Shown: positions 1-64,000, counted from the first letter of the stretch. The stretch: DNA of 64,000 nt from Laetmonice hystrix (GCA_965235115.1 OZ249436.1:22508001-22572000); one strand, 5' to 3'. Program-made: numbers and translations. Notes: generated by a model not told the origin, from the sequence alone.

Positions 1-1122
1 ATGTTTCAATGATTTTTTTCATAATTGACCCTGTGACCTTTGACCTTTGGCAAAATTAGTTGCAATATATGGAATCGCCTGTAACATGAAAACAATGCAT
101 AATAGGCCAATAGTTGCTATTAATCAAGGATAGGAAGTCATATATGGCCTTTCATTTGGCGCCATTTGTACTTCGCTACAGTGACCTTGAAAGGTCAAAT
201 CCATGACCTACATATATATTCAATGCTCTGTATCTTGGAAACCATGCACAATAGGCCCATAGTTACTATTAATCAAGGATAGGAAGTCATATATGGCCTT
301 TCATTTGGCGCCATTTGTACTTCGCTACAGTGACCTTGAAAGGTCAAATCCATGACCTACATATATTCAATGCTCTGTATCTTGGAAACCGTGCACAATA
401 GGCCCATAGTTACTATTAAACATAGATAGGAAGTCATATATGGCCTTTCATTTGGCGCCATTTGTACTTCGCTACAGTGACCTTGAAAGGTCAAATCCAT
501 GACCTACATATATTCAATGCTCTGTATCTTTGAAACCGTGCACAATAGGCCCATAGTTACTAATAAACATAGATAGGAAGTCATATATGGCATTTCATTT
601 GGCGCCATTTTTATTTCTCTGGAGTGACCTTGAAAGGTCAAATCCGTGACCTGCCAATATTCAAAGCTCTGTATCTTGGAAACCATGCACAATAGGCCAA
701 TAGTTACTATTAAACATGGATAGGAAGTCATATATGGCCTTTCATTTGGCGCCATTTTTATTTCTCTGGAGTGACCTTGAAAGGTCAAATTGGTCACCTG
801 CCAATATTCAGAGCTCTGTATCTTGGAAACCGTGCATGTTAGGCCCATGGTTACTGTTAATCATGGATAGGAAGTCATGTATGGCCTTTCATTCGGTGCC
901 ATCTTTATTTCAATACAGTGACCTTGAAAGGTCAAATCTATGTCCCGCCAATATTCAGAGTTTTGTATCTTGGAAACGATGGATGTTAAGCACATAGGTA
1001 CGATTAAACATGCATAGGAATTAAGTTTAGATGTTTTTTCTTAAATGTCACCTGCCTTTGTCCTTGCCCTCCCAGGATACAGGAAATGGGATTTGGTGTT
1101 GCCCAGCAACCCATCGCTCTAG
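1..1122 (+). mobile_element. Non-autonomous Helentron/HINE-like element A, copy 1 (5' part outside the window)
   Basis: Ends with CAGGAAATGGGAT (putative subTIR), hairpin GTTGCCCAGCAAC (1098-1110) and CTAG (1119-1122), followed by TT. Near-identical to 4938-6494. Confidence 0.7.
85..1025. repeat. Tandem array, ~147 bp unit, ~7 copies
   Basis: AGGAAGTCA recurs at 132, 281, 428, 575, 722 and 869, with a degenerate copy at 1016. Units carry TGACCTTGAAAGGTCA. Confidence 0.95.
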
Positions 1123-1136
1123 TTATTATTATTATT

Positions 1137-4100
1137 AGCCCATCCCATATCCATGGGATGGGCTCTTGAAATTGTGTGGTTTCGTCTTCCCTATTATTAT
1201 TATTATTATTATTATTTGCGCAGGTGTAGTAGTAGTAGTAAAACAATCAGACTTATCTTGTAATATCTTGGTCATTTGTTATCATATCTCAACCAAACTT
1301 GGCAGGCCTGTAGACAATTAGGAAATCTCACCTTACAAATGTCAGTGACATGACGTGACGTTACGTCATGACGTAATCACGTCATTAGTATGGTGACTTT
1401 TTACCTACTTTTACCTACTTTTTAGATTACCTACTAATTAGAACATTTACATTGTTTTCTGACATTTGACACGACTCAAGGTCCTCTTTTATTTTGACCC
1501 TTTATTTGACCTTTGACCTATGACCCTAGTCAGATATGGGTCAATGGTAAGAAATCAGTCAAATCACTACTTCTCTGTCATTTTTTGTTAAATTTTGACC
1601 ATTTTTGGCAGAGACATTCCCCATTACGACATTAAAGAAATATAGCTTTGTTTAAGAGATATGACATAATTGCGCTGAACCACGTGACCTTGAAGTTTCG
1701 AACATAGGTCACATTACACATTCAGTGTGATATCTTGTAAATGGTGCAAGATACAGACAAAGTTACTATTAAAGATGAATAGGAAGTCATACATGCTCTT
1801 TCAATTGGAACCAAGATTTATGACGTAGCATGACGTATGACGTCATAATGACGTCATTGAATCTTTTGATGCTTATAACTCCTAAACGGTGAGAGAGGGA
1901 GCCATGGTTACTATTAAACATGAATAGGAAGTCATGCATGCTCTTTCAGTTGGCACCAAGATTTATGACGTAGCATGACGTATGACATCATAATGACGTC
2001 ATTGCATTTTCTGAGGCTTATAAAACGGTGAGAGATGGAGCCATGGTTACTCTTGAACATGGATAGGAAGTCATCCATGCTCTTTTAATTGGCACCAAGA
2101 TTTATGACGTAGCATGACGTATGGCATCATAATGACGTCATTGCATTTTCTGAGGCTTATAAGTCTTAAACGGTGAGAGATGGAGCTATGGTTACTATTG
2201 AACAAGAATAGGAAGTCATGCATTCTCCTTTAATTGGCACCAAGATTTATGACGTAGCATGACGTATGGCATCATAATGACGTCATTGCATTTTCTGAGG
2301 CTTATAAGTCTTAAACGGTGAGAGATGGAGCTATGGTTACTATTGAACAAGAATAGGAAGTCATGCATTCTCCTTCAATTGGCACCAAGATTTATGACGT
2401 AGCATGACGTATGATGTCATAATGACGTCATTGAATCTTTTGAGGCTTATAACTCCTAAACGGTGAGAGGTGGAGCCATGATTACTCTTAAACATGAATA
2501 GGAAGTCATACATGCTCTTTCGTTTGGCACCAAAATTTATGATGTAGAAGGATGTATGACATCATAATGACGTCATTGCGACTTCTGAAGCTTATAAGTC
2601 TTAAACGGTGAGAGATGGAGCCACGGTTACTATTGAACATGAATAGGAAGTCATACATATTCTTTCAATTGGCACCAAGATTTATGACGTAGCATGACGT
2701 ATGACGTAATAATGACGTCATTGCGTTTTCTGAGGCTTATTAGTCTTAAACGGTGATAGATGGAGCCACGGTTACTATTGAACATGAATAGGAAGTCATA
2801 CATGCTCTTTCAGTTGGCACCAAGATTTATGACCTAACAGGATGTATGACATCATAATGACGTCATTGCATTTTCTCAGGCTTATAAGTCTTAAACGGTG
2901 AGAGATGGGGCCATGATTACTCTTGAACATGAATAGGAAGTCATACATGCTCTTTCAATTGGCACCAAGATTTATGATGTAGCATGACGTATGGCATCAT
3001 AATGACGTCATTGCATTTTCTGAGGCTTATAAGTCTTAAACGGTGAGAGGTGGAGCCATGGTTACTATTGAACAAGAATAGGAAGTCATGCATTCTCCTT
3101 CAATTGGCACCATGATTTTATGACGTAACATGACGTATGGCATCATAATGACGTCATTGCATCTTCTAAGGCTTATACGTTTTGAACGCTGAGAGATGGA
3201 GCCATGGTTACTATTGAACATGAATAGGAAGTCATACATGCTCTTTCATTTGGCACCAAAATTTATGATGTAGAAGGATGTATGACATCATAATGACGTC
3301 ATTGCGACTTCTGAAGCTTATAAGTCTTAAACGGTGAGAGATGGAGCCACGGTTACTATTGAACATGAATAGGAAGTCATACATATTCTTTCAATTGGCA
3401 CCAAGATTTATGACGTAGCATGACGTATGACGTAATAATGACGTCATTGCGTTTTCTGAGGCTTATTAGTCTTAAACGGTGATAGATGGAGCCACGGTTA
3501 CTATTGAACATGAATAGGAAGTCATACATGCTCTTTCAGTTGGCACCAAGATTTATGACATTTAGAAGATTAAAGAAATATAGCTTTGTTTAAGCGATAT
3601 GACGTAATTTCGCTGAACCACGTGACCTTGAAGTTTCGAACATAGGTCACATTACACATTCAGTGTGATATCTTGTAAACGGTGCAAGATACAGACAAAG
3701 TTACTATTGAAGATGAATAGGAAGTCATACATCCCCTTTCAATTGGAACCAAGATTTATGACGTAGCATGAGGTATGACGTCATAATGACGTCATTGAAT
3801 CTTTTGAGCCTTATAACTCCTAAACGGTGAGAGGGAAGTCATCCATCCTCTTTCAAATAACACCAAGATTAATGACGTAACATGAGGTCTAGTAACCATG
3901 TCTCCAGCTTCCAGGGTTTAAGACTTATAAGCCTTCGAAGATGTCAATGACGTCATTATGACGTCATACCTCATGTTACGTCATAATGCCATAATGCATT
4001 GGCATATTAGTCTGAAGGCATGCAAGATAGAGTCATGGTTACTATTGAACACGAATAGGAAATCATGTATGCTGTTTACATTGACACCAATATTTATGAC

Positions 4101-4366
4101 ATAGCCTGATGTATGATGTCACCAAAATTTATGACATAACGTGACGTATGATGTCATAATGATGTCTAGGACAGGTTATGCATTAGCCTTAGCCTAGCCT
4201 AATAATATAAGCTTGGTTGGCAATTATGCATTAATGCTATATCAATATCACCACACCAATGTCAAATCTCCTTCATTTTAATGATTTATCATCACATGTC
4301 ATATGACATCTGACATGTAACACCAAGGGATGGGCTCCATCGTTGTCACGACAACGACAGGTCTAG
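1137..4366 (+). mobile_element. Complete non-autonomous Helentron/HINE-like element B
   Basis: 5' hairpin AGCCCATCCCAT..ATGGGATGGGCT (1137-1164), then (TTA)n/(GTA)n microsatellite and a central tandem array. The 3' end has subTIR GGGATGGGCT (4327-4336), hairpin CGTTGTCACGACAACG and CTAG (4363-4366), with TT flanks. This is the DINE-1/HINE architecture. Confidence 0.8.
1740..3880. repeat. Tandem array, ~145 bp unit, ~14 copies
   Basis: AGGAAGTCA at 1781, 1926, 2065, 2210, 2355, 2500, 2645, 2790, 2935, 3080, 3225 and onward. Units contain ATGACGTCAT. ~3570-3835 re-duplicates ~1632-1900. Confidence 0.95.
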
Positions 4367-4368
4367 TT

Positions 4369-6494
4369 ATTCTTCCTGTAGTAAGACAAGGCTGGCCGTT
4401 CGCTCAGTTTTTAAGGTATCTGAATGAAACTTGGACAGAAGGTTCACCTAGGCAAGGACACCTGGCACCCAGATGCATTACGTCATAGGACGTAATTTGG
4501 ACGTTTTATGACGTAATATTGGCGTTTTTCAGCTAAATTTTGAAGTCCATTTTCATGGTGCTCTGAGAAGATATGCAAAAAGCGTTACTGCCATCTGATG
4601 AACATTAAGTCGACTAATAATTTTCTAGGTGAAGTTGACCTGTGACCTTTGACCTTAGTCGAAATTAGGTCAGAGGTAGGAAAACGCTTAAAACGTATCT
4701 TCTCCCTCATTTTTCAATAAAATTTCACCAAATTGGGTAGAGAGGCTCCTGATACGAGGGTGCTTAAAAGTATGGCTGGATTTTTTCGATTTGACCTAGT
4801 TTCACCCTGTCACGTGACTTTAAACATGCGAATATGGTATGTTTGCATAGAGAATATAACATTTTGCATCTATGCAATATCTAAGCAATATCTAAGCTTA
4901 TTTTAGACAGGTGTGTTAGCCTGTCATACATAAAACATGTTTCAATGATTTTTTTCATAATTGACCCTGTGACCTTTGACCTTTGGCAAAATTAGTTCCA
5001 ATATATGATCACCTGTAACATGAAAACAATGCATAATAGGCCAATAGTTGCTATTAATCAAGGATAGGAAGTCATATATGGCCTTTCATTTGGCGCCATT
5101 TGTACTTCGCTACAGTGACCTTGAAAGTTCAAATCCATGACCTACATATATTCAATGCTCTGTATCTTGGAAACCGTGCACAATAGGCCCATAGTTACTA
5201 TTAAACATAGATAGGAAGTCATATATGGCCTTTCATTTGGCGCCATTTGTACTTCGCTACAGTGACCTTGAAAGGTCAAATCCATGACCTACATATATTC
5301 AATGCTCTGTATCTTGGAAACCGTGCACAATAGGCCCATAGTTACTATTAAACATAGATAGGAAGTCATGTATGGCCTTTCATTTGGCGCCATTTGTACT
5401 TCGCTACAGTGACCTTGAAAGGTCAAATCCATGACCTACATATATTCAATGCTCTGTATCTTGGAAACCGTGCACAATAGGCCCATAGTTACTATTAAAC
5501 ATAGATAGGAAGTCATATATGGCCTTTCATTTGGCGCCATTTGTACTTCGCTACAGTGACCTTGAAAGGTCAAATCCATGACCTACATATATTCAATGCT
5601 CTGTATCTTGGAAACCGTGCACAATAGGCCCATAGTTACTATTAAACATAGATAGGAAGTCATGTATGGCCTTTCATTTGGCGCCATTTGTACTTCGCTA
5701 CAGTGACCTTGAAAGGTCAAATCCATGACCTACATATATTCAATGCTCTGTATCTTGGAAACCATGCACAATAGGCCAATAGTTACTATTAAACATGGAT
5801 AGGAAGTCATATATGGCCTTTCATTTGGCGCCATTTTTTTTTCTCTGGAGTGACCTTGAAAGGTCAAATTGGTGACCTGCCAATATTCAGAGCTCTGTAT
5901 CTTGGAAACCGTGCATGTTAGGCCCGTGGTTACTGTTAATCATATATAGGAAGTCATACATGGGCTTTCAGTTAGCGCCATCTTTTTTTCTCTGGAGTGA
6001 CCTTGAAAGGTCAAATTGGTGACCTGCCAATATTCAGAGCTCTGTATCTTGGAAACCGTGCATGTTAGGCCCGTTGTTACTGTTAATCATATATAGGAAG
6101 TCATATATGGGCTTTCAGTTAGCGCCATCTTTTTTTCTCTGGAGTGACCTTGAAAGGTCAAATTGGTGACCTGCCAACTTTCAGAGCTCTGTATCTTGGA
6201 AACCGTGCAAGCTAGGTCCATGATTACTATTAATCATGGATAGGAAGTCATATATGGCCTTTCATTCGGCGCCATCTTTATTTCAATACAGTGACCTTGA
6301 AAGGTCAAATCTATGTCCCGCCAATATATAGATTTTGTATCTTGGAAACGATGGATGATAAGCACATAGGTACTATTAAACATGCATAGGAATTAAGTTT
6401 AGATGTTTTTTCTTAAATGTCACCTGCTTTTGTCCTTGCCCTCCCATGATACAGGAAATGGGATTTGGTGTTGCCCAGCAACCCATCGCTCTAG
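4369..6494 (+). mobile_element. Helentron/HINE-like element A, copy 2 (5' end displaced)
   Basis: 4938-6494 matches 1-1122, with the same 3' subTIR, hairpin and CTAG (6491-6494). Contains ~10 copies of the 147 bp unit (~5020-6395). Confidence 0.7.
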
Positions 6495-7158
6495 TTATTA
6501 TTATTATTATTATTATTGTGGTTGTAAGACAAGGGTCATATCTCAACAAGTTTTCAGAATATCTCAATGAAACTTGGCCGAACCATAGATCATGGGCCTA
6601 AGAGCTCATATCATTTTGCGTCAAGTCATATGACATACCGTCATGACGTTATGACGTCATAAAGACGGTTTTTAAGGGCATGGAAGCCACCTCATCTTCG
6701 AGTACCAAGAGCATCTAGCCAAAAGTCATTCAAAGCAGGGCCTTAGCACTTAGGGGGCAATAATTTTCTTCATCAGTTTGACCTCTGTCCTATGACCTGT
6801 CTGACTTGAAGGTCAAAACATAGATAACAGTCAAAATGTTTCTCCTCTTTCATTTTTCGCAGACTCTTCTCCTGCTTTGGTTTATACCTTCTCCATATTG
6901 GGGCTGATCGACTGATGCCAAAATTTTTGAAATGTGACGTCATATGACCCAGTCACCTGACATCAAAATTTGGTTCTTTGGCCAGTGTACCAGAATTAAG
7001 TCATAGCTCAACCAGTTTTCGACCGATCCCAATGAAACTTCGTGTGCTTTAACAGGGTGGGATGCAGAGCCAAATTTATGCAAATTTTCTTCAATGACGT
7101 AACAGTGACGTCATCCACCTAATTAAAATAGGACTTCAGTAGTTAAATAGATGTGATC

Positions 7159-7243
7159 CTCGATAGCTCAGTGGGTAATACACCCGACATAACGGCTGAA
7201 GATCATGGGTTCAATTCCCACCAAGGGCAGATCTTTTTTTTTT
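7159..7243 (+). other. tRNA-like Pol III cassette (A box, B box, T-run) inside element C
   Basis: TAGCTCAGTGG (7164-7174), GGTTCAATTCC (~7208-7218), then a T10 run. No good acceptor stem, so not a functional tRNA. Partially duplicated at ~7262-7325. Confidence 0.55.
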
Positions 7244-7764
7244 CGTTTTTCTTGTCACAAAGGCTGAAGATCATGGGTTCAATTCCCACCAAGGACAGAT
7301 TTTTTTTTTCGTTTTTCTTGTCAGACAGTACAGCTCATCTCTTTAAATGCTTAGGAGGCCTAGGCAGGGGAAATGTTGTCATGTTTTTTTTTCTTTATTA
7401 ATTTTTGATATAGAATTGGAGTACTGAGACAGTAGCGGTTTCTAACTCATTTTTCGAGTTATCTGGATGAAACTTGCAGTAAAAATTGACCACAGGAGGA
7501 ATTCCTCGACTTATATAATAATACATCATGTGACACCATGACGTCATGAATACATTATGAATAGTGCAACCTGGTACTGCACCAGGAAAAGCTATCCAGA
7601 ATTCTTTTATGCCATCTTCGTGCCCCTTAGGGGTCTCTAAATGTTAAAATTCATTTGACCTCTGACCTATGCCATTTGTCAGGTACAGATCACAGGTTTG
7701 GAAACAGTCAAAACTTTATTTATGTGGAAATGTTTTGACAAAATTGCTCACAAAATTAAAACCA

Positions 7765-7955
7765 TTTTTTCTCTGGGGTTATGTGAAAACCAAGGTGTAC
7801 ACCAGTCCCCCAGGAACACTTGATGAACTTCGCAATCCCATAATCATAGCTTTTCAAGAAATTCTGCATGATATGGTAACCAGAGCAATCGAAAGTATGT
7901 GACGCCGAGCAGTGATCTGTGGAGGCAACCATGGATTCCATGTTGAAGAACTCTT
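7765..7955 (+). pseudogene. Tc1/mariner transposase C-terminal fragment
   Basis: Translates FFLWGYVKTKVYTSPPGTLDELRNPIIIAFQEI...RAIESM*RRAVICGGNHGFHVE, matching the (D)FFLWGxxKxxVY...GxHxE end of Tc1/mariner transposases. Confidence 0.75.
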
Positions 7956-8094
7956 TATGGAGGATTAAATTCAGCAAAAATTACCCTTTGCATGCAAGAA
8001 ATGCAATAAATGTTTTGTTTTAATTCTTAACCATCATGGAATTAACCATTAACAGGGAATGGGATCCATTGTTGCCTGCAACAAGCCTGACTAG

Positions 8095-9504
8095 TTATTA
8101 TTGTTGTAGTTAAGGTCGGGTCAATATCTCCCTCAGTTTTCAAGATATCTGGATGAAACTTTCAGGCTAGATACATCATGACATGGAGACCTCAACATAT
8201 GATGGAATATGTCATATGACGTCATGACGTCATGTTATGACGTATTATGTTCGGCAACTTTGAGATCACGTGGTACACTTCCAGTCAGAGATAGACAAAA
8301 GTTATTCATGTCATCTCACTTAGGACTTGTACCTTTATCATTTACCACATACATTTGACCTTTGACCTTTGACCTTTCTGACATACAGGTCAAGCCATAG
8401 AAAACAGTCAAAATCTATCTACTCCTTCATTTTTTACAGAATCTTCTCCAAATTTGATTTACGGCTTCGTCATAGTGGGGCGGATCGATTGATGGCAGTT
8501 TTTTTAAAAATATGACGTCATATCGCTGAGTCACGTGACTTTGAATTTTGTCTATTTTGCATGTAATGAGGAGGTTCCTGGAATTTCGTTGATATCTAAT
8601 GATAATGGCATAATTCTCTTCCACTAGGCGTCCTTTATAAGCCTGCTATGACGTAACGATGGTATGACGTAACACACAGTTCTCTACCACTATGGTGATT
8701 CATTTACAGCAACACTCAACAAATTGAGTGTGTGCCCGGATGGCTTAGTGGTAGAGTCTATGATCTTCATGCCAGAGGTCTCGGGTTCGAATCCCACCTC
8801 TGACAAAAATTTTTTTCATTTTTTTATATATGTTCTACCTCCGGTAATCTTGGTAAATAGCTCTCTTACAATAGGGGACCTTTATAAGCCTGGTATGGCG
8901 TCTCCCCGGTATGATGTAATTCATCGTTGTTTACTTCTATGCCAATGGCAATGGTCATTTATTTATTGCAGGACTCTACTAATTGTGTGCGTGTACGGAT
9001 GGTGCTGTGGTAGAGTGTAGGACTTTCTTGCCAAGGGTCGTGGATTCGAATCCTACCCATGGCATGATTTTTATTTTTTTTTAAATATTTTCTACTTAGT
9101 TCTTAATTACTGTGGTCATGAATTTACAGAAACACTCTACAAAATATGTGTGTGAACAGATGTGTGGGAATTTTATGACAAGGGTATTGCCTAAAAATCC
9201 CACCTATGTCAACCCTTTTTTTTGGTATTCATTTTTATATTTTTTATTTGGAAGAAATTTTTGTGTACACAGGTGTCTAAGTGGTCTGTCGGTACCCTAT
9301 GCTCAGTACTGGTCAAAATGTATCTGCTCCCTCATTTTTTGGAGAATCTTCTCCAGATTTGGCATATACCTTCCCCACAGTCTTTCTCTTGTAACCCTAT
9401 GCTCATTATTGGTATGATTGACTTGCTTTCATGCTATACAGAACCTTTCTAGATACATCCATAGAGGAACGGGATACCTGATTGCCTGCAATCTGCATGT
9501 CTAG
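8095..9504 (+). mobile_element. Helentron/HINE-like element D (3' portion)
   Basis: Ends GAGGAACGGGAT, hairpin GATTGCCTGCAATC, CTAG (9501-9504), TT. Carries two tRNA-like cassettes (~8735-8817, ~8992-9081). Confidence 0.55.
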
Positions 9505-10011
9505 TTAATGCTTGAAGTTAGACCCATAGTTACTATTGAACACGAATAGGAAGTGCATCATTATTTCTTAGGTCACGTGACCCATGACATAACGATGTCA
9601 TCGATATTTTCTCAGGGTTTTAACTTGTAAATGGTAGGAGTTAGACGCATAGTTAGTATTGAATATAAACAGGAAGTCCTCATTATGTTCTTTCAATTGA
9701 CACCAAGATTTATTCTGTTGTGTTATCTATTAAATCCTTATGACGTAACTGAGCCCTTCTAAGGATTGGTAGAAGCCTGTAACTAGTAAACGGTGCTAGA
9801 TACACCTATAGTTATTTTTGAACATGAATAGGAAGTCCATTGAGATCAATATTTATGATGTAGCATAAGGTCATAATGACGTAACTTCCATCTTCTAAGG
9901 CTCATAAGCCGTCACGGGTGCAAGATAGTACCATAGTTATCCCTATTCAGAACATGTTACATGGGACACCCCGGGGATGGGATCCATTGTGGTACTCCAC
10001 AACGTATCTAG
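9505..10011 (+). mobile_element. Helentron/HINE-like element E (3' portion)
   Basis: Degenerate copies of the GTTACTATTGAACATGAATAGGAAGT unit. Ends GGGGATGGGAT, hairpin TTGTGGTACTCCACAA, CTAG (10008-10011), TT. Confidence 0.6.
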
Positions 10012-10361
10012 TTAATATATATTTTTTCATTGCAGGAGACAGCTATAGGAGTTTGGCCTATCTGTTCAGGGTGGCCAATAATACCATATGCAAGATAATA
10101 CCAAACACCTGTGAAGCCTTATATCGAGTTCTACAAAATGACTTCATGAAAGTAAGTATCATATTCTTTATTATTCAACACAGTGTATCACAGAACAAAT
10201 GAAAACAAATTAGTACCAAGCATATTTTTCAGTACAATCAGTAATCAGTGGAAAGTCCAAGTTAGGTCACTCGACTACAATAGCAAACATGAAAATGGAC
10301 GTTTTATGAAAATTGCATGATACATTTTGAAAATCAAGAATTCAAAAACTGTAAGAAAATT
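10012..10361 (+). pseudogene. Duplicated fragment of the Harbinger transposase gene (end of intron 1, exon 2, start of intron 2)
   Basis: Apparently identical to 11578-11927 (offset 1566). Confidence 0.9.
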
Positions 10362-11024
10362 AAGAGCCATTGTCTGAGAACTTCAGGCAGTTACCATTGA
10401 GAGCGTGATAGTCACCTTCTCCAATTTTGCTGAAACTTTGGTCATTTGATGTCCGTACCAAGCCTAGAAAAATGCCAGATTTTTTCGGTCCGACGCCGCC
10501 TCATTTGGGTGCTAGAGGTCATTCAAGGTCAGACCTGAAAAGGGCCCAAGACCAAAATGTGATTTTCAAATGGCTTTTATTTCTTGCGCCACCTTTATCC
10601 CAACATTATATTTTGATATTTCTATTATATGGATGACGGTCTGTGAATTTAGCGATTTTCGGTCTGGGATATACTTGGCGTGACCAATAGGGGGCGCTGG
10701 AATATGGCGGAAAGTCAATTTTTTTGCCTTTTTTGGCCCCTTGTGCTCTTTGCGGGTTCTTTATCCCAAGACTTTTATTATTACATTAAATAGGTGATAG
10801 GTAGGGCTTCCTATAAAGCCGTGCTCTCACGGTGCGATTTTCATTTTGTCGGCGACGTTTTTATGTCGGCGACATTTGGAACCGATATCGGACGGGCAAG
10901 ACCTTACGATGAAACTGCTCACATGACGCAACGTCGATTTATGTTGCGCGGCTGATTTCTGCCTGGCGCTGAAATCAGCCGCGCTGTGAACCCTGGGAGA
11001 GAATGGTTGCCACGGCGACACACA

Positions 11025-14000
11025 ATGGCGGCACACTCAAAGTTCACCGATATGAGGGAGAGGCAGAAGACGAGGAGGAGGAGGAAAATCGCGATTTTGG
11101 GGGCAGCATGGATTGTGCAGACCTGGTGTGAGAAGACCAAAAGGATGTGGGTCCGGAATTGGTTCAGGAAGAGGCCAAGTTTGGGGGCATACGACACTCT
11201 AATGAGTGAACTAAGAGATGGGGACAACGCCAATTATGGTGGTGATTTCCTCAATTTCATGAGGATAACACCTGAGCTATTCGACCATCTGGTCGAACTT
11301 GTCACCCCCGTCATACGAAGAGAAAACACCAATATGAGGGAAGCCATCTCCCCTGGCATGCGACTAGCCATTACACTGCGATATTTGGCAACAGGTCAGT
11401 ATACTATATTGATCAATTTAATAATACCGGTACATGAAGTACGAAAATTATCTGTCACAATCACACATCATGTGTAAAAAAATTTAAAGCATGCTCCAGA
11501 TTTAATAATAAAGCACAAGAAAAACGTCCTTATGTATGCATAGCAATACATGTGTAGTAATACATGTGTAATTGTTATTAATATATATTTTTTCATTGCA
11601 GGAGACAGCTATAGGAGTTTGGCCTATCTGTTCAGGGTGGCCAATAATACCATATGCAAGATAATACCAAACACCTGTGAAGCCTTATATCGAGTTCTAC
11701 AAAATGACTTCATGAAAGTAAGTATCATATTCTTTATTATTCAACACAGTGTATCACAGAACAAATGAAAACAAATTAGTACCAAGCATATTTTTCAGTA
11801 CAATCAGTAATCAGTGGAAAGTCCAAGTTAGGTCACTCGACTACAATAGCAAACATGAAAATGGACGTTTTATGAAAATTGCATGATACATTTTGAAAAT
11901 CAAGAATTCAAAAACTGTAAGAAAATTTTAAAATGTTCTACAAATTTTCGATAGAAAAAACTTTGCTCTCACGCAAATGAAATAAATGTTGCAAACATAC
12001 TCCTGTATGTATTGTGCGATAGTGTCAATATTTGGTATATATGATTGTAACTGAACGAATGTTAGCAAAGAAATACCTGCTCAAAAAATACCTGCTTGTG
12101 GACAGCTGCACAACATACGAGACGCAACAGTGAAAATCTGGCAGCATCAAAGCATACCACCACACGTCTAATGATCATTGGGAAACAGTTCCATCTCTTT
12201 TACTATCAGTACTGCAAGCAGTTCTTTAATTACTTGAACATGAAAGATTATGTTAGCCACATATGGCACATCTTGACTTTGCAAACATGAATTGTGAAAG
12301 ATAAGGCATTGGAAGCCCAAAACTGGGGAACCAGAACTATGCATACATGTCTAAACTACTCCCGAAGCGCAAGACTGACGGAATTGAGTATATCGCTGAC
12401 TGCTGTGTTTGTGTCACAGAGACGTTCACATGAAGAGGAACTGTTTATAAGTGGCGCGTCCAGTTTCCCATCAACTGATGCTGATGATCCTTGGGAATGT
12501 GGAAGAGATGTACAGTTGTTACCAGATAGATGACTTGGTGGAATTGCCTGTGGTTGACGAAACTCTCTTGTTGGGTTAACTGGAGGTAGCATACTGGAAA
12601 GGTGTTGCTGGTGATCATGGGGTAGCTGGCATGTTGTGCCTTGAATATGGGTGTAAGCCCCGCTTCCAGGCACTATGTTTTGCTGTGTATACACAGGTGG
12701 AACAATATGCGGTTGGTTTGGTACGGTATACACTCCTTGTTGGCCGTGATTGGTATTCCCAGAGTGTCCTTGGTTACCCCACCAGTACATCAGACCACTG
12801 AAGAGGGCTTGCTCCATGTTATTTTGAACTATCAGACGTTGCTTTGGGTCACCAATCATTCGGAGTTGCCGCCCAGCATGCTCTAAAAATGCATCTACAT
12901 CATCTCGTTGTGGAATGGGTTGCTTGGTTTCCTCCTTGTCCTCGGAAAGTGAGGCAGTGATGACCTTCATGAAGTCGATTTGTTCATCTCTGAAACATCT
13001 TTTCTTTTTCGAAATTTCCTGCAATGCTTTGAGTGGTCGTTTAGGCAAAGGTTGTTTTGTAGACCTGGGCGTTTCGGAAATGTCATTTTCTGTGTCGCTT
13101 TCCTGTAAGACCGAATCCTCCATTGAGGGGTTCATCATTGGCTTCTGACGAGGTCCGGTCGTGTCAGGTGTACTTCTTGGAGTTCTTGGTTCCCCAGTAG
13201 CATCTGTCCCAGCATCATCAATGTTGGTGTCATCCTTTTCATCTGGACTGTCCTCAAATTCAATAGATTGCGCCTGAAAAAAAAACATGTTAAAGGTATG
13301 ATAACAGATAACAATGTTGCAATGATAGTTTCAACAATATTTATGTAATGTATTTTCAGTGTCCAAATACTGAAGAGGAATGGCTGGGAGTAGCCGAAGG
13401 TTTTGAATCTAGATGGAATTTCCCTAATTGCTTGGGAGCACTAGACGGAAAGCATGTGATTGTGCAACAGCCAGCGTGCAGTGGTTCGAAATACTTCAAT
13501 TATAAGCACTCCTTCTCATTGGTTTTGATGGCCTTAGTGGACTCACAGTACAAGTTTTTGTTCCTAGACATAGGAGCACAAGGTCGGCTATCAGACGGTG
13601 GTGTTTTTGGAGAAACAACGCTGAAGCGAGCGATCGAGGAGAACGCACTGGGTATTCCAGCACCGAAGCCATACAGGGGAACAAATCAGCCAAAGCCTTT
13701 CTGCATCGTTGCCGATGCGGCCTTTCCTCTCAGGGATTACCTACTGAAACCATATCCCCAAAGAAATTTAATGAAGGAACAGCGCATATACAACTATCGT
13801 CTATCCCGGGCCCGGCGCTGCGTGGAAAACGCCTTCGGGATCCTTTCAAACCGTTTCAGAGTGTTTCTACGACCCATGGCTCTGAATCCTCAGAATGTGG
13901 AGGCTGTTGTACTTGCATCATGTGTGCTCCATAATCTACTGCGTACACTCATGCCCAGTACCTACAAATGTGGCACAAACTCAGATGGAGAAGAAGTATC

Positions 14001-14151
14001 CATAACTGTGCCACTAAACTCTGAGCTTCAGCCAGCCCGAGTTGCAGGTAGAAGGACTGTAACTAGCGAAGGCAAGAAACTGAGGGATGAACTATGCACC
14101 TACTTCAATAGTGTCATTGGCTCTGTTGATTGGCAAGAATCCATGATCTAA
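11025..14151 (+). CDS. Harbinger (HARBI1-like, DDE_Tnp_4) transposase; exons 11025-11394, 11602-11717, 13360-14151; 425 aa
   Basis: GT-AG introns join in frame (YLATG/DSYRSL; FMK/CPNT). Motifs FLNFMRI, RLAITLRYLATG, GALDGKH, YFNYK, SDGGVF, VADAAFPL, YNYRLSRARRCVENAFGILSNRF, CVLHN. Confidence 0.9.
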
Positions 14152-15518
14152 ACTGGCTGATCATGTCTGAGAACTACTGTATGTAGATAATCGTATAGGC
14201 CTAGATGAAAGTCTAAAGGTTGTGGTAATAAATGCTACAGTTTGAGTTTCCACAGAATGCTGCGTCTTGTGTCAATGTATTTAAAGTTTTACTCACACCA
14301 AAATTTGAACGTGAATCTCTTTTCTTCAAGTGCTTATCCAAAAATGCCATCATCCTCATCCTTCTGTCTTTCTTTTTGGTATCTCCGGAGCTACTACCAC
14401 TTGCTTCTCCTTTTTTCATTTTTCCGTATACCGTTCTCAGTGATTTCATGCGACGTTCCACTTCACTGACTGCAAATACATTCCATATGACAATTATCAT
14501 ATTGTTAAAAAAAAGTCATAGCATGTGGTGCGAAGCCATGAGCGGGGGGTCTGGGGGCCCTCCCCCAGAAAAATCTGAACATTACAGTGCCAAATACGCG
14601 TTTTTCTGGCATCTGGGAACAAAATCCAAGGTTTCACAGGGGGGCAGCTGCCCCCCCTGCCCCCCTCCCCCCGCTAGCTACGGCCCTGGCATGTGCTATA
14701 ATATGCACGTGCCCGACCTGCCCAACCACTTGCGCCGTCCCTGCACCCCTTGACCAGCGTTAATTGGTAGTTGTCTGTGACGAATTTGACAATAAGATCA
14801 GGTCTGGAGCCCCCAAAGAGGCCCACCCGAGCTGGACCTCCTGTCTGGTCTCGTTGGTCTAACTTTATATTATAATCTCTAGAGTACGTAGATGTACCTA
14901 CATAAATATTAAATAAGTCAAAGGCGGATCCAGGGGCTCTGGAGGGGGTACGCCATCATACACTTGTGGAGTCACACAAACTAAGTCAAGCCACTGGTTT
15001 GTTACAAGAATTGTTTGAAGATAGATCTATGACTATGGACAATTCGGCCTCTGTATCACTGGCTGCACGTGGCGTGGTTCAAAGGTCACGGACTGACGGA
15101 GCAGAGACGGGATGACACAGCAGCACTGCCCTCGCTAATGCTGCTGCATGCAGCCGGTCTCTGATAGTTCGCTCCCTACATTGAAGAACGCCTTGAGCAG
15201 GGATGATAGGATGCCTGATATACTTATCACTTATTATCTGTTGTCACTATTTTTACGACTCCTTTTTTTACAACAAACAAACATAACATTCCGACCCCGG
15301 TACCCGGTGCCGGTGCGGTGGTGTAGCATAAACAGACATAGTCATAGGCTATACAAACCTGTACAACGAACCTCCTTCGCGATCTCGGAGAGGGCCCTGT
15401 CTCTCATGATCTTGTTGAAATAATCTGAACGTGAATTGTCATAGGCCTACAGGACAGGGCGCTCTTTCCAGAGCAAGCACAAATAGTCTTCTCGGTCTGC
15501 AGGCCATGCTTCTGCCAT
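12356..15518 (-). pseudogene. Harbinger accessory MADF/Myb-SANT-like protein with BESS-like motif; exons 15518-15359, 14469-14297, 13273-12356; in-frame stop at 15447-15449
   Basis: Splices in frame: MAEAW..LWKERPVL*AYDNSRSDYFNKIMRDRALSEIAKEVRCT/VSEVERRMKSLRTVYGK..SGS..MAFL (MADF-like), and later DDVDAFLEHAGRQLRMIGDPKQRLIVQNNMEQAL (BESS-like). The stop comes from a 6 bp TAGGCC insert. Confidence 0.8.
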
Positions 15519-15928
15519 GATGTCGCCTTGGTGGTGTGTGATCTTCATGACGTACACGTGACTCAAACTGGCACGTGGATTGGCTGCTGTCATAGCGACA
15601 TTCGCGCGGTCACTATAACACGTCGTGGACCTGCTCACACGGAGCGATCAGCCGATTATCGCATACGAAAACGTCGTGCGGAGTCTGACATGTCAGACAT
15701 TTTTTTGTCGGCGACAAATTGGAAATGTCGCCGACGTTTAGTGCTCACACGATACGATTGTCGGTTCCAACTGATGTGTCCCTGCGACGTCGCTAACCCT
15801 TGCGACAGCCGATAATCGCACCGTGAGAGCACGGCTTTATATGATTGCAAAGTGATGGGGTTGTTCTTAGGAGTCCCATGGAAAGTTTATAGAGGACACA
15901 TTCAGTCTTTCTGCATGGAATGACCATT

Positions 15929-16797
15929 CACTCTAAAAACTAAAGAGTTGTAAATCTACTCTTTCAAAGAGTAGACTCGTATTTAACTCTTAAAGAGCTG
16001 CTAAAGAGTTGCTGCAACTCTTCAAGTGTCAATGGGTTAAACCTTTACAGAATATCAAGAGTTGTGTTTAACTCTTTCAACGAGTTCACTGTATTTTACC
16101 CCTTAGGTGTAGAAAAAGAGTTATTTGAACCCTTAAAAGGGTCAGTTTGATTGATCACGTGATGACTGTCACCTGCCCCTTTCCTTGACTATATACCCCG
16201 CGTGTCATATACCTGTGACAGCCGGTTAATGCGACCGTCAGCATAAATTGACAATAATATGAATACAGTCTTTGCGTCGATGACTAGAGCGGAATGTCAA
16301 ACAGGGACCTAATTATGATGACTTGTTATGTGATTTGTTAACATTGCTCATAGAAACACCATCTTGGGGGGCAAGAGAACATAATATTAACTCCTTGGTA
16401 AAGGCATTCGACGTTTTCAAATGCGAAGTAGCCTCTTCGGTTGCAGACGTTTGAACTTTATACGAATGGACCTGTCTGAAGCCATCAGGCCATACGGTTC
16501 GCACCAAGACTGGATCTCAACTAATTAAGTAGCAATTTGGTTTAATTGGATTTTTTCGGGTGAAAGTTGAACCCCCAAAAAGAGCAGGAAATACCCCTTA
16601 AGTGTCACCCGAATCCCTTCATTGAGTTCGCTGTAAGCTCTGGAAAGAGTCGCGACATAACCCCTTTACAGGGTTGAGATTTCTGCTCTTTCGAAAGAGT
16701 TAATTTGACACTCAAAGAGCAGTCACCGTACAGGCTGTTGCAAAGAGTTACACGCAACTCTTTACGAGCTCCCTGCAACTCTTTAGTTTTTAGAGTG
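15929..16797. mobile_element. CMC/EnSpm-like MITE (869 bp)
   Basis: TIR CACTCTAAAAACTAAAGAGTTG / CAACTCTTTAGTTTTTAGAGTG, 2 bp TSD TT, many subterminal AAGAGT/ACTCTT motifs. Confidence 0.8.
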
Positions 16798-17671
16798 TTG
16801 TCAGAAGTTGAGGGGACGAACTCGTAACGTTCTTTGCTCAGTCTGACGGCTGTTTATGGCGGGGAAAGGATCGAATGCTATAGTTAATTTGGTTAACTTT
16901 AAAAGGCACTAAGGTGAAACAGGATAATTTGAGGAAAGTAGTGAAAAATGCTTCTAACTGCTATATGCCCGTCTGGATATTGGCCTATATATTACAGATA
17001 AGATATATTCATCTTACACCATAAATTATAGGTACAATTTTCAATTTCCCCCGCAAATTTCGCAAGGAAATGTACACAAGGTGAAGTAGGCCTATAGTAT
17101 TAGCATTCAAGAGGTAATGGCTCAAAGCATCTTACAAATGTTTTTTTAAGAAAGCTGCTGGGTTTAGATATTTTGCCAGTCTACCTTCACTTTAAATGAG
17201 ACACGGTATTTTTTAATCTTTCTGGCTCTCTTAATGCATGTATATCGCTACATACAAACATACGTATACTGACAGATCTTTTGGTATATGAAAACCATGG
17301 CCATCTAACACAACTAAAATAGAGAAATGGGCATAGGCCTATATGGAAGTGGAGAAGGTTATTCAAAAAGCTGTTTATGGCAAATCGGTAGTTACTGACA
17401 ATCTGCCATATGAAATTTTTAAGGTCAATCGTGCGAGTTTGGTCTTAGATGCGCTATATAATAAGATAGGCCTATATACATGAAACTAATGCGTGTGATC
17501 CACTTACGATCCGATGGTTCCGATCTCTTCCGATTCAGACTTTAAGCGCAAGAGCGCCTAAGCAGTCGGAAACAGGCGCAAGGCCGCGTAACGTAACGTA
17601 ACGCCTCGCAACGCGCGCAACACCGCGCAAGGAGAATCGGAAAGTGTGATACGCTTCCTTACGCGGGTTCT

Positions 17672-18247
17672 CATTCGGGATTCCCTCGGGCATTTGAAGT
17701 CACTTCCTGCTATTCGAAAATACCCTCGGGTGAATTGAGCGCCATTATGGCAACCAGATACATGGCGAAATGGACCTGTATAGCGAGGCACTGAGTATAG
17801 GCCTACATGAGTGAACCGTCATATCCCCTTGAAAATGGAAGTAGTGCATTATTGAAACCGTCTCCTTCAGGGTTGTAGGTGCAAATATGAATTTATGATA
17901 TGAAGGGAAACGTTTGAAGAAGAAAAATGAATCCCCTAATTTACCTAAATCGGCGTGATAAGGTAATTGATCAAATTATGGTAAGCAATATGGCTTATAC
18001 GACACAATACGACACATGGTAGGGCTACTTGTATCATGAACATGATACTATCGTAATATTTGCCCACTGACTTTGGGAAGAGCACTAGAGTCCTATTTTA
18101 GTTGCTTCCATGCCTGATGCAGACAAAATACTGCAAGCACTGCTATGGTGGCCAGAGTCCCGGCTCAATGTACCCGCGATGCAATGCTCAAAAAGGCGCT
18201 CAATTCACTTGGGCTACTTTCAAATAATGGCCAAGGTTTCCCGATTG
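17672..18247 (+). mobile_element. Mutator/MULE-like MITE, copy 1
   Basis: TIR CATTCGGGATTCCCTCGG with a degenerate right end, perfect 9 bp TSD GCGGGTTCT. Homologous to 49766-50361 and 50977-51557. Confidence 0.8.
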
Positions 18248-18473
18248 GCGGGTTCTGTGCAATTATTTTCCTTCCGACGTCCATGCGATTTTGACATCAC
18301 CCTTTTATTTTACTGTGATTTTGAGATTAAAGGATGGAACCAATTTCCTTAAAAAGGGAAGGCCAACCAGGAAAGATTTTAGAATGAAATTCCACCATTA
18401 AATAAAAAACTGCTTCCTTACGCGGGTTCTGTGCAATGCGCGCGTTTCCGATAATATCTATCATGTTTGATTT

Positions 18474-18884
18474 AGGCGGGATTCACAAAACCGGGCAGAG
18501 CGGGGCGCAGCGAAGCGACGGTCCGCGCACAACAACGCTTCGCTTCGTGAGCTTATTCACAGCCAATGCGTTGCACGCGAAAAAATGCTAATCAGTTCCA
18601 ATAATACTCCGCCATGCTGTCTGTGGGCTGCCCTGTGTATGCAAAGGTAGGTCGAGTCACACCGCTGGCCCTGATCTGATTGGCTGACGCCGACGGCGAG
18701 AGAGCGCGCTTTCATTTTTTCGCTCGGCCAGCCAAACCGAATTTTCGCTGCGCCAGGGCCGCGCGGCATCGCTTCGTCCCGCTACCGTCTGTGAACAGTC
18801 AATAGGATATGACTTAAAGCCAAAACTGGCGAGAATTTCGCTTCGCTGCGCCCCGCACCGCGACCCGTTTTGTGAATGCCGCCT
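18474..18884. mobile_element. Harbinger-type MITE
   Basis: TIR AGGCGGGATTCACAAAAC / GTTTTGTGAATGCCGCCT. Confidence 0.7.
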
Positions 18885-19628
18885 TTTAACGCGGACTGCG
18901 CGACGCGCGGAAGCAGTAGGAAGCCGTCATAAGGCGCGTAAGGTCCAACCCGTCGTACTTGCAAGTGCGTGCTGTCTACTTGCAAAAACATGGCCAAAAT
19001 CTGGGGATCCGTACGTGGTGAGTACCGCCTCAGTACGGATTTGGGAGCACGCAGACACGACGTAGCACTTTTAGTGCATGAGGAACTTTTGCTGCGTTCG
19101 TGCTGCGGTCGGGCTACGGATTCACCCCAGTACGGGTCATGCACGTGCTCTCTACAGCCAATGAGCGCACAACGCACGGACTCCGTGAGTTTTCCCACGG
19201 TCACTTGCTCTACGGACGGCGCACTTAGCACGCGCGTGCTGCGCACGTGATAAGTGCGTGGTCCGTGCTTACTCGGCACTTCCCTAGTTCAACTGTCCAC
19301 TAAGCACACAGAACTCACGTGGACCATACCGAGTAAGCACGTGCCCCGCACTCAAAACGCACGCTGTGCGCACTGATTCCTGCATTATATATAAAATCCG
19401 AGCCGACGGAAGGTCGTTCTATATATACCCCCCCCCCCCCGACATCGGGCAGAAAAACTCAGGTTCATCGCACTTGCATGCACTTACAACATGCGAGTGA
19501 GTAAGGACACCGTACGTGAGCAGCACGTGTAAGTACGGCCTCCGTACGATGACGTGGCAATCGCACAGACATCGTACGTTGTAAGCACGTTGTAAGCACG
19601 TACAACTCACTTACCACGTGTGCAAGGT

Positions 19629-20378
19629 GGCCTTGTCCACTGCATTTGCTTGCGGGCGGCGCTCTTGCGATGCGATTATTTTGCCGCAGACAGTTATCAG
19701 TGCGTCTGTTAGACGCACGCACACACTTGTGAAGCCCTTGTCCATTGCTACCTTGCGTGCGTGCGATCATGGGTGGCAGCACAGATTTTCATTTTTAAAT
19801 TTGGCGCCTACGTTTGATCACGTGAACGTCACATGCTCATAAGTCCATCCGCCATCATGGAGAAACGCGACAAACTCGTGGTGGTAACCGCTGCAGCTGC
19901 TCTTGCTGCCAGCATAGTCACACGACGACGTTAAGTGCTGAACCCACCAAGGCGATTCCCCTTGCGACGCCCATGCGATTTTGACATCACCCTTTTATTT
20001 TACTGTAATTTTGAGATTAAAGGATGGAACCCATTTCCTGAAACAGAGAAGGCCAGCCAGGAAAAATTTCAGAGTGAAATTCCACCATTAAATCAAAAAT
20101 CGCATAGCCGTCGCAAGGGGAATCGCCTTGGTGGGTTCAGCACTTTAATCGAAAATCGAAATTTTTTGCTTGCGGCCGTCGCATATGAATGCGGTAATAT
20201 CAAAACTTTCTGATATTGCCGCAAGCCACCGCACATCTCTGCGTCTACGCAACGCACCACCGCTGCGACGATGCGAATGCCTTGTCCACTGACTGCGTTG
20301 CGTCTGGGAGACGCATAGGCTCTGCGACTGCCGCATCGCAAGGAAAATCGCATGGCCGCAAGCTCAGTGGACAAGGCC
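19629..20378. mobile_element. Harbinger-type MITE
   Basis: TIR GGCCTTGTCCACTG / CAGTGGACAAGGCC, with internal CCTTGTCCA motifs. Confidence 0.6.
19935..20144. mobile_element. TTAA-flanked (Kolobok-like) MITE
   Basis: ~35 bp perfect TIR GTGCTGAACCCACCAAGGCGATTCCCCTTGCGACG with TTAA at both sides. A related internal fragment lies at ~18270-18410. Confidence 0.7.
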
Positions 20379-22116
20379 CTTAAGATGCACGCAACCGCTC
20401 ACGGCCAGGCGTGGCGTGCGGGTCACGTACTTACACCTTGGGCAACCGTGCGAGTGACGTGCGTCGCCGTACTCCCTCCCTGCTCTTGCCACTGCCTCCC
20501 CACGATTTCACAAAAACGTGGCGGTCGTGGCCTCCCCAAGAAACGGACGGACTAAAACACGCACGGTGGGTTGTGACCGGGGCTTTAAGAGATCGGAAAG
20601 CGTGATCCACTTGCGTCGTGTTGATTACTGATCTTGATGATTTCTTGATCGGAAGGCGCGCAAGAGCGCGTAATAATCGAATGGTCGGAGCGTAAGTGGA
20701 TCACACGCACTATATTACACCGAGTGTACGGACATTAGCAATAATTGAAACAATACCTATAACTCTGCCTGACCCACGAATATACCACTGCAATACAGAG
20801 ACATAAACCTGCTTTCAACAGTCTCAGGCCTATATCAACTTTTTACCTCTGTTTTAAACAATAGGCTGGTAAATGTAGTAGAAAAACATAAACTCGAACA
20901 GGATGGTTTTAGACAGAAGCGATCCTGAAGTGAGGATTATCTCTTCACTGTGACTTCAATTATTATAAACAGAAAGTTTCATAAACTCCTCACATTTGTA
21001 GCTAATATGTAGACTTTGAAAAGTCATTCGATAGAAAACATTTATTATATAATAGTTACAATCCTTAGAAGTCCGAGGGGAAATGCTTGTTACGTTAGGG
21101 GGCCTAAGCCCGGTTTGAGCAGGGTCTATAAGACCACTGCCCCCTGGATCCTGGCTGTAAGTACCGCAATCCATCATTATCTTGAGACAAAATGAGCCAA
21201 GATAAAGATGTCAGCTCATCTCACCCAACTTCGATATTTGAAATCAAACTGTTGCCGGTAATTACCAGCCCGTAATCGCAAACAAATGATTTGCTTGGAT
21301 ATCTTTGGTATAAAAGTCTAAGAAGACTGCTTACCTGTGTTTCAGTCCTCACCAGACTTCCAGATGAAAAGAAAGGGTAGAAACTAGAATATCGGAGACT
21401 TGGCCGCTGTCGAGCGCTTCGGTCTGGCTTGATGTCTAGATCTATACTGCGCACATCACCGACTGTCGCCTCTTTTAAATTCAGTTCACTGTTGCGTGAA
21501 GTCATGAATCCTTCTGTTACGGGGACCGCTGGGGAAACGGGGAAACTTGTTATTAATCTACACCGGCACGTGCTCACTGCAGCGTGTCAAGGAAAAGATT
21601 GAGTAGGATGACCATGCTATTCTGGAGACCACAATCCTGAAATATATTGACTTGCGTCGTACTGACCCCGTTTCTTCTTAACCAGATATTCACTAAATTA
21701 CGCCTTTTGCTTCAATAAATTAGCCAGAATTGCGCATGTTCGTTTTATTTTTGCTGTAACATTAATGCCCAGATTGATAACAAAATGGTGAAAAGGTGGT
21801 AGCATCTTATTCGTCATAGTTTCTAACGGTGTCTTGCAGAACTCCGGATGGACGCAAGGACTACTGCAGGACCAGTGCGTATAGCTACAGGATCATTGCT
21901 ATAGGACCCCCCCCCCGGTATCTAGCGCGAACCCCTTTGAAGACAGCTGCGCCCATGGACCTAGTGGAAGTAACATCACTCCCCTTTTTAGACCACCCTA
22001 CGGGCCGCAAATGTCTTTTTTCGTAAACATTTTAGGCAAATCACACGGTAATTATGTAAAACCCTGGCCAGTTCAATATTCCATGAAGAGGCGGTGAGAT
22101 GAACGAATAAAGTTGT

Positions 22117-22438
22117 AACTGCGGAGTACGATTCCACAGAAAGATTAAAAGAATGATGCAATTGTAAGTATGTGGCCATGTCGCTAACTGCGGAGTACGA
22201 TTCCACAGAGAGATTAAAAGAATGATGTAATTGTAATTATGTGGCCATGTCGCTAACTGCGGAGTACGATTCCACAGAGAGATTAAAAGAATGATGCAAT
22301 TGTAAGTATGTGGCCATGTCGCTAACTGCGGAGTACGATTCCACAGAATGATTAAAAGAATGATGCAATTGTAAGTATGTGGCCATGTCGCTAACTGCGG
22401 AGTACGATTCCACAGACTATGGAAAGAATGATGCAACT
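22117..22438. repeat. Minisatellite, 69 bp unit, ~5 copies
   Basis: AACTGCGGAGTACGATTCCACAGA at 22117, 22186, 22255, 22324, 22393. Confidence 0.95.
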
Positions 22439-22542
22439 GGAGTCATGTTGGGATGTCCCGATACATCGCCCACGCACGACGTCACCAGTGGCATGTGGTT
22501 AGACAACTCGCCCCCACCCAGTCAGTTCTCCTCTTGGGATGT

Positions 22543-22705
22543 CAGGGGCGTAGCCAGGATTTTCTGAGGGGGGGGGGCGAGATCAGTGACACATTTTTAA
22601 ACACATATTGGTGTTTGTATAATGAAAGTTCAATCTTTACTGGGGTAAGCTTGATTGATGGGGAGGGGGGGCAAGGTCCCCTCCGGCCCCCTGGCTACAC
22701 CCCTG
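22543..22705. mobile_element. Short G/C-run hAT-like MITE
   Basis: TIR CAGGGGCGTAGCCAGG / CCTGGCTACACCCCTG. Flanks GATGT/CATGT could be a 5 bp TSD with one mismatch. Confidence 0.6.
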
Positions 22706-23689
22706 CATGTGGCTGTTCCCTCCAAATACTGTGTAGTCTATAGGCCAAATGTGCAGATATCAACAGCAGTATACTTATATTCCTTAAACCTTCTCTGGAC
22801 TACCGTGTTATTACGGATACATAATAAAACATTATAAATGAAATTAGTTATGATAAATGTGTACGGCATGTAGTGGTCACTAGTCATAGTGTTTAGTTCC
22901 TCTGTCCTGTAGTATGGTGACCACATGGAAATGACAGATGTTGATCAGCCACATTGTTTATCTTTTGTATGTTCTTACTATTGTCAGATGGTTATTATAA
23001 CCAAGGTTCACAAAGTTTGATCATTATAGGTCACACTAGAGACCCCCAGTGGTGCTGGGAGGAGTTAGGAGTTAGTTAGTTGGTTAATGACCCACGAGGG
23101 GAAGGGAGTTGAGTTACTTCCGGTTGGAGCTTGTAGCGATTTGCCTGGTAGGTTGAGCATATTGGAAGAATCTGTACTCATCTAAAGTTTGACTTAGTAA
23201 ATTCATTTATACGGATTAGTTATTCAGATGGTATGTGGTGTAAATTCTTAGTTGAGCTAATTCATGGAAGATTTATTTGGCAGTTTAGTGTTTATTTTGT
23301 TCTTTCTTTCTTTATAGTCGTTGGCAAATATGTCAGGCCTATATGAACTAAAGGCAGGAAGTGTAGCCGGCGTTACCCCCAAATGGCACATGTTTATAGT
23401 AAGTTTGACATACAGTGTATTTAGACATATAGCAAGTTATATGCAAGAATTTATTGGCAGTACTTAGTACTTTAATATCCATTACTCATATCAGACTATA
23501 TTAGAATTGGCGATGTACTTATATCCTTTGATATCCTTCGTTTAATGTAACGTTATATGTTATTGGATTTGTAATGTCCATGTTGATATAAACGTATGAA
23601 TGTACACTTGTGATTGTAATACCAGTGACTGTAATGTCGTATGTCTGTCTTGTATGTCTTGTCTTGTTGTCCCTTTGTTCATTTAATTA

Positions 23690-24498
23690 AGCCTAGGTCC
23701 CACTAGGAGATACGACAACTTACAACAGGGTACGACCAGGCTGCGACTATAAATCCCGGGCAATCTTATAAAATCTTATAAAGGTCATGCCACAAGTCCT
23801 GGGTGGTCGTGGGTAGTCCTCCATAATTCCCCATAATCGCACGACCAAAATCCATCGCAGAGAGGTTGTTGATCATGTGCAACAACCTCCCTGCGACTGA
23901 AGTAGTCTCAGTCTGTCGCAACCTAGTCGTCAGTTGTCGTGCGATGGTCGTGCGATGGTTTGGGGACAAATCTCTGGTGGTCCTTCATTGTCGTAGGAAA
24001 TTGTTGTCGTAGGACAACCGCACGATCCCCCACCACTAGCACGACTTGTCGTGCGACTAGACCTGATTGGAAGACAAGTCGTGCAACTGGAGGACAAGTC
24101 GTATGACTACCTGTGAGTTGTCCTGCGCTGTTCCTGCCACTGGCCAAGACTAATCAGCGGGGTATATAGGGGCCTCGGTCTGCAGGCATGTCAGCATCCA
24201 CCTTGGTTGCAGCCCTGCTCCACAGTGTAACCTGCGGTCGCGGGCAGTCTCTCTCAGTCCCACGAGCAGTCACAGGAGGTCGTGGCCAGTTGTGCGACAG
24301 GGCCTTATTACTCGTACGTGGTCCTGGGTAATCGTGCCGGAGTCGGGCGATTAGTGGTGCTATCAATGTGCGAAAGGTCTTACAATGTGACCGGTACATT
24401 CAAGTCGCAAAAAAAATATGGACGACTACCCACGACCAGCCCTAGTCGCACGACTGAACTGATCGCAGGGAATCGCAGGCCCTAGTGGGGCCTAGGCT
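23690..24498. mobile_element. Harbinger-type MITE (809 bp)
   Basis: TIR AGCCTAGGTCCCACTAGG / CCTAGTGGGGCCTAGGCT, TTA TSD on both sides. Confidence 0.8.
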
Positions 24499-24501
24499 TT
24501 A

Positions 24502-25196
24502 TGCCTGGGATCCACTACGCGCGTCCTTTCGATTAGTCACGATGGTTCCCGCGCTACCTGTTGTGGAGTTTCGTGTACAATCGTGCCCTACGTCGGTGGA
24601 TGGTCGTGACCTATCCTAAAGTATGCGCAACGCGTAAGCAGCTGATCCACTGTTCCCGACGTCATACGGCTGACAAAATGAAAACATGGAAGTCTTCCTT
24701 GCATGCGCGGCTGCAACTACTACGCACCTTATTTAGAAATCGAGGAAGAGATTGATAAAAGTAGAAAAAAAATCCCATATGAACATTCTGCCATGACTGC
24801 CATCCTCTCGATCCTCTGCCATTGCCGGCTCTACACCATGCTGACATGCACTGTGCACTATTCCCTCCACCATCTTGAGTCGTCAACTTGGGATCACATG
24901 GTTTCAGCACGACTTTTTATTGGTTCACCTCCGCAAGCATCTTGAGTGGTCCTACGAACTCGCGTATCGCGCGATGAAAAATCAAACACGTTTGATTTCT
25001 GCTACGATCGCTTACGACGTCTTACGTCCTCTATAGGAGGCGCAGCTTGTCTTGGCCTATCGTAAGGTGGTCGTGGCAGCATGATCCACTGCCACGATTG
25101 ATGGCGACGTTTTCTGACCGAAAACGATCGTGGTTCATCGTAGCACCATCGTAGCCCTATCGGAAGGCGTGAATCGTGGCAGTGGATCACCCCCTT
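24502..25196. mobile_element. Degenerate Harbinger-type MITE
   Basis: GATCCACT / AGTGGATC terminal motifs, also seen in the 17489-20710 family. Confidence 0.4.
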
Positions 25197-25414
25197 TAGT
25201 GTGTTGCGTGTATTTTCTTTGTAGTTCACCACGCTTTGTCACGCTTTGCTACGCCACGCTTGTGTAGAAACTCCATGTCAACTCTTTGAGCTTATGCAAG
25301 AGCTCACTTCCAAGTCATGTCCAAGTCATTTTCGCGTGCGTGAATAAACTTGCAAACTATTATGTCGCTGTTTGTTATGTCGGGGTGAGGCCGCACATAC
25401 TGAATGTATCATAA

Positions 25415-25767
25415 GGCCACTTAAAATTAATAAATTGTTTTACATGACTCCAACATCTGAAATGTTGGTGAGTAGGGCATTTCATATTTTATATTTTATA
25501 TTTTTCCTCGACAAGAAGAAGGACAGCTGCAGAGATCACCAATACTGGAAAAATACTTTTAATTTCTCAATATCTCAACATTTTGTACAGCCCTTCTATA
25601 CCTTGAGGGTCACTTTAACTGTAACACCCTGACAGAACTGTGGGAGACGGTTTTGGGGATGAAAAAAACGGACTTTTTTAAAAATATAAAATATAAAAAA
25701 AATCGAGGCGGCGCCAAAAAATTGAGGCGGCCGGCCATGTGAAACAATTTATTAATTTTAAGTGGCC
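25415..25767. mobile_element. MITE with TAA TSD (Harbinger-like target)
   Basis: TIR GGCCACTTAAAATTAATAAATTGTTT / AAACAATTTATTAATTTTAAGTGGCC, TAA on both sides. Confidence 0.85.
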
Positions 25768-25849
25768 TAATACACTGTAAGTCAATCACAGCAGAGTTGT
25801 TACGTCACGCTACGCCTAATCATGCTAGTAACCGGCTTACCTTCACCCG

Positions 25850-26041
25850 CAGTGGCGGCGCCAGACCTAAAAATTCAGGGGGGCAAACAGAAAATCGGGG
25901 GGGGGGGCGGGGCAAAGAGATACGTCATACACTTTAATCTTTAAATGGCAGATTTAAACTGGGGAGGGGGCAAACAGGGGGCAAACTAAATTTCGGGGGG
26001 GGGGGGTCATTTGCCCCCCTTGCCCCCTAGCGCCGCCACTG
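25850..26041. mobile_element. Short G/C-run hAT-like MITE
   Basis: TIR CAGTGGCGGCGC / GCGCCGCCACTG. Confidence 0.6.
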
Positions 26042-27918
26042 ACCATCCGTATTTGTTCAAAAAGATGTCTAAAAGTAATCCCTGTGCCGATAGATTTGTA
26101 TTCATTCAAAAAAGTGAATACAGCAGCGTCGCCGTCCAGATATGGAGCTCGCTCGTGCATGCACTGACCGACTTTTTCAAGGCCGACAAGCTATGCAATT
26201 TGTGAATCGAACCGTCCCTGAGCCCAGGCGACGACGTTTCATTCAACGATACAGCTCGTCGACCGAGAATTAACTAGGTCTATCTGCATTTTTTTCAAAA
26301 TGTTTTTTTCAAGGTCTATCTGCAGCAACCGATCCTGCTTTTACATCCACCCATTTAATGCCAAGGCCACTGTCACAAATTAAGGTCTATCTCCATTTTC
26401 TGAAATCCACCTCAGTATCACATAGGTCTATGTCGTTTTAGAGTTATTGAAGGAGTTGTCCCAGTATAGAGTCTATTCAACATAGGATGAAATGTCACAC
26501 CGGCGGTGAGCCGGGGATCTGGGGGCCTATGTGTGTGTTGCGGGGGGGGGGGGGGGGGGCTGCGCTAATAAATGATAACGCAGCATGGATGGAAACATCC
26601 TCCCCCGCTCGGGGTTGAACCTGCAGTTGCAGCGATGCCCCTTGACAACTCAAGATGGGATGGAAATGGCGGGCGGGAGACAAAAGTACACCGGCGGGAA
26701 ATTCGAAGGGGACAAACACAGTGAGCCATATTATAAATAAATAAAGAATATTTTCGTTTGCTTTGATATTTATGTTAAATATCCTGGGGCACGGACCTAC
26801 CAGGGACTCGGACAAGGGGTGGTATTTTTAGGCTAAAAAAGACTAAATAGGCCGACATGTAGTAAACTTGGTCTTCGTCGACTTGGAGTTACCAGACTAT
26901 GACCGAACGTGGATCCATGCATCTTGAGTTGTCAAGGCCATAAAAGGGTTCCTCTCGATCGGTTCATGACAACTCAAGACCAACGTATTAGGATTTGAAA
27001 TATTACGGCTTTGTGTGAATACTTTAGTCCCGTGGCATCGCGCATCCTTCATTCTACCCCTTGAGCTCGGCCCTGGCTAAACTGTGGGAGGTTGACCTTG
27101 AAGTCAACCTCATGAATATTAATAGGACCTGACATCGGCGTCATAGACTCGCCACTAACACCCACTAAACGGTCTTCCCCGTGGTGTAGGCTTTCCCGCG
27201 AAAATGCCCCATAGCATATATACACAAATATGTCCCTCCCTGACAATAGAGCTTGTAGGACTCTGACTTGATATACGGTTTAACACGCGAAATTCCAAAT
27301 TTTATCCCCCCTGATTTCAGCATCGACCGTCACTTCGCTTCCGGTGGCATCCGAACTGGCACCGACCTGCTCGGCCCGGTGTCGCTGGCGCCAGCTGTCG
27401 GTCTCGGCCTCGGCCGTGCCCGTGGGTTAACGTTAAGGGTCGGGATAAGAGTATAGTTAGTGTGTGTTCTTGTAGCCCTGTCAACTCAAAGTTTTTCCCC
27501 CCACTCTCTCAGACAGTGCTGTAATCTGATTGGTCGTCACTAAACACACGGAGAATTATTACCTAGGAGGTAAGCAGGTGACGCTGTGAAGCACTCCCCC
27601 ACGAGAATAGGCGTGGTGTCGTGAGGGGGGGGGGTCTCTATTTTTTTTTTTTTTTTTTTTTTATTATGCATATTTTGACAGGGGAACCCACTCGACTTGT
27701 CAGCCGCCATTAATGTAGGGCCCTGTGATACATTAACGTATTATACACTTTCACACATACATTCTACATTACCTTGTATGTACAGTATATAGTTTTACAC
27801 ATCCTTCTTAGCACTTAACAATTACATATAATATTTCTGCACTTACACATTCACTTTCGTATACAATTTAACCCATGCTTCTTAGAGCTTCTTACGAGAT
27901 AAATCTATCTTGTTCCCC

Positions 27919-30782
27919 CTAGTGTCTTTCATTCATGTACATATTATTATAATATTTTTTAATCTCTACTTTAAATTCCTTCTTGTCCTTTAGGTTTCTC
28001 ATGTAAACTGGTAGTTCGTTCCAAAGTGTAGGCCCAGTGTAGCTATTACATTTCTTAAAGTGCTCACTCCTAGGTCTGGGTACTTCTAATAGAACTGCAT
28101 CATGTGCTCTTGTAATGTTTGATTGAGCTATTCTGGAAGTGTTTTCAAGTACCTCAAAAAAGGTAATCTTTTGCATCATAATTAGTCGTCTATATTTACA
28201 TGGGAGTAACTTTGCTTCCTGGTGTAGCTGAAAAGTATTGAATAATCTATCCTTGTTCAATGCAATCTTTAACCCATTGTTTTGTATTACTTGCAGTTTG
28301 TGTTTATAATATTCAGTACACGTCCCGTTAAAAATGTTACCATATTCGAGATATGGTAAAATCATTGATTTGAATATAGTTAATGCAGTCGTTTTATTTA
28401 CATATCGTCTTAATTTAGATAACATATATACCTTGTGTCCGGCTTTCTTGATACAATTTTTAATGTGATGATGGAATTGAAGTTTATTGTCGATAACTAT
28501 CCCCAAATATGTAAATTTGTTAACAAATTCTAGATTGTTGTTATTAATACTGATATGGATATTTCTATCTTCGTCACTGCTTCTACCAAAAAGCATACAT
28601 TTCGTTTTCTTTACATTAACTGTAAGTTTATTGTTTATAAACCAAGTATTCAGTTTATTAATGTCGTCAGTAATTTGTGTTACCAATTCTGGCAAACTAA
28701 AACTGTGTGCTACCATAGCTGTGTCGTCGGCAAATGCACTTAAGTCTGATTTTATATCGGAGTCCAATATGTCATTGACATATAATAAGTAGATCAACGG
28801 GCCAAGAATTGTACCTTGCGGTATGCCGTAATTGATAACTTTACATTCTGATTCAATTTCATTGTGTCTTACAAATTGCTGTCTATCTTTTAAGTATTCT
28901 ATTATCCATGATTTGCTTTTATCTATTATACCCACATTTTCTAATTTAGTGGCTAGGATATCATGGTTGATACAATTAAATGCTTTTTTGCCAGATCCAG
29001 GAAAACTATAATGCTGTATTGGCCACTATTCTTATGTTCAAATATTTGGTTTACAACTTTGTTGACCGCACCAGTTGTTGACTTTCCCTTCCTGAATCCA
29101 TTTTGTGAAGATAAAAAGAGGTTATTGCTTTCCATATAGTTGTAGACAATTTTGTTTACGTGTTTTTCCAAGATCTTTGATGGCAGGGGAGTGTTAGAGA
29201 TCGGTCTTAAGTTATTCAAATCCGTTGGATCTCCTTTTTTAGGTACTGGGGTAACTCTAGCCACTTTAAATGCCGTAGGAATTTGGGAGTTTTCCAGCGA
29301 GTAGTTGTAGAGCCTAACAATGATGTCTGGTATTGCATTGAATGCATCGACTAGGACTCTCGTGCTAACTCTATTTAATCCCGATGACTTTGATAAAGAG
29401 ATTTCATTCAAGATATTACAAAGACTGTCGACTGTGAATTTGCCAAGGTCTGCTAATACTGTATTGCTCTTCTGGACTGTAGGTCTGTTGATTGCCGAGG
29501 GATGTGGTAATCGGTCGGCTAGATCCTTTCCTATATTAATAAAATAGTCATTCATCAGTTCCGTCGCCTCTTTATCTTTACACATGTTACCATTAACTGG
29601 ATTACGTATTTCATCGATTTTAATATTTGACATCTCCGGTATTAAAGTTTTAATATCTTTCCAGAATTTCTTTTGGTCTTTTTCGTGTTCTTTTAATTTA
29701 TTCAACATATAGTTTTGCTTAGCATCTCTGACTAGTTTATTGTAGGTTCTCCTTGCATGGCAGGCCCTATCATAGTTATATTGGGTTTTACTTCTACGGT
29801 AGATCCTAAATAAAATATCTCTTTGCAGCTCAAACTCTGTTAGTTCCCTATTTAACCACTCGGGTCGTTGGCTTCCAACTTTAACCTTTCTATAGGGGCA
29901 CATGCGGTCAATTTCAAACTCAATACCTTTGTAGATCATATCCCACATGTCATTTATATCTTCCAGTAGATCAAGGACTGTCCAATCTAAATTTTTTAAT
30001 CTACTTTGGAATAGCTCCTTATTATAGTTGCTAAAACGTCTGCAATAAATAAACTTCTTATCTCTAACGGTATGTTTCCTTTTTTTGATAATATATACAG
30101 GTAGGTGATCGCTAATATTGTAGTTTATGCATCCCGAGCTAAATATGTTCTTGATATTGGTAATAACTACATCTATTAAGGTACTACCTTTAAGAGGAAT
30201 TCGGGTATCGTTTTCTATAATTTGTTTTAGTGTATAGTCATCTTCTAAGCCAGCAAGTAGTTTATACGAATCGGCTTTTTTATCCGAATAATCTAGGTTA
30301 AGATCTCCAATGATGACCACTTCACATTTATGTAAATCATTAATAGTGTTTATACATTCTCTAATTGTTTCGATAGCTATTCCTGGGGTTCCCTTAGGTG
30401 GTCTATAGCAGTTTAATAGAATTATTCTCTTAGCATTATTACCCTTGATAATAAGGACTTGCAGTTCTATGTGGCAATTCGAAATTTGGGTTACTACCTG
30501 GAAATTTATATCTTCTTTAACATAAGTGCAAGTACCCCCTCCCCTTTTGTTAACTCTATCATTACGAATTATCTGGTATCCTTTAATCTGTACCATTGAT
30601 GATGGTAATTCAGGTGACAACCATGTTTCACTCAGGCACAGAATGTTCACGTATGGGGTAAAGTTATGTACAATGCTATCGAGTTTAGGTAGTAAACTTC
30701 TGACGTTGAGATGCATAATTTTAAATCCCTTCATCATTGAGAGCTCTTCCGCTGATATGTTCACTTGTTCATTAGTACACAT
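27919..30782 (-). CDS. LINE ORF2: apurinic endonuclease + reverse transcriptase (~953 aa), one frameshift at 28984-28989
   Basis: APE motifs HLNVRSL, LCLSETWL, RGGG, YRPP, GDLN, IDVV, SDH. RT motifs PKKGD..NLRPIS, QNGFR, FLDLAK-AFN, GIPQGTILGP, FADDT, YLGI. C-terminal LWNELP is typical of L2/Crack/CR1-group ORF2. Confidence 0.93.
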
Positions 30783-31431
30783 TGGTAAGATACGTGAGAT
30801 ATTTTATACAGTCGAGTCTTCATATACGGGTAGTTCGTTTTGTCAATTTCTTCATCTAGGGTTTTACGAATCTTAGTTTGAGAACGCAATGAGGTATACA
30901 TAGTCATGGGTGAAAGTCTTTCACTGGGTGCATACAAGGTACAAATACAGCACATATATACATATATACAGTCAATTCCGGTATCGTCAGTAGGTGAAGG
31001 CATATGTTTTCTACAGTCACCAATGACCACGCATGTCCACGGGCAGATACAATGAGCTGTAACTGTGATGTTGTTACTGTGACATGGTGTCTTTGCTTAG
31101 AGCACCCCGCTGCCCATATTCCCCAGCGGGAGCTATATGCACACGGGGTACAAAGGCATCTTACCACAAGATAGGTAGCACTGAGATATTTAAATCAGAT
31201 GTGTATCTTAGTATAAGCATAGACGTAGGGTATAAGGCACCCCGCTGCCCATATTCCCCATCGGGAGCTATAGGCACACGGTGTACAAGATATCCTACAG
31301 TAATATAATCCTATGTATATGTGATTAAGAAAAAAAAAAAAAAAAAACTTTCGTGCCCATATTCCCCAACGGGAGCTATGGGTTTGGTTGACTGACATCC
31401 TACCGTAAATCCGAGGATGGCGTGAGTCCTA

Positions 31432-32082
31432 TTAGCGGGGGTGGAGAGTAATGTTCGTTTTGGCGGCTTTTGCTATGAGGGCGGACCACAGTTTTTGAGT
31501 TGCCGTATTTGGATGTAGACCATCATAAAATCTATTGTATTTATTTATCCTGCGTCCGTTGGTTAGGCTATGTATTGTGTCCATGGTCCATGGTGCCGTT
31601 AGTGAGTCGTCTCTATTCATCATGGTTACGACTTGATTGAGGGTTATAACTCCATCGTTTATGACTGCCTGAGCAGTATCAAAATCTGTTATGTGACCAC
31701 GGTACGTGTTGTATACATTAATGTCCAGCCCGGTGAGTTGGCAGATTATAACACATTTGGAGTAACGTTGTAGATATGTTTTCGCCCAGGTAAAGTAATC
31801 TGTTAACACATCTACCATATTTGGTATTTCGGTAAAAGTTGGAGTGATTTTACCAGTTGGCGATTTAGAAGTTAGGTTGTTCACACCGGCCATCAGATAT
31901 ATAAAATCGAATGATCCTGACTTCAAATAATGGTCCGCTGCTTTGACTGCCGTAGTAATGGTTGCACCAGGTGTGGTGGAAACTGTGAAGTTAGTCGGGA
32001 TATTGCGGTTGGCACATTCCAGGTTTATAAAATATTCAAGTCCTCTGCCTCGTGAGTCACATATGAGTAAGGAGGATGTCAT
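31432..32082 (-). CDS. SGNH/GDSL-hydrolase (esterase-like) ORF of the LINE, 216 aa
   Basis: Block I LLICDSRG, block II PGA, block III IYLMAGVNNL, block V DGLHP. The ATG lies 1 nt after the ORF1 stop (TAAGATG). Confidence 0.8.
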   Translation of the reverse strand: MTSSLLICDSRGRGLEYFINLECANRNIPTNFTVSTTPGATITTAVKAADHYLKSGSFDFIYLMAGVNNLTSKSPTGKITPTFTEIPNMVDVLTDYFTWAKTYLQRYSKCVIICQLTGLDINVYNTYRGHITDFDTAQAVINDGVITLNQVVTMMNRDDSLTAPWTMDTIHSLTNGRRINKYNRFYDGLHPNTATQKLWSALIAKAAKTNITLHPR

Positions 32083-32083
32083 C

Positions 32084-32983
32084 TTACAGATCCTGTCTAA
32101 CCTTTTGGAGTAAATCGCCAAACTTGTTTTGGCCTGGACAGTTGGAGTCAATGCGGGAGGCTTGCATTAGGGTGAGACCACATCCATAGAAGGGGTCGCG
32201 GGTTGCTTCGTACAGTGAGCAGTTCCCGGTGGCCTTGAGTTTCTCCAACAGGCTGGTGTTCTGTTCAAATTTAGCCTTGACAATAGTTTCCAACTTTTCA
32301 AGTTTCTTTGTTGTCCATGCGTCAGTGGTCTTAATTCTTCTTGCAATTTTGTGGGCTTCAAACGGGTCCGTAGTGGCTAGTATAGACTCCGCTAGTACTT
32401 GTTCACCATGTTCCACGGCCTTCTGATGGCAGAATGCTTGCTCAGCACTGTTATATGTGACACCCTTGAGTTCAATATTACATGGGTACATGTTAGACAT
32501 GTAGGACTCCTGACCTTGGAAGGCGATACCACTCTGTATATGTAGGGTTTTCGCTTCAGTGAGGGAAAGATTGTGTGGTAGGTGTTGGAGGTCAATTTGA
32601 GTGTATCGCCTGCCGTCAATCACAAGGGCCTCTCCTTTCAGTTTGGCATTCAGGTGTTTAATTTTAGCCAGGTTGTATATGTGTTGCATTACATGCCGCC
32701 TTGATTGAGCTTTGGGTGAGAGGTCATCAACAATAGAGATCCTTGCCCAGCGTTGGTGGTCCTTAAGCCTCTTGACCTTGTTGTATACGTCACTCTTTGA
32801 GGTGGTGCGGCTAAGTTGTATTAGAATAGGTCGGGGGTTGGTTCTATTTTTGTTCCTGTCCCCCAGTCTGTAGACAGCACAACAATCAGCTATTGTAGTT
32901 TCAGTGCCCAAATCAGTTAGTAAGTCGCTTACTATTACTTTCACATTTTCTCCATTTCTTTCTGGGATCCCATGTATGATTAA
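32084..32983 (-). CDS. LINE ORF1, 3' part: RRM-like + CTD + C-terminal NADAR (YbiA/DUF1768-like) domain
   Basis: LIIHGIPE..YRLG..PRPILIQL..ISIVDDLS (ORF1p RRM/CTD pattern), then YMSNMYPC..TYNSAEQAFCHQKA..W..IVKAKFEQN..LKATG..LYEATRDPFYGCG..GQNKFGDLLQKVR (NADAR pattern, ~32530-32087). Confidence 0.85.
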   Translation of the reverse strand, partial: LIIHGIPERNGENVKVIVSDLLTDLGTETTIADCCAVYRLGDRNKNRTNPRPILIQLSRTTSKSDVYNKVKRLKDHQRWARISIVDDLSPKAQSRRHVMQHIYNLAKIKHLNAKLKGEALVIDGRRYTQIDLQHLPHNLSLTEAKTLHIQSGIAFQGQESYMSNMYPCNIELKGVTYNSAEQAFCHQKAVEHGEQVLAESILATTDPFEAHKIARRIKTTDAWTTKKLEKLETIVKAKFEQNTSLLEKLKATGNCSLYEATRDPFYGCGLTLMQASRIDSNCPGQNKFGDLLQKVRQDL

Positions 32984-35900
32984 TAGAGCTGTAGAGGATC
33001 TCTGAAAAAGCCTCTAGAAATTGAAATGACCCCTACCGGGGTAGAACAAAGCAAAACATGTTTTTTTTTGGAAGTACTTCACATAAAGTGTATGGATTTT
33101 GGTGTTGTACCATTGGCAACTGAGTACAACACCCCTTTCTGAGACGGTTTCCATGGCAACAAGGGATTTTTTAAAAACTAGCAAAAAAAACATAAAAATA
33201 TCTATAAATCTGGATGTATTTCCTGAATTTCTCTGAAACTTTGGTCAATCATTCATCATTAAGGGTAACACCCGATGATATTATGACCTTGACCTGAGTC
33301 AAGGTCAAGGTCACATTATTCGAGGTCAAACATTAAAAAATGATGGAAAATGTGGCTTGGACATGATGTAACCTCTTGTGTTTAGTCAGAGAGAGTATTT
33401 CTTTATCAGTTTCACATGCCAATGAACAGAACAGACCATTAACTACACTTTCATATGAAATTTTGGCAGTCATGGTCACTGTTACCATGGTAACCAGGAC
33501 ATCATCACCAGAGAGGCTGTTCTGCACTAAGAGGCATGGGGAACAATGTGTCATTTTACAGCATTGGGTACATTTTGAAAAGGGCTTTCATTGTCTCCAT
33601 AGAAACACTTCTCTGTGAGCACAACAAAAATCAACTATGACCTTGACCTTGGTCCAAGGTCAAGGTCACATATATCAAGGTTATATTCAAAAAATGATGG
33701 AAAATGTGGCTTTTACATGATGTAAACTCTTGTGTTTAGTTGGAGAGAGTATTTATTAATCGGTTCTTGAATGCCAAAGAACAGAACAGATATGAAACTT
33801 CACTTTGATATGAAACTTTGGCGGTCATGGTCACTGTTGCCATGGTAATCAGGACATCATCATCAGACAGGCTGTTCTGAACTAAGTGGCATGGGGAAAA
33901 ATGTATCATTTCACAGAATTGGTTTGAAAAGGGCTTTCATTACCTCCATAGAAACATTTCTCTGTGAGTGCAAAAAAAATCAGCTATGACCTTGACCTTG
34001 GACCAAGGTCAAGGTCACACATATATCAAGGTCAAATTTTTAAAAAATGATGAAAAACGTGGCTTGTACATAATGTAAACTCTTGTGTTTAGTCAGAAAG
34101 ATTATTCATCATGAAGTTATCATCATCACTAAAACTATCATCATTCAAGTTTTGCACAATGCATTCAAAGAATGCGGCCATTGCCTTATTAAATCACCTG
34201 TAGGTATCCAATAGCTTCCGTTACCATGGTTTCTAGGGTACATAAGTATAAACACATTACAGTGGTTAAATTACTTCTATAAGATAATACATGAATGACA
34301 ATTGAAATTATCTGCAAGTTAAAAAAAGTACAAGACAGGTTACTGGAATTGCCTAGCAATGCATTCTGGGACAGGCTTGCAGGTAGTTCATTAAAGTATG
34401 TCCTTGAAAAATAGGTGAAGGTCAAGTGCTTCTGTGCAGTATAAATTAGGTTGTCAGACTAACAACTTTGTAAATATTTATGTACATTCACACATAACAT
34501 AGATACATAGATACATAACTGAAGAATAATAACTTGAAACTACCACCAAACAAGCAGTTTCAAGTCATGCTACTGGTTCTGTTGCCTAGCAACAATCATT
34601 CCAGCACTTCTGAGAGAGGCTTTAGAAGCGCGACCTTGCTCTGGTAAGATTTAACTCTATTTTGATGTACTGGTGATAATAATTCACAAAAATACCTCGT
34701 CTACATGCAACGAGGACTGTGGAACTTGGAATAGTAATTTTTTATAAATGTTAATGTTTCATAAAACACAAAAAATAATTTAAAAAACCATGAATGATTA
34801 CTGTGCAGCAGACAAATATTTATGTTTACCTTTTGGCATGTAGTTCTGGGAAACTGCTCTTTTTGTTATTAACATGAACAGACTATATGCAACACATATT
34901 CAGCATAAGGAAGAACTGAGGAGTTACTTTTGTCATTACTTGCACCCTGGAACATTTTGACATAGTGATTCCATAAATTATGTCATTTTTTTTTTATTTG
35001 AGAATTACTTCACAGTAAATTTCAAGATTATATCAGCAAAATTCTGGACATGATTCAACCAACATGATTCTGTTGCACATAACCTTCATGCAGTTTGTTG
35101 ACTCTATTAGCTTTTATTCAGTTAAACATGTATAGCATCTTTTACTTCCATAAAGGAAAGCTCATTGTCTCGAGTTTCCTGTTTTGTACAGTTTTTAACA
35201 GCCTAAATGGAAAAGACATAAAGGTATATAATATAATAATTACAAGGTGTTTTGAAACCTTCCTGAAAAGAATTGGAAATAACTTTCTTTGAAATTACTT
35301 AATTTTGTTCTGCTTAGGCACCCAGAATAATTTCTTCTGTTTTGCTAAAGATTGTCTGGTAAATGTTTGCAGTGGGTATACAGTAATTATGGAATGGTCA
35401 TTTGCAGGTCCACTATGCCAGGATGGGTGATAATGAACCACAACTTAAAAAACCTTGTGCATGGCAACCAGGAGCATGTATAATATGTTTTAAGGCTATT
35501 GAAGAGTCAGAGCAAAATGTGACCAGGAACCCAACGAAAGAAGGCATTTCCAAAATTCTGACTGCATCCCAGCAAAGACAGGATTTGGTTTATCAAGTTA
35601 TATGGCCCCTCAAAGATGATTTTCTACAGTCGAAACATGAAGTTGTATTCCATAGAGACTGTAGGGCAAGCTATACTTCTAAAAGAAATATATCCCATGC
35701 CTCAGCGACTTTGTCCACGGAGGATGCATACAGGTATCCTGTGAAAGCAACAGCAACTCATGAAGGTTACAATCTCCGAAATGAAGGGACATCCTTTAAT
35801 GTAAGGACCGACTGCTTCATATGTTCATATGGTAAAAAGAAGGAAACATTAACTTCAATAACAACAGGTACAGGAGAAGAAACAAGACTAAAAGTTATTG

Positions 35901-38900
35901 AAGCTGCCATAAAGAGGAAGGATGAGAGAATTCACAGTCGAATGTTGCTATACAGTGATCTCTTTGCCTATGATGCAAAATACCATAGATCATGCTATTC
36001 ACATTACATCTCGGAAAGAAACATAAAAGCAGCACGACGCCGGAATGAAAACAGCAGGGGGTCTATACACGACCAGGCATTCAGTATCGTCGTTGAGGAG
36101 CTCAAGTCCAAGTTGATTTCATCTAAATCTGTCATGCGACTATCACAAATATTAGATCTCTACATATCAAAAGTCTCCCAACTTGGAGCCTCAAAAGATG
36201 CCTGCACATACCGATCTTGGAAATTAAAGCAGAAACTGCAGGCAACGTTTAAAGGAAAGCTAGTGTTTGTTGAGCAAAGAGGATATTCTGATATCGTTTG
36301 CTGTAGTAAACTCAACATAAAAGATGTTCTAAAGAAAGCAGTGAAAATTGAAGATGGAAGTAGGTCTCCCAAACAAGATGATGGCGACGATGATGATGAT
36401 GATGATGACTATGATGTGACACTCAAAGTTTCCAGTAATGAAAGACAGATACTGTATCAAGCAGCAACCATCATAAGAAACAAAATAAATGAAGTAAAGT
36501 GCAACTCTGACATGTACATGTCTCCTACTGACCTCAATATATCGGAATGTGCAGCTTTCGTGCCAAAACCAGTCCATGATTTTGTTATGTGGTGTTGTGA
36601 TAAAAATGCCTATGACAATATTGATTTTGAATCCAAGTCTCCCAACATCAGCATAATATCAATTTGTCATCAGATGATTGCAAAGAGTCGCCAGATCTTG
36701 ACACCAGTGACATTAGGAGTAGGCGTTAGTCTCCAGCATCAGTTTGGTAGCAGAACCCTTATTGACCAGCTCCATGCCTTAGGAATTTCAGTTTCCTATG
36801 ACGAACTGAGGAAATTTTTGACATCTGCTGCAGAATATGGAGCTGCAAACACAAAGAGGATTGCAGATGTGAACACTTCAAAACAGGAGATTGATGCAGC
36901 CATCGACAATTTCGATCAAAATGAAGAGACTCTGGATGGGACGCAAACCACTCATGCTTTGGTTGGTGTGATATATGACAGAAGTCTACCAGAATACCAG
37001 AACAGAAGGATGGAGATTCCACGACTAGCTGAGAGGGCACTGCCTGCCACACACCACCTCAATGATCAACTTGATGCAGTTGCAAGGTATTCACCTTTAT
37101 GCTAATCAGACATATCCGATTGCTATGTGAAAATCATAACAGCAATCATGATAATTTCCTTCATTCTTCTGGGTCTTTATCTGTTAGTAATTCTGTGCTG
37201 GGTATATTGATGATCTCTGAGACATATGCTAGCTGTAAAATCCCAAATCGTGTGTATTTCTCTAGATGTTACACCCATTCGTTCAAAAGAAATTACAGAT
37301 AACTAAATGGATACAGATAACTAGATCGTTCAAAGAAATTACAGATTATCCCAACAGAATGGGTTTATATTGCTGTACTAGTGGTATAGAAGCCCTAGTG
37401 GATACTAAACTCTAGGCGAGCTTCACTCCAGTGGCATACTGTTGGTGGGGATGATGTCTCTCCCCCAAGGTTGACGATTACACCATAATATAGTGTCTTT
37501 GGCAATCCCCCCCCCCCCCCGTTTAGGATATTCAAAATAAACCACTGCCCGTGCCCTGCTCTAACCTCAAAAAGGGGATCCTTCAGTTTTAATGACCAAG
37601 TTGAGTGTTTGTCTACTTGCAATGTAGGTATCCATTTAACCACTGAGTGGCCTCCTCCTACTGGGTTATTGCCCCAGACCCTTTGTGTCATTCTGGGTTT
37701 CAACAGTTCTTAAGATATGTCAGTTGATGAATTACATTTACATTATGGGTATTGGCCCATGTTTGACACAGTACTCATCCTAAATTCAGTCCAAGCCCGT
37801 ATTACTGTTGACGCAATGCCCCCTGTGTATTTTGGCTAAAGGTGATTAAGATATGTGGTTGTTCCAGGTACCAGAAACCACATATCCGACCTGAACCACC
37901 GCTGTATTCGGGCAAAGAATTAACAGATTTGGACAATTCAGACATGTTCATACATTCTGATTTTACCTGGAAACTTCTTAAGTGCCAAAAACTGGAACAC
38001 CAGATGGTACCTGCATGGACTGGTTTCAATACATTGGTATCTAAAAATGACGGTCCGGTAGCCAAGATACATTATCTTCCATTTCTTAGGTCTCCACCAT
38101 CTGACATGTCCACCATCTACACAATGCTGATGAGGTTAGTAGAGATTGCAGAAGAGCGTGGTCAGCATCACATTCTTTGTACAGCAGATATGGCAATCTA
38201 CAGCAAAGCACAGGAGATTCTGTGGGCGAGACCAGGATCTCTGGATGGTAAAATCACAATGAGAATTGGAGGAATGCATATGACCATGGCATTCATTGCA
38301 AGTATTGGGAAACTCTTCAGCGATGGTGGTCTACTTGCTATCCTGTCTGAATCTAGTGTGTATGCAGAATCAACAGCCAGGATGATTTTGCAAGGTAAGC
38401 AGGTCTCAAGAGGAATAAGAGCCATAAACCTAGTAAATGAGGCTTTGTTCAGGCTACTTTGGAAAGATTTCCAGAAATGGGCAGAGAGCCGAGGGTATGT
38501 GATCATCAGTGATGCAGCCGAGCATGTTCTGCTGAGTATGCAACAGGCCTGTGAGTCGAGGAATGAAGAACTGATGCTTCATCTGATGGATGAATTCCAC
38601 CATCATCATCTGCCTGCAATTCAACAACTATTGGCAAGCTTCATGGAACAGGGACGAAAAGCATCAGAAACATTTTTGTTTTGGGAAAGGTTTCTCAAAG
38701 GAGCAGATACACTTCTGCATTTACTCAGAGCAGAAAGAGATGCTGACTTCAATCTGCATTTGGCTGCGACATCAGAAACACTACCCTGGTTTAGAGCTGC
38801 AGGAAAGTCCAACTATGCCAAGTATGTGCCATGCTACCTGGCAGATATGAAGGCCTTGGAGAAATTACATCCACAATCCTACCAACATCAGCAACAGGGA

Positions 38901-40071
38901 GGTTTCTGTGTGAGAAGGTCTTCAAACACCCGCTTCAATTCTGTGGCAACAGACATGGCTTTGGAACAGTCAATAAACCGTGAAGGCAAAGGTCGAGGTG
39001 GTGTTGTTGGGTTGACACTGCGAAAAGGTGCCCTGACTCGCTGGTTGATGACACGTCATATCACAGCTGAATTTGCAGAAAACTTTCGTTCACTGTGTGA
39101 ATGCACTAAGAAGACAGTTAACCACCATGAAGACTTAGGAAAGAAGCGAATGATTCGAGATGAAAATGATGTATTGAAACTTATGGATGTCATAAGCAAT
39201 AACCAAGACCCATTTGATCTGGAAACAGTCCCAAAGGAGCTCACCAACATTATATCTGGACAGGTGGCATCTGCTGCAGTGGCTGACAGTATTAAGGATT
39301 TCCTTGATGTAGGTTCATCTCGGCATTTAGATTTTGTGAAGCATCGCCTTCTAGAACCCAGGTCAAAAAGTTTTTGGGCCCCTCAGACAAGACACAAGAC
39401 ACAAACCTTTGCTGATATGAAAAAGACAATCTCAACAAGGGAGAATGAGAAGCTGATGCTTGATCCAGAAATCCTCTTCCGTCGCCTGCTTGCAGTTTCA
39501 AGACACAGAGAAGTTAACTTAGAACAACTGCTTTCTCATGAACTGTCAGGAGTACCTCTTGCGTTGTTCAAAGAGGATGGTACTATGCGAAAGACTGTAA
39601 AGTCAGAACTGTTGAAGAAAGTTGAGGATAATTCACAAGTCTTGATGGCTCCTCCTCCAGGATGTGCAACAGCAGGCTACATCATAGACGGAATGTCACT
39701 ATTACACAGTTTAAAAGAAGATTCCTTCAATACCTTTGAAGACCTTGCCCTTCAAGTTCTAAAAACCCTGATATCGATCCTTCAGGAAGCAGCACATGTT
39801 GTTCTGGTATTTGACAGGTATGACAAAGAACTTTCAACAAAGCAAGGAGAGCGAAACCAACGTGGACCAATGGCTGCCTCGCATGCTATAAGTAAATTCA
39901 GAGTTGTGCCTAAGTACCGACTCTTCATGAGAAATGAAAAGAACAAAGCTGCACTTGCTGAATTTGTCTGTGATTTCCTTGAACAGCAGCTGCCTAGCGA
40001 GTTGGATGGTACAAAGCATGTCTCTCTTGCTGGAGGCTATCAGGATGGACGGATCTGTAAGCTGATAAGTC
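32984..40071 (+). mobile_element. Academ DNA transposon, 3'-truncated, inserted in LINE ORF1
   Basis: Starts TAGAGCTG exactly where ORF1 breaks. Has ~350 bp subterminal repeats (33283, 33637, 33986) and an Academ-type transposase cut off at 40071. No right TIR. Confidence 0.8.
35423..40071 (+). pseudogene. Academ transposase, exons 35423-37086 and 37868-40071, C-terminally truncated
   Basis: The GT-AG intron joins in frame (VAR/YQKP). Motifs CxxC..HxxC twice, AAIDNFD, TADMAIY, RIGGMH, MALEQSIN, IIDGMS, FDRY are collinear with the 54882-59747 protein. EEADTR, GCD and the Cys cluster are missing. Confidence 0.85.
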
Positions 40072-40464
40072 GTTAAACTTGCGTTTGTCATTCTCTATCT
40101 TCTCTAGTCTACTCTCCAGGGTATCAATACGCTCCACCAGTTGAGAGTTTTCAGCTCCGACGCGCACTATTTGTTTGTTTAATTCTTTGATAGTTTCCTC
40201 TTGTTCATCTACTTTGGCTTTTATCTCCTTCATTTCTTTAACACTTTCAGAGACTTCGTTCAGCTGTGCACTCATCTGATTCACATTGTTATTTGTTGTC
40301 ATCATTAGTACATAGAGGTCTCGTAGGGTCGGCGTATCGTCTGTATCTGGCTGGAGGGGTCTAATTGTTGGCGCCTCTCCTGGTAACTCGCTCACCTCTT
40401 TGTCCGTGTTCATATCTATTGTAGGATTCCTGTTTGTAGCCTTGGATCTTGTCCTTTGTGACAT
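40072..40464 (-). CDS. LINE ORF1, 5' part (N-terminus and coiled coil)
   Basis: Heptad-rich helix ..VSESVKEMKEIKAKVDEQEETIKELNKQ..LVERIDTLESRLEKIENDKRKFN joins in frame to LIIHGIPE at 32983, giving a 430 aa ORF1. Confidence 0.85.
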
Positions 40465-42419
40465 TTGGATTGTTCTTGGTTCGCACAGCTTACAGGTTGT
40501 CTTGTTGTGGTTCTGGATCTCGTTAAATCTCACAGTAATGTCCCGGTTAGCTAGTTAAAAGTGATTTTCCTGAGAGCCCGCGGTCGACACGTCTGGTCAC
40601 TCTGACGCCATATTTGATTAACAGTATCCCACTTCACACGATCATCAAGACCACATTCTGACTCGGCCTACTCCTGTGGAAAAAGATGGTATTTTAGGAC
40701 ATTTAGTGCTGTGACAACAGTTAACCTATGAAATTGAAAATAAAACCTGAAAGTGTTACGACTCTGAATTTATGAAATGCTGGCAGCCACCACATTTATT
40801 TACAGTTCATGAGATTATAGTACATACCTGCAGTAAAGACCCAACCTCTGCTTTTACATGTCTGCTCGATACTTTATACAACATGTATGTATGTTGTAGC
40901 ATCCAACAACTGTGTGTAATCTATTCCATTCTCCTGCAAAAAAAAACTGATCCCATTCACTTTTGCCTAACCTACAAGCCCCTAATCACACAGATCTACT
41001 CTACGTACTTCAAATTATTTAAATAGTGCACTTCATAAAATTTTTATCATGTGGATCTTGGACAGACACATCGACAATAATAAATGGCAATGGCTGCTGC
41101 CAAAGTACTTTGGGCGAAAGACCACCAAAAGGCTATTGCCAAAGTACCAATCAAAATACAGTATTTCTACTTTGGCAGCAACAAGCCAGGGTAATTGCTG
41201 CCAAAGTACCAATGGGCGACTGGCTTACAAACTGCTTGTTGCCTGATCCTGCCAAAGTACTTTGGAAGCAAGAAACATGTATACGGTCAACTCGGGGTTG
41301 ATGCATGTAACAAAGTACTGTGTCCGCATTATAAAGCCACACGATTGTGCAGAAGACCGTGGGCTTCAGTATCAAAGTATACTTTGTCAGCAACTTTATC
41401 AGGAACTCTTATTGCAGATGTGGACGAAGAACTTTGTCTGGAAGCGCTGTTACCAAAGTCTATGGGTACACATGCACTGCAGTGTGAAAGAACAAAAGTT
41501 GTTAGGGGACGTTCAGACTATTACCGCGTAATATCAGTGGCGGATCCGGGGGTAGGGAGTTAACCCCCCTAGCCAATTTTGTCTTTTTTCACCATTGAAC
41601 GATCCTAATTGTCCATGACTACTCCCCTCCCCCAGAAAATGCTTCCCTTAACCCCGCCTCCTTCCTAAATCCCGCATCCGCCCTATATCAATACGGTTTT
41701 TAATACCAAAGTAGGCCTACTTTGACAGGAAAAAGTGTGATTAGGCCTATACTACAATTTCTAAGCATGACCTACTGAGCCAACGTCCTTTTTGTCTGGA
41801 AACATGAAATCTCTGGACCTGAGATTTAGTTTTGACACACTTTTTCATGACACACAGGGACATTTTCGATGGCGAAGTACTTTGTCAGGTGACGCTGTCT
41901 TAACGTGACGTTTATTGACAGAATAAAGTCAGGAAGTCAAGTGGTACTATATTTTGAACATGAGCTTTATTGCCAACGACCATTCACATTAAACATAGAG
42001 AATTACAACTGTCGGTGTGGAGAAAATCTTAGGTGTAAAAGCAAAAGGTATACTCGTAGTTTGCTGACGTAGTCAAGGTAATGTAGGCCTACTTATATAC
42101 ATGTAGGCCTATATAATTTGGAGATGCCGATTAACATGCAAAACTGTGTAACCCTGAAAAAAAGCCTTTCAGAACTTCCTTTGCGAGTTACACTAAAACA
42201 GCCTGCGGTAATTTGACCTGAATCTGTATAGTAATATGGAACACTTGGAAAAAGTGTACACCAGTGGCAACAGTAATTTGGTAATCGCAAAGCAGCCTAA
42301 CCCCCTACGCCTTGCTACCACAGTATACTTTGGCAATAACAATGCAGCCTAACGCCCTGTCCCTTGCTGCCACAGTACTTTGGCAATATGATAATGACGT
42401 TAAATATCATGCACAATAG

Positions 42420-43400
42420 ACATGCCAGGTTGCAAACTATGCTCTGTCGGATCAGGGTCATGCTGGCGCACAGTCTCTGGAGGAATTACTCTCCAGTGTT
42501 GTTATTTTCTTTCCATAAAATCATGTCTCAGTCTTGCTGCTTCCCTATTTACAATGTACCTTATTCCTAAACTTATTGGCCTCCTCTTTACGGCCAGCCA
42601 TATGTGCCTCTGCCTTTTTTTGTATGCGTTGTCTGAACTTGTCAGGAACCCATGGCTTTTCGCCGGTATATCGAGTGACGGTTTTCAGTGGGAAACAGGT
42701 TTGCATTGAGAGGTCCATATAGTTGATTGAAAATACGTGAACTGGTCGTTACAGAACTCAAGTCGAAAAAGGAGTTTCCATCTTATATCAGCACAATGCG
42801 CCTTCTCAGCGGTACCCACACTTCTGACAACTACTTTCTGTACCTGCGCAGTATTTAAAGATGGGGTAAACGCCAGGGCTAGTAATGCCATATTATGATC
42901 TGACGTCCCTAATGTGGATAGTACTGAAGCCCCATCATACACTTCATACACATTCAGGATGTTTTCTTAAAACAATACACATAATTAGATATTCACGGAT
43001 TGTCTTGTTGTCTGCGTCTGGTGGATGGTAGATGCCACCACAATACATGAGAATCGACGTGGCAACTTAGTGGGTTTCAGTTTAATCGTTTTCGAGATGG
43101 TGCATTCGTTCATACAAAAGGGTGTCTTTAATATACACATGCCACACCCCCTCCTCGTCCCGAGTGACGATCCTTTCTTTCGCAGTAAAAATTAGTAACA
43201 GCCACAGCTTCAATAGACACATGTTCAGAAAACCAGGTTTCGGTTATACAGGCGCATGATATATATCATTCAGATACATAGCAGCACTCAACTCGTCTGT
43301 TTTCTCAATATTTAAAGATCGGGCGTTCAGGTTCAACACACGAGGTAGGTCCCAATTCTTCATAGTGGGGACACATACTAAATTCTCGTTGCTCGACCCC
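42420..43400 (-). pseudogene. Decayed LINE ORF2 endonuclease fragment
   Basis: LPRVLNLNARSL..KTDEL (APE motif I) near 43340 and LGTSDHN near 42900, with multiple frameshifts. Confidence 0.6.
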
Positions 43401-45477
43401 TTACCCCTGGCCTGATTGGGACAACAAACACGCAACGAAATAAAAACCGGTATTGGTTGTTTACAAGTTGTATACTCGTGCGTGGCCACTTCCTATTGGC
43501 CTTGCCCCTACTGTAAGCGGGTGGGGTGGGCCAGGGGGGGGGGTCGACTGCCCCCCTTAAAAAACTGTGATCTTGTAAGAAAAAGATTAATGGTTTCCCG
43601 CATACCGTTGAAACCCCCCCCCCCCCCAATAATTTGCTTCCGGCGTTGTTGGCACTGGTCATGTGGAGTCTTGATCCTTGGTAGAGCCGTAGCCTGGATT
43701 TCCAGTTTAAAAATTATTATTGGGCCTGGACCCGCAACATTGACACTGGAATTGCCAGGTCATTGGTGTTTTACTCGAAGTAATTGGTGAGATTTGGGGC
43801 AAAAGTTTGTGAGTTTTGCTGGTGAGAGCTCCGCGAGTCCTAGTGTCATGATTAAGGATGTGTGAGGCCCACAGGCCTGTCGCAAAGGGTTGTTCGAGTA
43901 ACCCCCCCCCCCCCCCAACTCGGACCAGCCAACGGCGGGCATCCTGTCGGTTGCCCTTTGGTCCTCCAACGACCCCCGCCCCCCCTCCAGGCACGGCGGA
44001 GCAGGGGGACTGGGGGCTATAGCCCCCCAATAATTTCAGATAAAAAAATCCCCAGAGCTTCCGGGGCCTAGGCGGCCCCTGGCCCCTGGCCTGAAGTGCT
44101 GTGATAGTGTAGCCTCCCAATCCGCCGTGCCTGCTCCCAACCTGGAAAGGTAGATATACGGGGGTGAAGTGTAGGTAGTGTTACGCTTGGCGGCAACCAA
44201 GTTGTACACAATTAACGCAAAGGTTACTGGTGGCATTCACTGACTTGATAGTAGACTTGGGGCATGGTAAATTTATAACCTAGACTGTGACTTTTGGTAA
44301 CAGTGAAAGTGAGTAAGAGTGGATGGCTTTACACCATGTCATGCAACTATCTTTCATCTTCATGGTGAAAACTATAAAACTATAGGAAACTATAAAAAAA
44401 ACAAGTTAAAGGCACGTATTGTTTGAAGGGGGGGGGGGTCGGGGAGGGGTGAGGATAAATAATAAAGTGAAAGCTGCCACAAGCTTGAGCTATGTACTTT
44501 CGCTAATACTATGAATTCAATCCTATAAACATACATAACATAACAATTAACATAATAAATTACATGGCTAGTCAATGCCGCGCAGAGCGACACTAGATAG
44601 GCCTGTACCTCATCTATCTGGAAACACTGGTTTAAACAGGTCTCCACGTGTTACCTCGGTGCTACCTGAGCAGTGCTTTAATATATAATTAATTAGACAT
44701 AGATCCCATTATTTTTGTACTCTTTTTGTAGTTTTCTCACTATGGAACTCTTGTAGATCAAGATGAGTCTGGAATAAAGAATTGAATAGAATTGAATATT
44801 ATCTGCAGCATGTTTACTAGCAGTCAGGTGGTGATTTCAGAGGTAGGTGTATTATTATTCTCTTACGTATTTGACCTCTGCTAACAATCTTCTCCTACAT
44901 ATATTGCGTGATCAGATGTTAACTTGATAGTACTAGAGTCCGTCTATACCATATTCATATTTTTAGACTGTACTTGTAATTAATGATTATCATTCAAAAA
45001 CGGGACTTAGTGGTTGATAGTCTTTCCGCCATCTTGCAAAAAGGACGCATGCAGACGCCTTGTGGAAATCTACAGAACTATGAGTGACACGTGGTAGTGA
45101 CGTCATGAAGGGACAACAACTTTGGTAGGCAATAATAGGCCTACACCGTAGACTGAAGTGGTCGGGCAGGTCGGGGACTCGCCCGACCAATATTTTTTTA
45201 TTTTTAGGCCTATTTCTCATATGATGTAAAAGGTGTAGGCCTACAGATTGCACCATTTTACTCTTAGTTTTGACAAATTTCCGGGGGCGTGTGCCCCCGA
45301 ACCCCCATAGCAGGCGGATTCGTACCGATCGTGACTCGCGTCTGTATCATCATGCACGAATTCCCATCCAGGTAAGTTGCCCGACCAATCATGCGATGGC
45401 TGCGCCGTCCCTATGCCAGGACTTTGTGCGGCAGTGGGGTTTTTAACAACCGAAAGGTTAAGAATTTGAATCAACAA

Positions 45478-45659
45478 CAGGGGCGTAGACAAGTGGCAAA
45501 ATCTGGGGAAGGGGGGGGGGGCTATGGATGGTCGTTAACTTTAAGAATGTGCTAGAAAACAACATGGGGAACAAAGGTTATTATAGGCTGTTCTTTAAAT
45601 ACCTGGGGGGGGGAGGGCTGAAGCCCCCCCCCCCAAGCACCCTCTTGTCTACGCCCTTG
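45478..45659. mobile_element. Short G/C-run hAT-like MITE with 5 bp TSD; related remnants across ~41.5-47 kb
   Basis: TIR CAGGGGCGTAGACAAG / CTTGTCTACGCCCTTG, TSD AACAA. Confidence 0.7.
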
Positions 45660-47539
45660 AACAAAGGAGCTTTCATGCTTTCCCCTCTAAAATAAAACGG
45701 CCTGTAGGCTGTGTAATTCTGTAGAAGGTGACCGTGGGTGCAGCACAACATGCGTCGAGGTGCTGGATTTGTTGAAACGGCGAACCACCTGCTGTGCTAT
45801 TAATATTATACAATTATTCTTGAGAATGTCTTGATTTTTTTCTGTCACTAACTAAACTTGTCAGTTCTACTCCAGCCACCAGTGTCAGTGACACATTTAC
45901 ACTTTAAAAATTTTGAAGGGGGGCCGGGGGGGGGGGTATTTACCGAAGACCGGTTTTCCGAGACAACCCGTGACCGGCCTACTGTAGCAAGCTGCCCCCG
46001 CCAACTCGGCCGCCAAGCTGCACGCCGGGCTCAGTCAAGTGAGCCGAGGACAGACACCCATACCAAGGCCATTGGGGGGGGGGGGGGGGCAACATCCAGG
46101 ATTTTGCATTTTGCAACGGTGCGGGGCGGGGGGGGGGGGTTGATGTAAAACCTGTTCTGGCTCTAGCTATAGGTGCGCCGTAGTCTGGCGTAGACACACT
46201 GCAAAATGATGACCCTCAGGCTGCAGTCAGCTGGGGGGGGGGGGGGAGGGGCAGGCGCGGATCCAGGGGGGGGGGGGTCCATTGGGTGCACGTGCACCCC
46301 ACTTGATTCACCATATAGGCCTATAGGCCCTATTAATCAGACCTCTCCCGCTCAGTCCAAGTGACCCGCGTCTGGCAAACCAGCACCAAAACCTACTGAC
46401 CCGCGAAGTCCATTTTATGTCGTTTGTTGAGGATAGTCTGCGGCTTGATCACACGTAAATTAGTAGCTTTAGCTCAGAATACAGTATGCGCCATCAGGTA
46501 GATAGATCTAGCCATATGCATATCTGATATATGGCGATTGTGCCCCCCCCCCCTTATTTTTGCAGACTGACTTTTTAACGAATTGCTAAAAAAGCTAGGC
46601 CTATTTTCAGCTAACTCTAAGACCTTGTAGCCTATGTTGTTCCCAGATGCCAGGAAAACGCGTATTTGGCACTTTAATTTTCAAACTTTTCTTTTTGAGG
46701 CTTCTGATCGCGTAGATCCTATTCGGCGCTAGCACAACCCACATTTCAAATCTTGAAACTTGGGACCTATAGTTAAGTAGTAAAATAGTGATAAGAACCG
46801 ATCCACAGGCCTATACTTTGGGGACCTCACAAGTATACCTATCTTTGATGGTGCCCCCCCCCCCCCACAGAGCACCTGGATCCGCCCCTGGGGGGGGGGG
46901 CTTGAGCTTCCAAAGCCTCCCCCCTGGATCCTCTACTGGCCCGCCCCACTCAGAAATTTCTAGCTACGGCCCTACATAGGCCTACGTGTATCTCCATAGC
47001 TTATAGTATCTCGGAAACCGAGATGGTATGCCTATGGTATGCTTTGGCTATGCTGTGGGTCATGGATGTAGCCGGGGGAGGGGGCGGGGGTTGCAGGGTT
47101 CTGACGAACCTGCTGTAAGGTGGGGTGTTACGGTTAGGAAGTTGGTCATGGTTGGAGTAGAGGGGTGGATGGGGAGCAGCTCGTCCTGGGCTGCGGACTA
47201 ATCACCGGAGGGTCGGTACCCTACAACTGACTGAGGCTAAGAGCCCAGTCGGTGGTTGTATAGATGAGCCTGCTAGCCCAGGAGGAGTAGAGTTATCATG
47301 ACGAGCGAGAAGGATGAGGACCGGGCTCCTTACACTAAGGAGTCAGACAACAATCTCAACATTTAACCAATTTTAATGTAATCTTAATAATATATACATG
47401 TTCACATCAGGCATGTTTATAAAGGAAATACAAATGGTAAACTTACTTGGCTGTGGTGTGCCCCATCCTATACCTGCATGCATGGCCAGTCTCAGTGCCG
47501 CCTCCCGGTCTCCCCTTAAACTGTTGCACTGGCCAGATA

Positions 47540-48392
47540 TATCGGGTGGATAAAAAAAAACGCCCCGAACTTTAAACTTCAATATTTCAAAAAGTAATGA
47601 TTGTAATTCAATGAAATTTTTCTTAATATCACTTCATGATGTTGTCTTCTAGATGTTAGTGTTACAACTCAATAGCTTGGATAGTATTTCCGTGGGGCTA
47701 AAAACAAAAATCATTGTATAAAAGTGCAATGCCGGGCTAAAGCGAGTGGTAGTCGCACCAAGAGTCCCTGGCCTCACACTAGAGTAGGTGGTCAATCGGT
47801 CCCCCGTTTTCACTTCATACTGCTCTCAGTCTCTTTTTTCATGAGCCAATGCACTTCCCGATCTCTGATGGGGAAATATCTTCCCAACACTGGGAAATAC
47901 GCAACGTTCTGAACGTGTTTCTAAACGTGATAATGATACGATTTCCCTTGAACTTCTCATTACAGTCATATCGTCCTAATGTTGCAGTTTCTCTGCAGGG
48001 TTTGGCACATTAAACATTGTTTTCTCTAAAAGTGCTAGGAATAGCACATATTTGATTATATCTCGTGGTCTACAGCATTATTACATATTGTAAAATGCAA
48101 AAACTAAATATTGAATTTTTTTACCCAAGGTACAATGCAGTGCATCAAACAGGTTCAAATTGGACACCTGGCAGCTGCATGATATTTGACCTAATTCCGG
48201 CATTGCGTTTTTAGACACTGATTTTTGTTTTTAGCGCCACGGGATTAATATTAAAGCTATTGAGCTGAGGTTTTAACATACTAGAGATAATATCATGAAG
48301 TGATACTAAGAGAAATTTTATTGAATTATAATGCATAGTTTTTGAGATCTTAAAGTTTAAAGTTCGGGGCGTTTTTTTTTATCCACCCGATA
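47540..48392. mobile_element. Tc1/mariner-type MITE with long TIRs
   Basis: TATCGGGTGGATAAAAAAAAACGCCCCGAACTTTAAACTT and its inverse at the right end. Inverted similarity extends ~170 bp inward; TA flanks. Confidence 0.85.
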
Positions 48393-49765
48393 TATATAGG
48401 GACGCCACAGCGCGTACCGGGCAAAAGTTATGATAAGCTGGGGTGTTGAAGCCCAGGTATATAGGTATGCATAATTAGCCATGCCACTTATCAAACATGG
48501 GGCAGGCGTCAACTCCCCAGCAAACCCCTCCCACTTTTGTCAACACTTGTTTAACGAGCGCCCAGGCTTAAAGTTCTTTTTGACAATATAATATAAACTG
48601 TTTGATGTAAAAAAAATAACATGGGTTGTATAATTGTGCCTTCTTCAATTCTATTCTATGAATGAGCTCAAGAAAAACATTCCTTTAAGATAATTGCACT
48701 CCCACTTCTTTCTAGCCATGGATATCCCAGGTGGGCTAGAATGTGTTGCTATCAGCTTACCCATCTGAGCTATATTGACGAATAAGCTCCTAGTCAAGAT
48801 ACTAGTTGGAAGAATATCTTAGATCAAATCATGCACCGGGTACCGTGAATAAGTCCTTAACTTTACGGTGATATTGTATAGGTGAGGAGGTCCTCATTTG
48901 TGCCATCATAGCCATAGGTTAGACCTGTTCCATTCAGTATTGTATGGGCTATTGTACATGTAGGCCTAGGAGCAAGACTAATAAATTGTACTTTGTTTTC
49001 CATGTTATTCAAGTGTGGCAGTATATAAAGTATGCCTAAATAAAAGTGTTGACCGAGCGGAGCGATGAAAATATTTGGTCTTCTTTTAATATTTTTTAGC
49101 AGTTTCGGGCACATTTTTAAAAAGTTAATCTGCTGGCTGTCAACAATCTATTTTTCTCACACACATTGCTAAACAAACTATTTTCTCACACACATTTGGG
49201 AGCAAACTATTTTTTGGGGTCAACATGGCAAACAAACTTAAACCCCCCCCCCCCCCCCAGCTATTAGGCCTAAATGGTCTGCCCCTAAATAGAATCTAGA
49301 TTTCTACTCGTATTTTACTGCAGATCTACTTGTTTTTTACTGCTTATTTTTTGCAGATCATAATAACAAAATGTATGAGTTTTCTCCCCTCCATCCAAAT
49401 TAGCGGTCTATGGGACACACCTAGATTCCAGACATGAGGTGGAAAAGTTGATAGCCCGGCCTGTATCTCATCCCGATAAAATCGGGAGGGTTAATGGGGT
49501 TTAAATACCATGTGAATATTACCAGGCATCTTTTTTATTTATTTATTATTATTTTATTTATTTTCATTTTTTTGGTTTTTCTTTGGTCTTTAAAACTACC
49601 CACCACTAACTCCTTCTGGAGGTCGTAGATGTTGTGTTCATCCTCATTTCTTCTTAGAATCCATGGTCGGACCCACCACCTGTGGCTCCTCCTCCTTGTT
49701 CTGCGAATACAGGGGGGTCACACCGACGGACTTGGCAATGGCTTCCATCGTGCCTGGGCGAAACG

Positions 49766-50361
49766 CATTCGGGATTCCCTCGGGCATATGACGTCACTTT
49801 CAGCTATTCGAATATACCCTCGGGTGGATTAGCGGCCATGTTTGGCAACCGGATACATGGCCAAATGGAGGTGTGTAGCGAGGTACTGAGTGAACCGTCA
49901 TATCCCATCGAGCCAGAAAGTAGTACATTATTGACACCTGCTCCTTCGGCGTTGTATGTGCAAATATAAATTTCTGGTATGAAGGGAAACGTTTGCTAAA
50001 GAAAAATGAATCGCCTAATTTATCTTAATGGGCGTCAATACGGTAATTTATCAAATTATGGGAAGCAATATGGACCCATGAACGAACGCGCCTATGAACG
50101 ACAACTGGACGACATATGGTAGGACTACTTGTAATTTAAGTTGTATCGTGAACATGATACTATCGTAATATTGCCCACTGACTTCGCGGAAAGCACTATA
50201 GGCCTATTTTAGTTGCTTCCATGCCTGATGCAGACAAAATACTGCAAGCACTGCCATGCTGTCGAGAGTCCCGGCTAAATGTACTCGCGATGCAATGCTC
50301 AAAATGGCGCCTATTTCACCCGAGGCTACTTTCGAAGATATGGCTGAGGGAATCCCGAATG
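49766..50361 (+). mobile_element. Mutator/MULE-like MITE, copy 2
   Basis: TIR CATTCGGGATTCCCTC / GAGGGAATCCCGAATG, TSD GGCGAAACG/GGAGAAACG (8 of 9 match). Confidence 0.85.
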
Positions 50362-50976
50362 GGAGAAACGCTGTCGACACTGCCCCGCCCCCTGACGTCA
50401 TCTTCTCGCGAGACTACATCGAGATCATCTTCGGGACCACTCTCCGGACAGAGATCGTTCACTTCATTCAATCTCTGACACAGGCTGGGCACTGTCGTTT
50501 GAGTGACCCCTGACCTGACCTAGAAATCGCCGACCGGGACAACCGAACATTGCCGAGCTCGAATCGTGGCTGCTTGATTTTGCTGAGGCACTCTTGTCGT
50601 TTATTTTTACGACGCAGACTGTCAGAATATGATGCCACACAAACATCTAAATCTTCGGAGAAATAAAAAAATGCAGCCGCTATGTTGAACGGAAGTACCT
50701 AGTCGGAAACACCCGAAGTATTTCGAATCATCCCGAAATTGGCCAACCGACTTGCGACTACAGCTGATTTCCCTCCGCAAATGTAGTTCCTAATATTTCA
50801 TCAGATATTTCTCTTTTACGGTAAATGTCACTTGTTATAATCTCGGTTTGGGGATTTAGAGGTACGTTAAATTTTATAGATCCCATAAAGGGCGACCAAC
50901 TTTGCAAAAACAGGGTTAAGCGCGTAAGGGCCCGATTTTGCCCGTAAAAAGTCAGGTGTGGCAGAGGGGTAGTGGA

Positions 50977-51557
50977 CATTCGGGACTCCCTCGGGCATAT
51001 GACGTCACTTCCTGCTATTCGAATATACCCTCGGGTAGATTAGCGGCCATGTTTGGCAACCGGATACATGGCCAAATGGAGGTGTGTAGCGAGGCACTGA
51101 GTGAACCGTCATATCCCATCGAGCCAGGAAGTAGTACATTATTGACACACTCCTTCGGCGTTGTATGTGCAAATATAAATTTCTGGTATGAAGGGGGACG
51201 TTTGAAGAAGAACAATGAATCGCCTAATTTACCTAAATGGGCGTCAATACGGTAATTTATCAAATTATGGGAAGCAATATGGCCGCCCCCATGAACGACA
51301 CATGCACGACATATGGTAGGACTACTTGTAATTCAAGTTGTATCATGAACATGATACTATCGTAATATTGCCCACTGACTTCGCGGAAAGCACTGAAGGC
51401 CTATTTTAGTTGCTTTCATGCCTGATGCAGACGAAATACTGCAAGCACTGCTATGCTGTCGAGAGTCCCGGCTAAATGTACCCGCGATGCAATGCTCAAA
51501 ATGGCACCTATTTCACCCGAGGCTACTTTCGAAGATATGGCCGAGGATTCCCGAATG
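50977..51557 (+). mobile_element. Mutator/MULE-like MITE, copy 3
   Basis: Same TIR and body as copy 2. Flanks GGGTAGTGGA / GGGTAGTGAA. Confidence 0.85.
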
Positions 51558-51869
51558 GGGTAGTGAAGCGAGCCCCTCTGCATTATGGGAGATTGCTTCA
51601 GGACTACCTTCGGGCCGATCTTCGGGAGCATATTCGTGAGCAACGCTTTCGCAGTGGGTCATCCCTGGAATAGACCGTTTCCAAGTAACTCCCAAGACGC
51701 CCGTTGGTGGCGCTGTTGTTGCTAGGTCTGTGATGCTCACTCTAGCAACGCGTTCTCACTGAGGGTGTCAGTTAGACTTATTGTCCAGATTAGGTACAGA
51801 TTTTTGGGGGTTTTGTGTATTGTGTGATACAATCTTAAGACAAATGGATAAGTTCGATAAATAGACTAT

Positions 51870-52250
51870 CCCTAGGTTGAAAAAGTACCTACAGGAGCGT
51901 GGAGTTGCCGTCACAGGGCACAAGAACTTGAAGAAGGGAACTTGTGTTTCTCTTTGCAATCACAGAACGTGGATGTCACCGGGGATCCAGACTTCAGTAC
52001 ATTTGTACTTGGAATGTGTCTGATATGATATCCAAAAGGTTGAGTTCACTGGGGATCAAGGTGATTTGTTAACTCTACAAGGATTCAAGGATTCACGGAT
52101 GACCTCAGCAGTGCGCCACTATTCACAGTTCGTGATATTTATAACTATCTGATCTGCAGTCTGGCTGATCACTATGATGGAGAGAACTTGAATGCCTATC
52201 AAAAGAGCTTCGGTGATCGCTGTCTGACAGTTGATGGCACGTTTGCGGAC
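51870..52250 (+). pseudogene. Decayed ISL2EU/Kolobok-type accessory gene (SAP-like motif plus the motif usually preceding SWIM/YqaJ)
   Basis: LKKYLQERGVAVTGHK (SAP-like) and GFTDDLSSAPLFTVRDIYNYLI..YDGENLNAYQKS. Possible terminus ATAGACCGTTTCC at ~51670. Confidence 0.5.
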
Positions 52251-53989
52251 TAGAGTAATGGTACTCATTCCTGGTATTTAAAGAAAATTACAGATGAATC
52301 AGAGAAACTGTATAGCTGCATTCTGATATCCCAGTCATGCTTGATGTCTAGAGGGGAGACAGATCAACCCAGAGAGGCATTGAAAGCAGACCTTTAAAGT
52401 TATAACAACACTTCGTTCTGTTGAGACAGGGTGTGGCGTCTATATAGTTGTTGTTAAAAGAACGTTACTGTTTGGTTATTAATAAAATGAGCCCCCTAAG
52501 CCAAACAATGAGGGGAGGTGTGAACCATACAAAGAGGAGGGTCGGGTGCATGACTTGTTAAGTGTGGCGCACACAATGACACATTGAGATGTGTCACAAG
52601 ATTGACTCAACACAGCAGTATGGAACAGTCCTAGAACAGAGAAAAATCCTTTTTCGGAGGGTATTCTGTTCTTTATTTATATTCTCGCCGTGTAGTCTGG
52701 GAGCCAGTTCTCAAAAGGGCCTTAAAAATGAATTTCGTTGCATCCCCCCTACAACATTTGTTTGATGGTATCATTCGAAAGGGGAAACGTTCAGCTTTCA
52801 TATTGGCTTGGGTGTCGCTTTCAATCGTCACCTATAAGGACGTTACCATGGAAACAAGTCATTAATGTCACTATTTATGGGGGTCTCAAGAAAAATGACA
52901 TTTTTGCTTGCTAGAAAACTACCCCTTTTCCGATTTGGGCATGCCATACCTTAAATGAAAGATCCCAGAGAGGACATTCCAGAAATGAGGTAATTACATT
53001 TGTCCTCTATACATGGTTGCCATGGTAACCAATAAACCGTCTCATTTTGACCATTTTTGGTGAATTGGTTACATTTCAGTTTCCATAGTAACCAGAATAA
53101 TGTATAGCCCTCCCATTTTTACATGCAGCTTGACCAGTACACATGTCTTGTACCTAAAGCACATTAGAAATGGCAATTATTTTATTTTGTTTCCATGGTA
53201 ACCACGACAAACCTTAGCTAGCTCAATCAGAAAGAAATTCCCAGAGAATCAATATATTTAATCATACATCACTGAAATATGATTTGATCTGACCGTATGA
53301 CACATCAAATGAAAGATCTCACGAAGGACATTTCAGAATGTAACTAATTCCATATCTACGCATTATATGGTTACCATGGTAACCGATAAACCGTCTCATT
53401 TTGACAATTTTTGTTGATTTGGTCATATTTTAGTTTCCATTGTAACGGTATACTATTAGATTTCACCCTTTTTCCATGTAATGTGACAGACATATGTCTG
53501 GTATATGAAGAAATGAAGATTATTGTATTTGGTTTCCATGGTAACCCTGCAGCATGCCAAACGCTTATGAAATGCAGAAATTCCCAGAGAACCAATATAA
53601 TAATCACACAGATTGAACTGAAATAATGCTTTAATCTGGCCGCATGATACCTCAAATGAAAGAACTCACAGAGGACATTCCAAAAACAAACCAATTACAT
53701 GTGTGCTCATTATATGGTTACCATGGTAACCAATAAACCACCTAAATCACATAGATTATTTTATTTGGTTTCCGTGGCAACCACAACAAACCTAGCTAGC
53801 TCATTCAGTAAGGCTATTCCCAGGGGATCACTCTACTTAATGACACAGAACTGAAAATATATGCTTTAATCAGGCCGGGCGATACATCAAATGAAAGATC
53901 GCAGAGAATATAGTGTCAAATATATACAAAATGAATGATATAAGACTCCTTAAACATGTAAACGTGACCAAGGTAACCAATAAGGTAAT

Positions 53990-54386
53990 AGGGAGCCGAA
54001 GTAGGTCACGAGATGTTGCGTTACAACGCGATAAAAGTCGATTTTGTTGACACGTCATTATCGCTCACGCTTGTTTAGCATTGCGCCGGCCATAGGGAAC
54101 GGCAACTGCCAACTTCAACTCGTGATTTCTCTGTAATTATGCTGCCCTTTGTAATGAAACCTTCCCAGATATTTGTATCAACCTGTTTTATGCTTGAATA
54201 AGTAACTGTTATACATAACAACACAAAAATCTTCAAGACTAGGCCGATCTTTGGAACAATGTCTCTTCATCCTATGTTAAACCAATGGGGAAATTTGTGA
54301 CGCAACAATTGTGTGTCAACATTGACGCTCCATTTGTACCTCCTATCCAGAAAATCCGTAACTGTGTCACGAGACTTCGGCTCCCT
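53990..54386. mobile_element. ISL2EU-like MITE
   Basis: TIR AGGGAGCCGAAGT / ACTTCGGCTCCCT with AT flanks. Confidence 0.65.
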
Positions 54387-54881
54387 ATAGCTTTATTATG
54401 TTTGATGAACTGGCGTCATTTCAGTTTCCGTAGATACACACATGCGTAATGGGTTTCAATATGTATCGCAATTTTTAGCTACACAATAGTAGGAATGCAT
54501 CGAACATGTTGTAGTTTGGGCACAATGGGGAACCTGTAATATAGTATCAATTAGCAAAGTGCATAAAATTTGTCTTAATCTAAAGTTTCAGGAGCAGTCG
54601 ATCAACAGCAATATTAGGCCTACTATGCTATACAATACTTCGTGCCTTATGTCAATATCGTTCCTTCAGAGCATGAGAGAGACAATGAGTCATTCTTCTA
54701 TACCCGCAGTCTAAGGCAGTTCCTTTAAACCGATATTCTTCGTCGTTGTCAGAAATGATGTACACGTAACGACAGTGTAATTTACTATTCACGTTAACTA
54801 TTTAAATACTAATTATCACTTAGACGGCTGTCTCTAATATATAAATCGTATAGAAATATTTGCACCATGTTCCTTTGTATT

Positions 54882-57800
54882 TCACTCCTCATCTGAAGAA
54901 TCAGAGTCACTTACGGGGATTACATCTTTCCGGTGAGGATTTTGACACATTTCGCCACCTTCACACATACATGCTGCAGTACAGATTAGACCCTCAGAAG
55001 AGCAGCTACAGCGACCTCTGCAGTTGGATGCCCGACAATTGCAAGTGATAACTTCCATCAGTGCCCGTGGTGCCGGATCAAGTGTCATGAGCGTAGGATG
55101 CATGTTCCCATCACATATGTCCCAGCCATTTCCTATTGGCGATGGAATTGCTGCTTGTGCATCTAGAGCATTTCTCCAGATGAGAGTCTGGTAGTTTGCT
55201 CTCCGGATGTGCCATTTAAGGCTGTCCGCTGTTGGGGGTAGGTCTTCATTCTTTGCTTGTTTCCTACAAAATAGCTTGTACCTCAAAGCATCCACATCTT
55301 CACTGCCGTACTTCTGGTCATACATTTGACAAACCAGTTTGCTGCCCGCACATTCTGCCGCCTTGGTCACTGTGGTTGATGATCCAAGATCTCGAAGAGG
55401 TAGTGCTTGTTGAATGTTTATCTTAGCCCATTTGAAAGGTTTGACTTTGCCAACGGAAAAAAACCCACTTGTGGAGTCACAGCCAGTCAGAGCATGAAGT
55501 CCTGGCAAGAGTTCACACATTTCGTCACCAATTTGACATGCTATTTCATGGACAGGGATGAACCTAGCCTTGTCTTTTACGCCGGTTTTGAACCAGAGTT
55601 TCACGTTCAGTTGTCTGACAAAGTGTATGCAGAGAACTGCCACGTCTGTGTCTGGTGACCACACGACGATATTACTTGAGATACGAGCTGCATCTGCTGA
55701 ATGTAGTAACATTCGTGTGTCCGCCTCTTCCTGTTGACTGCGCAGGTGGCTAAGGGTACTGACTCCCCACTTTGTCACAGCCTTCGTCTCGGTGGCATCA
55801 GTGAATCCTCCAGCAAGTACTAGCACCTGCCCTGTCTCCAAAACCTCTGGGGCTGCCACGCACCAACTCTCGCAGAGGAATGTTGCGAGGACAGACTTGT
55901 TCCTGGAGCTGCACATAAACCTCTTCCAGTCCTTTGGAAGAGGGGTATCTTTGCTGTGAATGCACATCTCAATGCTATCAGACGTTTGACGTCTGGCTCG
56001 CTCAAAACTCTTGATTGAGTTCTTTGTGTTGTATGCATCAAAGACAACATCTGTACGAATACTAGATGGCGACTTGAATGCCTTCATGATGAGTTGAAAT
56101 ATTGTTTCACTTAGTTGTCCAAAAGTGACTGCCCCACGAGCTCCTACCATCTGAAGTACAGCCATGCCGTCAATGATCCAAGTAGTTGTTCCTGTATCAG
56201 GCAAGCATGCATGTGTTGTTACGTCCTTTTCAATCTCTCCTAAGAGTGTGCCTTTGGTCGCCTTCCTGAGTGTCCCGTCGGCATGGGCCAAAGAGTATGG
56301 CACTGATGACAGCTCATGCACAAATACTTCTTTGAGATCGACCTCTCGTGTTTTCGCAACAACGACTATTCTGCTGAACAGTTCTCTGTCCTCATTAACT
56401 GAGGCTAACTTTGCCGCTGCTGAATTGTCTTTTCTCTTCTTCTTCTCACTTACAGTGGAAAACATCGGGATCTTCAACTTGCGCAGTGGATCAAAGAAAG
56501 GAATTCTTGCCGTAACCAATCTGTCCTTTACGAAGGAGTGCATTGCCTTTTCTCCAGCCGTGAATGCTGATGTCAAGTCTCTTGCCATTTCTTGTGGAGC
56601 AATGACACCTGTGGCGATGTTGCAGAGGCACTGTCCTGGCTGGTCCAAGGCAAAGGGATTGACCATGTTGTTCCTGATTGTGTCAACGATTTGTTGGACA
56701 TCATGCTCATCTCTCAATTTCCGATTTGAACCTGACTCTTTGTGTCTGTGATTTGCAACACCAGTCTTCTCTTCAAGGAGGCCCGCCATCGTTCTAGTTG
56801 CTGAAGTAACAGCAGCTCTCTCATGAGCTGTGAGAAACCACCTGTGAAGTGCTCCTGGACGCAGGCTGATTCCTACGATACCTCCCTTCGTCTTGCTGTC
56901 CCTGTTGGCACTTTGTTCTAATGCCATATCACTCCAAACTTGGTTAAACCTGTGGCTAGATCGCTTCACTGGATGATTGCCTTGACTGAACTGCTCATAT
57001 ACATCAGGTGCAGTAACGGGCAGCCTTCTCATGTCAGCCAAGTAAACACAAGCCCAACGCGCGTAGTTTATCCTGTCTGTTGCAAAGAAATACGGTATCA
57101 TCGCTGCAACAGAATCCAGGTGAAGCTCCCAGTCTCCCTCTCTCTCAGATCGTATGAAATCAAGTAGACAACTGATCATATCAATATAGTTGTTCCAGAA
57201 TTTGAAGGTGAATGACGACTCTCCTTCACTGCAAAACTGTTCTTCAATATCCTGGATGGATGGCATTTGTTCCACTATTTGTTGTACAACAGTATTGAGC
57301 TCCTCTGATGGCTCTTGCTCCAGCAGATTACAGCACCTCTCAATGAGGTGTATGAGTTGAGTACTACCACCAGATACTTCTGCCCGTGCCTCATCAGCTT
57401 CCTTCCACTCTTCCATTGCCTTCCACCTTAGGCGCGTCAGTGCCTCCATCATGAGTTTGTGAGCTCTGACTCCTCTGTTGTAAGATTTGCCTTTCATCAG
57501 CTGAGCAACTGTCGCACCACCATATGTTCCTGATTCAATCAAGATATCTGATAGACCGCTTCCATCATATAACTTTCCAGTTGTCGCTAAGAAGGTGAGC
57601 GCCATATGAAAACCGCCTAATCTGATGACAAGGTCTGAGAAAACATCTGGACAGCGCCACTGGATTTCCTTGGCCTTACAGTATATTGCCTCATCAAATG
57701 TGACCACTGCTGTCTTTTGTCCAAGTGATCTAGTCATCTTTTGCACTGTTGTCATGACCGTGAAGACTGTTGAATATTGAGTTGGCGGCTCTGGAAGCAT

Positions 57801-59747
57801 TGGACAATATCCGATGTTAGTGATTGCAGGGTCTTTGCAACTTAGTAACGCATTGAAAGCAGTCCACGCAGGTACTGACTGGTTTGCTTTTGGTTCCAGA
57901 GAGACTTCAAACAACTTCTGTGGGCAGAGGCGACAAATCATCCAGGCTGCATCAAGATTCCTTGCCTCTGCATTTCTTGTGGCTTTTGCGTACCACTCCA
58001 TGGAAACCTTCCCTAATAGATCTGTTGGGCGCGGGCGTTTGCCAAATGCATTGAAGTCCAACAACACTTGTCCTTGGCAGGGAGTTGATAGTGTTCTTGC
58101 CCTTGAGCGAGAGGTACTAATTGCCGTTGCAAATTGACCTTTGTCACATGTCCTTCGTTGATAAAGTACTAGTGTTGTTGCATGTGTTGTATGTTTTCCA
58201 TCAAGTGTTTCCTCTATGAGATCATCATTATCGGCTGCTGCCTGAACGAAGGATCCTGGTACAATGTTTGAAGGTATCACCACACCATCATTTTCATCTG
58301 CTTTCTTTAGCTGGTCGTTTGCCATGGCAGTATCAATCCTTTCAAGTTCATCATAACTGCAACAATGACCAAATCTGTTGAGGAGAGTCACTAACTGTTT
58401 GCTGCCGGTCATGTTGCGTACTGCTATGGCTATCCCGATATGTTTTGGTGTCTTTAGGGCACCTCTTGTAGATGTATGGACAATGTCTTGTCCTATGGAC
58501 AACATCTGTCGGTTTAGCTGGTCTGTGCTGGTCTTTTCCCTGGATCCGTCTACACATGCAGACACACTACTAAGACCCCTATCTGATTCCAGCAGCCATC
58601 TAAGGAAACTGACCAAGCTGTCTGGCACGATTTCGAAGGCACAATCATTAGAGATGTCATCACACTGAATAGGACTATTCCCTATTCCTGTACATGCCTT
58701 GAGGTCTGCTCTGAGTATTTGTGATGCATGGTACAACACTTGTTGAGGGTCATCTGTACTCTCAGAATGATGTGGTTGGAGGATCTCAGTCTCAACATGC
58801 ATGTCCTCAAGATCCTCATGTAGCTTCCTAGCTGCCTGGAGAGCATCACGGAGTGTTATGGAGCTACTAAACACAAGTTCAGACTTATTAGGGTCTGCTG
58901 AAGCTTGAAATACAATGTCTTCTCCATAGTGTCTCTTCAACCGGTTTTTCAACTTTTCACCTCTGTAGTTTTCATCATTTGCGACTTTCTGTGATAGAAG
59001 TTCTCTGTACCGACCAATCAGGCTTGTCATTGTGAAGGCCTGTTTCTTATTCATCAGCGGCTTGTCTATGTCATTGAGTAGCTCAATGAATGCCTCTCTA
59101 TGATGATCTTCGTCATCCTGAAAATCTTGCGGTTGCTTTGGTAAATTTGTTTTGGATGTGTAGTTCATGTAGCAGAGACGATGGTACTTGGCCTCTACGG
59201 CGATCAGGTCCTCTCCTCTTATTCTTAATAAAACGTTGCTGTCTTTCTTGGCTTCTGCAGCATGTAGTAGAGACTCTGAAGCGGATGTAGTGAGAATCTG
59301 TGACAGTGAAATATCCCCCTTTTTATATGTTTTCTGGCAAAGTACACATTTACTCCAATCACATGATGTCTGGGATGATTTCCTTGTCTTGATTGGGGAA
59401 GGAATAGGTTCTGGTGAACCAGAAGGGTGTGGCTTAAGAATCACATGCGGTTTGGCTAACGTTTGCCTCTTCAGATACCTCTCAACATTTGTTTTGCTTG
59501 TGTACTTCTTGTAACAGTTTAAATGCCAGTGATAAGGGACCTCTGTTGATGACAAGTGTTCCTTTACATAATCGTCTATCTCATCTTGCCTGATTTCCGC
59601 TACTTCTTTCATGCGTTCAAGTCCTTGAGTGGATGCACAATAAAGTTTCTCATTCGACGTGTCTTGGCAAAATAGGCACTTCGGAATGTCTACCAATCTT
59701 GCCCTCTTCCTTTTGGTGCATGCTAAACCCACGGATGATTCTGCCAT
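54882..59747 (-). CDS. Academ transposase (DDE core + XPG/PIN-like nuclease + Cys-rich C-terminus), ~1621 aa from MAESS, uninterrupted
   Basis: Two CxxC..HxxC motifs; AAADNDD, TFDEAIY, RLGGFH, MALEQS (DDE core); IIDGMA, VFDAY, EEADTR, DTDV, HALTGCDSTS (XPG/PIN-like); CNC..C..RCSC..C..CMC..CQN. Confidence 0.9.
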   Translation of the reverse strand: MAESSVGLACTKRKRARLVDIPKCLFCQDTSNEKLYCASTQGLERMKEVAEIRQDEIDDYVKEHLSSTEVPYHWHLNCYKKYTSKTNVERYLKRQTLAKPHVILKPHPSGSPEPIPSPIKTRKSSQTSCDWSKCVLCQKTYKKGDISLSQILTTSASESLLHAAEAKKDSNVLLRIRGEDLIAVEAKYHRLCYMNYTSKTNLPKQPQDFQDDEDHHREAFIELLNDIDKPLMNKKQAFTMTSLIGRYRELLSQKVANDENYRGEKLKNRLKRHYGEDIVFQASADPNKSELVFSSSITLRDALQAARKLHEDLEDMHVETEILQPHHSESTDDPQQVLYHASQILRADLKACTGIGNSPIQCDDISNDCAFEIVPDSLVSFLRWLLESDRGLSSVSACVDGSREKTSTDQLNRQMLSIGQDIVHTSTRGALKTPKHIGIAIAVRNMTGSKQLVTLLNRFGHCCSYDELERIDTAMANDQLKKADENDGVVIPSNIVPGSFVQAAADNDDLIEETLDGKHTTHATTLVLYQRRTCDKGQFATAISTSRSRARTLSTPCQGQVLLDFNAFGKRPRPTDLLGKVSMEWYAKATRNAEARNLDAAWMICRLCPQKLFEVSLEPKANQSVPAWTAFNALLSCKDPAITNIGYCPMLPEPPTQYSTVFTVMTTVQKMTRSLGQKTAVVTFDEAIYCKAKEIQWRCPDVFSDLVIRLGGFHMALTFLATTGKLYDGSGLSDILIESGTYGGATVAQLMKGKSYNRGVRAHKLMMEALTRLRWKAMEEWKEADEARAEVSGGSTQLIHLIERCCNLLEQEPSEELNTVVQQIVEQMPSIQDIEEQFCSEGESSFTFKFWNNYIDMISCLLDFIRSEREGDWELHLDSVAAMIPYFFATDRINYARWACVYLADMRRLPVTAPDVYEQFSQGNHPVKRSSHRFNQVWSDMALEQSANRDSKTKGGIVGISLRPGALHRWFLTAHERAAVTSATRTMAGLLEEKTGVANHRHKESGSNRKLRDEHDVQQIVDTIRNNMVNPFALDQPGQCLCNIATGVIAPQEMARDLTSAFTAGEKAMHSFVKDRLVTARIPFFDPLRKLKIPMFSTVSEKKKRKDNSAAAKLASVNEDRELFSRIVVVAKTREVDLKEVFVHELSSVPYSLAHADGTLRKATKGTLLGEIEKDVTTHACLPDTGTTTWIIDGMAVLQMVGARGAVTFGQLSETIFQLIMKAFKSPSSIRTDVVFDAYNTKNSIKSFERARRQTSDSIEMCIHSKDTPLPKDWKRFMCSSRNKSVLATFLCESWCVAAPEVLETGQVLVLAGGFTDATETKAVTKWGVSTLSHLRSQQEEADTRMLLHSADAARISSNIVVWSPDTDVAVLCIHFVRQLNVKLWFKTGVKDKARFIPVHEIACQIGDEMCELLPGLHALTGCDSTSGFFSVGKVKPFKWAKINIQQALPLRDLGSSTTVTKAAECAGSKLVCQMYDQKYGSEDVDALRYKLFCRKQAKNEDLPPTADSLKWHIRRANYQTLIWRNALDAQAAIPSPIGNGWDICDGNMHPTLMTLDPAPRALMEVITCNCRASNCRGRCSCSSEGLICTAACMCEGGEMCQNPHRKDVIPVSDSDSSDEE

Positions 59748-59934
59748 CTTCTTTATATGTCTAGTAGCCTTGTGTTTCGTGATCCATGTGATGTTGCCGA
59801 ACCTTGAAAAAGAAAAGGAACAATGCAGTGTAGTTAGGACCAAATATATGATCATCGAATAATGAATTAGAAATTGGAAGGTTCATTATTCTAGTAAGGC
59901 ATTCAGATTCTTACAGAAGCATATTCCTGCCACA

Positions 59935-60256
59935 TGAAAAAAAAAAATAACTCGTACGTACGACTTAATACTTTTCCTGCTAAATAGCAGGAACAGGACA
60001 GCGCAGGGCTGCCATATCATACAAAAAAATTAACTCGTACGTACGACTTAGTAAGTCATACGTACAACTTAGTAACTCGTACGTACGAGTTATTTTTTTC
60101 GCAGGGCTGCCATATCCAGAGGGGACCCAGAGGGGACATGCTATTTATTTATTTATTTTAATATGTACGTACGTAGTATTATGTACGTACGTAGTAAGTA
60201 TTACGTAAGTACGTACGTACGTACGTAATAGGTAGGCCTACTACGTACGTACGTAA
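59935..60256. repeat. CGTACGTACG palindromic / (TACG)n low-complexity repeats
   Basis: AACTCGTACGTACGA repeated in both orientations at 59948-60099, and a (TACG)n run at ~60165-60256. Confidence 0.7.
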
Positions 60257-60985
60257 TAGAATGGCGTAGGCCTATAGGCATATATATCGAAACCGGCCGC
60301 AGAATAAAACGGCCGCGCAGAGGGTGGGAAAGCTGCATGGGATAGGCCTATACATGCAAGGGATGAAAGTGAGATTTACATGTTCATGTGTACACGTATA
60401 ATATAAATATATGTAAATATATAATATAGGCTTATAGGCCTATTATATATCGTTCTGCCCCATCGGTCCATCTCCATGTAATTATATACATATTTATCAT
60501 TAATTTTATATCATTATTGTGTAGGGAGGGTGGGCGGGAAGGGGGAGGGAAGAGGGAAGGGGAGGAAGGATAGACTATGTATGGTTCAAGCCCCGCGTAT
60601 GGTAGAATTCCTTTTTTGTCATTTCAACAATTTATTGGGGTCCAAAATAATGGGTAGGCTATTTGTATCAGAGAATGAATTATTTTTACATTAATCAAAA
60701 TTAATTTTTATTTAAATTAGTATATCTTCAATTAGGTACCTCTTTGGCTTTCCCGGAGCTCAACCATAGGCAGTGCGCGCATGGTATTGGATTAGTCCAT
60801 ATAGTCTTTGTGATCATAATAGGGCCTAGCGTGACAAGTCTATAAAAAGAAAACAAATTATGAATATGAGTTCATAAGGTTCACCAGGTTTTAGGGTTCA
60901 TCAGTTATTCTACTAGGCCTAAGCAGTAGTAAGTCATTCAGATTCTAGATTAGCCTATAAATAACATTCCATCAGATATATATCG

Positions 60986-61062
60986 GAGACCCTTTAGCTC
61001 ATCTGGTTGACCTCTCGCTTTTGGACCTAAAGGTCTCGGGTTCAAGCCCCGCGTATGGTAGA
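60986..61062 (+). other. tRNA-like Pol III head (SINE-like remnant)
   Basis: TAGCTCATCTGG (A box) and GGTTCAAGCCC (B box). The B box plus ~80 bp downstream is duplicated at ~60583-60672. Confidence 0.45.
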
Positions 61063-62195
61063 ATTCCTTTTTTGTCATTTCAACAATTTATTGGGGTCCA
61101 AAATAATGGGTAGGCTATTTGTATCAGAGCTATTTCTTATTTGATACCTTATTTTGTTACCGGGGCAGTATTAGATCTAGGACTAGGCTACAGATGAGAT
61201 GAGACACGAAGTAGATCTACCCGCGGGGCAGGTTCAGATGTAGATCTAGGGGTCTTTCATAGAACACAAATCGTCAAAAAAGGGGTCTTTTATGGAGATT
61301 TTTATTGTCACAGCTCCAAAAAGGGGGGTCTTTTATGGAGATTTTCATTGTCACAGCTCCAAAAAGGGGGGTCTTTGGCGCGGAAAGCCTAGGCCTATAG
61401 ATGGGCTGGCTATGAGATGACTGAGTTCTGGTAGCACTAACGTTACGTCATCATTGGCAGTGCGAGTTCACGTTACTCTTCCTAATATACTTATAACAAG
61501 GCATCAGCTTATATAATTATGAAGATCTACAAAATCTATACTGCTTCCTGCGTTGTTACTTGCTATTAAATGACAGTCTTATTTATTACTGAGTGGTGTA
61601 TTCGAGACGTACCTTTGACCCACTAACCTTGATATGTGATGCACCCTGACGGCCATGTGTGACGCATCGTTCCACTCTTTACCGCTAGATGTCGCTGCCT
61701 TACGACCTCGTCTGCCGGGTAGCGTAGCTAGCTAGCTAGCTAGCGAGGCTACAGACTAAGTTTTCAAAAACTTGCTTTTCCCCTCAAATATAACTATGTT
61801 GTATAATAGGCTAGTGGACTTTCTTATGTGCTTCACATAGGCCTACGGGACATGTGTATACCGGTCATGTTGCGTGTAAAAGGGGAGGGTTATCTAATAA
61901 TCTGGTTTCTATGGAAACAGAAATGTAACTAATTCCAAGAAATTGGCAAAATGAGACGGTTTATTGGTTACCATGGTAACCATATAATGAGCACACATGT
62001 AATTGGTTTGTTTTTGAAATGTCCTCTGTGAGTTCTTTCATTTGAGGTATCATGCGGCCAGATTAAAGCATTATTTCAGTTCAATCTGTGTGATTATTAT
62101 ATTGGTTCTCTGGGAATTTCTGCATTTCATAAGCGTTTGGCATGCTGCAGGGTTACCATGGAAACCAAATAAAATAATCTTCATTTCTTCATATA

Positions 62196-63365
62196 CAGTC
62201 AAACCTGGATAATCCGACACTGGACAATCCGACAAACTGAAGATCCGACACCAATTAGCATGAAACCAACGGATGACAGTACATTTTGCTTGAAATATCC
62301 GACATATTGAACTTCCGACTCCGACACCTAATTCCCCTGACCAAACATGCTAAACTGACTGTCAAAACACTCACTAATCCGATACCTGGCTTGGCAGGAC
62401 TGAGGTCCGACAATGGTTATCATAGGGAGCGTAAGTATGTCACGTCACAATGCGTGAATCGACGAGAAATGCGCTTTGGAGGCCCAAACTGGCGCCAGCC
62501 AAATTCCGGTTCCGTTCATTTAGCATTGGGAGGCCCATTGAAAAAACGTTCTAACTGATAACTCCAAAAATACTGTTCTCTTTGTTATCAAACTGACTAT
62601 ACATCAGAACCAACATCTCTTATGTCGGAAAAAATACATTTCATACTTAAGAAATATTTAATTGTCAAAAGAAAGGCCGATGTTTGGAGAGGTGTACGCT
62701 CGCCCTATGTTAAACCAGTGGGGGATTGTGACGTAACGGAAGTTGCATGTCGCCAGCGGTCTGACCCAGTTAGACCGAACCTCGTTTTCGGTCGCGAGAC
62801 TTACGCTCCCTATTCAACTCCTGTGTAAACGTGGAAGTTGCACCTCCTCCCCCCCCCCCCCAGTCATACCTCGCGACCCATAGTCGCACCTCGCGCCCCA
62901 CAGTCGCACCTCCCGCCCCACAGTCGCCCCTTCCACCCCACAGTCGCCCCTTCCACCCCACAGTCAGCATGCGTGCGCCTTATAAGGCCTCACACTAAAA
63001 CAGTCGGGCCCCAACTGAGTCTCATATTGTGTTTAATGCTTGGGCGCAAACTTGTCATGTGATGACTTGAGGACTTATATAGGCCCACTGTTCATGTACC
63101 TTCATTATTTTATGTAGCCTACATGTATAATATTATTAGAGTATGAGTATATAAATGAATTGACAGAACCTTTATGGTATTATTATAGTGTGGTCTACAT
63201 ATAGAATGCACTGCAATACCACTTTAGTCACTCGAACTAACAGCTCCCCCCCCCCACCTCCCCACCCCATCTTGGCCATCTGACCTAGATTCAACAGTCC
63301 GACATATTGAAGATCCGACACATTTTTTAAGAAACCAACATCGTCGGATTATCCAGGTTTGACTG
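62196..63365. mobile_element. Tc1/mariner (pogo/Tigger-like) MITE inserted in the Academ right TIR
   Basis: TIR CAGTCAAACCTGGATAATCCGAC / GTCGGATTATCCAGGTTTGACTG. The TA TSD is confirmed by the empty site in the left TIR (CTGGTATATGAAG, ~53498-53510). Confidence 0.92.
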
Positions 63366-64000
63366 TACCAGACATATGTCTGTCACATTACATGGAAAAA
63401 GGGTGAAATCTAATAGTATACCGTTACAATGGAAACTAAAATATGACCAAATCAACAAAAATTGTCAAAATGAGACGGTTTATCGGTTACCATGGTAACC
63501 ATATAATGCGTAGATATGGAATTAGTTACATTCTGAAATGTCCTTTGTGAGATCTTTCATTTGATGTGTCATACGGTCAGATCAAATCATATTTCAGTGA
63601 TGTATGATTAAATATATTGATTCTCTGGGAATTTCTTTCTGATTGAGCTAGCTAAGGTTTGTCGTGGTTACCATGGAAACAAAATAAAATAATTGCCATT
63701 TCTAATGTGCTTTAGGTACAAGACATGTGTACTGGTCAAGCTGCATGTAAAAATGGGAGGGCTATACATTATTCTGGTTACTATGGAAACTGAAATGTAA
63801 CCAATTCACCAAAAATGGTCAAAATGAGACGGTTTATTGGTTACCATGGCAACCATGTATTGAGGACAAATGTAATTACCTCATTTCTGGAATGTCCTCT
63901 CTGGGATCTTTCATTTAAGGTATGGCATGCCCAAATCGGAAAAGGGGTAGTTTTCTAGCAAGCAAAAATGTCATTTTTCTTGAGACCCCATAAATAGTGA

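Follow-up and report, generated by a model that had tools for sequence, protein, structure and literature searches.

NADAR proteins, among them a eukaryotic enzyme of the YbiA subfamily, hydrolyse guanine-ADP-ribose on DNA (PMC11543638), and the same adduct is hydrolysed on RNA (PMC11833690). According to the available part of PMC12945103, cytidine-ADP-ribose is also hydrolysed by some NADARs, including a sponge enzyme. The YbiA subfamily is defined by a glutamate of the E125 type, and roles in contacting ADP-ribose are known in the Phytophthora enzyme for E43, K50, R79, W89, R93, E125, D130 and W133, the K50-type lysine binding the ADP-ribose phosphates (PMC11543638). In the BC4488 subfamily, which holds the DarT1-associated antitoxins, the glutamate is replaced by aspartate (by histidine in phage NADARs) (PMC11543638). 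As far as the accessible text of PMC11543638 and PMC11825919 describes them, these antitoxins and the phage orphan NADARs that neutralise DarTG1 provide the working analogy for counter-defence, in which nucleic-acid ADP-ribosylation is undone by a NADAR on a mobile element.

NADAR domains also occur in retroelements. In the available text of PMC12477816 (Genome Biol 2025), ORF1 proteins of several Crassostrea gigas LINE families, classed as 'Tx1' in Repbase, are mentioned as having a YbiA-family NADAR, and one Gypsy LTR lineage of Ectocarpus as having a NADAR at the N-terminus of Pol. An esterase is the accessory enzyme of the Type IV ORF1 proteins (ORF1p) of CR1/L2 elements such as zebrafish ZfL2-1 (PMC3905857; PMC4120745). 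In the Repbase set of PMC3905857 it lies behind a coiled coil inside ORF1p, and an RRM is present in none of those ORF1ps.

The LINE copy analysed here lies in a stretch of 64,000 nucleotides of Laetmonice hystrix (GCA_965235115.1 OZ249436.1:22508001-22572000), referred to as the window. Like the C. gigas families as they are described in PMC12477816, it comes from a lophotrochozoan-type animal and has an ORF1 with a YbiA-type NADAR. It differs from them, as far as they are known by that description, in lacking an L1/Tx1 look, in an ORF2 whose nearest solved relatives are R2 proteins, and in additionally possessing an SGNH esterase ORF and a PHD-bearing homologue. With the Ectocarpus Gypsy lineage, as mentioned in the same text, it shares the gain of a YbiA-family NADAR by a retroelement, but there the element is of the LTR class, the host protein is Pol and the position is N-terminal; the Gypsy NADAR was probably acquired independently. 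A preliminary description of this DNA had put forward the LINE ORF1-NADAR fusion as possibly new. This novelty is weakened by the passing mention for oyster LINEs in the available text of PMC12477816; what is added here is that, at the level of sequence, the ORF1-NADAR trait is shown to be widespread and selected, with its catalytic residues intact.

The LINE copy in the window

ORF1 is found in two pieces on the minus strand. Translation of 40464-40072 gives 131 aa, and that of 32983-32084 gives 299 aa and a stop codon (32084-32086, minus). The open 430-aa ORF1 that had been proposed by rejoining them is real: two other members of this family (L002 and L003), also found in the genome of the window, have an unbroken 430-aa ORF1 from ATG to stop, with an identical junction (KRKFN followed directly by LIIHGIPE). 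When the intact copies are aligned with the window by BLASTN, the alignment breaks between 40072 and 32983 with 0 bases lost or duplicated. It follows that the intervening 7,088-bp segment (32984..40071, plus strand) was inserted later.

By its break and its repeat copies, the insertion is a truncated copy, with one end only, of a large repeat that resembles a DNA transposon. Its left end is a terminus of the repeat, in that 13 further full-length matches start at query position 1 and 16 matches start within the first 10 query bases. The right end has a single other occurrence, within a structure of ~13 kb that has inverted copies of the left end. No target duplication was found at the exact break in the BLASTN comparison with the intact copies, and the two long ORFs of the insertion (P0007 and P0008) have no Pfam match.

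The 5' part of the LINE copy (40072..40616, minus) consists of ~152 nt of 5' UTR and ORF1 codons 1-131, and is 99.5% identical to positions 1156-1700 of the copy L031. Homology to L031 and a further copy, L032, begins at 40616-40619 of the window and stops on the 3' side at 27643-27645, where the element closes with AATAAA and an A run of 22 nt (27641..27665, minus). ORF2 (27919..30782, minus) encodes the N-terminal APE endonuclease and the reverse transcriptase of an APE-type LINE (Pfam Exo_endo_phos_2, Exo_endo_phos and RVT_1), and for the ORF2 protein P0015 Pfam gives these three and nothing else. In the window it is broken into two overlapping frames, because 2 bp that the intact copies do not have are inserted at 28988-28989. 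L031 holds an intact ORF2 of 953 aa, nine full-length ORF2 copies have open frames of 960 aa, and 5'-truncated copies are many. Between the window copy and the full-length copies identity is 99.1-99.5%; the window copy is a recently inserted, now dead member of a young LINE that has three ORFs and a poly(A) tail.

The best solved relatives of ORF2 are R2 proteins (score for R2 3.3e-9), and human L1 ORF2p gave no match to it even at E<=10. In the homologue P0097, the endonuclease is preceded by a PHD finger. This homologue, the esterase ORF and the absence of an L1 ORF2p match point indirectly to a CR1-like element and away from L1/Tx1. The C-terminal part of ORF2, in which no Cys/His motif was seen by eye, has a WN-x-LP-type motif that we take to be CR1/L2/Jockey-like. 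The poly(A) tail counts against that class, since it is presumably untypical of CR1/L2.

Membership in the Tx1 clade of the L1 group was considered and rejected on the lack of an L1 ORF2p match at E<=10 and, by eye, of a zinc knuckle, which together are a crude proxy and not a phylogeny.

Architecture of ORF1p

The N-terminal piece (residues 1-131; 40072..40464, minus) has, by translation and AlphaFold2 (AF2), a disordered N-terminus and then one long helix, and gave only noise matches of coiled-coil type in Pfam. The modelled coiled coil is helix residues 47-128, at about 40081-40326. It is followed by the RRM and CTD (residues ~132-285; 32522..32983, minus), recognised by Foldseek from 2YKO and 2LDY, and by the NADAR domain, which comprises the last ~142 residues (289-430; 32087..32512, minus).

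Against the Pfam NADAR profile PF08719, residues 158-299 of the 299-aa piece score 91.9 bits (cut-off 35.1) with an E-value of 6.6e-26, and profile positions 9-162 of 163 are covered. The closest solved sequences in HMMER are 8bau_A (E 2.1e-12) and YbiA 2b3w (E 0.0012). The AF2 model of ORF1p has a mean pLDDT of 86, with values above 90 in the NADAR part. In Foldseek it matches 8BAU (E 4.8e-10, TM 0.74, rmsd 2.4, identity 27%), E. coli YbiA 2B3W (E 5.3e-7, TM 0.70) and the human L1 ORF1p trimer 2YKO (E 3.6e-7, TM 0.67), as well as 2YKP, 2YKQ and the RRM-CTD structure 2LDY. ORF1p is therefore, in its predicted structure, of Type II (L1-like), with a coiled coil, an RRM and a CTD preceding a C-terminal NADAR domain. 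The same order had been given in the preliminary description and is borne out by the model and Foldseek, and its assignment of the last ~150 aa to NADAR agrees with both the profile, above the cut-off, and the fold of 8BAU and YbiA.

The long N-terminal coiled coil, RRM and CTD are shared with human LINE-1 ORF1p (2YKO), from which the window ORF1p differs in having no match to Pfam Transposase_22 in its RRM and CTD at E<=0.01 and in having an extra 142-residue C-terminal enzyme domain. The Phytophthora nicotianae NADAR (8BAU) and E. coli YbiA (2B3W) have the same fold, subfamily glutamate and E/K/E set, but are free-standing, whereas the window domain forms the C-terminal end of a retrotransposon protein that binds RNA.

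Distribution and selection

A search of the genome with the 299-residue ORF1 piece gave 131 scored matches from 787 candidates, with identities of 28-99%. Stop codons are absent from 123 of the 131, and about 110, as counted from the table, cover nearly all of the 299 query residues. At least 18 families with 25-39% ORF1 identity to the window family retain the fusion. For the NADAR part of 10 between-family pairs, pS is saturated (0.73-0.84) and pN is 0.17-0.37; this pN is lower than that of the N-terminal region in all 10 pairs and lower than that of the RRM and CTD in five. In public data, a profile search with a limit of E<=1e-30 retrieved 2,077 cluster representatives. RRM, CTD and NADAR are present in one stretch in 132 of the best 150 of these, and all 32 longer public relatives that were scanned exceed the PF08719 cut-off.

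Judged from these genomic and public sequences, the ORF1-NADAR fusion is shown to characterise a large group of LINEs and to be under long-term purifying selection. The alternative raised in the preliminary description, a one-off capture, does not agree with the 131 matches, the 18 families, the public layout or the low pN relative to saturated pS.

Related domains also occur outside LINE ORF1: P0137 and P0174 in the public data are tandem NADAR-only proteins.

Active-site residues

In the HMMER alignment with 8bau_A, the contacts E43, K50, R79, W89, E125 and D130 are kept in the window domain, whereas R93 is changed to K, W133 to Y, K75 to H and Y84 to T. The catalytic set of the YbiA subfamily (equivalents of E43, K50 and E125) is complete in the window family as E312 (32441-32443), K319 (32420-32422) and E390 (32207-32209), all on the minus strand. 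The acidic residues of the SAE and E-x3-D motifs, which had earlier been reported as retained, are the equivalents of E43, E125 and D130. On this alignment the NADAR active site is intact in the window family, which, unlike the BC4488 subfamily, keeps the glutamate.

E312 and E390 are invariant in all 18 diverged families of the genome, as are S294, N295, K369, F370, T392, G398, G400, N417 and G420 in the non-redundant set of 18. Position 319 is variable: K and C each occur in 7 families, R in 2, and W and Q in one each. A basic residue stands at the R79 equivalent in 14 of the 18 (K 10, R 4). Of the best 150 public representatives, 147 have the E312 glutamate and 144 the E390 glutamate, the remaining 6 having gaps at E390, and 119 have K or R at position 319. 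At the R79 equivalent 41 of the 150 have a basic residue (K 33, R 8), D being commonest (42). Because K319 is not fixed in the group, the substrate may be unlike that of the studied enzymes, or some families may have altered or lost activity.

The ORF between ORF1 and ORF2

A separate ORF of 216 codons (31432..32082, minus) lies between ORF1 and ORF2, its ATG one base past the ORF1 stop. It was overlooked in the preliminary description. D9, S10, R11, G39, G66, D187, G188 and H190 are invariant in an alignment of eight families, and the AF2 model has a pLDDT of 89. Foldseek gave 101 PDB matches at E<=0.001, the best being 1YZF (E 3.2e-7, TM 0.71); the matches listed are GDSL/SGNH-type hydrolases except for three designed scaffolds and one entry titled alpha/beta hydrolase. 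Pfam matches were below threshold, being found in 5 of the 8 members with a best E of 5e-5 and the gathering score unreached. By its modelled fold, this ORF encodes an SGNH/GDSL-type hydrolase, the second accessory enzyme of the element. As in Type IV ORF1p, a Ser/Asp/His SGNH hydrolase is encoded upstream of ORF2; the window esterase, however, has a short ORF of its own and no coiled coil, and the ORF1p encoded upstream of it is of the RRM type and bears a further enzyme.

Proposed function of the NADAR domain

The NADAR domain is predicted to be an active ADP-ribosyl-nucleobase N-glycosidase, which would strip ADP-ribose from guanine, and possibly from cytosine, in RNA or single-stranded DNA. 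Its tethering to multimeric ORF1p would enrich it on the RNA and the nascent cDNA of the element itself, where it would remove in cis those adducts that would stop translation, reverse transcription or synthesis of the second strand. More speculatively, the adducts may be made by host or microbial ADP-ribosyltransferases, and their removal would then be counter-defence. There is, in our estimate, about an even chance that the window holds a dead copy of a young CR1-like LINE whose ORF1p NADAR removes base ADP-ribose in cis. Unlike in DarT1 systems, no cognate transferase is encoded beside the domain. DarT (PF14487) and Enterotoxin_a-type (PF01375) profiles had no match in the genome, in a search in which the controls were silent too and exon-split genes are hard to detect.

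The domain may instead be active on something other than an ADP-ribosylated base of the element's nucleic acids, for instance a small molecule, an NAD-derived group, free ADP-ribose derivatives or an NAD-type RNA 5' end. It belongs to the subfamily of YbiA, whose sole characterised function in vivo, as an N-glycosidase on riboflavin intermediates, counts against removal of base ADP-ribose, and the physiological targets of orphan NADARs may not be ADP-ribosylated DNA (PMC11543638). The variation of the K50-equivalent lysine between families also fits another substrate, as does the role in RNA processing suggested in the available text of PMC12477816. Nevertheless, all NADARs tested, YbiA included, took guanosine-ADP-ribose off RNA, phosphate-end ADP-ribosylation is not cleaved by NADARs (PMC11833690), and the fusion partner is an RNA-binding, RNP-forming protein, which points to a nucleic-acid substrate. 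Another substrate is considered unlikely.

A less probable explanation still is that the domain mainly binds, reading ADP-ribose or poly(ADP-ribose) with little or no catalysis and guiding the RNP to integration sites where chromatin is ADP-ribosylated or DNA is broken. PARP activity is linked to LINE-1 integration, and the K319 position is variable, both of which favour such a module. A pure binder, however, would not need the active-site glutamates, and their invariance in the 18 families and near-invariance in the best 150 public representatives argue against it. That the NADAR is a passenger, a host exon captured once and without a role in the life cycle of the element, is scarcely credible, being contradicted by the open frames, by retention at 25-39% ORF1 identity in at least 18 families, by pN against pS and by the layout common to 132 of the best 150.

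Beyond removal of base ADP-ribose in cis by the window family, the general claim, that the RNPs of a large radiation of LINEs, in genomes of annelid and mollusc type, contain an active nucleic-acid de-ADP-ribosylase, is a doubtful one. If it were true, animals would possess a so far unrecognised defence against retrotransposons in which RNA or DNA bases are ADP-ribosylated, and the LINE enzyme would have evolved as an antidote parallel to the phage NADARs that act against DarT1. Many of the 'metazoan NADARs' of unclear role (PMC11125620) would then be transposon proteins.

Results

Reconstruction of ORF1

Two minus-strand pieces, 40464-40072 (131 residues) and 32983-32084 (299 residues, by translation of the window), had been joined in the preliminary description into an open ORF1 of 430 residues. 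When the C-terminal ORF1 piece was searched against the assembly that the window comes from (627 Mb in 35 contigs), two copies (99% identical) were found in which ORF1 is uninterrupted over 430 codons from ATG to stop, and in both of them the junction (...KRKFN-LIIHGIPE...) is read straight through. BLASTN alignment of two full-length copies to the window places the break exactly at 40072|32983, with zero bases lost or doubled. The two pieces were therefore rightly rejoined, and 32984-40071 was inserted secondarily; the reconstructed 430-residue ORF1 is real and robust.

No target-site duplication accompanies the insert (32984-40071, plus strand, 7,088 bp). Its left end corresponds to a repeat-family terminus, as 13 further full-length matches of 80-99% identity start at query position 1. 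Its right end is internal sequence with one other occurrence only, in a structure of ~13 kb on the contig C8 that is flanked by inverted copies of the insert's left end. Tandem repeats of ~354 bp lie near the end (33280-34120), and the two long ORFs (35387-37105 and 37812-40073) belong to no Pfam family; the ESM Atlas neighbours of one of them, P0008, are clusters without names. The ends suggest that the insert is a truncated copy of a large TIR element, with only one terminus present. A piggyBac-type TTAA target duplication at the ORF1 break was rejected, because both TTAA are native LINE sequence across which the intact copies align, with no duplication. Helitron-type ends were also rejected, because the termini fit neither orientation.

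Identity and fold of the C-terminal domain

The last 142 residues of ORF1p match Pfam NADAR (PF08719) with an E-value of 6.6e-26 and 91.9 bits (cut-off 35.1), which bears out the C-terminal NADAR domain proposed earlier. Among proteins of solved structure, the closest in sequence are the NADAR of Phytophthora nicotianae (8bau_A, E 2.1e-12) and YbiA of E. coli (E 0.0012). An AlphaFold2 model of ORF1p, for which 18 diverged family members served as input, has a mean pLDDT of 86, and of more than 90 in the NADAR part. Its top Foldseek match in the PDB is 8BAU (E 4.8e-10, TM 0.74, rmsd 2.4 A), followed by the human LINE-1 ORF1p trimer 2YKO (E 3.6e-7, TM 0.67); YbiA itself (2B3W, E 5.3e-7, TM 0.70) is also matched, so the structural comparison with YbiA that had been suggested finds the NADAR fold. 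A long single helix occupies residues 47-128. From the Pfam, AlphaFold2 and Foldseek matches, it follows that ORF1p consists of a disordered N-terminus, the long helix, an L1-type RRM, the CTD and NADAR, and the domain assignment is right.

Distribution and selection within the genome

The own-genome search with the 299-residue C-terminal piece returned 787 candidates, of which 131 were scored, with identities from 99% down to 28%. Stop-free matches make up 123 of the 131, and approximately 110 (counted from the table) cover nearly the whole query within open frames of ~400-630 codons. A set of 18 families was obtained from 50 loci by removal of ORFs shorter than 380 residues and of any with more than 70% of its 5-mers in common with one already kept; the ORF1 identity of the 18 retained proteins to the window's family is 25-39%.

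In the alignment of these proteins, S294, N295, E312, K369, F370, E390, T392, G398, G400, N417 and G420 are invariant in all 18, W354 is retained in 17 and D394 in 16. Ten between-family pairs were compared by Nei-Gojobori counts. In the NADAR part the synonymous sites are saturated (pS 0.73-0.84), so that exact between-family dN/dS values are not derivable, and pN is 0.17-0.37. NADAR pN is lower than that of the N-terminal region in all ten pairs and lower than that of the RRM and CTD in five, which indicates that the domain evolves as slowly as the ORF1p core. The sole within-family pair (96% identical) has a dN/dS of 0.38. These comparisons of coding sequence provide evidence of selection on the NADAR domain across families. 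With the open frames, the at least 18 families, the low pN against saturated pS and the public relatives described below, the fusion is a family trait and not a one-off capture.

Active site

The ADP-ribose contacts were taken from the account of the Phytophthora enzyme in PMC11543638 (section 12) and read onto the alignment to 8bau_A, whose deposited chain numbering equals the paper numbering plus 2 (verified on eight aligned residues). The window family retains E43 (E312 in ORF1p), K50 (K319), R79, W89, E125 (E390) and D130; the retention of the conserved acidic residues, noted earlier, is thus confirmed for the counterparts of E43, E125 and D130. R93 is replaced conservatively by K, as is W133 by Y, K75 is aligned with H, with a K adjoining, and Y84 is aligned with T close to a gap. 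According to the mutagenesis of E. coli C7 described in PMC11543638, the equivalents of E43, K50 and E125 are required for guanine de-ADP-ribosylation, and the same account gives E125 as the residue defining the YbiA subfamily.

Position 319 is K in seven of the 18 families, C in seven, R in two, W in one and Q in one. This variability counts against a uniform textbook active site group-wide, although the lysine is present in the window's own family. In the seven families in which the phosphate-binding lysine is replaced by C, as in all the others, both catalytic glutamates are invariant, and the Cys-319 families may form a subgroup that differs in substrate or mechanism.

Public relatives

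A profile from the 18 ORF1 proteins was searched against 1.84 billion cluster representatives, and 2,077 were matched at E ≤ 1e-30. Among the best 150 of the 2,077, the RRM, CTD and NADAR lie in one stretch in 132, and in 104 the match also takes in the greater part of the coiled coil. The glutamate at position 312 is retained in 147 of the 150 and that at position 390 in 144 (the other 6 have a gap there), while K or R occupies position 319 in 119. The esterase profile (see below) matches none of these 150, that is, no esterase fused to ORF1-NADAR was found among them. All 32 longer public relatives scanned pass the Pfam NADAR cut-off. As a lead on taxa, the ESM Atlas points to eukaryotic NADAR clusters of 415-489 aa, with Annelida the commonest phylum among the very few labelled members.

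Several representatives carry additional sequence. In P0269 a C-terminal extension runs on into ORF2-like sequence. Extra N-terminal stretches of ~240-300 aa (for example in P0168, P0187, P0197 and P0209) and C-terminal ones of ~250-350 aa (for example in P0166, P0173 and P0206) match neither a Pfam family nor the esterase profile. Two further representatives, P0137 (4,240 aa) and P0174 (1,075 aa), consist of seven and five tandem NADAR-only repeats, respectively, without RRM or CTD, each repeat being closely related to the LINE NADAR (~E 1e-16 to 1e-26). They could be host genes that acted as donors, host domestications, or gene-model artefacts.

Layout of the element

Full-length copies align to the minus strand of the window from ~40616 to ~27643, which amounts to 5.9 kb once the insert is left out, and are 99.1-99.5% identical to it. 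On this strand, a 5' UTR of ~152 nt precedes ORF1, and a middle ORF of 216 codons (31432-32082) starts one base past the ORF1 stop. A spacer of ~650 nt separates the middle ORF from ORF2, which has 953 codons in intact copies and contains Exo_endo_phos_2, Exo_endo_phos and RVT_1; the 3' end has AATAAA and a 22-nt A run.

In Pfam the middle ORF obtains sub-threshold scores only, but the D-S-R, G, G and D-G-x-H-P motifs do not vary in the alignment of eight families. When the corresponding profile was searched against PDB sequences, it gave chance-level matches only, and the fold search decided instead: the model (pLDDT 89) has 101 Foldseek matches in the PDB at E ≤ 0.001, and nearly all matches listed are GDSL/SGNH-type hydrolases. 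By its predicted fold, the product of the middle ORF is an SGNH esterase. Of 20 longer loci, which were picked via their ORF1-NADAR, 12 contain this ORF; 18 of the 20 have an ORF2 with homology along its entire length, 11 of these being open for at least 900 codons. The esterase ORF stands alone between ORF1 and ORF2, without a coiled coil, and starts one base past the ORF1 stop or overlaps it; this arrangement is the same in the window, in the full-length copy L031 and in the LINE loci L034, L035, L038, L043, L045, L046 and L048. In contrast, esterase-type ORF1ps described in the literature contain a coiled coil and lack an RRM partner.

The window copy is dead twice over, since the insert interrupts its ORF1 and two extra base pairs at 28988-28989 disrupt its ORF2. 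Identities of 99-100% and open frames of 960 codons are seen in nine full-length copies of ORF2, and 5'-truncated copies are numerous; from these sequences, the family looks recently active. Other families are ~32-36% identical to the window family in ORF2 and 33-39% in ORF1. In the locus L045, ORF2 is 59% identical, but ORF1 is only 28% and the esterase only 27% identical, which suggests that the ORF1-esterase module has been exchanged between LINE lineages.

Discussion

Even with a threshold of E ≤ 10, the ORF2 of the element does not match human L1 ORF2p, while R2 proteins match at up to 3.3e-9, a crude proxy and not a phylogeny. In one full-length homologue, a PHD finger precedes the endonuclease. 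With the esterase ORF, these features argue for a CR1-like element. A poly(A) tail is unusual for CR1/L2 and was counted against this placement. PHD and esterase are given as known accessory domains of CR1-like LINEs in the survey PMC4120745; the 'Tx1' label of the oyster elements in PMC12477816 was also counted against a CR1-like placement of the window element.

Full-text literature searches on NADAR, YbiA or DUF1768 in retrotransposons or LINE ORF1 gave PMC12477816 (Genome Biology 2025) as the sole relevant report. It records the LINE ORF1-NADAR fusion in passing for oyster LINEs, so that the novelty supposed in the preliminary description is reduced; it also places a NADAR at the Pol N-terminus in an Ectocarpus Gypsy lineage and proposes a NADAR role in RNA-intermediate processing. 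NADAR is unmentioned in the pertinent passages of the Jockey-superfamily ORF1-type survey (PMC4120745) and of the esterase paper (PMC3905857), the latter describing esterase-type ORF1ps, none with an RRM, as unique among ORF1ps in enzymatic function. As databases already include the fusion, the value of the present analysis lies in the exact reconstruction, the intact active site, the selection evidence, the three-ORF layout with its separate SGNH esterase, and the breadth of the trait, which is shared by hundreds of copies, by no fewer than 18 families and by 132 of the 150 best-matching public clusters.

The substrates from which NADARs cleave ADP-ribose include guanine, at N2, in ssDNA (PMC11543638) and guanosine in RNA (PMC11833690), and several of these enzymes, a sponge NADAR and YbiA-type proteins among them, are described as acting on ADP-ribosylated cytidine too (PMC12945103). 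On the most likely reading, the domain is an active base-de-ADP-ribosylase, predicted to be held on the LINE RNP, where it would free the RNA template or the nascent cDNA of adducts. The variable position-319 lysine leaves room for two other readings. It is unlikely that the domain acts on a small molecule or an RNA end instead of an ADP-ribosylated base, and quite improbable that it is an ADP-ribose-binding recruitment module. The functional idea of the preliminary description, ADP-ribose removal within the RNP, appears reasonable by analogy with these enzymes, while its extension to counter-defence is plausible but unsupported. A cognate transferase sought in the genome with PF01375 and PF14487 gave no match, and the control genomes gave no match either.

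The SGNH esterase is described in PMC3905857 as so far the sole enzymatic function in LINE ORF1 proteins. The NADAR would be a second, well-conserved LINE ORF1p enzyme domain, with known nucleic-acid repair chemistry, tethered to an RNA-packaging protein. The family is suited to testing, being young, with intact copies and active-site residues known from solved structures, and substrates and assays exist. NADAR-bearing animals include molluscs and other invertebrates, in which the role is called unclear in PMC11125620, a text with no occurrence of 'transpos'. The ORF1p-tethered NADAR offers a directly testable handle both on the chemical insults met by the LINE RNP and on the purpose of animal NADARs, the question posed in that paper.
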